A DNA stretch of 64,000 bases from an uncultured delta proteobacterium (GCA_963785235.1 CAWAUM010000001.1:768001-832000), one strand, 5' to 3'. Numbered from the stretch's first letter, positions 1 through 64,000 are shown. Notes: generated by a model not told the origin, from the sequence alone. Numbers and translations are program-made.

Positions 1-21
1 AGAACCCTTCTTCATAGTCAT
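1..21 (-). CDS. 5' start of a gene running off the left edge (MTMKKGS...)
   Basis: ATG at 21 preceded by AGGAG RBS on the minus strand; only 7 codons visible. Confidence 0.35.
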
Positions 22-491
22 AATCTCCTATCCTTTTTTATTTCTGCCGATTTTATTCAGCAGGTGGTGTTACATCATACCTCTTGAATCACTTTTCCCT
101 GTCATGCACATCCTGGTGATCTTTATATCCGCTCCATCCTGCAATTTGCCCTTAGTGCAGGTCAGCTTTCATGTACCGCTATTACCGAGTTTTTCTGTGC
201 CATGTCAACAGCAACGAGCATAAGGGGATATTTGTATGGTGCATGCACGAAGACAGGTGCACCTGCATCTGCTCTCGATGCATGTTTCGTTGATGCGCTT
301 CTTCTTGTAGAGTAAGTCTTTCTCTTCCATTGTATTAGTGCATTCCATGCTGCTTTTTTCTTGCATAAACCAGAATAAGTTATTTGTCTACCCCTTTTTA
401 GCCCTTCTCGCCCACATAAACTCATGTCTAAGTGCTTTCTACTTTTTTCATAATACCAATGCCATCAAAACACAAATAGTAAGAGGGGCTT

Positions 492-1031
492 TTACTCCGT
501 AAGGATGAATTCGTCCCTGCGGTTTTTTGCCCAGGCTTCTTCATTATTGCCTGGATCAGCGGGTTTTTCTTTACCATAGCTGATAGTTGTCAGGCGAGCC
601 GCATCGATTCCTTGTGCTGTGAGATAATCGAGCGCCGCTTTTGCCCTCCGGTCTCCAAGGGCAAGGTTGTACTCCGTAGTGCCCCTTTCATCGCAATTGC
701 CTTCGATCTTCACTTTGATCTCTTTGTTGGTCTTCAGAAGTGCTGCAAGCTCATTAAGGGCCTCAGTAGACTCTGGCGTTAGGTCAAACTTGTCAAAGCC
801 AAAGTATATCTTTTTGTCAAAGCCGGTAACAATGGCAGGAGCCTGGGCCGTTGCTGCATCAGCCGGCGTAGTGCCTGCCATCTTCATGTCCTGTCCGGTC
901 TCTGCAGGAGCGGTTTTCTGCGGCGGTACAACTTCCTGGGCCTGATCGGCTGCCTTCTTAGCACAACCAGTTGCCATAAGTGCAACAAACAAACACATCA
1001 TAACCGAACATACAAACAATCTTTTCTTCAT
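492..1031 (-). CDS. pal: Peptidoglycan-associated lipoprotein
   Basis: Lipobox MATGC; OmpA-like C-terminus IYFGFDK...IEGNCDERGTTEYNLALGDRRA...NRRDEF. Confidence 0.93.
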   Translation of the reverse strand: MKKRLFVCSVMMCLFVALMATGCAKKAADQAQEVVPPQKTAPAETGQDMKMAGTTPADAATAQAPAIVTGFDKKIYFGFDKFDLTPESTEALNELAALLKTNKEIKVKIEGNCDERGTTEYNLALGDRRAKAALDYLTAQGIDAARLTTISYGKEKPADPGNNEEAWAKNRRDEFILTE

Positions 1032-1231
1032 GACCTCTCCTTTTAGCCTATAACCCAGTGATGTTTGGATTTGGCTGACTTCATACTCTTTCGGTGAAAA
1101 AAAACAAGGATAAATTAAGACCCTCGGGGAAGGATATGGAATAGATCGGCCAAGCTACGGTTACCATGGACTTATTCCTTATGGTTTCTTCGCATTAATT
1201 ATAATATCAAGCTGTTTTGATGAAACTTCTT

Positions 1232-2254
1232 TTATGCTGCCGTAGCGATGGGACGACGGTCCTTGAGCTGGTGTGATCCCACTATCTTCAAGAAGCGCTC
1301 GATGATCTTGTCTTTTATATCCTTGCGCCCTTCCGGCAATAATCCCGACAGGTTCACCCTGCCGCCTGCTACCTTTTCATGTCCACCACCTGTGCCGAGG
1401 CCGCGTAAGACCCTCAGCACAACCCTGCCTGCCCACCTGCCTTTCCTGGTCGTGCGAGCCGACAGCACAAGTTCGTCGCGGTATTCGCCAATGCACAGGC
1501 TCCAATGGATATTCTCCATCCGAAGGAGAAAGTCGGCCATTTCCGCCGCAATGTCGGGATTGTGCAGCCTGCCCATCTGGGAGATGATCACATCTCCGTA
1601 CTGGATGGAGTTGTTGATGCCGTCTGCGAACTTCAGAAAGTAGGACTTGGGGATGCGGGGGTTCTCTATTGATGCAAGGGTCTTGGGGGCGATCTTGGGG
1701 AAGAGGTAGTTGAAAGCCTCCAGGTCCGACTTGTTTGTCGAGCGCAGCAGGCCGTTGGTATCTGTCTTCAGTCCATAGAACAGGGCCGTGGCGTGCATCT
1801 TGTCCATGTGGAGATCGAGCTCGCGCAGATATTCCGTTATGATGGTGGAAGTGCTCCCATAATGCGGGCGCACGTCTATGAATGGGCACTTGCGGGTGGT
1901 ATTCCTTAATGGGTGGTGATCGATTACGACATCCGGGATGATATCCTTGGGCATTGAGTTATTGCCGGTGCCCGGCTGGGTATCCACCATGCAGATCACC
2001 GAGTAATCCCTGAAGTCTATCTCGCGGATGGGGATCATGTCGATCTTCAGCCTGCGGGAGAGTTGGCGGTTTTCCGCTCTGCCGATGACTCCCCCGTAGC
2101 AGATGGTAACCTTCGGTCTGGATGTATGGATGAATAAGCTCTTGAGCGCTGCCGCGGATGCAATGGTGTCCGGATCGGGATTGTTGTGACAGACAATGAG
2201 AATACGCCTTTTCAGGCCAACAAGTGATATAAGACTATGTGCAGGTTTTTCCAT
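1232..2254 (-). CDS. DHH/DHHA1 family phosphoesterase (NrnA-like)
   Basis: Motifs HNNPDPD, VDTQ, IDHH, DT, GGGH; start taken at MEKPAH because the longer ORF overlaps corA. Confidence 0.88.
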   Translation of the reverse strand: MEKPAHSLISLVGLKRRILIVCHNNPDPDTIASAAALKSLFIHTSRPKVTICYGGVIGRAENRQLSRRLKIDMIPIREIDFRDYSVICMVDTQPGTGNNSMPKDIIPDVVIDHHPLRNTTRKCPFIDVRPHYGSTSTIITEYLRELDLHMDKMHATALFYGLKTDTNGLLRSTNKSDLEAFNYLFPKIAPKTLASIENPRIPKSYFLKFADGINNSIQYGDVIISQMGRLHNPDIAAEMADFLLRMENIHWSLCIGEYRDELVLSARTTRKGRWAGRVVLRVLRGLGTGGGHEKVAGGRVNLSGLLPEGRKDIKDKIIERFLKIVGSHQLKDRRPIATAA

Positions 2255-2325
2255 GATGCATTCTTTCATCTGTGGCAGCCACTTATCAGAAAAAAAACGA
2301 ACATGCAAATATATTGGTATGCACC

Positions 2326-3390
2326 TCAGATCCAGCGCCGTTTCCTGAAATAACGTACCATGATTATCACGACTGATATCATGAACACCCAGAGGGCAGG
2401 ATAGCTCCAATACCATTTGAGCTCGGGCATGAATTCGAAGTTCATACCATAGATCCCTACGATGAAGGTCAGCGGGATGAATATGGTGGAGAAGACGGTC
2501 AGAACCTTCATCACCTCGTTCAGGCGGTTGCTCAGACTCGATAAATAGGTGTCGCGCATGCCGGAGATGATATCCCTGAAAAGCTCGCATGTATCAAAGA
2601 CCTGGATCGTGTGGTCATAGACATCCCTGAAGTAGATGGTGGTGCCCTGGGCGATCAGGTCGGTGTCGCCCCGCTCGAGGAAACCGATCACGTCCCGCAG
2701 CGGCCAGATGGTCCTGCGGAGAAAGAGCAGTTCATTTTTAAGGCTATGAATATCTTTCATGATCTCATTGGTTGGGTTGATCACAAGCTGCTCCTCTGTG
2801 GATTCTATATGCTCTCCGATCTGTTCGAGGACCACATAGTAGTGGTCCACAATGGCGTCCATGAGGGTGTAGGCGAGGTAGTCGGCTCCCATTGCCCTGG
2901 TCTTGCCCTTTGCCGTACGGATGCGCTCGCGAACCGGGTCGAACACGTCACGCCCTCCCTCCTGAAAGGTGAGGACGAAATGCTCCCCTAAGATGAGACT
3001 CACCTGTTCATAAATGATCCTGCTGCTGTCCTTGTCCGGGTAGAGCATCTTGATGGATGTGAACAGGTAGTTGCCGTGATCTTCGATCTTGGGTCTATGG
3101 TTGGTGTCGAGGATGTCCTCGATAATGAGCGGATGAAGCCCGAAATGTTCACCGATCTTCTGGATGATATCGGTCTGGAACAGGCCCGACACGTTTATCC
3201 AGCATATGGTGGAAGGATCCACCCAGTTCAGGATTTCCTCGGCGCTCGGGGAAGACACCTCTCTGAGGGATGAGACGTTATATGAAAAAAGCTGGATATC
3301 CGTCTGTTCGACTTTTTTTTCACCTACATGGATGAATGTCCCGGGTGGCAGCCCTGCCTTTTTAGACTGTGGAAAATTGTACTTGGCCAT
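2326..3390 (-). CDS. corA: Magnesium/cobalt transporter CorA
   Basis: GLPPGT N-terminus, HPLIIEDI, YGMNFEFMPEL signature, two C-terminal TM helices. Confidence 0.96.
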   Translation of the reverse strand: MAKYNFPQSKKAGLPPGTFIHVGEKKVEQTDIQLFSYNVSSLREVSSPSAEEILNWVDPSTICWINVSGLFQTDIIQKIGEHFGLHPLIIEDILDTNHRPKIEDHGNYLFTSIKMLYPDKDSSRIIYEQVSLILGEHFVLTFQEGGRDVFDPVRERIRTAKGKTRAMGADYLAYTLMDAIVDHYYVVLEQIGEHIESTEEQLVINPTNEIMKDIHSLKNELLFLRRTIWPLRDVIGFLERGDTDLIAQGTTIYFRDVYDHTIQVFDTCELFRDIISGMRDTYLSSLSNRLNEVMKVLTVFSTIFIPLTFIVGIYGMNFEFMPELKWYWSYPALWVFMISVVIIMVRYFRKRRWI

Positions 3391-3547
3391 CACACAAACC
3401 TCCCTTCAATCAATCCCGTCCGGACAATGATATCATACACACAAAGGAGATAAGGCCAACGCCGCTTTATGAGAATGAGAGGTTAATACTGATTTTAAAC
3501 TTACCAGGATTTTGCGTTTGAATCGTGCCAAGAATAGCTGCATGCAC

Positions 3548-3735
3548 ATTGCGCGGCTTTAAGCATTGAAACTTATAGCGACCATTGTATGGTTTTTAAA
3601 AAAATAAGTCCGTTCAAAAACTCAATCTTGCAGCCTTGAAGGCCCGATAAAATCAGCATTCCACAAAGGCTGCAAGATGGAGTTTTTGAACGGATCAGGT
3701 TTTTACGCCTCTCAAATCGCAAGGATCCGGGATTA
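3548..3735. repeat. Dispersed ~185-bp element copy 1, containing an 86-bp hairpin (3609-3694)
   Basis: Arms TCCGTTCAAAAACTCAATCTTGCAGCCTT / AAGGCTGCAAGATGGAGTTTTTGAACGGA; flanks homologous to 5595-5780, 16781-16881 and 55892-56077. Confidence 0.85.
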
Positions 3736-3772
3736 ACTAAAATCAGCGCATTTACTCATGCCTACTGATCTC

Positions 3773-5356
3773 TCAGCCGGCCATCCTGCGGCGCTGCTCG
3801 GGTTTGGCGATGCTGATGAGCGCTCTGCCGCGCTTGTGGCTGAATTGTCTCTGGATCACATCGGCCTCGGCCTGGGGCACGCTGATAAAGGTGAAGTCGT
3901 CTTTGATCTCGATGTTGCTCACGAGCTTTTCCTTTACCCCGGTTTGCTCCCGGATGAAGCGCAGGATGTTCTGGGGTGTCATGCCGTGTTTGCGTCCGCG
4001 TGCCACAAAGAGCCGTGTGTGTGGCTTTGTATCTGTATGTGCCACGGTGCGGATCTCTTTATAGGACTTGGGGTCCAGCTCATCGGCAAAGGTATTGCGA
4101 AGGCAGGCTGCCAAGATGGTTGCAGGGTCTCCTGTCTCCAGAAGCTCCGCTGCCAGCAGTGCATATGGTCCAAGGTCTTCTTCGTTCATGACCTTGATTA
4201 CCTCATCCTTGATCCTGGAGCGCTTGAGTTCAATGATATCCCTTACACCTGGTATATCACCCTTACGCATGCCGGAACCCGACGTACGGCGGATCAGGTC
4301 CAGGGCACGCTGTTCCTGCGGGGTTACCAGGGTGATGGCTATACCTTTTTTGCCGGCCCGGCCTGTGCGGCCGATACGGTGGACATAGGCATCCGGGTCC
4401 TGGGGCAGGGCGTAGTTAATGACGTGCGACAGGTTGTTGATATCGATCCCCCTGGCAGCCACATCAGTGGCAACCAGGATGGTTATAGCCTTGTCACGAA
4501 ACCGCCGCATGATCTGCTCCCGATCTCGCTGGTCGATCTCACCGTGAATGCCTGATGCATCATAACCGGCAGAAACCAGTTTTTCGGCTATCTCAGCTGT
4601 CTCAACGCGGGTCCGGCAGAAGACCAGGCCATAGAACTCGGGCTCTACATCGATGATGCGGCACAGAGCATCGAACTTGTCGGGCTGACGGACGTGTATG
4701 AAGATCTGGTCCGTTAGCTGCTGAGTCTTCTTGGAGGGGTTCGTGGCAATGGTTTCATAGTTGCGCATGTGGCGTTTGGCAATGGCTATCACTTCCCGGG
4801 GCATGGTAGCGGAGAAGAGCATGGTGCGGCGCCCAGCCGGTGTTTTTTCAAGAATGGCCTTGATGTCATCGATGAACCCCATATCAAGCATTTCATCGGC
4901 CTCATCGAGCACCAGGTGCGTCACCTTGTCCAGGCGCAGTGTCCCCTTTTCCAGATGATCGAGGATACGTCCCGTGGTGCCTACCACGATATCCGCCTTT
5001 TTCAGGGCGCTGCGCTGCGGGCCGAAGGGTTGGCCTCCGTACACGGCTACGATCTCGATCTTCTTTTTTCCCTGGAACGATTTGATCTCGCCGGCTACCT
5101 GGAGGGCAAGCTCTCTGGTGGGTACCAGGATGAGGGCCTTGACCTTCCCGTCGGGTGCTTCAATCCCTTCGATGATGGGGATGGCAAAGGCGGCTGTCTT
5201 GCCGGTACCCGTCTCGGCCTGGGCGACCACGTCGCGGTCTTCGTTCAGGAGAAACGGGATTATAGCCTTCTGGATAGGTGTGGGCTCGGTGAAGCCTTTG
5301 TTGGTAAGTGTCTTGAGCATGGCCTCCGACAGGCCGAGGTCTTTGAATTGTTCCAA
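3773..5356 (-). CDS. DEAD-box RNA helicase with C-terminal DbpA-type RNA-binding domain (DeaD/CshA-like)
   Basis: AETGTGKT, PTRELA, DEAD, SAT, ARGID, HRIGRTGR motifs; TTG start with AAGGAG RBS. Confidence 0.95.
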   Translation of the reverse strand: MEQFKDLGLSEAMLKTLTNKGFTEPTPIQKAIIPFLLNEDRDVVAQAETGTGKTAAFAIPIIEGIEAPDGKVKALILVPTRELALQVAGEIKSFQGKKKIEIVAVYGGQPFGPQRSALKKADIVVGTTGRILDHLEKGTLRLDKVTHLVLDEADEMLDMGFIDDIKAILEKTPAGRRTMLFSATMPREVIAIAKRHMRNYETIATNPSKKTQQLTDQIFIHVRQPDKFDALCRIIDVEPEFYGLVFCRTRVETAEIAEKLVSAGYDASGIHGEIDQRDREQIMRRFRDKAITILVATDVAARGIDINNLSHVINYALPQDPDAYVHRIGRTGRAGKKGIAITLVTPQEQRALDLIRRTSGSGMRKGDIPGVRDIIELKRSRIKDEVIKVMNEEDLGPYALLAAELLETGDPATILAACLRNTFADELDPKSYKEIRTVAHTDTKPHTRLFVARGRKHGMTPQNILRFIREQTGVKEKLVSNIEIKDDFTFISVPQAEADVIQRQFSHKRGRALISIAKPEQRRRMAG

Positions 5357-5594
5357 GCTGAAACTCCTTTGTTTGTTGTAGTAAACATCTCGCAGGCACA
5401 CAAAGGCTAAGCAAGAGATACCTTTGAAGGTGGTGCAAAGATTTATCTGTGAGCGCCTTATAGCCTATTTTCCAAAGAAAGCCAGTAAAAAATTCAATTA
5501 TAATGAAAACAGATGAAAGAATCGGCAAAATGTTCCAGGCAGTAGACCTCAAGTGAACCCGGCTTTTGCGTTTGGATGTACCCATACTTGCTTC

Positions 5595-5780
5595 ATGCAT
5601 TTGGTGGGTTTAAGCATAACACTCATAGTGATCATGGAATTGTTTTAAAAAATAGGTCCGTTAAAAACCTCATCTTGCAGCCTTAAAGGACCGAGAAAAT
5701 TAGCATTCCGCAAAGGCTGCAAGATTGAAGGTTTTTAACGGATCAAGTTTTTATTACTCATCTTAAATGCAAAATCTACG
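5595..5780. repeat. Dispersed element copy 2 with hairpin 5657-5742
   Basis: TCCGTTAAAAACCTCATCTTGCAGCCTT...AAGGCTGCAAGATTGAAGGTTTTTAACGGA plus conserved flanks. Confidence 0.88.
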
Positions 5781-5814
5781 GATGAATCCTTGACCGGCAC
5801 CGGAAACCAGCTGC

Positions 5815-7341
5815 CTAAGATCTGTTTTTTATGAAGAACGGTGCATGATTCGACGTAAAGTACGGCGGGTCTCGCCTGATGATGCGGGAGATAACCGGGT
5901 GCCGTTTGAATTCTTTGTCCAGGAACTGCCTCACCTGGTTCCTGTCCCATCCCTTTGGATGGATGAAGCCCTGGTAGAGCGAGAGGTCGCCGTCAAAGAA
6001 ATCGTATGTTTGCAGATTGTCTATATCCGGTCCCCCCCGGGGGAGGTTGAAGATGGAGATATTGAGGAAGTCAATGGATCCGGCGTGCCTCGTTACATAA
6101 TCAAGGGTTTTGCGTGCGCATACCTCGTCTTCCACAGGGGTGCCGAACAGCAGGTACACGTACGTGGCAATGCCTGCATCATGGAGTGCGGCAAGGGCAC
6201 TGGCTGATTCGTCAAGGTTGATACCCTTGCCGAGTCCGTCAAGGATTTCCTGGTCACCTGACTCCAATCCGAGTTGGAGCATTATGCATCCGGATTTCCT
6301 GAGCGCCAGGCAGAAGTCCTTATCGGTCAAGTGATGCGTGATCCTGGCGAATCCGTACCAGGGCACGCCTGAATCATAATCAGTCATAGCCGTGAGCAGG
6401 CTGGGGCTCAAGGCATTATCCGTTATATGAATAAGGACCGGTGAATTTAATTGTGCCAATGCGCCAAGTTCTGTTGGAACAAGCCTTGCCGGGGTACAGG
6501 AATATGGGTTGCCCTCGGCCTTTTCAGGGCAAAAGGAGCACTTGCTCCAGTAACAGCCCGTGGATGTGCTGAAAGGGAGTACCCTTCCCGGAGAGAGGTA
6601 TCCGTTATGCCAGAACTCCGAGTAATCCGGCAGGGTATATCCCTCACAGCCTTCAAGGCCTGCAAGTGCCAGGATACGTTCTTCCCCCGGGCCTTCCACC
6701 AGTTCATCCACAAGTCCTTGAAAAGGGTCATGCCAGTCCGGTCTCTTCATCCATGAGGTGATGAGACCGCCACCGAGGATAATTTTCACGGTTTTGGTGA
6801 ATTGCCTGAGAAGGCCTATCATTGCAAAGGTGGTAAGGGCCTGGCTCAGATAGTTGAGTGAGAAGCCCACTATGCGAGGGTTATGTTCTTCCATGATGGA
6901 GGAAAGCCGCTGCCTGAAATATGGGTAGAACACATTCTCCTGCGGGTGTTCAGCTGAATGAATCAGGTCGGCGCTCCTGACCGGTGAGAGGGTTTCATGC
7001 TGAAAGTTCGTAAGGTTCACTTGTGTTGCACAGGCCTGTGAATTGACCTCAAGGATGCGGCTTATCTCCCTGACCGCCTTTGTATAGCGGCTGATGTTTT
7101 CAAATGCCGTGGCGTTTTTCAGGGAGGCCAGGTTCTCATCAAGGTGTAATGATGCCCGCCTGGTCCATGTATCCTCTATTATTGTTCCTTTTCTGTTGAG
7201 AAGGAACATAAGCCCTTCCATGTTCGCATCGATGATCAGGCACTGCCTGCCATGCGACTTCAAGGCTCCTGAGAGCTTTGCCAAGCCGGCAGGGGGTTCG
7301 CTCGGCCTTGATACAGGCGGGTGGATGAGCACAAGGTCCAT
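5815..7341 (-). CDS. B12-binding-domain radical SAM protein
   Basis: LIHPP...PPAGLA N-terminus, ILGG, CYWSKCSFC (CxxxCxxC), GLESG. Confidence 0.88.
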   Translation of the reverse strand: MDLVLIHPPVSRPSEPPAGLAKLSGALKSHGRQCLIIDANMEGLMFLLNRKGTIIEDTWTRRASLHLDENLASLKNATAFENISRYTKAVREISRILEVNSQACATQVNLTNFQHETLSPVRSADLIHSAEHPQENVFYPYFRQRLSSIMEEHNPRIVGFSLNYLSQALTTFAMIGLLRQFTKTVKIILGGGLITSWMKRPDWHDPFQGLVDELVEGPGEERILALAGLEGCEGYTLPDYSEFWHNGYLSPGRVLPFSTSTGCYWSKCSFCPEKAEGNPYSCTPARLVPTELGALAQLNSPVLIHITDNALSPSLLTAMTDYDSGVPWYGFARITHHLTDKDFCLALRKSGCIMLQLGLESGDQEILDGLGKGINLDESASALAALHDAGIATYVYLLFGTPVEDEVCARKTLDYVTRHAGSIDFLNISIFNLPRGGPDIDNLQTYDFFDGDLSLYQGFIHPKGWDRNQVRQFLDKEFKRHPVISRIIRRDPPYFTSNHAPFFIKNRS

Positions 7342-7464
7342 GATTGTCCTTGAAGCAGCTTGTCCCCAGGTTGTCAATCGTGGGATCGGAACCGATATGG
7401 ACTTTTATGTGGTTTCTTCTCATATATTCTTTATAATAAGAAGTCATAAAGGAAGGGACCATTG

Positions 7465-8298
7465 ATGGCGTGTATGGTTTATAAAAATAAGGGCTTCCTG
7501 GTATACTTGGTGTTCAGTGTCCTTCTTGCCCTGGCAGGTTGTTCTTCTTCAGGGTCGAGTGAAAACTCCTATAATGTCGATACAGGGCAAGATCCAATGG
7601 CCCTGAACTTTGTAACACTCTATTCCACCGTGTCCTCCATCACCGTCCATGTGGCCTATGAATTCGATGCAGCGCCGTTTACCGGGGCTTTCCCGGACGG
7701 CAGTCAATACTGGTCGGTGCTCGAGAATAATTTACATGCAATCTTCCTCGGCCGCATCATCGAACCTGAGCTCTCTGTCCCCCGGGATCTTGCCGGTATG
7801 GAGCAGATTCCGGATCAAAACCAGACATCCTGGACCACGGTTCAAGTATTCAATCTAGCGAAGAGCACATGGGACACCCCCCAGACATCGACCTCGGCTG
7901 AGTTCTATGTGCTGTTCTTGAATGGATACTTCAGTGACAAGGATGAGGTGAACAAGCAGGTAATCGGCATCTCAATTGTCGGGACCCCGGTTATTGCCGT
8001 TTTTAAAGATGCCATCAGGGAGTCCGGCTACACGGCCTTTTTTTACCGGATTATGGAGCAGACGACCCTTGTCCATGAGTTCGGGCATGCCGTGGGTCTG
8101 GTGAATAACGGTTTGCCCATGGTCTTTGACCACGAAGATACTGAACATATAAACCACTGCACGAATGAAGAGTGTGTCATGTATTGGCAGAATGACGGCA
8201 CCAGTCTCAATTTTTTTATTCAAAGAATTGTTAACTCTCCATCTGATGTCATATTCGGCCCGGAATGCCTGGATGATGCAAGCAGCTTTATGCCGTAG
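7465..8298 (+). CDS. Lipoprotein, zincin-like metallopeptidase
   Basis: Lipobox LALAGC; HEFGHAVGL motif followed by HC...CVMYW Met-turn-like segment. Confidence 0.75.
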   Translation: MACMVYKNKGFLVYLVFSVLLALAGCSSSGSSENSYNVDTGQDPMALNFVTLYSTVSSITVHVAYEFDAAPFTGAFPDGSQYWSVLENNLHAIFLGRIIEPELSVPRDLAGMEQIPDQNQTSWTTVQVFNLAKSTWDTPQTSTSAEFYVLFLNGYFSDKDEVNKQVIGISIVGTPVIAVFKDAIRESGYTAFFYRIMEQTTLVHEFGHAVGLVNNGLPMVFDHEDTEHINHCTNEECVMYWQNDGTSLNFFIQRIVNSPSDVIFGPECLDDASSFMP

Positions 8299-8343
8299 GC
8301 CACATGAAGTATTAATAAATTCTATCAATTGCAGAACCTGGGA

Positions 8344-10035
8344 TTAATCAGGCCTGTTCCCTTGCAGTAGTTCCCAGTCCCTGATGGTTCTATATGCATC
8401 TTGGTGGGACAAGGCTGAACTGAGCATCTCCATGAGCTGCCTGTCCTGTGCGGCTTTACTGGCAAGGGCAAGGATCCGGATCTGTAAATCAGGATCTTCC
8501 ATGGGTGAAAGGATGAGGAAGACACCCTCAATGGGCTTATCCGTCTTTAAGTCGGATACCCCTTTGTGGGTGAGCCCGAGCACGAGACATGCCCGTTCGA
8601 GACCCTCTATCCTTGCATGGGGGAAGGCAACCCCTTCGTTGAAAAAGGTTGATCCCTGGTTTTCTCTTTCCAGGATGGCAGAAAGGTATTTCAGGCTTTG
8701 ATGACCATGGTTTGTGCATTGTGAGGCAATCTCAGTGAGCCTTTGCAGCAGAACATCCCGAGGAACCGGTTCTTTCCAGATTACGATACCCTCCTGTGCT
8801 AAAAAACTGCTTAATGTCATCCGGCCTTTGTCTTGATAAGGATCATAAGAAGATGCCGGCCTCTGAAATGCAGCATTAGCATCAAATGAAGCAGCGGTTA
8901 CCTGCTTGGATGTCTTGGTATCCAGAACAACGAGCGTGACCCCTCGTGCCTGGCTGATAAGGCTTTCTGCGATGCTCTTTTTGCCAAAAAGCCTTTTCCA
9001 TAGAGGAATTGTATTGGGACTGCCAATGATGATGTGGCCGACCCGATATTCTTTGGCAAACTGAAGGATTGTACTGACGATGTCCTCGCCCTTGAAGGTG
9101 AAGACTATTGCACCGAGCTGCTTGGCAAGGGTGAGTGTGTCGGAGAGCAGGCGTTGAATTCCGGCATCGATAACCGTAGGTTCTTCCGATGGTGTCTGGA
9201 CATAAACTGCATACCAGTTCCGGTTAAGCCTTCCTGCCACCCGGGATGCATATCTCAGGAGTCTTTCGCTGTTAGGTCCCCTGGAACTGAGGCATACCAT
9301 GATCTGGTCAGGGGCTGAATCCATGTCTTCTTCCTGGTTGTCCCGGGATCGCAGGTCGATTTGTGAAGCCAGTTCGCGCAGTGTGAGTTCCCTAAGCTGA
9401 GTGAGGTTGGATTTCTTGAAGAAATTGGCAAAGGCCGTCTCTATGCGGTCTTTTGGATAGATCTTGCCCTCCATCAGCCGGTCGTTCAGGTCTTCGGTGG
9501 TAACATCGACATTCACTATCTGGTCTGCATCGCTCAAAACGGAATCAGGGAGTCGTTCCGTTACCTTTACCCCTGATGCCTTCTCAACGATATCGTAGAG
9601 GCTCTCCAGGTGCTGGATGTTCAGGGTCGTGATGACATGGATCCCCTGGGCGAGGATATCCTGGACATCCTGGTAGCGTTTGGGGTTCGGGCTCCCTGGA
9701 GCGTTCGTATGGGCAAGCTCGTCAATGAGCACGATATGGGGCCTGCGTTCGATAATGGCCTCAAGATCCATTTCTTCAAGGACGATACCTCGATATTCCC
9801 GGCGTCTCCTGGGGATTATATCCAGACCTTCCAGCAGGCTGGTTGTATCCGGCCGGCCATGAGTCTCCACCAGACCCACCACCACATCGATACCCTCGGC
9901 CTTCAGACGATGCGCCTCCTGGAGCATCGCATAGGTCTTCCCGACACCTGCTGCATACCCGAGGTATACCTTGAGGCGTCCCCGCTGGGAGAGGCGGATC
10001 ATCCGGAGAAAGTCATCGGTCCTGTCTTGTGCCAT
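8344..10035 (-). CDS. kdpD: Kinase-less KdpD: KdpD sensor domain + Usp domain + PTS EIIA domain
   Basis: GRLKVYLGYAAGVGKTYAML, VETHGR, DELAHTN; Usp region IMVCLSS...; EIIA motif ILERENQGSTFFNEGVAFPHAR; no TM helices or HisKA domain. Confidence 0.88.
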   Translation of the reverse strand: MAQDRTDDFLRMIRLSQRGRLKVYLGYAAGVGKTYAMLQEAHRLKAEGIDVVVGLVETHGRPDTTSLLEGLDIIPRRRREYRGIVLEEMDLEAIIERRPHIVLIDELAHTNAPGSPNPKRYQDVQDILAQGIHVITTLNIQHLESLYDIVEKASGVKVTERLPDSVLSDADQIVNVDVTTEDLNDRLMEGKIYPKDRIETAFANFFKKSNLTQLRELTLRELASQIDLRSRDNQEEDMDSAPDQIMVCLSSRGPNSERLLRYASRVAGRLNRNWYAVYVQTPSEEPTVIDAGIQRLLSDTLTLAKQLGAIVFTFKGEDIVSTILQFAKEYRVGHIIIGSPNTIPLWKRLFGKKSIAESLISQARGVTLVVLDTKTSKQVTAASFDANAAFQRPASSYDPYQDKGRMTLSSFLAQEGIVIWKEPVPRDVLLQRLTEIASQCTNHGHQSLKYLSAILERENQGSTFFNEGVAFPHARIEGLERACLVLGLTHKGVSDLKTDKPIEGVFLILSPMEDPDLQIRILALASKAAQDRQLMEMLSSALSHQDAYRTIRDWELLQGNRPD

Positions 10036-10041
10036 TTTGCC

Positions 10042-24762: not shown

Positions 24763-24880
24763 TCCTGGTGATTATGGCAAAGGGGAAACACCCGATCCCA
24801 TTCCGAACTCGGAAGTTAAGCCCTTTAGCGCCGAATGTACTGCACGGGCAGCTGTGTGGGAGAATAGGACGTTGCCAGGA
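24763..24880 (+). rRNA. rrf: 5S rRNA
   Basis: CCTGGTG...CCCGATCCCATTCCGAAC...GAAGTTAAG...GCCAGG. Confidence 0.97.
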
Positions 24881-24888
24881 CAATTATT

Positions 24889-24921
24889 AAAGGCCTCTGA
24901 TCGAAAGATCAGGGGCCTTTT
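24889..24921 (+). terminator. rrn intrinsic terminator
   Basis: AAAGGCCTCTGATC-GAAA-GATCAGGGGCCTTTT. Confidence 0.85.
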
Positions 24922-24930
24922 CGTATTTAA

Positions 24931-25050
24931 GTCCCCTGTCCCCTCACGGGAGAGGGGGTGGACTTTCCGAAATGAACCTGTTCCCAAATTTCCCCAAATT
25001 TCCCCAGGTGAAAACTGGGGGACAGGAGAAAAGAGACGGTTCTTTTTTTT
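24931..25050. repeat. Cluster of GGGGAC-type REP-like motifs with 10-bp tandem units
   Basis: GTCCCCTGTCCCC; GAACCTGTTCCCAAATTTCCCCAAATTTCCCC; AAAACTGGGGGACAG. Confidence 0.6.
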
Positions 25051-25131
25051 GAAAATAGATAGAAGGGAAAATAAGGTCGAGCCCATTTTCTAAGCAATCT
25101 GATTCTTGATATGAATCCTGATCACCCAAGG

Positions 25132-25542
25132 TTATTTTTTAAGGAATGCCATATACTCTTGAGGAGTTACGATTACTATTGATTTGTATTTCCGTAATGC
25201 CAATAAATCCTTGTCACCGGTCACAACATGGGGCGCCTGGGCATTGACTGCAACGGCAAGGAACATGTCATCATTCGGATCACGGCACACACCCTCTATC
25301 TTTTCTTTGATGACTATCACCTCAAAGTAAGGGAGTATCTCGTCTTCGATGATAGCTTTTATCTCATCTACTGACAGACTGAACTTCGGATAACCGAGCA
25401 CTGTTCTGAACTCTTGAAAGGTTTCCCTTGAAAGGAGAGGGGAGAGGGTTCTGTCCTTCCACAGTTCTTGAAACATAGACAGACGTCCTTTTAAAAGGAT
25501 TACAGAAACGAGTACGTTGGTGTCCAGTACGACCCGCATCAT
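25132..25542 (-). CDS. PIN-domain toxin (VapC-like)
   Basis: RVVLDTNVLVS, CRDPNDDMFL, VTGDKDLL. Confidence 0.92.
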   Translation of the reverse strand: MMRVVLDTNVLVSVILLKGRLSMFQELWKDRTLSPLLSRETFQEFRTVLGYPKFSLSVDEIKAIIEDEILPYFEVIVIKEKIEGVCRDPNDDMFLAVAVNAQAPHVVTGDKDLLALRKYKSIVIVTPQEYMAFLKK

Positions 25543-25779
25543 TTATTTTTTCTTCCTTGCCCATTTTACTGCGTCGGTTACATCCTTCTCATTAATCCCT
25601 AACTTTGCCATCTTTTCGCGGATGCTTTCCTGAGAAGAGGTGATAGGGGTTATCTTGACCGGCATCAGTACAATCTGATTATTTATCACGGTTGCGTCGA
25701 ACAGGTCGACACCCGGAAACTTATCAGCGATTTCTTTCGGCAGCGTCAGTTGATTTTTTGAGGTCTTCTTGGCCAGCAT
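25543..25779 (-). CDS. AbrB/MazE-family antitoxin
   Basis: TSKNQLTLPKEI; abuts the PIN gene. Confidence 0.88.
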   Translation of the reverse strand: MLAKKTSKNQLTLPKEIADKFPGVDLFDATVINNQIVLMPVKITPITSSQESIREKMAKLGINEKDVTDAVKWARKKK

Positions 25780-25790
25780 ATTTCCTTACC

Positions 25791-25805
25791 TCCTTAAAGT
25801 AAGGA
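25791..25805. promoter_or_regulatory. Candidate toxin-antitoxin autoregulatory operator
   Basis: Inverted repeat TCCTTA-AAG-TAAGGA directly upstream of the antitoxin. Confidence 0.45.
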
Positions 25806-26038
25806 TACCTTATTTGCTATTTTACTGCAAGGGAAAAACTGGGGGAAAGACATCTTTCTACAGTATGTATGCAGTTTTTCCGATTAATCAGGTATCATGG
25901 GGCGCAGTAATATAAATCGACTCCAGTTCTATGCATTACCTGAAAGCGTCTGCACGCAGGTCGCTTTCAAGTCGAATCCTTTCATCGTATGGGGCGTGCT
26001 GCCCTTACTCACGCTGTTCCTAAAGAAAGGGGAACCCG

Positions 26039-27181
26039 ATGGGGGATGAAACCATAAGAAAATGTTCCTCCTGCGGAAAAGTGTTGAAGCCCGAGGTAGA
26101 CCTCTGCACGAAATGCGGAGCCCTCTTTGAGGAAAACGGAGAGAGCAGCGAGGGGGAGGGCTCTATCGGAGCGGAACTCCTGTCGCTGGCCAATGACTTC
26201 CTCTGTGTGAGCAAAATAAGCCCGCAGTGGTTTGAACTGATATCCCGGCCAGGAGCACAAGTTCCAGACCAGAAGTCCACGATAAAATACCAGGCCGTGG
26301 CGCAGCTGGTGCCGGGGAAATACCAGGTCTTATTCTGGGAAAAGATGATGGAAACTCTGGTGGGCATAGACGCGGACTCTTCTCAAGCAAACTCCATCCA
26401 GAAATCTATTGATGTCGATCAGAAGTTCCACGGGCACCTCGTGTTCGGCGGTCCTTACGGATTTCGCTACGACAGACTGCACCGGGTAGTGAAGGCTATT
26501 GCGAACGAGCAGGGTTGGCAATTCGAACTGTCCATGTCCAAACCTGTCATGGACTTCACCCCCACCATGGAAACTGCGCTTCCCTCCCATACCTCCAGGA
26601 AGGGCAGATGGATTCCTGCGATTCTGGCAGGGGCAGTCATTCTTGTGGTTGTTGCAGCGCTGGTTGGAATATTCTCAAAGGGGGTGAAGGAAACCCCTAT
26701 TGCTGAAAAACCCAAGACCGCTGCCGCAGTGCATGCAGCGATGGAGGCTCAAAAAGCTCTCGGCGCAGCACAGAAGCCGTCGGTTCCCGCGATATCAGCG
26801 GCAATCGATTATAATGCCGAAGGCATGAAAAAAGCCAAGGCCGGGAACATGGAAGAAGCGGCCGGGTTATTTGAAAAGGCCGTACAAGCCAGTCCGGATA
26901 ATTTCAATGCCTGGAATAACCTGGGATTGGCCCTGCGCAAGATCGGCAAGAATGAGGAGGCCGTCAAGGCCTACCAACGCGCCATTACCAGAAATCCCGA
27001 CTTCGCCCTGGTGTACAAGAATCTCGGCATCGTGTTCGAGCAAATGGGCAAGAAGAAAGAGGCTGCAGAGGCCTATCTGAAATACGCTGAACTGAATCAA
27101 TCCGCTGCAGATGCGCGCACCGCCAGAAAAAAAGCCGCGATGCTGATGGGTGTAGCACAGGGAAAGGAGATAAGACCATGA
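26039..27181 (+). CDS. Zinc-ribbon + TM + TPR protein
   Basis: CSSC...CTKC, TM helix WIPAILAGAVILVVVAALVGIF, TPRs (AWNNLGLAL, YKNLGIVF). Confidence 0.82.
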   Translation: MGDETIRKCSSCGKVLKPEVDLCTKCGALFEENGESSEGEGSIGAELLSLANDFLCVSKISPQWFELISRPGAQVPDQKSTIKYQAVAQLVPGKYQVLFWEKMMETLVGIDADSSQANSIQKSIDVDQKFHGHLVFGGPYGFRYDRLHRVVKAIANEQGWQFELSMSKPVMDFTPTMETALPSHTSRKGRWIPAILAGAVILVVVAALVGIFSKGVKETPIAEKPKTAAAVHAAMEAQKALGAAQKPSVPAISAAIDYNAEGMKKAKAGNMEEAAGLFEKAVQASPDNFNAWNNLGLALRKIGKNEEAVKAYQRAITRNPDFALVYKNLGIVFEQMGKKKEAAEAYLKYAELNQSAADARTARKKAAMLMGVAQGKEIRP

Positions 27182-27642
27182 GACACATTTTTTTCACACG
27201 TAACCTGATTTTGCTGCTTTGTTTCCTCTTGGCCTCTGGTTGTGCCGCAACAGAAACAACCACCAAACCCGATACGACCGGCCCGGCTCCAACCGCCGCT
27301 GATGGTGCCGGGACAGAAACAACCATCAAGCCTGCCCCGACGCCAAAACCAGTGATTCTTTATGTTGTCTCTAATCAGCTTAACATGCGGAAGTGCCCTT
27401 CTGTAAAGTGCAAGGTTATAGCAAGGCTGAAACTGGGCGATGAAGTCATCAAGCTGGGACAGGAAAAGGATTGGATTAATGTACGAGTAAAGTCCACTAA
27501 TCGTGAAGGTTGGGTGGCCTCGACTCTGGTCGGGAAAACGGCCACCAAGAAGAAACCCTCTTCCAGGATCAAGAAACAATCGCCTCCACGGGGAAAAGAT
27601 AAGCAGGGATCATCCGAGTTACAAGAAGAGTTCGCCCCTTGA
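27178..27642 (+). CDS. Lipoprotein with bacterial SH3 domain
   Basis: Lipobox LASGC; LNMRKCPS...W..VR...EGWV. Confidence 0.8.
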   Translation: MRHIFFTRNLILLLCFLLASGCAATETTTKPDTTGPAPTAADGAGTETTIKPAPTPKPVILYVVSNQLNMRKCPSVKCKVIARLKLGDEVIKLGQEKDWINVRVKSTNREGWVASTLVGKTATKKKPSSRIKKQSPPRGKDKQGSSELQEEFAP

Positions 27643-27662
27643 CCCCCGGGAATAAATGAATA

Positions 27663-27715
27663 AATGGGGTCAGAGACCATTTTCTCAATAACAATAAATC
27701 GTCTCTGACCACTGT
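27663..27715. repeat. REP-like palindrome (GGGGTCAG type)
   Basis: GGTCAGAGAC...GTCTCTGACC arms. Confidence 0.7.
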
Positions 27716-27863
27716 TTACTCCTGATCTTGTCGGATATCTTCACGTCCATCCTCCGGTTACGGTTATGAAAGAAACCCTGATAGATTAAACATTCAATGC
27801 AAAAACTCCGATTTTAAGGAAATACAGCCTTGAAAAATGAAAGCTTTGAAAAAGGATGGGTTT

Positions 27864-28730
27864 ATGAAAGACGAAAACAGATCAGTGGGCCGGTTGCTGG
27901 ATGTGCTCGCCGAAGCCAAGGATTTGGTAGCCGAGTTCGCGGACGAGGCATACAAGAGCAGGGCGGCAGAAGTTGCTCTGCGGGAAAGCGAAGAGCGGTA
28001 CCGGATCCATTTTTCCCTGACCAACGATGTCATGTTTTCCTTTGACCGGCAGCTCACGATCCTGAGCGTTTCTTCGAACGTCGAGCGGGTGCTCGGGTAC
28101 AAGCCCGAGGAACTGACCGGTAAGCCTCTTGCAGAGGCGAACCTGCTGCATCCAGACTCTATGCAGGAAGCGGTGGATAAAGCCCATCACGTCCTTGCCG
28201 GAGAGGTATACCTGTCCTCAATCCTTCAGTTCATGACCAAAAACGGCGATATCGTGATCGGCGAGGTAAGCGGCATCCCGCTCAGCCGCGACGGCCAGGT
28301 CATCGAGGTGATCAATGTGGCCCGGGACATCACCAAGCGGATCAACACGGAAAACTCCCTGCGCGAGAGCTCGGAGCGCTACCTGCACATCCTCGATACC
28401 CTGCCCAGCGCAGTATGCATCCTGAAGGACGAAGATACCAGGTTTATGTTCGCTAACCAGGGCTTCTGCGCCCTGAGCGGCCACGAGATTCGCGATATCA
28501 TCGGGAAGACGCCGGTCGAGCTGAAGCTCCCGGTGGGGCTAGACGATTTCTTTTCCAACGGCAAACCCGATGCGGGTTCTTCCCAGGCCGATCTCAAGAA
28601 GCAGCGGCTGAAGAAGAAAGACGGCACCATAGCCGATGTAATGGCCTCGTCAGGTCCCATGAAGTACGCAGGCGAAGACTGCCTGATCATGGTCATGATG
28701 GATGTCACCAATTATAAGCGAAGCCTGTAG
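27864..28730 (+). CDS. Tandem PAS-domain protein without an output domain
   Basis: LRESEERYR linkers, LGYKPEELTGK, ARDITKR, DVTNYK then stop. Confidence 0.85.
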   Translation: MKDENRSVGRLLDVLAEAKDLVAEFADEAYKSRAAEVALRESEERYRIHFSLTNDVMFSFDRQLTILSVSSNVERVLGYKPEELTGKPLAEANLLHPDSMQEAVDKAHHVLAGEVYLSSILQFMTKNGDIVIGEVSGIPLSRDGQVIEVINVARDITKRINTENSLRESSERYLHILDTLPSAVCILKDEDTRFMFANQGFCALSGHEIRDIIGKTPVELKLPVGLDDFFSNGKPDAGSSQADLKKQRLKKKDGTIADVMASSGPMKYAGEDCLIMVMMDVTNYKRSL

Positions 28731-28744
28731 CGGATAATCCTCAT

Positions 28745-28793
28745 GGAAATCCGGGGACACCATACTTGACAAAAATGGGACAGATTTATTTTT
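28745..28793 (+). repeat. REP-like motif GGAAATCCGGGGACACCATACT followed by GGGACAGATTTATT
   Basis: 20 bp identical to the copies at 31076 and 31871. Confidence 0.8.
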
Positions 28794-28838
28794 TGATAAT
28801 CACCACTTTTTCCCGTTTTTCATGAACGCAAACGGTTG

Positions 28839-28867
28839 CGCCCTGTCACCTAGGGGGTAACAGGGCG
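28839..28867. terminator. Hairpin between convergent genes
   Basis: CGCCCTGTCACC...GGTAACAGGGCG. Confidence 0.45.
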
Positions 28868-28929
28868 TTCAGGTTCCGCTCAGGTGAGGACCGCGGCCTC
28901 AGTTATGGTTTGACTGCTCGAATCAGTCT

Positions 28930-29814
28930 CTACTTGGTATCAGGCTCAGATACGTCCACTTTGCCATCCTTCACCGGCAGTGTGGCGCCTGGTCTGAAGG
29001 ACGTCCGTACGACCCCTTCCTTGCCTTCGAGCCGGTAGGTCACCTTATAGCCGACCACCTTCTGCGATTCGTCGTAGACCGTTTGGCAGACGCGTTTCGT
29101 TGTAGTGACCACGTCGCTTTCCTGCATGCCCTTCTGAACCTGGTTCCCTACCACGGCACCGCCGACAGCCCCGGCGGCTGCGGCAATTTTCTTGCCCTTT
29201 TTACCGTGGCCGAGAGTATAGCCCAGCACGCCGCCGGCAACTCCGCCGGCCACGGTGCCGGTGACGCGATTGGAGTCCTGCACCGGCGCCTGCTCCTGCA
29301 CCTGCACGTCCTCACACACCTCACGCGGGGTCTTGATGGTCTTGGTGATCTCCTTCACGGCTATGACATCGGCATGATCCGCAGGGGCACTCTGCGTAAG
29401 CGCGCCCTGTGCCGCATCGACCGGCGCGGGAACACCCGGTGCAGGGGCACCCTGGTTGGAAACCGTGCCTTGTACAACCAGGGGAGCACTCAGAGAAGTA
29501 TACTGACCATCCGGTCCGCTGCTCACGGTGACACTCTCACCAGTCATCCCGTTTGCCGGCTGTGGCGTCAGGACATACTGCGACGACGGGTATAGCTTGG
29601 CGAACTTGAAGGACCCATCCGCACCTGATATTGCCTCTAACTGTTCGTATCCCTTGACCGGTTGGACCTGTATCGCGATCACCTTTATCCCTGCCAGGGC
29701 CTGTCCATTGCTGTCAGTCACTCTGCCTACCAGCCCCGTATTCTTACTGCAGGAGCAAAGGCAAAAAAACATTACCAGCGCACTGAGTGCAATAACCATC
29801 TTCTTCGCCTTCAT
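28930..29814 (-). CDS. Lipoprotein: carboxypeptidase-regulatory-like domain fused to a YcfJ-like glycine zipper 2TM domain
   Basis: Lipobox-like CLCSC, GRVTDSNGQALAG, TPREVC, GTVAGGVAGGVLG...GAVGGAVVGNQVQ, GYKVTY. Confidence 0.8.
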   Translation of the reverse strand: MKAKKMVIALSALVMFFCLCSCSKNTGLVGRVTDSNGQALAGIKVIAIQVQPVKGYEQLEAISGADGSFKFAKLYPSSQYVLTPQPANGMTGESVTVSSGPDGQYTSLSAPLVVQGTVSNQGAPAPGVPAPVDAAQGALTQSAPADHADVIAVKEITKTIKTPREVCEDVQVQEQAPVQDSNRVTGTVAGGVAGGVLGYTLGHGKKGKKIAAAAGAVGGAVVGNQVQKGMQESDVVTTTKRVCQTVYDESQKVVGYKVTYRLEGKEGVVRTSFRPGATLPVKDGKVDVSEPDTK

Positions 29815-29902
29815 GCTTGAAATCTCCTTTCTGTGGCTTTTTCGTTTCCATGAAATTCCGTATCCTTATGGATATACCGTCCCTGCTGACCCTATTCAAT
29901 AG

Positions 29903-30904
29903 CTATTTCATTGTCCTCTTGCATGCTCCCTGCAGGTTGAAGAGCACCAAGCACAGCAGCGTGAAATAGACCGTGTCGAGAACATGCTCGAAGTAATGCG
30001 ACGCGATCAGGTAGTAAACCGAAAGCGCGGATCCACGGGCAAATCCTGGCCTCTGCGCCATGGTCCCGATGCCCGCCCCCAGCGCCGCTGTGACCTGATA
30101 CGCCAGCAGGGCGGTGAAGAGCAAGGCCAGGACCGCCGAAAACAGCCATACTTTGGCGGGGAAAGCGCCGTGGCGGAGTGTTCCTTCCCTGGCCTTTTTC
30201 CTGAAAAAAAAGTAGAGCGGCAGCGGAAAGTAGATAAGAGGGAATGTCGCGCATTCGCGGACGCTGTGGGCCAGGTAGCGCGGATCAGTCCACGTGGAGA
30301 GCGGCGCATAGAGGCTTGCGCCGTTGAACAGCAGCGTGAGGAGGAACAGCAGAATGAACCCCGCACCGACGAAAACGACTCCCCGACAGCTAACGGCCAG
30401 AGGGACATGAAAGACGTGCATGAGAATCATGAGGTAGCAGGGAATGGCAAGGGGCATGAGCATCGTACTGGGCAGGTGCAGGTTCCATGACCCGCCTCTC
30501 GTGTAGACCGTCATGTTCTGCTTCTCCTGGAGCACGAAGGCAAGAGTGTCATCGATGCCGAACCAAACCAGGCTGACGGTAATTGCGGCAATTATGAAAA
30601 GGCCCAGCGCCGTGGCGCTTCGCCTGAGGTGCGACGCTTCATCGCCCTGCGTTGAAGGAACTGCGAGGCAGAGATAAGTCCCGGTGAAGATGAGCGCGTA
30701 CACTGTGTGGACGGGAACATGCCCGAGGAAATGCGACGCGTACAAAACGGTCTGCAGGAGGCTGTACGCACCGCCTTCATGGATGACTGTATCCAAGAGG
30801 AAGACCTTCCGGTGGTACAGCGCCAGGTAGACGTACGAGACGATGTATGTCGCCAGAGGAATGAGCAGAAGAAGTTCCATTTTCAGGGATCGGTCCTTCA
30901 TCAT
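29903..30904 (-). CDS. Hypothetical polytopic membrane protein
   Basis: GGAGGAGG RBS, about 8 hydrophobic segments, His-rich motifs HFLGH and HYFEH. Confidence 0.7.
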   Translation of the reverse strand: MMKDRSLKMELLLLIPLATYIVSYVYLALYHRKVFLLDTVIHEGGAYSLLQTVLYASHFLGHVPVHTVYALIFTGTYLCLAVPSTQGDEASHLRRSATALGLFIIAAITVSLVWFGIDDTLAFVLQEKQNMTVYTRGGSWNLHLPSTMLMPLAIPCYLMILMHVFHVPLAVSCRGVVFVGAGFILLFLLTLLFNGASLYAPLSTWTDPRYLAHSVRECATFPLIYFPLPLYFFFRKKAREGTLRHGAFPAKVWLFSAVLALLFTALLAYQVTAALGAGIGTMAQRPGFARGSALSVYYLIASHYFEHVLDTVYFTLLCLVLFNLQGACKRTMK

Positions 30905-31073
30905 CCTCCTCCTCCGGAATCCCCCTCGGCGGACCCGGTCCGCACGGTTTCACAAGTGCAACACATTCTGTGGGGTCGGTATGAAGTAAACAGGCAGCAT
31001 CATTATCTGCAATTAACATGATTTTTTCATGGAATAGCAATACTAATAAACAAGGTCATCCATTTCTCCATAA

Positions 31074-31099
31074 GGAAATCCGGGGACACCATACTAATT
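31074..31099 (+). repeat. REP-like direct repeat (left)
   Basis: GGAAATCCGGGGACACCATACTAATT. Confidence 0.85.
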
Positions 31100-31268
31100 T
31101 TCTTTTTGGGGAGAAAAGGAGAAAATGGGGTCATTTATCCATTCACCACTTAATCAATGGACCGATTGAAAGATCCGGTGTTGTTGAGTAGACGAATAAT
31201 TAGGAGAATCTGTATGAAGGGATATGGGCTCTATAATATATCGTCGGGATAATGCTCAGGCGGGAATA

Positions 31269-31838
31269 ATGAATCAGAAAAGGGTATCCAGGAGGACAGG
31301 GACTGCATATCACGAGGCGGGTCATGCAGTATGCGCATACCTGGTTCGTAAGAAGTTCAGGTATGTAACTATCAGGGCCAATGGGGAATACGAAGGGTAT
31401 ATGCGGCATTATCAAAGGAGGGAAGCTTTCCTGTCCGATGGTGAGGAAAAGGCGAGGACGAGAACCTCCATGGAGAAAGACATGATGGTTTCCCTGGCAG
31501 GAGGCGCTGCCGTATTTCTCCTGACCGGCAAGCATGACTACATCGGAAAATGGTCTGATGATCACAAGGTCATGGACCTTGCTGAATATGTATGCAAATC
31601 CAGGCGTGAGTGCGAGGCATATATCAACTGGCTGTTTATCCGTTGTGAATCCATGCTGAGATCCCCGGCAAACTGGCATGCGGTGGAAACCCTTGCAGAA
31701 GAACTCCTTGCGAAGGAGACCATAAGCTACAGAAAGGCCGTGGAACTCATCAAGGCCGCCAAGAGGCAATTCAGACGGGGAAGGTGGGAGGATACTCCGG
31801 CCCAAGCCCTTTCTGTACGTGGAGGGCGGCGGCCATAA
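31269..31838 (+). CDS. Stand-alone peptidase M41 (FtsH protease domain)-like protein
   Basis: TAYHEAGHAV, VSLAGGAA, SDD, AVETLAEELL..ETI; no AAA domain. Confidence 0.72.
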   Translation: MNQKRVSRRTGTAYHEAGHAVCAYLVRKKFRYVTIRANGEYEGYMRHYQRREAFLSDGEEKARTRTSMEKDMMVSLAGGAAVFLLTGKHDYIGKWSDDHKVMDLAEYVCKSRRECEAYINWLFIRCESMLRSPANWHAVETLAEELLAKETISYRKAVELIKAAKRQFRRGRWEDTPAQALSVRGGRRP

Positions 31839-31870
31839 CGAAATCCTGGCTGTTGGGAGAGGAACAGTGA

Positions 31871-31925
31871 AAATCCGGGGACACCATACTAATTAATTCT
31901 GGAAAATAGGTATAGTGTCCCCAGG
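31871..31925. repeat. Full REP-like palindrome
   Basis: AAATCCGGGGACACCATACTAATT...GGTATAGTGTCCCCAGG. Confidence 0.85.
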
Positions 31926-31950
31926 TTATAAATATTTCTACCTGAAGAGT

Positions 31951-32283
31951 TTACTTTGCCTTTTTCTTTGCAGCCTTTGCCGCTGCTGCCTTCGGCTTTG
32001 CAGCCTTTACCACTGCCTTAGGTTTCGCAGCCTTTGCCGCTGCTGCCTTCGGTTTTGCAGTCTTTGCCACCGCCTTAGGTTTCGTAGCCTTTGCCGCTGC
32101 TGCCTTCTTCTTTACAGCCGCCTTCGGTTTAGCAGCCTTTGCCACCGCCTTCGGTTTCGTAGCTTTTGCCACTGCAGCCTTTGGCTTAACAGCCTTTGCT
32201 GCTGCTGCCTTCGGTTTCGCAGTCGTTGCCGCTGCCTTTACGGGTTTCTTTTTTACTGCCTTCTTAACTGCCGTTTTTGCCAT
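31951..32283 (-). CDS. Histone H1-like Lys/Ala/Pro-rich protein
   Basis: Roughly 10-aa AKPKAAAAKA repeats, no acidic residues, GGAGGAGG RBS. Confidence 0.85.
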   Translation of the reverse strand: MAKTAVKKAVKKKPVKAAATTAKPKAAAAKAVKPKAAVAKATKPKAVAKAAKPKAAVKKKAAAAKATKPKAVAKTAKPKAAAAKAAKPKAVVKAAKPKAAAAKAAKKKAK

Positions 32284-32301
32284 AAAATCCTCCTCCCTTA
32301 G

Positions 32302-33477
32302 TTACTCTTTATCCTCTGTGTCTTCATTCTCTTCCAGAACAATGTCATCCACATCTAAAACATATTCAGCATCAAGTTCATTGACAACCTCGTGCAGGTC
32401 TTCATTCTCACCCGGGGCAATATGGAGTGGTTCTGTTTTTGCCACGTAAGCTGAACGTTGTTTCCCCCTGCGCTTGCGAGCCGCTTTTATCAATCCATCA
32501 AGCTGATTAGCTCCACATGACGGGCAAAGAGGTTGTGGTCTACCTAAATCATAAAACTTGATGCCACACTTATAGCACTTGTACCGTTTCCCAAGGCCTA
32601 CGGAAGAAACCATAACCTTCTGAGTTTGAATCTTTTCAGTCACAATAACATCTTTTTTCTCAGATACCTGATCCATCTCAGAAGAAATTACCTTTGTCTC
32701 GAATGTCTTCTCTTTGACTGCCGGAGCAGCTTTTTTCTCGACATGCTTTTCTGCTTTTCCTGCCGGCTTGCCCTTGACGGGTTGTTTCTTCACTGCAGCA
32801 GGAAGCACAGGGCCTTTGGATGGTTTCGCCTTGACTACCGGGGCTTCTTTTATCTTGCTCTGCTGCGCTGCTTTTCCGGCAGGTTTACCCTTGACTGGTT
32901 GTTTCTTCTTTGCAGCAGGAAGCACAGGACCCTTGGATGGTTTCGCCTTGACTACCGGGGCTTCTTTTATCTTGCTCTGCTGCGCTGCTTTTCCGGCAGG
33001 CTTACCCTTGACTGGTTGTTTCTTCTTTGCAGCAGGAAGCACAGAGCCTTTGGATGGCTTCGCCTTGACTACCGGGGCTTTTTTTATCTTGCTCTGCTGC
33101 GCTGCTTTTCCGGCAGGCTTACCCTTGACTGGTTGTTTCTTTTTTGCAGCAGGAAGCAAAGAGCCCTTGGATGGCTTCGCCTTGACTATCGGGGCCTCCT
33201 TTTTCTTGCTCAACTGCGCTGCTTTTCCTGCCGGCTTGCCCTTGACTGGTTGCTTCTTCACTGCAGAAGTTTGTACAGGGTTCTTGGATGGCTTCCCTTT
33301 GATTATCGGAGCTTCTTTTTTCTTGTGCTGCATCTCTGCTTTTCCAACAACCTTTTTATTTTGAGGGTTCTTCTTATGGGCTAATGAAACACTGCTTTTA
33401 CGAGATTCCTTCTTAACTGCAGGCCCAGTCTTCTTTTTCTCAGGATGATTTTTATTGAGTTTGTTTAGTGATCGCAT
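32302..33477 (-). CDS. FYDLN-acid (TIGR02300-like) zinc-finger protein with Lys-rich repeat N-terminus
   Basis: LGKRYKCYKCGIKFYDLG...CPSCG plus acidic tail; five 39-aa basic repeats. Confidence 0.85.
   Translation of the reverse strand: MRSLNKLNKNHPEKKKTGPAVKKESRKSSVSLAHKKNPQNKKVVGKAEMQHKKKEAPIIKGKPSKNPVQTSAVKKQPVKGKPAGKAAQLSKKKEAPIVKAKPSKGSLLPAAKKKQPVKGKPAGKAAQQSKIKKAPVVKAKPSKGSVLPAAKKKQPVKGKPAGKAAQQSKIKEAPVVKAKPSKGPVLPAAKKKQPVKGKPAGKAAQQSKIKEAPVVKAKPSKGPVLPAAVKKQPVKGKPAGKAEKHVEKKAAPAVKEKTFETKVISSEMDQVSEKKDVIVTEKIQTQKVMVSSVGLGKRYKCYKCGIKFYDLGRPQPLCPSCGANQLDGLIKAARKRRGKQRSAYVAKTEPLHIAPGENEDLHEVVNELDAEYVLDVDDIVLEENEDTEDKE
32740..33324 (-). repeat. Five 117-bp coding tandem repeats
   Basis: TTGACTGGTTG recurs at 117-bp spacing (e.g. 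32891, 33008); unit KIKEAPVVKAKPSKGPVLPAAKKKQPVKGKPAGKAAQQS. Confidence 0.92.
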
Positions 33478-33737
33478 CCTTTTATCCTTCCTGCAATATT
33501 ATATCGATTTAACGATCTAATTTCATTAACATAATGTATACAAAGATAAATTACCGTTCCCCATCAAGCGAAAGGGAAGAAGGGGACAGATTTTTAAGAA
33601 AGAAAAGCTCTAGTAAAATCAAGGGATACCATGCCCTTTTATCGATCTCGGCATATAATCATCGTATACTATTGTCATACAAAAAATATCTGTATATACC
33701 TGACGTAAACATCATCGGCTACAGGAAGGGGTTCATC

Positions 33738-34961
33738 ATGAGAGATGTTGTTGTCATCGGAGCCGGGCTTCATCGTTACGGGATGTTTCCTGATAAAACC
33801 ACTGTTGATATGGGCATGGAGGCGATTTCCCTGGCGCTCAACGATGCGGGCATGGCCTGGAAAGACATTGAGGCCGCTTACTGCGGCACGGTGCAGCCCG
33901 GTGCATCCGGGGGGCATGCCATCTGCAATACAATGGGATATACGGGCCTGGGCATTACCATTGTGGAAAATGCGTCCGCCAGTGGATCATCCGCATTCAG
34001 GGAGGCGTACCTGTCCGTCGCCTCCGGAGAAAATGATATCGTGCTTGCCTTCGGCATCGATAAACTCGGCTCGCAGCTCCTGGCGCCACCGCCGCCGCAG
34101 CCGAAGCCAGAAAACGCGGCGCAGCCCGAGACCAAACAGCCGCAGCCGAAGCCGGAAAATGTGGCGCCGCCCGAGCCCAAACAGTCTCAGCCGGAGCCGG
34201 AAAATGACGAAAGGGTGGATTCGAAGTTCAAAAAGGTACTGCCGGTCCAATACTTTGCAGATCTGGCCCAGCACTACATGAAAGAATACGGCGTCACGCG
34301 CCAACAGCTGGGCCAGGTTTCAGTCAAGAGCCATTTCAACGCCAGCCTGAATCCCTATGCGCACTTTCAGAAGCCATGCACACTGGAGCAGGCCAATAAT
34401 GCCCGCATGGTGGTAGATCCCCTGACGGTGCTGCACTGCTGCCCTATGGATGACGGGGCTGCAGCGGTCATCGTCTGCGCAAAGGAAACAGCAAAAAGAT
34501 ATACCGACAAACTGTGTCCGACTGTCGCCGCATCTGTCAACAAAAGTACGCCCCCAGATGGCGATTTCTTTGTCACCCTGACCAGGCTGGCCTCCCGGGA
34601 AGCCTATAAAAAGGCCGGCATCACTCCGGAAGACCTGGATCTCATCGAACTGCACGACGCCTTCACCATCGAAGAGATAATCTATCTGGAAGCGCTTGGC
34701 TTATGTGAAACGGGGCAGGGGGGGAAGCTGGTTGAAGAAGGCGTGACGGCCATTACCGGGAAGCATCCCATCAATACGAGCGGCGGCCTGATTTCCATGG
34801 GGCATCCTGTCGGGCCCACGGGTATCGGCCAGGTGGCCGAGATCCTCTGGCAGATGCGCCGTCAGTGCGGCAAACGGCAGATCCCAAAGCCTGTCAATTA
34901 TGCCCTGGCCCAGATGGTCGGCGCGGGCGGTGTCTGTGTTGTTCACGTGTTCAAAAAGTGA
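33738..34961 (+). CDS. SCP2-type thiolase-like protein (Ser at the usual catalytic Cys position)
   Basis: VENASASGSSA, DDGAAA, ELHDAF, SGGLISMGHPVGPTG. Confidence 0.88.
   Translation: MRDVVVIGAGLHRYGMFPDKTTVDMGMEAISLALNDAGMAWKDIEAAYCGTVQPGASGGHAICNTMGYTGLGITIVENASASGSSAFREAYLSVASGENDIVLAFGIDKLGSQLLAPPPPQPKPENAAQPETKQPQPKPENVAPPEPKQSQPEPENDERVDSKFKKVLPVQYFADLAQHYMKEYGVTRQQLGQVSVKSHFNASLNPYAHFQKPCTLEQANNARMVVDPLTVLHCCPMDDGAAAVIVCAKETAKRYTDKLCPTVAASVNKSTPPDGDFFVTLTRLASREAYKKAGITPEDLDLIELHDAFTIEEIIYLEALGLCETGQGGKLVEEGVTAITGKHPINTSGGLISMGHPVGPTGIGQVAEILWQMRRQCGKRQIPKPVNYALAQMVGAGGVCVVHVFKK
34095..34205 (+). repeat. 45-bp coding tandem repeat (about 2.5 copies, PQPKPEN...)
   Basis: CCGCAGCCGAAGCC units at 34095 and 34140, degenerate third unit at 34185. 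Confidence 0.8.
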
Positions 34962-35083
34962 ATTGAATGAATTGGGGACGGGTTCTCATTTTTTATATGG
35001 TACTTCATCAGATTGCACTATTTGATAAACGTTGGGACAGTAGTGATCTCTCATAAATAGTCCCTTCCACCATTTATCCCGAT

Positions 35084-36106
35084 TCAGCTGACAGGCCATG
35101 GCATTTCACCCAGGGCCATACGGCACAGGTCGGTAATAAATATTTTCGGCAGACCGGCCTTTGAGGTCTCGCCCTGCATCACCGTATCGCACATGGGGCA
35201 GATCGTTATCAGGGCCTCGGCATGGTTATCGAGGGCGTCCTTGATATTGTCGTTCTGGATCTTCATGGCGAGATCTTGGTTTACGAAGAGAGCCGGACCT
35301 CCGCAGCACAGGGCATCTACGCCCTCATATTTTCTTGAAACACACTCCACACCTATAAGCCCGAAGATTTCATTCAGCCAGACATCCTGCTGTGGCAACC
35401 ACCTGACCGCACAGTTGGGCTGGTAGGCAACCCTCTTGTTAAGCATGGTGACAGCGTTCTGATTGTCCATAAGATAGTCACGCATATGTTCGAACAGGTG
35501 CATGTACCTGTAGGGCACGTCAATGCCGAGCTCCCTGGCTTTGAGGTGAGCCAGGATATATCCTTCATTATGAACGTAAACGATATCTTTTCCCAGTTCG
35601 GCAAATGAATCGATAACGTTGCGGCCATATCTCCCCGCAAGGCTCTCTCCGCCCATATGGGCCATGCCGACCAGGGAAGCAAACTTTCTCCCCCGAACCA
35701 CGGTCATGCCCTTGAACATCGGGCTTCCAAGGGTGCCTTCCGGGAACTGGGTGAACGGGAAGGAGTCAAAGGACAGTGCTGGCTTGTCAGGGTCCCCTTC
35801 GATCACCTGGACATCCCTGCTGCCGTGCTCGAACGCCTTTATCACTGCATCAATAAAAGGTTTGAAGCTCACTGCAACAGGACTCCCGAACTTCTCCTGC
35901 ATCTTGTAGATGAGATTGGCCGGATCTGCCCCGGAGGGGCAGTATTGAAAGCATGCATTGCAGGTGATGCATTTGTCCAGTATATCGGCCGCCTTTGACT
36001 CCATGAGGAGTTTCATCTCGCGTACGGACTTGTCACGATCGTAATCGACATAACGGCACTTCACCAGGCAATCGCCGCAGAGATCACACTTTGAGGCATC
36101 CCACAT
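35084..36106 (-). CDS. Fe-S binding protein, 2x[4Fe-4S] + CCG domain (HdrD-like)
   Basis: CDLCGDCLVKC, CITCNACFQYC, YQPNC, LCCGG, CPMC. Confidence 0.85.
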   Translation of the reverse strand: MWDASKCDLCGDCLVKCRYVDYDRDKSVREMKLLMESKAADILDKCITCNACFQYCPSGADPANLIYKMQEKFGSPVAVSFKPFIDAVIKAFEHGSRDVQVIEGDPDKPALSFDSFPFTQFPEGTLGSPMFKGMTVVRGRKFASLVGMAHMGGESLAGRYGRNVIDSFAELGKDIVYVHNEGYILAHLKARELGIDVPYRYMHLFEHMRDYLMDNQNAVTMLNKRVAYQPNCAVRWLPQQDVWLNEIFGLIGVECVSRKYEGVDALCCGGPALFVNQDLAMKIQNDNIKDALDNHAEALITICPMCDTVMQGETSKAGLPKIFITDLCRMALGEMPWPVS

Positions 36107-36199
36107 TTTATCACCTCCCTTTATGTCTCTTCAGATCAAGCAAGTCCTTAAAAGAAAAAGGGGACTGATAAAGCCATGACGTCCCTCATCATAAGCACT

Positions 36200-36535
36200 T
36201 CAGGTGAAGATCTGATGGAGGACAAAGCTTATTACTGAAAAGACAATGCTGAAAAGCATGGCCCACCAGATATTCACCACTAAAAAACCGGTTACGATGG
36301 CGCTTGTCAGGAGCACGAGCAAACCGTTCAGGACAAGGATGAAGAGCCCCAGTGTGATAATGGTGAAAGGAAAGGTCAGCACAACCAGGATGGGCCGCAG
36401 TACGGCATTGATGAGCCCGAGCACCAGGGCTGTCACCAGTGCTGTCCCGAAGCTCTGGATCGAAACTCCGGGCAGCAGGTAGGCAGTGATCATGATCGAC
36501 GCCGTCATCAGAAGCCACTTGATAAGTATCTTCAT
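36200..36535 (-). CDS. YvlD / 4-TM phage-holin-family membrane protein
   Basis: LINAVLRPIL...P.TIITLGLF.LVLNG. Confidence 0.88.
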   Translation of the reverse strand: MKILIKWLLMTASIMITAYLLPGVSIQSFGTALVTALVLGLINAVLRPILVVLTFPFTIITLGLFILVLNGLLVLLTSAIVTGFLVVNIWWAMLFSIVFSVISFVLHQIFT

Positions 36536-36589
36536 GGAAACCTCCAATTACGCTTTAAGGGAAAAAGGAAGCAGGTTTTTTCAAAAATA

Positions 36590-37279
36590 TCATTTGAGTT
36601 CGATCCATGTTGCCTTTGCTTTGGCGCAAAGCCCGTCTGATTCGGAGAACACCGCAGTGCCCGCATGATATTTTCTGCCGTCCTGAGCAATTCTCCAGCC
36701 GATCACGATACATGGCACATCTTCTTTTATATCATTGAGGATAGCTACGGCAAGCTTTCCAAGGACAATGGTCCTGGGTATATCCCTCATGGCAGCAAAG
36801 GCGCCGGGGCAGTCGAGAGCCGCCCAGATGAATTCATGCCTTACCAATCCATGGCGATCGCTCAGATCGGCGTAAGGTATCCATGGTGTTGCAACCATCC
36901 GGCCGCCCGGCACCGGACCGGGGAAAATTCTCATTCCATCCCCTACGGCACGCTCGGGGCCACAGACGAAGCAGCGTGGAAAGGGGTGGTGCTTGAATCC
37001 CAGATAGTCTTTCGATGCGCTCTGTGCCTCGGCATAGGCAGGTGGTGTTGGGACTTCCAGTTCAAGGGCCACCTTACGGGCTTCAGCCACGAGCGTACCA
37101 CCATCCATAAGGGTGACATGATCATCGCCCATGATGTTGACCTCAAGAGGGCTCTCAAGAGGAGGAGGTATCCGGAGAGTGACCTCTGCAGGGCCTTGTA
37201 TGAAGCTCCCGAGCAGGCCGCACACATAACCGCCCTGTCCTGACGTTGAAGGCCCGCAGTACCTGTTTCCAATGAGCAT
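36590..37279 (-). CDS. Hotdog-fold (thioesterase-like) protein
   Basis: CGP..SGQGGY, HPFPRCFVCG, WAALDCPG, GRKYHAGTA. Confidence 0.7.
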   Translation of the reverse strand: MLIGNRYCGPSTSGQGGYVCGLLGSFIQGPAEVTLRIPPPLESPLEVNIMGDDHVTLMDGGTLVAEARKVALELEVPTPPAYAEAQSASKDYLGFKHHPFPRCFVCGPERAVGDGMRIFPGPVPGGRMVATPWIPYADLSDRHGLVRHEFIWAALDCPGAFAAMRDIPRTIVLGKLAVAILNDIKEDVPCIVIGWRIAQDGRKYHAGTAVFSESDGLCAKAKATWIELK

Positions 37280-37459
37280 GATTCCTCCTTAATATATTCA
37301 TTATAACCTACGATTTATTTTTTCACCACGTATTGACTCTGAAATACTTCGAGAACCCGGATTGCCGGATATATTCAAAGACATCCGTATGGTTTTCATT
37401 GGAGAAGCCCGCATTATCCTGTTATGTAATTGGTCCTATCAATAATGCAGGAGAAGATC

Positions 37460-37930
37460 ATGGACACGACGGAAGAGCGTAGCAAACATTTGGAAATGAT
37501 AAGGGAGCTTGCGAACAGCTCTCCCTTTTATCGTCATGTGCAGATGCAGGTAACCGGGTTCACCCAGCAGGGATGCATCATGAACATGGTCGTAGAGCAC
37601 CAGCATACAAACCTCTTCGGCAACACTCACGGCGGGGCTGTTGCATCACTGGCTGACTCCGCGTGCGGAGTATCGCTTGCCGTGGCACTCGAAGGTAATG
37701 AATATGCCGTGACCCAGCACCTTGATGTGAGTTACCTCAAACCCTCCACCAAAGGAATATTACGTGCTGAAGGGAGATTGCTCTCGCGCGGCAAGAATTC
37801 AGCAGTACTTGAAGCGGACATATTCAATGAATCGGGCGAGAAGGTTGCCCATGCCCATACTATCCACAGTATACGCAGGAGGCCGGGCGGATTCATTCAA
37901 GAGGACGCAGAAGATATGAATAAGAAATAG
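37460..37930 (+). CDS. PaaI-family thioesterase
   Basis: N..GNTHGGAVASLADSACG, VSYLKP. Confidence 0.88.
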   Translation: MDTTEERSKHLEMIRELANSSPFYRHVQMQVTGFTQQGCIMNMVVEHQHTNLFGNTHGGAVASLADSACGVSLAVALEGNEYAVTQHLDVSYLKPSTKGILRAEGRLLSRGKNSAVLEADIFNESGEKVAHAHTIHSIRRRPGGFIQEDAEDMNKK

Positions 37931-38042
37931 TAAGGTAGGGACCATTTTTCAAGAACCACGAATCTGGTGGTGCTGCCCTTGAAAGATGCTTCGGGCGAAG
38001 GCCACCTTCATTGTTACGGCAATTCATGCTAAGGTCTTTTCC

Positions 38043-38624
38043 ATGAGCATTAAAGCAAAGGGCACCCGGGGGCGGGACAAATCCGTTTCAAGGGATTTCA
38101 TCGAGGAATGCGCCATTGCCCTGTTTCAATCCAAAGGTGTGGAGAAGACATCGATCAGTGAGATTGTGGCAAAGACCGGAATCGCAAAGGGTACGTTTTA
38201 TCTTTATTTCAAGGATAAGGATGACCTTGTGGATGCCGTCATCAGCCGGCATACAAAAGAATTTCTGGATCAGGTCATCATCCCCTTTCAGAATGTACCC
38301 AGGATTATCATCCTCGCAGATGCAATCATCAGCTATTTCGCCCAAAACCCGATGCTGCTCATCGAGCTCAGGAAGAACCTCTTCAGCGACAAGCCGTTCC
38401 CCTCCACCCGGGAAACCGTCAAAGGCTTTTCCGAAATAATCCTTGCCTACCTGAACCAGTACGAAGACTACAAGGTCAGCAATTGGGAGGTATACACCAA
38501 GGTCGTTCTGGGGATGATTCTGGATGTCTGCCACAAGGCCCTGATCGAAGAGAAATTCACTTCTGCAGAAGAGACAAGTAACATGCTGAGTGATCTCCTG
38601 AAGCGCTTCTTCAGCTGCGACTGA
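38043..38624 (+). CDS. TetR-family regulator
   Basis: LFQSKG..TSISEIV...GIAKGTFYLYFKDKDDL. Confidence 0.93.
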   Translation: MSIKAKGTRGRDKSVSRDFIEECAIALFQSKGVEKTSISEIVAKTGIAKGTFYLYFKDKDDLVDAVISRHTKEFLDQVIIPFQNVPRIIILADAIISYFAQNPMLLIELRKNLFSDKPFPSTRETVKGFSEIILAYLNQYEDYKVSNWEVYTKVVLGMILDVCHKALIEEKFTSAEETSNMLSDLLKRFFSCD

Positions 38625-38632
38625 TTTACCTC

Positions 38633-38661
38633 TTGCATTTAATGACCTGCGGTCATAAAAT
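38633..38661 (+). promoter_or_regulatory. sigma70 promoter with overlapping TetR-type operator
   Basis: TTGCAT-17-TAAAAT with palindrome ATGACC-TGC-GGTCAT (38642-38656) in the spacer. Confidence 0.65.
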
Positions 38662-38746
38662 GACTTCATGCCTTCCACAAAACAAACATGGAGTTATTCT
38701 ATAACGAAAATAAGGACCGCCAATCTTTATGAAGAGGAGATAAAGG

Positions 38747-40715
38747 ATGAAAGCGACTTGGGATATACCAGAGGAAATGCTGGATAACACGGACCGGTTC
38801 ACCAATGATTTTTACAAGCGCTTTACCCTTCGCAAGGCGCCGCAGCCGCTCACGGATGAATGAAAGCCTGACAAAGGATTATCTGTTCCCCACCTTCTAC
38901 GGAGATGTGAGCTGTGCCGTAGCCGTGTTCATGTGTTCCTATGAAAAGGCGGCCGCCCTCATTGCCGAGCAGCTGAGCCCTCAGATAGTGCCGGTGAGGA
39001 TGACCAGGGGCCGCGCACTGGTGGCCTTTTCCTGCTACGAGTATAAGAACGTCATGGGCGTACGGCCATACAATGAGATCGCCATTGCAATACCGGTGAT
39101 GGTCGACCCGTGCTGCAACGTCCCTGTTCTGCCCATGATCACCGACAAATTCAGCCGTTTCGGCTATTATATCGCAGGTATGCCCGTCACCTCGAAAGAG
39201 AACACCATCAGGGGCCGCACGATCTGGGGCCTGCCCAAGGTGACCCAGGACATCGACATATACCGTGAAGACGGCAGCTGCATCGTCAAGGCCATGGACA
39301 GCAGCGGGGAGGCATATCTGTCTGTGCGTATCCCCATGGACGGCACCCCCACCGAATTCGATGTCTCGTCATACCTGTATTCACAGCAGGGAGGAAGACT
39401 GCTGCAGAACCGGACGGATTTCCGGGCCACATTCAATGTGAAAAAGAACATGCAGCTCCTCTTCAAAAAGGGTGTAAAGCCGGAACGTCCCTGCATTGAG
39501 CTGGGCGACACCTCCTTTGCCCCCATGCTGAAGAGGCTCGAAATAGAAGAGACCCCCTTCCAGACCCGCTACGGCGAGCATATGTCGGCCTGCTTCGACC
39601 TGCCCAATGCCCTGGCGCCCGAATGGGTACAGACCGTTCCCGTAAGCAGCTACAAGCTCGATGATGAAGCCAGCATGAAGTTGTCGGGCAATGACCTGAA
39701 GATGGCCTTTTTCGGGACAGGGGCCGTAGGGGCATCGGTGGGAGGCTGGGTGGCCCCCTTCCACAGGGAAACCTATTTTCTCGACCAGGGGAAGATCGCC
39801 GATGCCCTGAAGACAAGCGGCATAACGCTCTATCAGGGGGATAAAAAAGACAAGACCATGACAACCGTTCCGGTCAAGGTCATGGAAGATCTCTCCGAGC
39901 TGAAGTCCATGGATGTCATCGTCATCGGCGTAAAGAATTATAGCCTCGAAGCCATTGCCCGATTGATCAAGGCCAATGCAAAAGAAGATGTGATCATCGT
40001 GTCCATGGCCAATGGAATCGATAATCAGCAGATCCTTCCCAAATATTTTTCCCGGGTGATCTACTGCATCGTCAGTTACAATGCCTGGATGGATCATCCG
40101 GTTACGGTGGGCTATCAGAAGAAGGGGCCGCTCGTTCTCGGAACACCGGATAACAGTCTGCGCACGGAGATGAACACCATTGCCGATATCTTCAACCAGG
40201 GTGTCGAAACCGTGATCACCGAGCATCTCCAGGATGCAGTGCATTCAAAGATCGTGGTGAACCTCACCAATTCCGTCACGACCCTGGTGGGGCACGGCTT
40301 CAAGGAGATATCCGACCTGGACACCTTCCAGCGGCTTCTGACGAATACGCTCTATGAAGGCGTCCGGGTGGTGAAGGCTGCCGGCTACAAAGAGTGCAAG
40401 CTGGGCGGGATGCCGCCGTGGTCTCTGTTGACAGCTGGTGCTATTCTTCCCCGGCCTCTTACCCGGCCCCTGTTCAAGAAGAATGTGGCCAAAATGGTCA
40501 TGTCCAGCATGAGCCAGGACATCATCCAGCGCGGCGGTACGAGCTCGGAGCTGGATTCCCTGACCGGGTACATCCTCAAGCTTGCCAGGCAGAACAAGGT
40601 GCATGCTCCCTTCAACGAGACCATCTACGAACTCGGGAAAGAACGGTTCAACAAGCCCGGCTTTATTGCCATGGATGTCAAAGAGGTGTGGGCAGAGGTG
40701 CAAAAAAAGCTCTGA
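38747..40715 (+). CDS. Acetoacetate-decarboxylase-family domain fused to a ketopantoate-reductase (PanE/ApbA)-like domain; probable indel near 38853
   Basis: GAGGAG RBS then MKATWDIP... shifting into MNESLTK; PYNE and IWGLPK (ADC); GTGAVG, VKNY, NGI, K..VN, SSMSQD..E (PanE). Confidence 0.78.
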
Positions 40716-40760
40716 CGAATTTATACTGTGGTGCATTACGCGCCAACTTGATACTCAATG

Positions 40761-42389
40761 TTATGTTCTGATCACCATGCCAGCCCTCTGATTGGCTGTC
40801 ATTAATCCTTGACTGACCACGTTTTTTCCGTTGATGAACACATTGCGTATGCCTGCAGGACGACCTGAAGGCCTGATGCCGTCGGGCGGGGTATCGGAGA
40901 TGACTGCAGGGTCGAAGATTACTATGTCTGCGGCCATGCCCGGGGCGATCTCCCCCCTGTCCCTTATGTTGAAGCGTTGGGCGCTCTGTGAGGTGGAGCG
41001 TCGGACGGCCTGTTCAAGGGTGAAGAGCTTCCGGTCTCGGGCAAGGGGGCCCAGGATGCGCGGGAAAGCTCCCATGGCTGATGGGTTGGGATAACCCTTG
41101 TCCTTTATGACTGCATCAGTCTCGAAAAGGCACAGCTCATGCGAGAGAACCCTTTCGATGACATCCTCCCTGCCCGGCTCGCCGCTGTAGGCATGAAATA
41201 GCACGAGCGTTCCGCCGCCGCTCTTCTCACAAAGTCGGAGCAGGGTGTTAAAGGGGCTCATGCCCCATTTCCTCGCGATCTCGGTGATGCGCAGGCCGTT
41301 AAGGTCGTCACAGCCGGGGACAGCAGCATCCATAACCTGAAAATCGTGGTACATGAATCCCACGAGTCTGAATCCCGCTTCCAGTTCGAGACGGAGTCTC
41401 AGCTTCAGCCACGGATTGCGGTATGCCTCAGCCCCCCTCTTCAGGAACCAGTGGGGTAGAACGACCGTGATGGTGGTGTTGCCGCATGTGTAGGGAAAGG
41501 CGTCGAACATGACATCAACACCATCGTTCCGGGCTTGCTCAACCATGCTGATGGCCCTGTCCGCGGACCAGAAGCTATTCCTTCCCACGAAGATGAAGTG
41601 CGAAATCTGCAGTCTTGCGCCGGTCTTCCGGGCCACATCCAGCATCTCAGCCAGGGCTTTGAGGTTATGAGGCCTGAGGGTGGTTATGGGATAGGTCGGG
41701 GATAATGCGCTCAGTGCCTTCAGATGAACGGTGACGGGCTTGCCCTTTTCCTTGGTGACCCGTGTAAAGGCTTCTATCTCATCGAGAGGTGAATACATGC
41801 CCGGTTCATATCCAAGACCGAAGCTCAGTCCGCAGGCCCCTTGGTCAAGCGATTTTGAGAGCAGGTCCAGGCACCATGCTAGCTCGTTTTCTTTCATCCT
41901 GCCCCGCAAAGTGTCAGCAGCCGCAAACCTGATGGAGGCATGGCCGGCGAGCTCGGCTATGTTGAGACATGGGCCGATCTCCTCCAGGCGCGACAGGAAG
42001 GCGTCCATGGTCTCCCACGTGAATTCCGGGACCCGCACCAGAAGCGGCGTGAACTGCCCGAATCGGAAAAAGTCCTTTTCCTTGTAAGGGGCCGGCGAGA
42101 AGCCGCAATTACCGGCCACGATCGTCGTGATGCCCTGTTCGATGAGGCATTTCAGGAGGTCAGGATTTTCCTCAAGGCAGAGCAGCCAGTCCGAATGGGA
42201 ATGCATATCGATGAATCCGGGGCAGACGATACATCCTTGAGCGTCTACCACTGTTGAAGCCAGCGGTGGCTCTGTGCTGCCGGGGATCACTTCGCTGATC
42301 TTGCCGTCCTCGATGAGCACATGACCCGTGAAGCGCTCCCTTCCAGTCCCGTCAATGATGGTTCCATTTTCCAACAGTATGGTGCCCAT
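40761..42389 (-). CDS. N-acyl-D-amino-acid deacylase family amidohydrolase
   Basis: IIDGTG, PGFIDMHSHSD, GNCG, GAFPRIL, DRGEIAPGMAADIVIFDP. Confidence 0.9.
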   Translation of the reverse strand: MGTILLENGTIIDGTGRERFTGHVLIEDGKISEVIPGSTEPPLASTVVDAQGCIVCPGFIDMHSHSDWLLCLEENPDLLKCLIEQGITTIVAGNCGFSPAPYKEKDFFRFGQFTPLLVRVPEFTWETMDAFLSRLEEIGPCLNIAELAGHASIRFAAADTLRGRMKENELAWCLDLLSKSLDQGACGLSFGLGYEPGMYSPLDEIEAFTRVTKEKGKPVTVHLKALSALSPTYPITTLRPHNLKALAEMLDVARKTGARLQISHFIFVGRNSFWSADRAISMVEQARNDGVDVMFDAFPYTCGNTTITVVLPHWFLKRGAEAYRNPWLKLRLRLELEAGFRLVGFMYHDFQVMDAAVPGCDDLNGLRITEIARKWGMSPFNTLLRLCEKSGGGTLVLFHAYSGEPGREDVIERVLSHELCLFETDAVIKDKGYPNPSAMGAFPRILGPLARDRKLFTLEQAVRRSTSQSAQRFNIRDRGEIAPGMAADIVIFDPAVISDTPPDGIRPSGRPAGIRNVFINGKNVVSQGLMTANQRAGMVIRT

Positions 42390-42638
42390 ACACTCCTCTC
42401 TATTCTACAACAATCCAGGATGACAAAGGAAAATGACCCTTACTTGGATATATAATTAACAGGAATGGAAAGGAGGGTCCACAGAAATTGGTGCTTTGAA
42501 AAGGCCTTAAAACCCAAGATCTTGGATGAAACATATGCAGTGCAGTAAAACCCTTCACCCCGGACCAGGTCCTCCGGTGACTTGATTCTCTCAAAGTTGA
42601 TCCTTCTCTTTTTTACCAAGTTCCCCTATCTCTTCGGT

Positions 42639-44009
42639 TCAGGCTCCACCCTTATATTTCATCAATGCTTTGGCCATGTGTATAGCACCCTCGATGCTGT
42701 GGGCAACCGGGACATTATTCATTTCAAAACCCTCGATGAGGATTCTGTATTTATCCAGCCTGGGAAGATAGGCAATAAGCGGTATATTCGATCTTCTCGG
42801 AACTGAACTGAGGATGGCGCCAAGGTCCTGGGACATGCCGGGGGCATACGGCAGGATGAGGATAATAATGCAGTCGATATCTTTGACCAGGGACATGGTA
42901 ATGGCAGCTGACGCGATGTCCTGATCCACGGCACTGCCTGTCAGGTCCACCGGGTTTATGCATGAAGCGATAGACTTGATGCTTGGCGATAGTCCCTGAC
43001 GGATTGCCTCCTGGTCTACCTCCTGCAGTGTGGGTACCGTAAGGCCCAGCTCCATACACATATCAGTCGCCAATGCGCCATGGCCACCGCTGATTGTAAT
43101 AATACCGACACGGCCTTTGATGGATACTTGGTATGCGCTTAAGGATTGACTGAAGTAGACAAGCTCCAGCATGTTTCTGGCTTCTACAAGACCGTATTGC
43201 GCAAGTACTGAAGAAAACACGGTGTAATCTCCTGCCAGGGATGCGGTGTGACTGGATATGGCGCGACTGCCTCCGGGTGACTTGCCGGATTTGAGGACAA
43301 TCACCGGTTTGCCTATTTTTTGAGCCTTTTCCATAAACTCCCGGCCTTCATCAGCACCAAAACCTTCAACATAAAACGAAATCACCTTGGTATCCGGCTT
43401 TCCGGCAAGGTAGTCCAAGAGATCTGTTTCCTTGATGAAGGCCTTATTGCCTATACTTATGCCGAGCGACATTCCTATGCCTTCGGATGAAAAACGGATC
43501 ATCTGATCGACGAGTACACCACCACTCTGGCTGATTAAAGCAACATTTCCTTTTTTGGGTGTATCGATCCGTTCCGAAGGCAGGAAAAAAGTATCCATGC
43601 GCGATGCCGAGTAAATGCCCAGACAGTTAGGGCCGATAAAAGGGAATCCGGCCTCTTTGGCAATGGCTACAATCCGGTCCTGAAGATCAACCCTGCCGAT
43701 TTCAGCAAAGCCTCCGGAGATGATGGCAGCACCCTTAACCCCGGCTTTAATGCATTCTTCCATGATGGAGGGAACCCTTTCCGCCTGGGCGGCAATGATC
43801 GCCAGATCGATTTGTTCAGGAATATCCTTGATGCTTGAATATGCTGGTATGCCCTTAAGGAGCCCGGCGTGGGGGTTCACCCCGTAGGCCTTCACGGGAT
43901 AGCGCAGATGGTTTTTATAGTAAATGATGTTCGCGGGATTGAGATTATTTGTAAGGGAAACGCCTATGACTGCTATACTTTTTGGTTCAAACAGGGGTTT
44001 GAGATCCAT
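42639..44009 (-). CDS. ADP-forming acyl-CoA synthetase alpha subunit (CoA-binding protein)
   Basis: LFEPKSIAVIG, ISGGFAE, IGPNCLG, SQSGG, SHTASLAG, NPVDLTG; no ATP-grasp domain. Confidence 0.88.
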   Translation of the reverse strand: MDLKPLFEPKSIAVIGVSLTNNLNPANIIYYKNHLRYPVKAYGVNPHAGLLKGIPAYSSIKDIPEQIDLAIIAAQAERVPSIMEECIKAGVKGAAIISGGFAEIGRVDLQDRIVAIAKEAGFPFIGPNCLGIYSASRMDTFFLPSERIDTPKKGNVALISQSGGVLVDQMIRFSSEGIGMSLGISIGNKAFIKETDLLDYLAGKPDTKVISFYVEGFGADEGREFMEKAQKIGKPVIVLKSGKSPGGSRAISSHTASLAGDYTVFSSVLAQYGLVEARNMLELVYFSQSLSAYQVSIKGRVGIITISGGHGALATDMCMELGLTVPTLQEVDQEAIRQGLSPSIKSIASCINPVDLTGSAVDQDIASAAITMSLVKDIDCIIILILPYAPGMSQDLGAILSSVPRRSNIPLIAYLPRLDKYRILIEGFEMNNVPVAHSIEGAIHMAKALMKYKGGA

Positions 44010-44142
44010 GAAGCCTCCTCTGATGTTGACATAACCCTTATTATATAATGTGGACCTTGCCAGAGAACAATGTTGGATGACACGGTAACGGAAAAAAACT
44101 TATGAGGTGAAATGGATTCATGTAAAAAATCTACCCCAAACT

Positions 44143-44280
44143 TTCGAAATGTGAACCCGTCCCTGATTTCCCTGATTTCCCCGCGTCCCTGATTTCCCCT
44201 GATTTCCCATAGGGGTGGTCGGTAAGGCAGTCCATAAGAGGGGCACAAATTGTAAAAGGGGGACAGGCGGGGGACAATTT
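44143..44280. repeat. GGGAC-type motif cluster with CCCTGATTT tandem units next to tRNA-Asn
   Basis: GAACCCGTCCCTGATTTCCCTGATTTCCCCGCGTCCCTGATTTCCCCTGATTTCCC; GGGGGACAGGCGGGGGACAA. Confidence 0.7.
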
Positions 44281-44292
44281 GATATTTAACGA

Positions 44293-44328
44293 AAGCGGGC
44301 TCACAGGTGTTATCCTGTGAACCCGCTT
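44293..44328 (-). terminator. Hairpin/terminator downstream of tRNA-Asn
   Basis: AAGCGGGCTCACAGG...CCTGTGAACCCGCTT. Confidence 0.7.
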
Positions 44329-44334
44329 ATTATC

Positions 44335-44410
44335 TGGCTCCTCGGGTAAGATTCGAACTTACGACCTAGTGGTTAACAGCCACTTGCTCTACCGATTGAG
44401 CTACCGAGGA
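44335..44410 (-). tRNA. tRNA-Asn(GTT)
   Basis: TCCTCGGTAGCTCAATCGGTAGAGCAAGTGGCTGTTAACCACTAGGTCGTAAGTTCGAATCTTACCCGAGGAGCCA; TTGACA promoter upstream. Confidence 0.97.
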
Positions 44411-44568
44411 ATGGTCAATGGACTGAATTGATAGCCGTGATTTCATTGCTTGTCAAGTAAGAATGCCACATGACTTAATCGTTTTGGATATCTTGCATAG
44501 GTAGAATATTACAAGGTTACTTGGTTGCCGGCCCCGGAGTACCATTTTAAAAAAAAGCCCGCTGCTCA

Positions 44569-45474
44569 TTAAAAATAGGTGAGCAGGCTTTCATATTGCT
44601 CCACGGTCCCTGAATACACCTCGCGCATGCGTGACATGAGCTCCCGGGTAATAGGGCCGGGGCAGGTGAGTTTGTAGTCTTCGATCTGTTTGATGGGCTG
44701 CACCTGTCTCAAGGTGCCTGAGAAAAAGGCCTCATCATATTCGCACAGGTCCTGGGGGAGGATGTGTGTCTCTTTGACCGTGTGTCCCATGTCTTTCAGT
44801 ACATCCATAACAACCTTTCTGGTGATGCCGGGAAGGACGTTCTCCTTGGTGGGGGTTTCCACGCACCCCCCCTTGGCAAGGAAGATGTTGGAGGTGGGTC
44901 CTTCTGCCACGAACCCGTTGGTGTCGAGCATCAGGGCTTCGTCGAATCCCTTCCTGCGCACCTCGGTGCCGGCCAGATATCCGTTCACATAGTTGCCTAT
45001 CACCTTGGCATGGACGGCTGCGGTCTGCGGATGGAGCTTTCGGTACTGGGATATGCCCACCAACCGCGGTGCGCTGAAACTGTCAGGGTCCGAACCCAGT
45101 GAACTGTAGTCGAGGCAGAAAATTGCTGCCGATACCTTCTCCGGCGGTCTGGGCCCAAGGTCAGTGTCTGAATAGTAGGCATAGAACTTGGCTATGCCGT
45201 TCCTCACCGAGTTGGCGCGTGCTGTAGCCATGATGGCGTTCTTGATGTCTTCATGGCTGAAGGGGATGCTCATATAGGTCCTCTCGGCGCTGGAAAAGAA
45301 CCTCTTCACATGCTCGTCGAGGCAGATGAGCGCAGGGCCTTTCTTGGCCGGAACAATGGCCATCACATCGAATATGGCCGAAGCCCTGCTGAAGCTCTGT
45401 GAAAGGGGGGAGACGCGCACCTCCATCCAGTCCACCAGTCTGCCGTCCAGCCATGCCATGATCTGCTTTGACAT
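44569..45474 (-). CDS. ilvE: Class IV (branched-chain) aminotransferase
   Basis: AKVIGNY, DEALMLD...VAEGPTSNIF, LPGITR, DEAFFSGT. Confidence 0.85.
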   Translation of the reverse strand: MSKQIMAWLDGRLVDWMEVRVSPLSQSFSRASAIFDVMAIVPAKKGPALICLDEHVKRFFSSAERTYMSIPFSHEDIKNAIMATARANSVRNGIAKFYAYYSDTDLGPRPPEKVSAAIFCLDYSSLGSDPDSFSAPRLVGISQYRKLHPQTAAVHAKVIGNYVNGYLAGTEVRRKGFDEALMLDTNGFVAEGPTSNIFLAKGGCVETPTKENVLPGITRKVVMDVLKDMGHTVKETHILPQDLCEYDEAFFSGTLRQVQPIKQIEDYKLTCPGPITRELMSRMREVYSGTVEQYESLLTYF

Positions 45475-45573
45475 AGTGAATATCCCTATATGGGCTTATG
45501 CGTAGTGTCAAGAGAGCATACGCTGCCGGCTTGACAAAACAAGCCGTATGAAATAGTAGCATGATCTACTGTT

Positions 45574-46122
45574 ATGGATAAGGTAAAGAGTATTTACGAC
45601 ATAAAGATCATCCCCGATACCATCGGGGAGGCGGGCATCGAGAAGGACTTCCGTGTTGAACCCGGGGTCATGACGGAGATCCTTGCCGATAAGGACCTCC
45701 GGGTTACCGAGCCCTTCCAGATCCATTATGAAGGGGTCAGGCATCAGGAGAATATCCATGTGAGAGTGGATATCAAAGGCGTCATCAGAACAACCTGTTC
45801 CCGCTGTCTTTGCCCCATGACGCACACCGTGGACCTTCACCTGGACAGCGACTACATGCCTGCCCCTCCAGAGATGCCGGATGAACACTTGGAGGCCGAG
45901 CGGCTGAGCGAGGAAACGGGCTATTTCCGCAAAGAGATAAAGCTTGGGGAGTATATCATTTCCGAGCTTGTATTGTCTTTGCCCTTCATCTACATCTGTT
46001 CTGAGAGTTGCAAGGGCCTGTGCCAGCAGTGCGGCGCAAACCTCAATGACAATCTGTGTGCCTGTGTGCAGAGCACGGATCCCAGGTTGCAGGTATTATC
46101 AAAACTTAAGAATAAACTTTAA
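45574..46122 (+). CDS. yceD: DUF177/YceD protein
   Basis: CSRCL, C.ESCKGLCQQCGANLN, DPRL; upstream of rpmF. Confidence 0.9.
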   Translation: MDKVKSIYDIKIIPDTIGEAGIEKDFRVEPGVMTEILADKDLRVTEPFQIHYEGVRHQENIHVRVDIKGVIRTTCSRCLCPMTHTVDLHLDSDYMPAPPEMPDEHLEAERLSEETGYFRKEIKLGEYIISELVLSLPFIYICSESCKGLCQQCGANLNDNLCACVQSTDPRLQVLSKLKNKL

Positions 46123-46138
46123 GAGATAGGAGTCAGCA

Positions 46139-46324
46139 ATGCCATTACCAAAGAGAAGACACTCGAGCACCAGGAGAGACAAGCGCAGGGCTAATGATGC
46201 CATCACCCTTCCTGCAGCTTCCTTTTGTTCGAACTGCAATGAGCCGAAAGCGCCGCACAGGATATGTCAGAGCTGCGGATACTACAATGGCAGAGAGGTA
46301 ATAAAGAACACCAAAGCCGAGTGA
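46139..46324 (+). CDS. rpmF: 50S ribosomal protein L32
   Basis: MPLPKRRHS..RRDKRR, CxxC...HRICxxCGYY. Confidence 0.97.
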   Translation: MPLPKRRHSSTRRDKRRANDAITLPAASFCSNCNEPKAPHRICQSCGYYNGREVIKNTKAE

Positions 46325-47175
46325 TGCCGTATTGCCTGATCTTTCCGGGCCAAGGGAGCCAGTTCCCTGGCATGTCCAAAGGGCTCACTCTCGATTCGGA
46401 TGTTGATGAGAGTCTTCGTACGCTCATGGACAATGGCCCGGATGATGACCTGGGGCAGTCAGGAAATGCCCAGCCGGCAGTAGTATCCGTGAGTGTTGCC
46501 CTGTGGGAAAGATCGGGTTTGAAAGAGCCTGCTGCGGTCATGGGCCACAGCCTTGGCGAATATACCGCGCTTGTCGCTTCACGCTCTTTGCCGGCACGCA
46601 GGGCAATTGAGCTTGTAAAGAAAAGGGCCGCATTCATGGAGGCCTCCCGCCCGAGAGGAACCGGGGGCATGGCTGCTGTGATCGGAATGTCTGAACGTGA
46701 GGTTGAAGAGGTTATAGCCGGTATCAGCGAACTCTGGATCGCCAACCTCAACGGTGCTTCACAGGTGGTTATTTCCGGCAGCATCCAGTCCATTCATACT
46801 GCAATACCGCTGCTCAAAGGTAAAGGCGCCAGGCGTGTGGTGCCGCTTAAGGTCTCTGTGGCATCCCACTGCCCATACATGGACAAGGCCCAGGAAGCAC
46901 TTGCTGATTATCTCAAGGGAATTACCATCAAGGTGCCGTCATGCCCGTTCATCTCCAATGTAAGCGCCCGGGCTGAGACTGACCCGGACCAGCTCAAGGA
47001 CCGACTTGCACAGCAGCTGACAAGCCCGGTGCGTTTTGAGGAATCGGTGCGTGCCGCTGCTCACATGGGTATCGATACCTTTATTGAGATTGGTCCGCGC
47101 TCCGTACTCGCCCCCCTGGTCAAACGCATTATGCCCGGTGTAAATATGGAGGTAATCACCAATGACGACAATTGA
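46324..47175 (+). CDS. fabD: Malonyl-CoA:ACP transacylase
   Basis: FPGQGSQ, GHSLGEY, VSVASH, QLTSPV. Confidence 0.95.
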   Translation: MPYCLIFPGQGSQFPGMSKGLTLDSDVDESLRTLMDNGPDDDLGQSGNAQPAVVSVSVALWERSGLKEPAAVMGHSLGEYTALVASRSLPARRAIELVKKRAAFMEASRPRGTGGMAAVIGMSEREVEEVIAGISELWIANLNGASQVVISGSIQSIHTAIPLLKGKGARRVVPLKVSVASHCPYMDKAQEALADYLKGITIKVPSCPFISNVSARAETDPDQLKDRLAQQLTSPVRFEESVRAAAHMGIDTFIEIGPRSVLAPLVKRIMPGVNMEVITNDDN

Positions 47176-47907
47176 TCTGAGCAACCAGGTGGCCCTGGTC
47201 ACCGGTGCAAGCCGCGGCATTGGCGCGGCCACGGCCAAGTTGCTGGGCAGCGCAGGCGCCCACGTGATTGTCAACTATAAGAGCAGCTCCCAAGCAGCTC
47301 AAGAGGTGGTCGACTCCATACTATCTTCAGGCGGTTCGGCTGAGGCCATGTGTTTCGACGTGGCCGACGAGGCTGAGGTGGGCAGGCATTTTGCCAGACA
47401 TTATAGCCCGCCACGCCAGGCTCGATATCCTGGTGAACAACGCCGGTATTTCTAAGGATGCGCTCTTCCTGCGGATCAAGCCTGAAATGCTCAATGAAAT
47501 GATAGACGTAAATCTTAAGGGTTCATTTTTCTGCACTTTTCACGCTGCGAGATATATGATAAAGCAAAGAAGTGGAAAGATTGTAACGGTCTCTTCCATT
47601 GTCGGACTCGGTGGGAACGCGGGGCAGAGCGTGTATGCAATGACAAAGGCCGGGCTCATCGGCATGACCAAGAGCTTTGCCAAAGAGCTGGGACCGCGCG
47701 GGGTAAGGGTGAATGCAATCGCACCCGGGCTCGTGGACACCGAGATGACATCAGGTATAGACAGGCAGGCCATCGTCAAGTGAGATACCGCTGCGTAAGA
47801 CAGGCAGCCCGGATGAGGTGGCAGGGGTGATCCTGTTCTTGTGTTCCGAGCTGAGCGGATATATTACCGGTCAGGTCATTATCGTAGATGGTGGGCTTTA
47901 TACGTGA
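47162..47907 (+). CDS. fabG: 3-oxoacyl-ACP reductase (apparent frameshifts near 47395 and 47782)
   Basis: [34 protein letters not shown] across frames. Confidence 0.9.
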
Positions 47908-47952
47908 ATCTATTTTAAGGATGCTTTAGAACCCTAAAGGAGGGCTATATCG

Positions 47953-48186
47953 ATGGCCGATGTTCAGCAACGGATCATTCAACTGATCGCAGAGCAGTTG
48001 GAAAAGGACCCATCAGAGATCAAGCCGGAAATGTCTTTCGCAGACGATCTGGGGGCCGATTCCCTTGATCTGGTCGAATTGATCATGACCGTGGAAGAGG
48101 AGTTCAACATAGAGATTCCCGACGAGGATGCGGAGAAGATGAAGTTCGTGAAGGACGCCATAGAATACGTTAAAGCCAAGATATGA
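47953..48186 (+). CDS. acpP: Acyl carrier protein
   Basis: [12 protein letters not shown]. Confidence 0.98.
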
Positions 48187-48194
48187 CGCCCTAG

Positions 48195-49425
48195 ATGAAA
48201 AAAACGGTAGTTGTCACCGGTATAGGAGTAGTATCGCCTCTTGGTAGCGATGTTGAAACGCTCTGGGAAAATCTCATTCACGGTATATCAGGAATAGAGC
48301 CCATTGAAGAACTAAAGGGCCTCCCGGTCACATTCGGGGGCCCTGCAAAGGGATTTGACCCTGCACGGTATCTAGGCCCCAAAGAGATCCGTCATATGGA
48401 CCGTTACACCCAGATGGCCGTATCCTGCGGGCTCGATGCCTGCAGTCACGCACGTTTAAACGCTGATTCATATCCCGAGCACCGTGTCGGAGTGCTCATG
48501 GGAACCGGCTCCGGCGGGATGTCCACGTTGGAAGAGCAGATACCCATCTTTCATTCAAAGGGTCACAGGAGGGTCTCACCTCTTACCGTGCCTATGTACA
48601 TCCCGAACATTGCATCAGCAGAGCTGGCCATGAAGATAAAGTTCAAGGGCCCCGGTATGGGTGTCTCCTCTGCGTGCGCAACGGGTGGGCATGCGTTGGC
48701 TGTTGCCATGAGGCTCATCCAGGCGAACGATGCCGACTGTATGATTGCAGGCGGGGTGGAGGCGTGCCTCACACCGTTTTCCGTTGCCGCATTTGCCTCC
48801 ATGCGGGCCCTGTCCACCCGGAATGACGAACCCATGCAGGCCTCACGGCCCTTTGACCGAGACCGGGACGGATTTGTTATTGCCGAAGGAGGGGCTGCGC
48901 TCGTGCTGGAGGATTTGGACAAGGCCAGGGCGCGCGGCGCGAAGATACTCGCTGTCCTGTGCGGGGCAGGCATGAGTCAGGACGCCTACCACCTGGTGGC
49001 CCCTGACCCGGAAGGAACGGCCGTTGTTTATGCCATGGAACGTGCCCTGGAAGACGCCGGCATTTCACGATCGGATATCGGGTACATCAATGCCCATGGC
49101 ACATCTACGCCTCTGAACGACAAGACCGAGACGCTTGCCATAAAAAAGGTCTTTGGGAAACGTGACGTATAGTATTCCTATAAGCTCCACCAAGTCCATG
49201 ACCGGGCACCTCATAGGCGGCACGGCAAGCCTGGAAACCGCTATCTGCATACTTGCCATGAATGCCGGCATGCTGCCGCCCACCATCAACCTTGACAATC
49301 CTGACCCGCAATGCGATCTGAACTACATACCGGGCCAGGCCATCAAGGCAGAGGTTTCATACTGCATGAACAACGCCTTTGCCTTTGGCGGTCAGAACGT
49401 GGCACTGGTCATGGGAAAGGGGTAA
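48195..49425 (+). CDS. fabF: Beta-ketoacyl-ACP synthase II (apparent frameshift near 49165)
   Basis: SACATG, NAHGTST, STKSMTGH, FAFGGQN. Confidence 0.93.
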
Positions 49426-49428
49426 AGG

Positions 49429-49890
49429 GTGCGGATAGCTGTTGCATGCGATCATGGCGGATATACCTTGAAGAGCTCCGTAAAGGATGCCCTTGCAGCA
49501 TCAGGGGCCGAGGTTGTTGATCTCGGTACAGACACCGCGGAGTCGGTGGACTACCCTGACTTTGCATTTAAGGCCATAAAGCTGCTTCTTGAAAAGCAAT
49601 GCGAGCGGGTCATACTCATCTGCGGGACAGGTATAGGCATGTCCATCTTTGCCAACCGCATACCAGGCGTCAGGGGCGCCCTGTGCCATGAAAGTTATGC
49701 AGCCCGTATGTCCAGGCTCCACAACGACTCCAACTGCCTCATCTTGGGAGGTAGGGTTATTGGACCGGGAATAGCCGGCGAGATCATAGATGTATGGATG
49801 AAGACACCTTTTGAGGGCGGCCGCCATGCGGCAAGGCTCGCAAAGATCGAGGAGCTCTCACAAAGGGTGAAAGACCTGCATGATAAATAG
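49429..49890 (+). CDS. rpiB: Ribose-5-phosphate isomerase B
   Basis: DHGG, VDYPD, CGTGIG, FEGGRH. Confidence 0.96.
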   Translation: MRIAVACDHGGYTLKSSVKDALAASGAEVVDLGTDTAESVDYPDFAFKAIKLLLEKQCERVILICGTGIGMSIFANRIPGVRGALCHESYAARMSRLHNDSNCLILGGRVIGPGIAGEIIDVWMKTPFEGGRHAARLAKIEELSQRVKDLHDK

Positions 49891-49900
49891 GAGATAAAAA

Positions 49901-51146
49901 ATGAACATGGAGAATGTGTTGAAGACCGACCCCGAAGTGTATGATTCCATCATGGGTGAGCTGCAGAGGCAGCGCAACAAGCTTGAGCTCATCGCATCCG
50001 AGAACATCGTAAGCAAGGCCGTGCTCGAGGCCCAGGGCTCTGTCATGACCAACAAGTACGCAGAAGGATACCCTGCCAAGAGATATTACGGCGGGTGCGA
50101 ATACGTGGATGTGGCTGAGGATCTCGCCATTGCCAGGGCCAAACAGCTCTTCGGTGCGGACCATGCCAATGTCCAGCCCCACTCGGGCTCCCAGGCCAAC
50201 ATGGCCGTGTATTTTTCCATACTGGAGCCCGGCGACACCTACCTGGGCATGAGCCTGCCCCATGGCGGCCATCTCTCCATGGGCTCCCCGGTCAACTTTT
50301 CAGGAAAGTTCTACAATGTCGTTGCCTATGGCGTGAGGCCGGACAATCACCTCATCGATTATGACCAGTTGCGGGATCTGGCAAAAAAGAACAAGCCCAA
50401 GCTCATCATAGCAGGGGCCAGCGCCTACCCCCGTATCATCGAGTACAAGACCTTCAAGGATATAGCAGACGAGGTGGGAGCGTATTTCATGGTGGACATG
50501 GCCCACATCGCAGGGCTCATTGCCGCAGGGCTTCACCCGAGCCCGTGCCGTATGCGGATTTCGTCACCACCACCACCCACAAGACGCTGCGAGGACCGAG
50601 GGGTGGCATGGTCCTCTGCAAGGAACAGCATGCCAAGACGATCAACTCAAAGGTCTTTCCCGGGCATGCAGGGCGGACCGCTCATGCATGTTATAGCCGC
50701 CAAGGCCGTGGCATTCAAGGAGGCGCTGAGCCCTGAATTCAAGGTATACCAGACCCAGATCGTGAAGAATGCCAAGGCCATGGCCGATGAGCTCATCTCG
50801 TTAGGTTTCGTCCTTGTATCGGGCGGCACGGACAACCATCTCATGCTTGTGGACCTGACCAATAAGGATGTCACAGGCAAGGACGCCCAGGAGATGCTCG
50901 ACCTTGCATGGATCACCGTGAACCGCAACACCATCCCCTTCGAGACCAAGAGCCCCTTTGTGACCTCGGGCATCCGCATCGGGACGCCTGCGCTCACCAC
51001 CAGGGGAATGAAAGAAGACGAGATGCGCCAGGTGGCGCGCATGATCGCACAGGGTCATCGAAGCCAAGGGAGATGCCGCCGTGATCGAAAAGGTGAGGAA
51101 CGAGGTTGACGAGCTCACCAAGCGCTTTCCCATCTACGAAGGGTGA
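49901..51146 (+). CDS. glyA: Serine hydroxymethyltransferase (apparent frameshifts near 50545, 50660, 51050)
   Basis: [30 protein letters not shown] (alternate frame), GGTDNHL. Confidence 0.95.
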
Positions 51147-51152
51147 CCTGAC

Positions 51153-51614
51153 ATGCGGTGCCCCAGGTGTTCCGGACTCGAAGATAAGGTGCTGCAGTCC
51201 AGAATAAGCCAGGATGGCATCTCCATCAGGCGCAGGAGGGAGTGCATCACCTGCTCTTACCGCTATACCACCTATGAGCACATCGAGGAATTCATCCCGG
51301 TGGTGGTCAAGAAGGACGGCAGGCGGGAGCCCTTTGACGCGGCCAAGGTGATCTCCGGGATCATGACTGCCTGCGAGAAGCGGCCGGTGAGCATGGAGAC
51401 CATCGAGACCGTAAAGGACGCGATTATCCAGGATATCCAGTCCAAATGGGACAGGGAAGTGCCGTCATCCTACATCGGCGAGCGCATCATGGAGGCGTTG
51501 CACAAGCTTGACCCTGTTGCGTATGTCCGTTTTGCATCCGTTTACCGTGAATTCAAGGACGTGAGCGAGTTCATGGATGAGATCAAAGGGCTGCGGAAGA
51601 CAAAGAAAAATTGA
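51153..51614 (+). CDS. nrdR: Transcriptional repressor NrdR
   Basis: MRCPRC, IRRRREC, ATP-cone, VAYVRFASVY. Confidence 0.97.
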   Translation: MRCPRCSGLEDKVLQSRISQDGISIRRRRECITCSYRYTTYEHIEEFIPVVVKKDGRREPFDAAKVISGIMTACEKRPVSMETIETVKDAIIQDIQSKWDREVPSSYIGERIMEALHKLDPVAYVRFASVYREFKDVSEFMDEIKGLRKTKKN

Positions 51615-51695
51615 CGGCTCTTCTTATTGATACACGGATGTTGGTAATAGCTTGATAAATGGACCAGGAATAGGGGTAATGCACAAAAAAATCAG

Positions 51696-51778
51696 CCCGT
51701 TAAAAAAGATCATTTTCCCCTGACGATTTACCATTGATTTATCGATCCTTAAAGGGGAAAATGATCTTTTTTAACGGG
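51696..51778. repeat. 83-bp hairpin with perfect 26-bp arms, variant of the dispersed hairpin family
   Basis: CCCGTTAAAAAAGATCATTTTCCCCT / AGGGGAAAATGATCTTTTTTAACGGG. Confidence 0.85.
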
Positions 51779-51843
51779 TCAGGGCGAAGCCCTGCAGAAT
51801 ATTATATCCCCGATCAGGCTGAATAGTCATAAGACAAGAGAGC

Positions 51844-51957
51844 CAATTGCAAAAGTCCGAGATTGTCATTCCCGCGAAAGCGGGAATCCAGTCTTTTAAA
51901 GAACCACTGGACCCCCGCTTTCGCGGGGGTGACGCCATTTATTGAGTTTTGCAATTG
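51844..51957. repeat. GTCATTCCCGCGAAAGCGGGAATCC-type palindromic repeat (51865-51933) inside CAATTGCAAAA inverted repeats
   Basis: Two GC hairpins in inverted orientation; outer IR CAATTGCAAAA / TTTTGCAATTG. Confidence 0.85.
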
Positions 51958-52010
51958 CTTCAAGAGATTGCTAAGATGTTGATCTACCATGAATGCGGGT
52001 TATTGAAACA

Positions 52011-53088
52011 ATGAATAAAGACACCACCTACATGAACGAGGCCATTGCCCTTGCAAGGCAAGCTATCGGCAGGACCGCACCCAACCCCAGTGTCGGGTGC
52101 CCTAGTTGTGAAAGACGGCCACATTGTAGGCAGGGGATTCCATCCCAAGGCAGGCAAACCCCATGCCGAGGTCTATGCATTGGAGGAAGCAGGTGATAAA
52201 GCCCGGGGCGCATCGCTCTATGTGACCCTGGAGCCCTGCAACCATTTTGGAAAAACACCGCCCTGCACGGAGGCTATCATAAAGGCAGGCATCTCTCGTG
52301 TAGTAGCGGGAACCCTTGACCCGAATCCCATTGTAGCGGGCAAGGGGATAGAACGGCTCAAGGAAGCAGGCATCATGGTCGATGTGGGTATATGCGAAGA
52401 GAAATGCAATGACCTTATCGAGTGGTATGCCTTCTGGCTCAAGGTCGGCCGGCCGTATGTCATACTGAAGGCCGCCATCACCCTGGATGGTTGTGTCGCC
52501 ACCACAACAGGTGATTCCCAGTGGATCAGCTCGGAGGAATCCAGGCATTATGTGCATGAATTGAGAAACCAGGTGGACGGACTTATAGTGGGCATCGGCA
52601 CAGTGCTTAAGGACGACCCGCTGCTTACCTGCCGCATGGAGGGAGGCCGGGACCCCATGCGGATCATCCTGGACCCGCAACTACATATATCCCCAGGGTG
52701 CGAAGTGCCTGGGCCATGGCTCGCTCGTGTTTACCACCAAATCACCGGCTGCCGGGCAGGGAATAATTGAGCACGGCACGGAAACCGTGCAGATGGAGAC
52801 AGATGCCTCTGGCCTGCTTCCCTGGGCCTCAGTGCTTGAACATCTCGGGAAGATGGGCCTCCACTGTGTCATGGTGGAGGGCGGCAGCGGGGTTTACTCG
52901 AGTCTGCTGAAAAGCGGACTTGTGGACAGGCTGCTCTTTTTCATCGCACCCAGGATCCTTGGCGGAGGCTTGCCCTTGGTAGACTGGGGCTCTCCTGAGC
53001 AGGATTGCGGATTCCTTGAAGATCGTGATAACAAAGGTTAACCTTATCAGGCGGGGATATCCTCGTGGAAGGTACACTGGGGGAATAA
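52011..53088 (+). CDS. ribD: Riboflavin deaminase/reductase (several apparent frameshifts)
   Basis: PNPSVG, HAE, TLEPCNH..TPPC, SQWIS, DDPLLT, VEGG. Confidence 0.92.
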
Positions 53089-53089
53089 T

Positions 53090-53734
53090 ATGTTCACCGG
53101 GATCATCGAGTCGGTGGGGAAAATCATTTCCAAGCAGCCTTATGGGCAAGGCCTCGAGCTCAAGATAGATACGGGGATTGATCTGTCCGGCGATGCCATT
53201 GGTGACAGCGTTGCCGTGGACGGGGTGTGCCTTACCATTACCAGGATGAAAGGCAATGTCTTTTTTGCACAGGCATCTGCCGAGACCATCACACGCTCCA
53301 CCCTGGGAGATATGAGACCCGGCGCCAAGGTGAATATCGAACGGGCCCTTACCCTCTCATCGCGGCTTGGCGGGCATATTGTCCTGGGCCATGTGGATAC
53401 GGTGGGCAAAATCCTCCAGAAAGACCTTGCAGGCGAGTCAATACGAATCAAGGTGGGCTTCGAGCGGGCATATGCAAAGTATGTGATAGAGAAGGGGTCC
53501 ATAGCCATAGACGGCGTTTCGCTTACCATTAATGAAGTATATAAGGATGCATTTACCGTGAACATAATAGAGCACACGGCCCAATCCACTTCCTTGACAC
53601 CCAAATCCCCGGGTGATAGGGTGAACCTCGAATTCGACGTACTGGGTAAGTACGTGGAAAGCCTGCTGAATAAGGATACGGGCATGAGCCTGAAAGACCT
53701 TCTCACAAAGCAGGGTTTTCTCAAAAGGGAGTAG
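53090..53734 (+). CDS. ribE: Riboflavin synthase alpha
   Basis: MFTGII, GVCLT, GGHIVLGHVD. Confidence 0.96.
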   Translation: MFTGIIESVGKIISKQPYGQGLELKIDTGIDLSGDAIGDSVAVDGVCLTITRMKGNVFFAQASAETITRSTLGDMRPGAKVNIERALTLSSRLGGHIVLGHVDTVGKILQKDLAGESIRIKVGFERAYAKYVIEKGSIAIDGVSLTINEVYKDAFTVNIIEHTAQSTSLTPKSPGDRVNLEFDVLGKYVESLLNKDTGMSLKDLLTKQGFLKRE

Positions 53735-53740
53735 ATTCAA

Positions 53741-54944
53741 ATGCCTACGTGTACCGTGGAAGAAGCCATCAAAGATCTGCTGCAGGGAAAAATGATCATC
53801 CTCGTGGATGATGAAGACCGGGAGAACGAGGGAGACCTCACCATGGCGGCCGAGTTTATCACTGCGGACGCCATCAATTTCATGACAAAATACGGACGCG
53901 GCCTGGTGTGCCTGGCCCTTGGACTCTCATATCGCGGACAGGCTTGACCTGCAACCCATGGTCAGGGACAACACGAGCAAGTTCGGGACAGGATTCACCG
54001 TATCCATCGAGGCAAAAAAAGGTGTGACCACAGGCATCTCTGCCGCCGACAGGGCCGTGACCATCAGAACCGCCATTGCCCCGGACTCCAAGGCGGATGA
54101 CCTGGCCCGGCCTGGCCATATTTTTCCTTTGCGGGCCAAATCGGGCGGAACGCTCGTCCGCACCGGACAGACCGAGGGCTCGGTAGACCTGTGCAGGATG
54201 GCAGGGCTCAGGTCCGGCGCTGTCATCTGTGAGATCATGAATGATGACGGTACCATGGCCCGCAGGCCCCAGCTTGAGGAATTCGCTGTTACGCATGGTT
54301 TAAAGATCTGCACTATCGCCGATATCATTGCCTACCGCATCAGGAACGAGATCCTGGTGCGTGAGGTAGTCCGCGCAAAGCTCCCCACGGAATTCGGCAT
54401 CTTCGAGCTTGTGGGGTTTGACAATGACATAGACGACAAGGAGCATATAGCCCTGGTCAAGGGGGATATAACCCCGGATGAGCCTGTACTGGTCCGTGTG
54501 CACTCCGAGTGCCTCACCGGAGACATGTTCCATTCCGTGCGCTGCGACTGCGGCGACCAGCTCCACCGGGCCATGGAGATGATCGAGGAAGAAGGCAAGG
54601 GTATCATCGTGTATATGCGCCAGGAAGGCCGCGGCATCGGCCTAATCAACAAGCTCAGGGCCTACCACCTGCAGGACAAGGGCAGGGACACGGTGGAGGC
54701 CAACATAGAACTGGGTTTTGCCCCGGATTTGAGAGACTACGGCATCGGCGCGCAGATCCTCGTGTACCTGGGGGTGCGCAAGATGAAACTCATGACCAAC
54801 AACCCCAAGAAGATCATCGGGCTCGAGGGCTATGGCCTAGAGATCGTGGAGCGGATCTCAATCGAGATCCCACCCACGAAGGAAAACAAGAAATACCTCA
54901 AGACCAAGAGGGATAAGATGGGACACATTCTGGAGGTGGTATAG
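53741..54944 (+). CDS. ribBA: Bifunctional DHBP synthase / GTP cyclohydrolase II (apparent frameshift near 53920)
   Basis: [47 protein letters not shown]. Confidence 0.95.
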
Positions 54945-55409
54945 ATGGCGCATGTCATTGAAGGCAAACTACTCGGCAAGGGCAAGAAAGTCGCTATCGT
55001 AGCGAGCCGGTTCAACGACTTCATCACCGCACGGCTCATGGAAGGGGCGCTGGACGCACTCAACCGGCACGGGGTAGCGGAAAAGGATATCACCATCTAC
55101 AAAGTCCCCGGCGCATTCGAGATCCCATCGGTGGCAGGACGGCTGGCAACAAGCGCCAGTACGGATGGCATTATCTGCCTTGGTGCCGTCATCAGGGGCT
55201 CCACCCCGCACTTCGACTATGTAGCCTCCGAGGTGAGCAAGGGCATTGCCCATGTGGGACTGGGTGCCAAGATCCCGGTGATCTTCGGCGTGCTCACCAC
55301 CGACACCATAGAGCAGGCCATCGAGCGGGCAGGAACGAAGTCGGGCAATAAGGGATTTGATGCCGGCATGGCACTCCTTGAGATGATGGATCTCTTTTCC
55401 CAGATCTGA
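54945..55409 (+). CDS. ribH: Lumazine synthase
   Basis: [29 protein letters not shown]. Confidence 0.97.
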
Positions 55410-55417
55410 CGTCATCC

Positions 55418-55834
55418 ATGAAGCAAAGGACCCGGGCACGAGAGGTAGCCCTGCAATATCTCTACCAGATCGACATCACCAGCAGCCACACGGAAAAGAC
55501 GCTTGCCGACTTCTTCAAACACTTTGTCGAGGACAAGGACAAGGAACTTGTCCCCTATGCAAAGGAGCTGGCTGAGGGGGTGTGCGAGTATCTGCCCCAG
55601 ATCGATATCCTCATTGAGAAGGCCTCACAGAATTGGAAGGTGAGCCGCATGTCCACCACGGACCGGAACATCCTGCGCATCGCCACCTATGAGATAGCTT
55701 ATCGCAAAGACGTCCCCTACAAGGTGGCCATCAACGAGGCCATCGAGATTGCCAAACGTTTCGGTTCATCGCGCTTCCCCTCCTTTGCCAACGGTGTGCT
55801 GGACAAGATCTGGAACGAGATAGCTGCTGAATAA
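55418..55834 (+). CDS. nusB: Transcription antitermination factor NusB
   Basis: RAREVALQ, DRNILR, INEAIEIAK, NGVLD. Confidence 0.96.
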   Translation: MKQRTRAREVALQYLYQIDITSSHTEKTLADFFKHFVEDKDKELVPYAKELAEGVCEYLPQIDILIEKASQNWKVSRMSTTDRNILRIATYEIAYRKDVPYKVAINEAIEIAKRFGSSRFPSFANGVLDKIWNEIAAE

Positions 55835-55891
55835 GTACCTTACAGCATAAGACCCATAGCGAGCATTGAATCGTTTATTAAATATGTATGT

Positions 55892-56077
55892 TAAACCAAG
55901 ATGTTGCGCTTAAGATGAGTAAAAAAAACTTGATCCGTTAAAAACCTCAATCTTGCAGCCTTTGCGGGATAATAATTTTCTCGGTCCTTTAGGCTGCAAG
56001 ATTGAGGTTTTTAACGGACCTGTTTTAAAAATAATCCAAGGTAACTATACGTTTTATACTAATCCGAAATCCGGGTA
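55892..56077. repeat. Dispersed element copy 3 (inverted) with hairpin 55934-56018
   Basis: Reverse complement aligns with 5595-5780 over the hairpin and both flanks. Confidence 0.88.
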
Positions 56078-56784
56078 CTACTTGATAAGCCCCTGTACCT
56101 TGGCGCGTTCTACAATGATTCCGCGTTGCTTGCTGCCGGTAATATCGAGCGTACGGGCCTGGACCAGGGTAAGGTCTATGCGGTCGAGCAGGGAATTCGT
56201 GATGTGAACCTCCTCCATAGACAGCCCCGGCCAGGGAAGTAAGCGAGAGGTTCGACTTGTTCAGCGAGGTGCGCACGATATAGGAAAGCCCGAAATTTGC
56301 TTCCGTAAGGTCACATTCGTCAAGGGTGCAGTTTTCTATGAGGCAGAAGAGGAACTTCGCCTGCTGCAGTTGGGCGCCTGTGAGGTCGAGGTTCTTGAAG
56401 GTGGAGTGGATGAAGGTTGCCCCTGAAAGCTTTGTCTTTCGAAGCTCTTTGTCTACGATGGTGACACGGATGAGATGGCTGTTCATAAAGGCCACCCTGC
56501 TCAGGGTGCATGTGCTGAAATCAACATCATGAATCGTCACATCCGAAAGGTGGGCGCCCGAGAGATTCGTGTTCTTGAAGATCGTACCTTCAAGCTTTGT
56601 CCTCTCCAGGTGAGACTCCTCCAGGTTGGTATCGGTAAGGTTCGCCTTGCTCAAGATCCGAGCCCCTCAGATTGGCACCACCCAGGTCCAGGCCCGACAG
56701 GTCGAGCCCCTTGAGGTATTCTCCCTCAACGGGATAACCCATGGATATTTTCTCAAAGAGTTTGTCTCTGTCAAACATGTTCAT
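56078..56784 (-). CDS. Pentapeptide repeat protein (apparent frameshifts near 56650 and 56215)
   Basis: LDLSG/ANLRG/ANLTD/TNLSG repeats; frame-corrected end ...KVQGLIK*. Confidence 0.8.
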
Positions 56785-58208
56785 TCGCCGGACTCCAGGA
56801 TTTTCTTCACCTCAGGGGCCATGGTGAACTCGGACTCTTTGATCTCTCCGTCCTTCAGATAGAAATGCACCCCGGATTTGGTACCTGTAATTGTCATACT
56901 CGTCATGCCGATGTTGATATCCGTCTGATCGTATACCGTACCCTCGATGTAGATGTTGCCCTGGTGGGTCTGGTGGATTTTTTCTACGATCTCGATGATT
57001 TTTGCATTCTGTTCGTTGAGTATCCTGCGAATTGTCCCCATGCCGTCTAAGATCTTGTTATACAGGGCTTCCTGCTGGCGGCTCAGTTCGCTGGTGGCTT
57101 TCAATACCCTCAATTTCGCCAGGGAAGACTGGAATCTGATAAATTCCTGGATCCTTTCCAAGATCTCTTCCTTCATCTGCTGCTGTTCACGGTGAAGGAC
57201 CGGGCTGCGCCCGATACTGAGCACTGTCTTTTCATCGGCAGTCTCCTGGCCGGCAGTGTGGCAATAGACGCAGCTGTCGGAGGATACCTGGCTTGTTGTG
57301 ATGAACCCGTTCGGGCTTTTAATAATTACCGGACCAATGGCAGAGACCAGGCTGTTGCGGATATAGCCCTCAACCACGATCTCTTTGTCCGATCTCACAT
57401 GGGCATCCTGGATGAACTTGGCATGGATCATGCCCTTTGCGGTTATTATAGCCTCTTCCTGGCCCATAATGCCGCCGGCGATTTTGATGTTTCCTCCGGC
57501 CTCCAGCACCACCTTACCCACCGTAGTGGCGATAGTGATATCTTCGGCGGCGTGGATTTCATAGCCGTCACCAACCTCTCCCTGGACTACGACAGACCCG
57601 TTGAACCGGATGTTGCCTACAGAGGCATCCACATCATGCACCACATAGGATGGTTCCACATTCACGGCATTTTCCAGCCAGACCACCATTCCATCAATGG
57701 CGGCAAATATCTGGTTCCTGTCGGCCGAGTAGGTCACGTTCTTTGCGCCTGGAAGTTTTGCATTTACCCCCGGTTTGCCGGGGATCTCTTCGCCCTTCAC
57801 GTTCATGCCGGGCTTGCCCGGCTGTTGATTGATAAGTTCGCAAAGTGCATCACCCTTCTTCACGTTCTGGATAAGATGCAGGTCTTTCAGGTTCACCTTG
57901 CCGGAGGCATCTTCTTTGATGGTCGCCTTTGCACGGCTGGTGTCGAAGTGAAATTTGATATAACCGTCTTTCCCTTGTTCAGGTCCCTGTCCCCTGGCAA
58001 TGACTACCCACTGGTTTATGGCCTTATCCTTGACGATCTGATCGACTACCCCGGGTATAAGTCCGAAGGTGATCCCCTCGTTATTGATGGCCGCAAGAAG
58101 GTCTTCAACCGTGACGTTGGCCGTTTCGGGCGATGAAGTCACGACCTGCAAGGATGCACTCAGTCCTCCCTCGGTAATGTTGAACGCTACAGAATAATCC
58201 TTATCCAT
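56781..58208 (-). CDS. FapA / DUF342 family protein
   Basis: GITFG, IARG..P..GKDG, VKKGD, DVDASVGNIRFNGSVVVQG. Confidence 0.88.
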   Translation of the reverse strand: MDKDYSVAFNITEGGLSASLQVVTSSPETANVTVEDLLAAINNEGITFGLIPGVVDQIVKDKAINQWVVIARGQGPEQGKDGYIKFHFDTSRAKATIKEDASGKVNLKDLHLIQNVKKGDALCELINQQPGKPGMNVKGEEIPGKPGVNAKLPGAKNVTYSADRNQIFAAIDGMVVWLENAVNVEPSYVVHDVDASVGNIRFNGSVVVQGEVGDGYEIHAAEDITIATTVGKVVLEAGGNIKIAGGIMGQEEAIITAKGMIHAKFIQDAHVRSDKEIVVEGYIRNSLVSAIGPVIIKSPNGFITTSQVSSDSCVYCHTAGQETADEKTVLSIGRSPVLHREQQQMKEEILERIQEFIRFQSSLAKLRVLKATSELSRQQEALYNKILDGMGTIRRILNEQNAKIIEIVEKIHQTHQGNIYIEGTVYDQTDINIGMTSMTITGTKSGVHFYLKDGEIKESEFTMAPEVKKILESGE

Positions 58209-58377
58209 TAATGATGAACTCGGCTTTTTATCCTGAAAACTTAAAAAATAGTGAGGTGATATCCTAAGGGTAAATCTCCTCCCGAAAGATTGCAGACAGT
58301 CCTTCTTTTTTCTTGACTGGCAGGTATACGTCCCGTACTTGAAATGCGAGGTATACACTACAAGGATGAGGTGTAAG

Positions 58378-59037
58378 ATGAATGTCCGCGATATTGACGC
58401 CCTTGCCATCAAGGGATTCCTTGATGCAAAGGAGGGTAAGGCTCTCTACGGGCTCGCCCTTGGTGCAAGCTCACGCGGGCCTGTGCTCGAAATCGGAGGT
58501 TACTGCGGGAAATCAACCCTTTACCTGGGCCTTGCATGCAAAAAGAACAACGGCATCCTGTATTCCATTGACCATCACAGGGGTTCTGAGGAACAGCAGC
58601 CGGGCCAGGAGTTTTTCGACCCCGAGCTCTTCGACGACAGAGAAGGGAAGATGGACACCTTCCGGACCTTTCGCAGGACCATCGAGCTCTCAGGCCTGTC
58701 GGATACGGTGGTGCCCATGGTGACCACCTCTGCTGTGGCGGCACGCATGTGGTCCACACCCCTTTCCATGGTCTTTATCGATGGCTCTCACACCTATCCG
58801 GGGGCCTTCTCGGATTATGTCTCGTGGTCACCGCTCCTTTTGAGCGGCGGCATCCTGGCTATCCACGATATCTTTGAAGACCCGGCCGCAGGCGGCCAGG
58901 CGCCTCACTATATCTATAAACTGGCGCTGGACTCAGGTTTGTATGAGGAGCTGCCCATGGTCAAGACCCTTGGGGTGTTGAAGAGGCGCAGGCCTGTAGA
59001 TATACCCAAGGAGCTCTTTTCAAAACGCGATTGGTAG
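58378..59037 (+). CDS. Class I SAM O-methyltransferase (Methyltransf_24), mycobacterial MeT1-like
   Basis: KGFL...EG..LY, EIGGYCGKS, DHHRGSEEQQPG, FIDGSH, IHDIF.DP..GGQAP. Confidence 0.85.
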   Translation: MNVRDIDALAIKGFLDAKEGKALYGLALGASSRGPVLEIGGYCGKSTLYLGLACKKNNGILYSIDHHRGSEEQQPGQEFFDPELFDDREGKMDTFRTFRRTIELSGLSDTVVPMVTTSAVAARMWSTPLSMVFIDGSHTYPGAFSDYVSWSPLLLSGGILAIHDIFEDPAAGGQAPHYIYKLALDSGLYEELPMVKTLGVLKRRRPVDIPKELFSKRDW

Positions 59038-60612
59038 GGTGTCCGTTTCCTTGTTATGGGTCCAGTAGTAGCGGTATGATCCGTTCATCAGCTCAGCCTT
59101 GATATAGCCGGCAGCAAAGTAGCCCGTAAGAACCTTGGAGGTAAAAGTTCTGTCCGTGCCGGTCTTCTTTGCAAGCGAATCCGCCAGGAGCTCAATGGGG
59201 TGCGAGTCCTCCTCGTTCCTGCAGGGGCTTTCCTCGATAAGGTCTTCGGAGAGGATTCTGTAGACGAGTTTCAGTTTGCGGTTGCCCTCAATAAGGAGAT
59301 ACTCGTTGTCGGTGCAGGTGCCGTCCTTGTGGTGCTGTAGCATGTCTTCCCAGATTTCATCGTTGACCCGGTCATATTCCGCCACAAAGGCCGTCATCTC
59401 TTCAGGGCTCAATTGCGAAGTCTTCACGATGGGAGAGTTGGCATCGTACAGTCTCCAGTTGTCGGTGAGTATCTCGATGTCATAGTTTTCCAGCTCTTCA
59501 CGGACCGTGGTGCCCGGAAAGGGTGAGAAGAAATGGTAGCCGTAGGCGATATCCAGCTCAAGGGCGAAACGCTGCGTCTCCTGGAGGGTTTCCCTTGTCT
59601 CGCCGGGGAGCCCCACCATGAAGGAGGCATGTGGGAGGATGTCGGCCTCTTTGCAGCATTGCACGGCCTTTCGTGCCTGCTCCAAGGTGATGCCCTTGCG
59701 GATCCTCTTGAGCATCTCAGGGTTGCCCGACTCGATCCCGAAACTTACGCAATCGCAGCCGACCTCCCGCATGATCGTGAGTGTCTCCAGGTCCACGGTA
59801 TTGACCCTGGCGAAAGCGCTCCAGCCAAAGGTTACACCCCTGCGCCTTATCTCGTCGCAGAGCTCTTTGACCCGTGCCTTGTTGGCCGTGAACAGGTCAT
59901 CGGCAACATTGATCCGGGTGAATCCCATTGCAAGGAGCTGCTCGATCTCGTCCACTACCAGTTTGGGGTTCCTGAAGCGGCCCTTGAAGCCGACCATGCG
60001 CCTGCCAAGACAGAAGATGCACTTGTTGGGGCAGCCCCGGCTCGTAATGATGCTCACCGGGTATCCCAGTGCCTGATAGCGGGATATGGGCAGCAGATGC
60101 CTGGCAGGCATGGGCAGGCTGTCGAGGTCATCAATGAGCTCGCGGGCTTCGGTGATAACGATTTCATCTCCATCCTTAAAGGCAATGCCCTTGATGCCGT
60201 GCCATGCCTTCCTATCATCCAGGACCGCGATGAGCTCCATTAAGGTCTGCTCGCCTTCACCCATGACGATGAGGTCAAGCTCGGGGCAGGTTTTGAACGA
60301 ACCGTGGGTCTCAAAGGAGACGTGAGGTCCGCCCATCATGGTGATGATCCCGGGACGGAGCCTTTTGGCATCCTTGATGATACGCTCGGCCTGGTGGTGA
60401 TTCATGGTGACCGAAGACGCACCCACCACATCGGGCTTGAATGAGTCAAGTATCTTTGAGAGCTTTTCAGGTGAATACTTGCTTACGATAAAGTCGAAGA
60501 TGCGAACGGTTGCGCCTGCGGCCTCGCAGGCCGCTGCTGCATAAGTAAGGCCCAGCGGCGGGGATGGGGCCTCTTCCAATGGATAGGGTGTGGCGATAAG
60601 TGCGATTCTCAT
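59020..60612 (-). CDS. Cobalamin-dependent radical SAM enzyme
   Basis: PPLGL, GGPH, GEGE, SRGCPNKCIFC, DDLF, GIESG, PFPGT. Confidence 0.92.
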   Translation of the reverse strand: MRIALIATPYPLEEAPSPPLGLTYAAAACEAAGATVRIFDFIVSKYSPEKLSKILDSFKPDVVGASSVTMNHHQAERIIKDAKRLRPGIITMMGGPHVSFETHGSFKTCPELDLIVMGEGEQTLMELIAVLDDRKAWHGIKGIAFKDGDEIVITEARELIDDLDSLPMPARHLLPISRYQALGYPVSIITSRGCPNKCIFCLGRRMVGFKGRFRNPKLVVDEIEQLLAMGFTRINVADDLFTANKARVKELCDEIRRRGVTFGWSAFARVNTVDLETLTIMREVGCDCVSFGIESGNPEMLKRIRKGITLEQARKAVQCCKEADILPHASFMVGLPGETRETLQETQRFALELDIAYGYHFFSPFPGTTVREELENYDIEILTDNWRLYDANSPIVKTSQLSPEEMTAFVAEYDRVNDEIWEDMLQHHKDGTCTDNEYLLIEGNRKLKLVYRILSEDLIEESPCRNEEDSHPIELLADSLAKKTGTDRTFTSKVLTGYFAAGYIKAELMNGSYRYYWTHNKETDTLPIAF

Positions 60613-60621
60613 GTATGTCCT

Positions 60622-61343
60622 TTAGTTGTATTTTCCGGGAAAGAGAATGGATCTCATCCAGTGCAGAAGTGTGTTGCCCTGGAGCAGGTCCTTGTCGATA
60701 ATGATGAAGTCCTTGGCGAGCTTCTTGGGGTCTGCGTACCACTGGCCCCGTGTTCTCATGGGCTCTTTCGGGTCAAGTTCTTTTATTACCGTTGCCGGGT
60801 TGCCCGCTGCAATGACATTGGCAGGGATATCCCGTGTGACCACGGACCCAGCGCCTATATGCTGTTGTCGCCGATGGTGACCCCTTTGCAGACAATGGAG
60901 TTGTCGCCCAGCCAGACATTGTTGCCTATGACGATTGGGCCGGTGGCGCCGATGTAGTCTGCGCGGTCATAGATGCCGTGCCAGTCGGAGTCGGTGATGT
61001 AGACGTTGCTGGCCATCATGCAGCTGTCGCCCAAGGTGATGCCGGTGGCTGCACTCATCCGCACGCCGGGACAGATGAGGCTGTACTTGCCGATTTTGAT
61101 GAATCCGTCACCTTTTTCCCTGCCCCATACGGTAAGCCGCACCCGGCGGTCCGGGGTGGAAATCACGGTGGCGAAGTCGCCTAGATCGACGGGCCAGCCG
61201 AAGACCTGGACATGCCAAGGCTTCATGAAGGTGCAGCCCTTACCCAGGTGCTGGAACTGGGGCCTCAGGAAGTGTTCCACGTACCACTTGCGGAAATTGA
61301 GGTCGAGCCTCTTGAGGTAATATGGCCGGTAATCCTTTCGCAA
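60622..61343 (-). CDS. Hexapeptide-repeat O-acyltransferase (apparent frameshift near 60857)
   Basis: ITDSDWH, PIVIGNNVWLG, KGVTIG, then VVTRDIP...AAGNPA in the next frame; TTG start. Confidence 0.88.
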
Positions 61344-61347
61344 GGTT

Positions 61348-62481
61348 TTAGGCCCTCATATCCATGGCGTCCGAATAGAACGCCTTCTTGATGCTGAAGA
61401 TGGGATGGTGCTTTTTGAGAAAGCGGTACATGTGGGATTTGGCGCTTTCGCCTGCTGCCCAGAATGAGTGGTTGAAGAGCTGGGACGCCGGGGTGATGTG
61501 GTAGATGGCGTCCGTGGCCATCATGACTGCCGAGTTTGTCCAGGTGAGCTTCTCTTCAGGCCAGATGACCATGTCCGGGAAGGTGAAGCCGCACCAGAAG
61601 GTGCCGTTGTCGTGTTTCTTGTTCTTGATCCAGCTCAGGACGGTGGCAGCCTTTTCGATTTCGCCCATGGCGGCCAGCGTCAGGATGAGCTCGGAGGTCT
61701 CGGCAACGGTAACCCATGGGTTGTCGGAGACACACCGTGTGCCGAGTCCTTCCACCATGAACTTGTTCCAGAACTTGTCGATGCGCTTCTTTGCCTCGCC
61801 CCCGGTAACAGCGCCACAGAGTACGGGATAAAACCAGTCCATGGAAAAGCGTGCCTTGGTGCGGTCAAAGAGGTGGGGACGGTAGCGCAGCGCATCGCCC
61901 AGCCTCTGCAGTGCCGATTGCCACGTGGGTCTGCTCTCTCCGAGCAGCAGGGCGAGGACGAGCGCGCACTTGAGGCTCATGAAGATGGAGCTGCATCCGG
62001 TGAGCAGTGCATTCGGGTCTTTGATTCCCAGGTAGTTCCTGGCCCAGTAGATCTCGCCGCCCGGAGCCTGGAGGTCCACGGCATAGTCGATCCCGGCAGA
62101 GACGGTGGGCCAGATATATTCGAGGAACGGCCTGTCCTGGGTGATGAGATAGTGGTGGAATACACCCACTGCGATGTATGACGACATATTGGATTCTTTT
62201 GTGAGGTCTTCGGGTATGCCGTTTATATAGGATGAGTGCCAGCTGCCGTCTTCAAGCTGAATGGATGCAAGCCATTCAAAGGCCTTGCGGGCCTCTTCGT
62301 AGTAGCCGCCGATGGTCAGCCCGATGGCCGCTTCCACATGGTCCCACGGGTCGGTCTTTCCCCCATCGTGCCAGGGGATCTCGCCTGTCGACCTCTGCTC
62401 TTTGGCTATGGATGAGGCCAGGGTCTCGATATCGATGGGCAGGTCCTGCTTTGAAATGGAAGGGGAAGAGTCATGTTCCAT
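61348..62481 (-). CDS. Prenyltransferase/squalene-cyclase-fold protein; probable MmpH-like glycoside hydrolase
   Basis: GEIPW..GG..DPWDHVE, Q..DGSW, LLTGCSS, FSMDWFYP, RCV...PWVTVAE. Confidence 0.75.
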   Translation of the reverse strand: MEHDSSPSISKQDLPIDIETLASSIAKEQRSTGEIPWHDGGKTDPWDHVEAAIGLTIGGYYEEARKAFEWLASIQLEDGSWHSSYINGIPEDLTKESNMSSYIAVGVFHHYLITQDRPFLEYIWPTVSAGIDYAVDLQAPGGEIYWARNYLGIKDPNALLTGCSSIFMSLKCALVLALLLGESRPTWQSALQRLGDALRYRPHLFDRTKARFSMDWFYPVLCGAVTGGEAKKRIDKFWNKFMVEGLGTRCVSDNPWVTVAETSELILTLAAMGEIEKAATVLSWIKNKKHDNGTFWCGFTFPDMVIWPEEKLTWTNSAVMMATDAIYHITPASQLFNHSFWAAGESAKSHMYRFLKKHHPIFSIKKAFYSDAMDMRA

Positions 62482-63197
62482 AGGAATCACCTTTCTTCAA
62501 ATAAAGTACAATGCTCTTGGCAATGAGAGGATTCAAGAGCCTGTCCAAGGTCCTTGTCAGCAGGGGTTTCTTCATGATGTCCCAGACAAGGAACTTGTGA
62601 TAGAGCTTTACGGGCAAGGCATTGTCATTTTTATGGCCTGCCATGCACTTGATCCACCAGTAGGGGCTGTGCAGGGCATGTGCCCAGCCCATGTCAATAC
62701 AAGTAGCCCCTGCTCTGTGCAAAAGGCTGATGAGTTCATTCTTGCGGTAAATCCTTATATGGCCGCCCTCTTCATTGTGATAGGCCTCCGAGAGTGCCCA
62801 GCATATACGCTCGGGCAGATATCTCGGTACGCTCACTACCAGAGATTTCCCGGGTTTGAGTACCCGGATGATCTCTTTCATCGCCGAGGTATGGTCAGGG
62901 ATGTGTTCGAGCACCTCAGAGCAGATCACAATGTCGAAGGAGGCGTCTGTGAACGGGAGCCTGGTGACATCGCTCACCATAACGAGCGCTGCACCACCGC
63001 CGTCTTCGCCCTCGTGCCGCATCATCTTCGTTGAGTTGTAGGGCCTTGAGTGCATCGTCCTTTTTCAGGTCGATCCCCACAACGCTCACCCCTTTGGCGC
63101 GGAAGGCTTCACTCAGATGGCGTCCGGCGCCGCATCCGGCATCGAGGACCTTTGTCCCGGGGCTAAGTTCGAGTTTACTGAAGTCAACGGTGAGCAA
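62471..63197 (-). CDS. Class I SAM methyltransferase (apparent frameshift near 63035)
   Basis: MLTVDF..., VLDAGCGAGRH, SEVLEHI, PERICWALS..YH..EGGHIRIY, HALHSPYWW. Confidence 0.85.
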
Positions 63198-64000
63198 GGA
63201 TAGCCTCCCGGTAAACCTCCACCACCTGCCTGGCGGTATTGAGCCAGGTGAAGTTCTTTCTTGCCCGGTCGTATCCGGCCTCGGCAAGGCGCGTGCGTTT
63301 GCCCGGATTGTCCAGAAGATCAATGATGGCAGCCTCGAGGGCCTTGGCGTCACCCGGAGGGACCAGAACGCCTGTATCACCTACCACCTCGGGCAGGGCG
63401 CCTCCTGTGGTGCTTATGACCGGTACCTTGCAGGCCATGGCTTCGCCTGCAGGCAAACCGAAGCCCTCATAGATGGAGGGGACTACTGCCATGGTAGTCC
63501 TGGCATAGTAATGGGCGAATTCAGAGTCTTCAATGCGGCCGGTGAAGGTGATGTAGTCGTGTGCGTTCAGGTTTTTTACCAGCTTGTCGATGACGCCGTC
63601 TTTTTTGGGCGCTCCGATGACGGTTAAATGAACATCGCGGTTCTTCCTGATGGAGGCCACTGCTTCAATGAGGAAGCGCAGGCCCTTGAGCGGCGTGTCG
63701 GCGCTGTTGGTGACCATGATCTGATTGTCCAGCCTTTTCACGCCGGGCAGGGTATGGAAGATGTCCGTATTGATGCCGTTGGCGACCACCCTGAACTTCT
63801 CGCGGGGGATAGAGAAGGCTGAACTGATGTCGGTCTTTGATGCCTCGGATACTGTAATGATATGGGAAAGTCTCCCGTGAGACTCTTCCCTGCATGCTCA
63901 GGAAAGAATACCACCTGCGCACCTTCCATTTACGCCAGAAGACCTTTTCGGATTCAATCTCCACGTCACGGTCCACGGTGATGGGGTGGTGGATGGTAGC
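63184..64000 (-). CDS. GT4 glycosyltransferase, 3' part (5' end beyond the window; apparent indels near 63810-63880)
   Basis: TIHHPITVD, WYSFL, SADTPLKG, PSIYEGFGLPAGEAMAC. Confidence 0.88.

Follow-up and report, generated by a model that had tools for sequence, protein, structure and literature searches.

Methylmannose polysaccharides (MMPs) have so far been regarded as peculiar to the non-tuberculous mycobacteria and a small number of related bacteria. The mycobacterial MMP gene cluster has the organisation manT-pmeT3-mmpH-meT1 and corresponds to MHAS_04402-04405 in M. hassiacum and to MSMEG_6481-6484 in M. smegmatis (Maranha et al. 2023, PMC9883506). In MmpH, E262 has been assigned as the catalytic base, D47 and D50 as the acid candidates, and W49, F102, T163, M215, Y219 and E265 as subsite residues (PMC9883506), while the function of pMeT3 is putative even in mycobacteria. 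An acetylated methylmannose polysaccharide (AMMP) is attributed to Streptomyces griseus (Harris & Gray 1977, as cited in PMC9883506). The survey of MMP gene distribution consulted here covered the Actinobacteria alone, and in our literature search no report of such genes in other groups came up, in agreement with the sequence-only reading of the DNA considered here, which knew of no description in anaerobic Gram-negative bacteria. The mycobacterial gene cluster is reportedly also treated by Ripoll-Rozada et al. 2019.

The window analysed, a stretch of 64,000 nucleotides, comes from a metagenome-assembled genome (MAG) of an uncultured anaerobic member of the Desulfobacterota related to sulfate-reducers. 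Positions 58378 to 64000 carry a gene set that is probably an orthologue of the mycobacterial-type MMP cluster, comprising manT-pmeT3-mmpH and a convergent meT1, with two tailoring genes inserted between mmpH and meT1. The minus strand begins with a manT-like GT4 gene (63184..64000; Glycos_transf_1, E 5e-35), of which the window holds the C-terminal two thirds and which continues past the window end to ~64520. It is followed by a pmeT3-like SAM methyltransferase gene of ~241 codons in two frames (62471..63197; Methyltransf_11/23/25 matched by both pieces), starting at a TTG at 63197 preceded by GGGAGG, and by an intact mmpH-like gene for an (alpha/alpha)6 protein of 380 residues (61348..62490), with an ATG at 62481 as an alternative start. 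A hexapeptide-repeat sugar O-acetyltransferase gene of ~240 codons in two frames (60622..61343; Hexapep) and an intact gene for a B12-binding radical SAM enzyme (rSAM) of 530 residues (59020..60612; B12-binding E 4e-23, Radical_SAM E 2e-26) complete the minus-strand set, the adjacent genes of which overlap or are separated by gaps of 4-9 nt. The intact meT1-like gene (58378..59037, plus strand; 219 residues, Methyltransf_24, PF13578, E 3e-20) is convergent with the radical SAM gene and overlaps it by 18 nt. ORF calls and Pfam searches thus confirm the gene order, strands and domains claimed earlier from the sequence; the five motifs quoted at that time, EIGGYCGKS, DHHRGSEEQQPG, HDIFEDPAAGGQAP, DPWDHVE and SMDWFYP, are present in the translations and align with the same motifs in the solved M. 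hassiacum MMP proteins.

The best PDB match of the mmpH-like protein is M. hassiacum MmpH (7QSJ, E 1.3e-101 over residues 10-340; next match 0.3), and that of the meT1-like protein is M. hassiacum MeT1 (6G7D/6G80/6H40, E 1.2e-52 over residues 3-205; next match 0.25). The GT4 enzyme, searched through its intact orthologue in the relative L003 (L003:5971-7308), matches ManT (7QSG) with an E-value of 1.8e-103, the next match being 1e-26; the identities of 7QSJ as MmpH and of 7QSG as ManT were checked. The best matches of these core genes are therefore mycobacterial MMP enzymes, far above any other. The two pieces of the pmeT3-like protein show 54% and 50% identity to residues 1-47 and 56-235, respectively, of Mycolicibacterium agri MeT3, its L003 orthologue shows 44-50% identity to the MeT3 proteins of 11 actinobacterial loci, and the meT1-like protein is 45% identical to M. 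agri MeT1. In the reverse search of the M. agri proteins against the genome, the four best matches all lie within C1:826408-832411, with runners-up at 72 bits (ManT) and 50 bits (MeT3); M. agri MmpH has the mmpH-like protein as its sole match in the genome and MeT1 has the meT1-like protein as its sole match at E <= 1e-5, so that reciprocity holds for all four core proteins.

Homologues of MmpH usually carry the label of prenyltransferase or terpene cyclase in databases, and the sequence-only reading had likewise described a prenyltransferase fold. The resemblance in fold stands. As a function, however, the label is rejected, since the D.DD motif (DxDD) of a cyclase active site is absent from the 380 residues and no prenyltransferase or cyclase Pfam repeats are matched; no Pfam family scores above its cut-off, the single match being TED_complement at 20.8 bits, below cut-off. 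In the alignment to 7QSJ, eight of the nine published active-site and subsite positions are identical, D47, W49, D50, T164, M217, Y221, E264 and E267 corresponding to D47, W49, D50, T163, M215, Y219, E262 and E265 of MmpH, while F102 is replaced by Met, a conservative change. D47, W49, D50, E264 and E267 are invariant among 11 homologues. Similarly, nine of ten published ManT residues (G15, H142, K240, D293, E313, G314, F315, L317 and E321) are identical in the L003 orthologue, with a conservative change of L291 to Ile, and the stretches IHHPIT, TPLKG, IEDSE and YEGFGLPAGE are present in the GT4 pieces of the window itself.

Gene order provides a further line of evidence. The core order manT, pmeT3, mmpH with a convergent meT1 is the same in all 11 actinobacterial loci examined in detail, where all four genes show 41-50% identity to their counterparts here, and of a set of 80 actinobacterial loci, 49 show the full four-gene pattern in the same order and orientation, while the remaining 31 are cut by the 8-kb locus ends or lack an MmpH match. 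The order and orientation in the window thus match the mycobacterial cluster, and together with the PDB matches, the pMeT3 identity and the reciprocal matches they support the central proposal of the sequence-only reading, a mycobacterial-type MMP gene set. Its further suggestion, that the set would fit the CoA and lipid genes elsewhere in the window, did not hold, for synteny ends directly upstream of the GT4 gene, and close relatives carry glycine-cleavage genes and an ECF sigma factor at that place, not acyl-CoA genes. MmpH homologues occur in 52 of the 401 Desulfobacterota genomes sampled; within the family of the MAG, 48 of 51 other genomes retain an MMP cluster gene, whereas none of 70 genomes of the sister family has it. 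A Pseudomonadales locus (L018) carries the four core genes, and the cultured Desulfosarcina widdelii PP31 has homologues of all six genes, which makes the function of the set directly testable.

The two inserted genes, to which the sequence-only reading had assigned no role, were found in none of the 80 actinobacterial MMP loci. The acetyltransferase has hexapeptide repeats of the left-handed beta-helix type, with a conserved His in the loop that precedes the final coils; a search with its intact orthologue (L003:9148-9870) gave solved maltose, galactoside and polysialic-acid O-acetyltransferases with E-values of 6e-20 to 5e-19. The His of its 'WHGI' motif aligns with that of 'YHPI' in maltose O-acetyltransferase 3SRT, and we take this His to be the catalytic residue. 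Its best NCBIfam match, WbbJ, falls under the cut-off, and no NCBIfam equivalog cut-off is reached. In the radical SAM enzyme the CxxxCxxC motif is formed by C194, C198 and C201, invariant in 20 orthologues. All its 29 NCBIfam matches lie far below the cut-offs (the best, BchE, scores 223 bits against 481), and membership in a characterised subfamily (BchE, HpnJ, HpnR, PhpK, TokK/ThnK, CysS, MgmA and others) was rejected on these cut-offs. Its reaction would be a cobalamin-dependent radical tailoring step, probably a C-methylation. No CobS was found in the 93%-complete genome, and the cobamide would therefore need to be salvaged or made by another, undetected route. Both enzymes probably decorate the polymer further.

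By analogy with the mycobacterial literature, we infer that the organism would make a methylated polysaccharide and use it to buffer acyl-CoAs; the activities of the enzymes, the nature of the product and a part for it in the handling of lipids are proposed on the same basis. The GT4 enzyme would extend an alpha-(1->4)-oligomannoside from GDP-mannose, as do the M. hassiacum and M. smegmatis enzymes, and a mannose-1-phosphate guanylyltransferase-like gene is present in the genome (E 2e-83, below the equivalog cut-off). The Methyltransf_11-type enzyme may then 3-O-methylate the added mannoses and the Methyltransf_24 enzyme may 1-O-methylate, and thereby cap, the free reducing end, while the (alpha/alpha)6 hydrolase would cut mature chains into primers for new chains in a self-recycling manner. 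O-acetylation of the chain, for which the AMMP of S. griseus is a parallel, would probably fall to the hexapeptide enzyme, and the cobalamin-type radical SAM enzyme may perform a further oxygen-sensitive modification, likeliest a C-methylation, either of the sugar itself or of one of its methyl or acetyl substituents. The product is predicted to be a soluble cytoplasmic oligosaccharide, since the cluster holds no transporter or lipid-carrier gene, none of the six proteins has a membrane-type hydrophobic stretch (maximum 19-residue hydropathy 1.0-2.0), and capping by 1-O-methylation is possible only where the reducing end is free. The RNA signal for the cluster consists of two 151-nt contigs in one metatranscriptome, for which DNA carry-over is possible.

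The state of three of the six genes raises the possibility that the cluster is a set of decaying pseudogenes, that the indels are real in the source organism and that no polysaccharide is made. As assembled, the GT4, methyltransferase and acyltransferase genes are each broken into two frames, by five 1-nt indels relative to L003, a 90%-identical relative in which every ORF of the cluster is intact; the sequence-only reading had overlooked these breaks. The indels comprise a missing base at ~60858 in the acyltransferase gene (giving frames 60855-61343 and 60622-60966), an extra base at ~63040 in the methyltransferase gene and, in the GT4 gene, an extra base at ~63874 and two further indels past the window end at ~64192 and ~64311. 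Moreover, in L002, the nearest relative, the methyltransferase is absent and the radical SAM gene is in two pieces. However, 1-nt indels relative to L003 arise at a similar rate outside the cluster, with four in ~5 kb downstream and seven in 5.2 kb on contig C13, so that flanking and unlinked sequence shows about one per kb, and ribD of the same window is also split. The in-frame form is present in metagenome contigs from three independent studies, in all three runs at three of the five places and in two runs at the other two. The extra base of the methyltransferase gene is lacking in the contigs of all three DNA runs and corrected forms of the GT4 indels are present; for the acyltransferase, the contigs of two of the three DNA runs carry the additional base, the corrected form being missing from the closest run (X1), which favours a real lesion. 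No in-frame stops or larger deletions were found in the cluster, the mmpH-like, radical SAM and meT1-like frames are intact, and the retention of an MMP cluster gene across the family also speaks against decay. The frameshifts are most likely assembly errors, given that the indels are not specific to the cluster and that intact forms occur in independent contigs, and we consider decay very unlikely.

A functional cluster could still make a related but different methylated glycan, with another sugar, another linkage or another location, such as a methylated mannan that is lipid-linked or placed on the cell surface. At the level of sequence, identities of 41-50% to the characterised enzymes leave the sugar and the linkage unfixed, the N-terminal domain with which GT-B enzymes bind the acceptor is fast-evolving, and the acetyltransferase resembles the surface-polysaccharide enzymes WbbJ, WcaF and polysialic-acid O-acetyltransferase. 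Nevertheless, all four specialised functions are kept jointly and in order, and an endo-hydrolase with a reducing-end 1-O-methyltransferase makes sense only with a free, recycled oligosaccharide. The guanine-reading residue for GDP-mannose (D293), the mannosyl-binding loop and the MmpH subsite residues are also kept, and genes for a flippase, polymerase, ABC exporter or priming transferase are absent from the cluster, as are membrane-type hydrophobic segments from its proteins, so that a different glycan appears unlikely. It may also be asked whether the two inserted enzymes, the acetyltransferase and the radical SAM enzyme, have nothing to do with the rest of the set and act on another substrate, given that both are absent from the actinobacterial loci and from the Pseudomonadales locus, that the radical SAM homologue of Desulfosarcina widdelii is distant from its other MMP-type genes, and that 49 of 90 distinct Desulfobacterota-type loci carry mmpH and the hexapeptide gene without a nearby radical SAM gene. 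Against this, the hexapeptide gene directly follows mmpH in 78 of the 90 loci, across many families, 37 of the 52 MmpH-positive genomes have a radical SAM homologue no more than 4 kb from mmpH, MmpH is present in 37 of the 39 genomes that have a radical SAM homologue of at least 50% identity, and the genes in the window are 4-9 nt apart on one strand. Such a chance association is, in our judgement, quite unlikely, a little more so than a different glycan.

The reading of the set as an MMP cluster orthologue raises questions about the general function of these polymers, in lipid or acyl-CoA handling or in cold adaptation, about the age of the pathway and about the chemistry added by the acetyltransferase and the B12 radical SAM enzyme. 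A bolder and distinctly tentative proposal, which we hold to be possible but doubtful, is that a hyper-modified MMP is produced by strictly anaerobic Desulfobacterota, that MMP-type glycans are widespread and cytoplasmic rather than an actinobacterial speciality, and that the acetyltransferase and a new cobalamin radical SAM subfamily act on the polymer. The latter might C-methylate iteratively in the manner of CysS and TokK, so that O-methyl and O-acetyl groups would grow into longer alkyl or acyl chains. If true, no earlier case of an intracellular polysaccharide tailored by a radical SAM enzyme would be known, and the tailoring would tune the hydrophobic helix for lipid or acyl-CoA binding in fatty-acid-degrading anaerobes.

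Among known systems, the radical SAM enzyme shares the N-terminal B12-binding Rossmann domain and the CxxxCxxC core with AprD4 and the class B enzymes TokK, CysS, TsrM, MgmA and OxsB, which are also its whole-chain fold neighbours (Foldseek E 6e-21 to 6e-17, TM 0.54-0.63). Its closest solved relative is AprD4, a sugar diol dehydratase and not a methylase. It differs from the solved members in having 16-23% identity to them, in its lack of an NCBIfam subfamily, in a separate helical domain at the C-terminus (residues ~403-517), which includes a beta-hairpin, and in the cytoplasmic-polysaccharide context of its gene, unlike that of any solved member. The acetyltransferase resembles the Maa/LacA/WbbJ/NeuO-type hexapeptide transferases in its left-handed beta-helix and the aligned His of the catalytic region, and differs from them in ~90 extra N-terminal residues without a match and in its pairing with mmpH in the Desulfobacterota. 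AMMP, as far as it is described in the paper that cites it, offers a precedent for an O-acetylated MMP, the outcome expected of an in-cluster sugar O-acetyltransferase; to our knowledge, no radical SAM step is known for it. The closest counterpart remains the mycobacterial MMP cluster, with which the present set, known here from its genes, shares the four genes, their order, the convergent meT1, the 41-50% identity and the MmpH and ManT residues apart from the changes of F102 to Met and L291 to Ile, and from which it is set apart by its host, an anaerobic Desulfobacterota MAG instead of an actinobacterium, and by the acetyltransferase and B12 radical SAM genes between mmpH and meT1.

Window positions 58378-64000 contain a close-packed row of five genes on the minus strand and, on the plus strand, a sixth gene that runs towards it. 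These encode a ManT-like GT4 glycosyltransferase (minus strand, from 63184 and continuing outside the window as far as about 64520), a SAM methyltransferase with a TTG start preceded by GGGAGG (minus, 62471-63197), a 380-aa protein with no Pfam family above cut-off (minus, 61348-62490), a hexapeptide-repeat transferase and a B12-binding radical SAM protein, both recognised by Pfam (minus, 60622-61343 and 59020-60612), and a Methyltransf_24 protein (plus, 58378-59037), the gene of which shares 18 nt at its 3' end with the end of the radical SAM gene. None of the six proteins passes any NCBIfam model, and Pfam holds no model for MmpH, the hydrolase of the methylmannose polysaccharide (MMP) pathway. 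The sequence motifs on which the sequence-only reading had based its comparison with the mycobacterial MMP cluster were all found in the window translations.

Searches against the PDB matched the 380-aa protein to the MMP hydrolase MmpH of M. hassiacum (7QSJ; E 1.3e-101 over residues 10-340; runner-up E 0.3) and the Methyltransf_24 protein to the MMP 1-O-methyltransferase MeT1 (6G7D; E 1.2e-52; runner-up 0.25), while the GT4 protein, represented by its intact orthologue in a relative (locus L003), matched ManT (7QSG; E 1.8e-103; runner-up 1e-26). The assignment of these entries to MMP enzymes is confirmed by Maranha et al. 2023 (PMC9883506). Using the residue numbers of the same paper, read off the PDB alignments (7QSJ, and 7QSG with the L003 orthologue), MmpH residues D47, W49, D50, T163, M215, Y219, E262 and E265 are identical in the window protein and F102 is replaced by M; five of these residues are invariant across 11 homologues. 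The ManT residues G15, H142, K240, D293, E313, G314, F315, L317 and E321 are likewise identical, with L291 replaced by I. The possibility that the 380-aa protein is a terpene cyclase or prenyltransferase was considered and rejected, since it lacks a DxDD motif, gives no match to Pfam repeats and reaches an E-value of 1e-101 to MmpH; the absence of DxDD, the cyclase signature that had been named as evidence against an MMP assignment, thus removes that objection.

The PDB contains no pMeT3 structure, and actinobacterial loci were therefore collected for comparison by means of a short degenerate motif (n=80, 8-kb loci). The L003 proteins match four adjoining genes in the order ManT, MeT3, MmpH and convergent MeT1 in all 11 actinobacterial loci examined, with identities of 41-44% for ManT, 44-50% for MeT3, 43-48% for MmpH and 43-48% for MeT1. 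The full four-gene pattern is present in 49 of the 80 loci and is clipped by the 8-kb locus ends in another 27; the remaining four are without an MmpH match at the thresholds used. The window's own pieces were also compared with Mycolicibacterium agri (identities: MeT1 45%, MmpH 48%, the two MeT3 pieces 50% and 54%, GT4 C-terminal piece 37%), and in the reverse search the best matches of the four M. agri proteins in the source genome all fall inside the cluster. The PDB best matches, the shared gene order and the reverse search agree in upholding the proposal of a mycobacterial-type MMP gene set, and at the level of sequence comparison it is well supported that this anaerobe carries a genuine MMP orthologue, in a new form with six genes.

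Three of the cluster genes are each broken over two frames in the assembly of the source genome (G000), which could reflect either decay of the cluster or errors in the consensus. The region was aligned to L003, which is 90% identical, comes from a MAG labelled 'uncultured delta proteobacterium' and has all six ORFs intact. Three single-base indels fall inside the window, at 60858, 63040 and 63874, and two more lie shortly after its end, at about 64192 and 64311. Similar indels relative to L003 occur outside the cluster, with four in about 5 kb downstream and seven in 5.2 kb on contig C13, giving about one 1-nt indel per kb across all regions compared; many ORFs of this genome are therefore probably broken by consensus errors. 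The ribD gene (window 52045-53041) is also broken over two frames. Three DNA runs, each from a different study, supplied Logan contigs, which represent close relatives (90-99% alike) that are not certainly of the same population; these contigs were compared at the five indel places, numbered here within L001 (G000:C1:826001-846000). The in-frame form is found in all three runs at 5040/41, 5872/74 and 6191/94 and in two of the three at 2858 and 6311, run X1 not showing it at 2858 and having no cover at 6311. Since the indels also occur outside the cluster and close relatives carry the in-frame forms, the frameshifts are very likely consensus errors of the assembly rather than decay of the cluster.

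Habitat labels were disregarded for runs with small word shares. In the metatranscriptome run X19, the methyltransferase gene and the mmpH start are covered by two contigs of 151 nt each (0 and 2 differences), which does not suffice as evidence of expression. An acyl-CoA synthetase gene beyond the window (L001 16838-19535) is likewise split. The locus of the nearest relative (L002, MmpH 97% identical) has no MeT3-like gene between GT4 and mmpH (5692-5794) and its radical SAM gene is divided into two parts, each in its own frame (7634-9378); either the genes have truly decayed in that strain or co-assembly has produced an artefact.

Immediately upstream of GT4 (window about 64520-64900, C1:832520-832900), synteny is lost even against the closest relatives; there the source genome encodes a small membrane protein and a sigma-54 activator. 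The upstream DNA of the relatives' loci L002, L003 and L005, which encodes glycine cleavage T, P1 and P2 proteins and an ECF sigma factor, matches C13:210204-215419 of the source genome, and that of L004, L006 and L007 matches yet another region; the break in the source genome reflects either a genomic rearrangement or wrongly joined sequence. The upstream acyl-CoA dehydrogenase, thiolase, SDR and acyl-CoA synthetase genes were rejected as conserved context, the relatives carrying other DNA there, and with synteny lost upstream of GT4 the suggested link of the cluster to nearby CoA/lipid genes fails. On the other side, downstream of meT1, synteny with the relatives is kept over a FapA-family protein (543 aa) and a pentapeptide-repeat protein (window 56025-58412), followed by nusB and a riboflavin operon.

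The linkage of the two additional genes to mmpH was examined by plain counts, which are not tests and in which kin are not independent. Searches with MmpH gave 90 distinct loci, in 78 of which the hexapeptide gene follows mmpH; the complete six-gene cluster is present in 22, with six more clipped or one gene short. In an even sample of the phylum, MmpH occurs in 52 of 401 genomes, and in 37 of these 52 a radical SAM homologue lies no more than 4 kb from mmpH. A radical SAM protein with an identity of 50% or more is found in 39 genomes, 37 of which carry MmpH as well. On the strength of these counts, the hexapeptide and radical SAM genes are tied to the MMP pathway. Within the window's class, the family of the source genome has MmpH in 48 of its 51 other members, and the sister family in none of its 70.

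The MmpH family comprises 285 clusters at E <= 1e-30 among 1.84 billion representatives. A quick maximum likelihood tree of 54 MmpH rows with SH-aLRT support separates an actinobacterial group, together with a long-branched Pseudomonadales row, from a Desulfobacterota-type group (SH-aLRT 98), and places the window protein among Desulfomonilia-labelled MAGs. A Hyphomicrobiales MAG (JBLMXM010000159.1) carries an MmpH homologue (60% identical) within the Desulfobacterota-type group, the other five genes being absent within 7-8 kb of it; this could represent gene transfer or a mis-binned contig. Fused forms of MmpH with an unknown N-terminal domain also exist, some of the homologues (P0024, P0033, P0056, P0061 and G192:C3:529092-530066) forming the C-terminal half of 520-740-aa proteins. 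The MMP genes are dispersed in the Desulfobacterales. Desulfosarcina widdelii PP31 (NZ_AP021875.1) has all six homologues at four chromosomal places, with mmpH and the hexapeptide gene at about 3.93 Mb, the radical SAM gene (48% identical) at 5.806 Mb, manT-meT3 at 6.517 Mb and meT1 at 6.614 Mb; this cultured sulfate reducer is a ready test organism for the six-gene set.

The hexapeptide protein matches solved sugar O-acetyltransferases acting on maltose, galactoside and polysialic acid (E 6e-20 to 5e-19), and its best NCBIfam match is WbbJ, below cut-off; by sequence similarity it belongs with the sugar O-acetyltransferases. In the radical SAM protein a B12-binding domain is accompanied by an invariant CxxxCxxC motif; the protein reaches no NCBIfam cut-off and retrieves only generic 'B12-binding radical SAM' clusters from the ESM Atlas. 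Foldseek finds its AlphaFold model (mean pLDDT 83.8) similar to AprD4, TsrM, MgmA, CysS, OxsB and TokK to much the same degree (E 6e-21 to 6e-17), and comparison with the PDB by fold picks out no single reaction type. The C-terminal part (window 59020-59400, residues about 403-517) is predicted to form a helical bundle whose last elements, two helices and a beta-hairpin, look like a winged-helix module; where solved class B enzymes match by sequence, nothing corresponds to this part, and it might bind the substrate. A first look gave 21 B12-binding radical SAM candidates in the source genome. A search of this genome (93% complete) for CobS (PF02654) gave no match, and the cobamide may be salvaged.

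By analogy with the mycobacterial MMP pathway, from which the activities of the four core enzymes are predicted, ManT would lengthen alpha-(1->4)-oligomannosides with GDP-mannose as donor, a guanylyltransferase-like gene being present in the genome. The pMeT3 counterpart would 3-O-methylate the added mannoses, MeT1 would cap the reducing end and MmpH would cut mature chains into primers. The acetyltransferase may yield an acetylated form, such as the acetylated MMP known from Streptomyces griseus (PMC9883506), and the radical SAM enzyme may introduce one further modification. The cluster has no exporter or lipid-carrier genes and its proteins have no membrane-type hydrophobic stretches, which fits a cytoplasmic product.

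The entries listed in a full-text literature search include no paper on MMP genes outside Actinobacteria, and the published distribution survey covers Actinobacteria only; the supplementary species lists and alignments of PMC9883506 might name non-actinobacterial homologues. The six-gene MMP variant in an anaerobe is a new form of the cluster. The radical SAM gene is missing from a four-gene Pseudomonadales locus (L018) as well as from the actinobacterial loci, a distribution that would fit an oxygen-sensitive add-on confined to anaerobes. Whereas the 80 actinobacterial MMP loci carry neither a hexapeptide nor a radical SAM homologue, the cluster described here has both.
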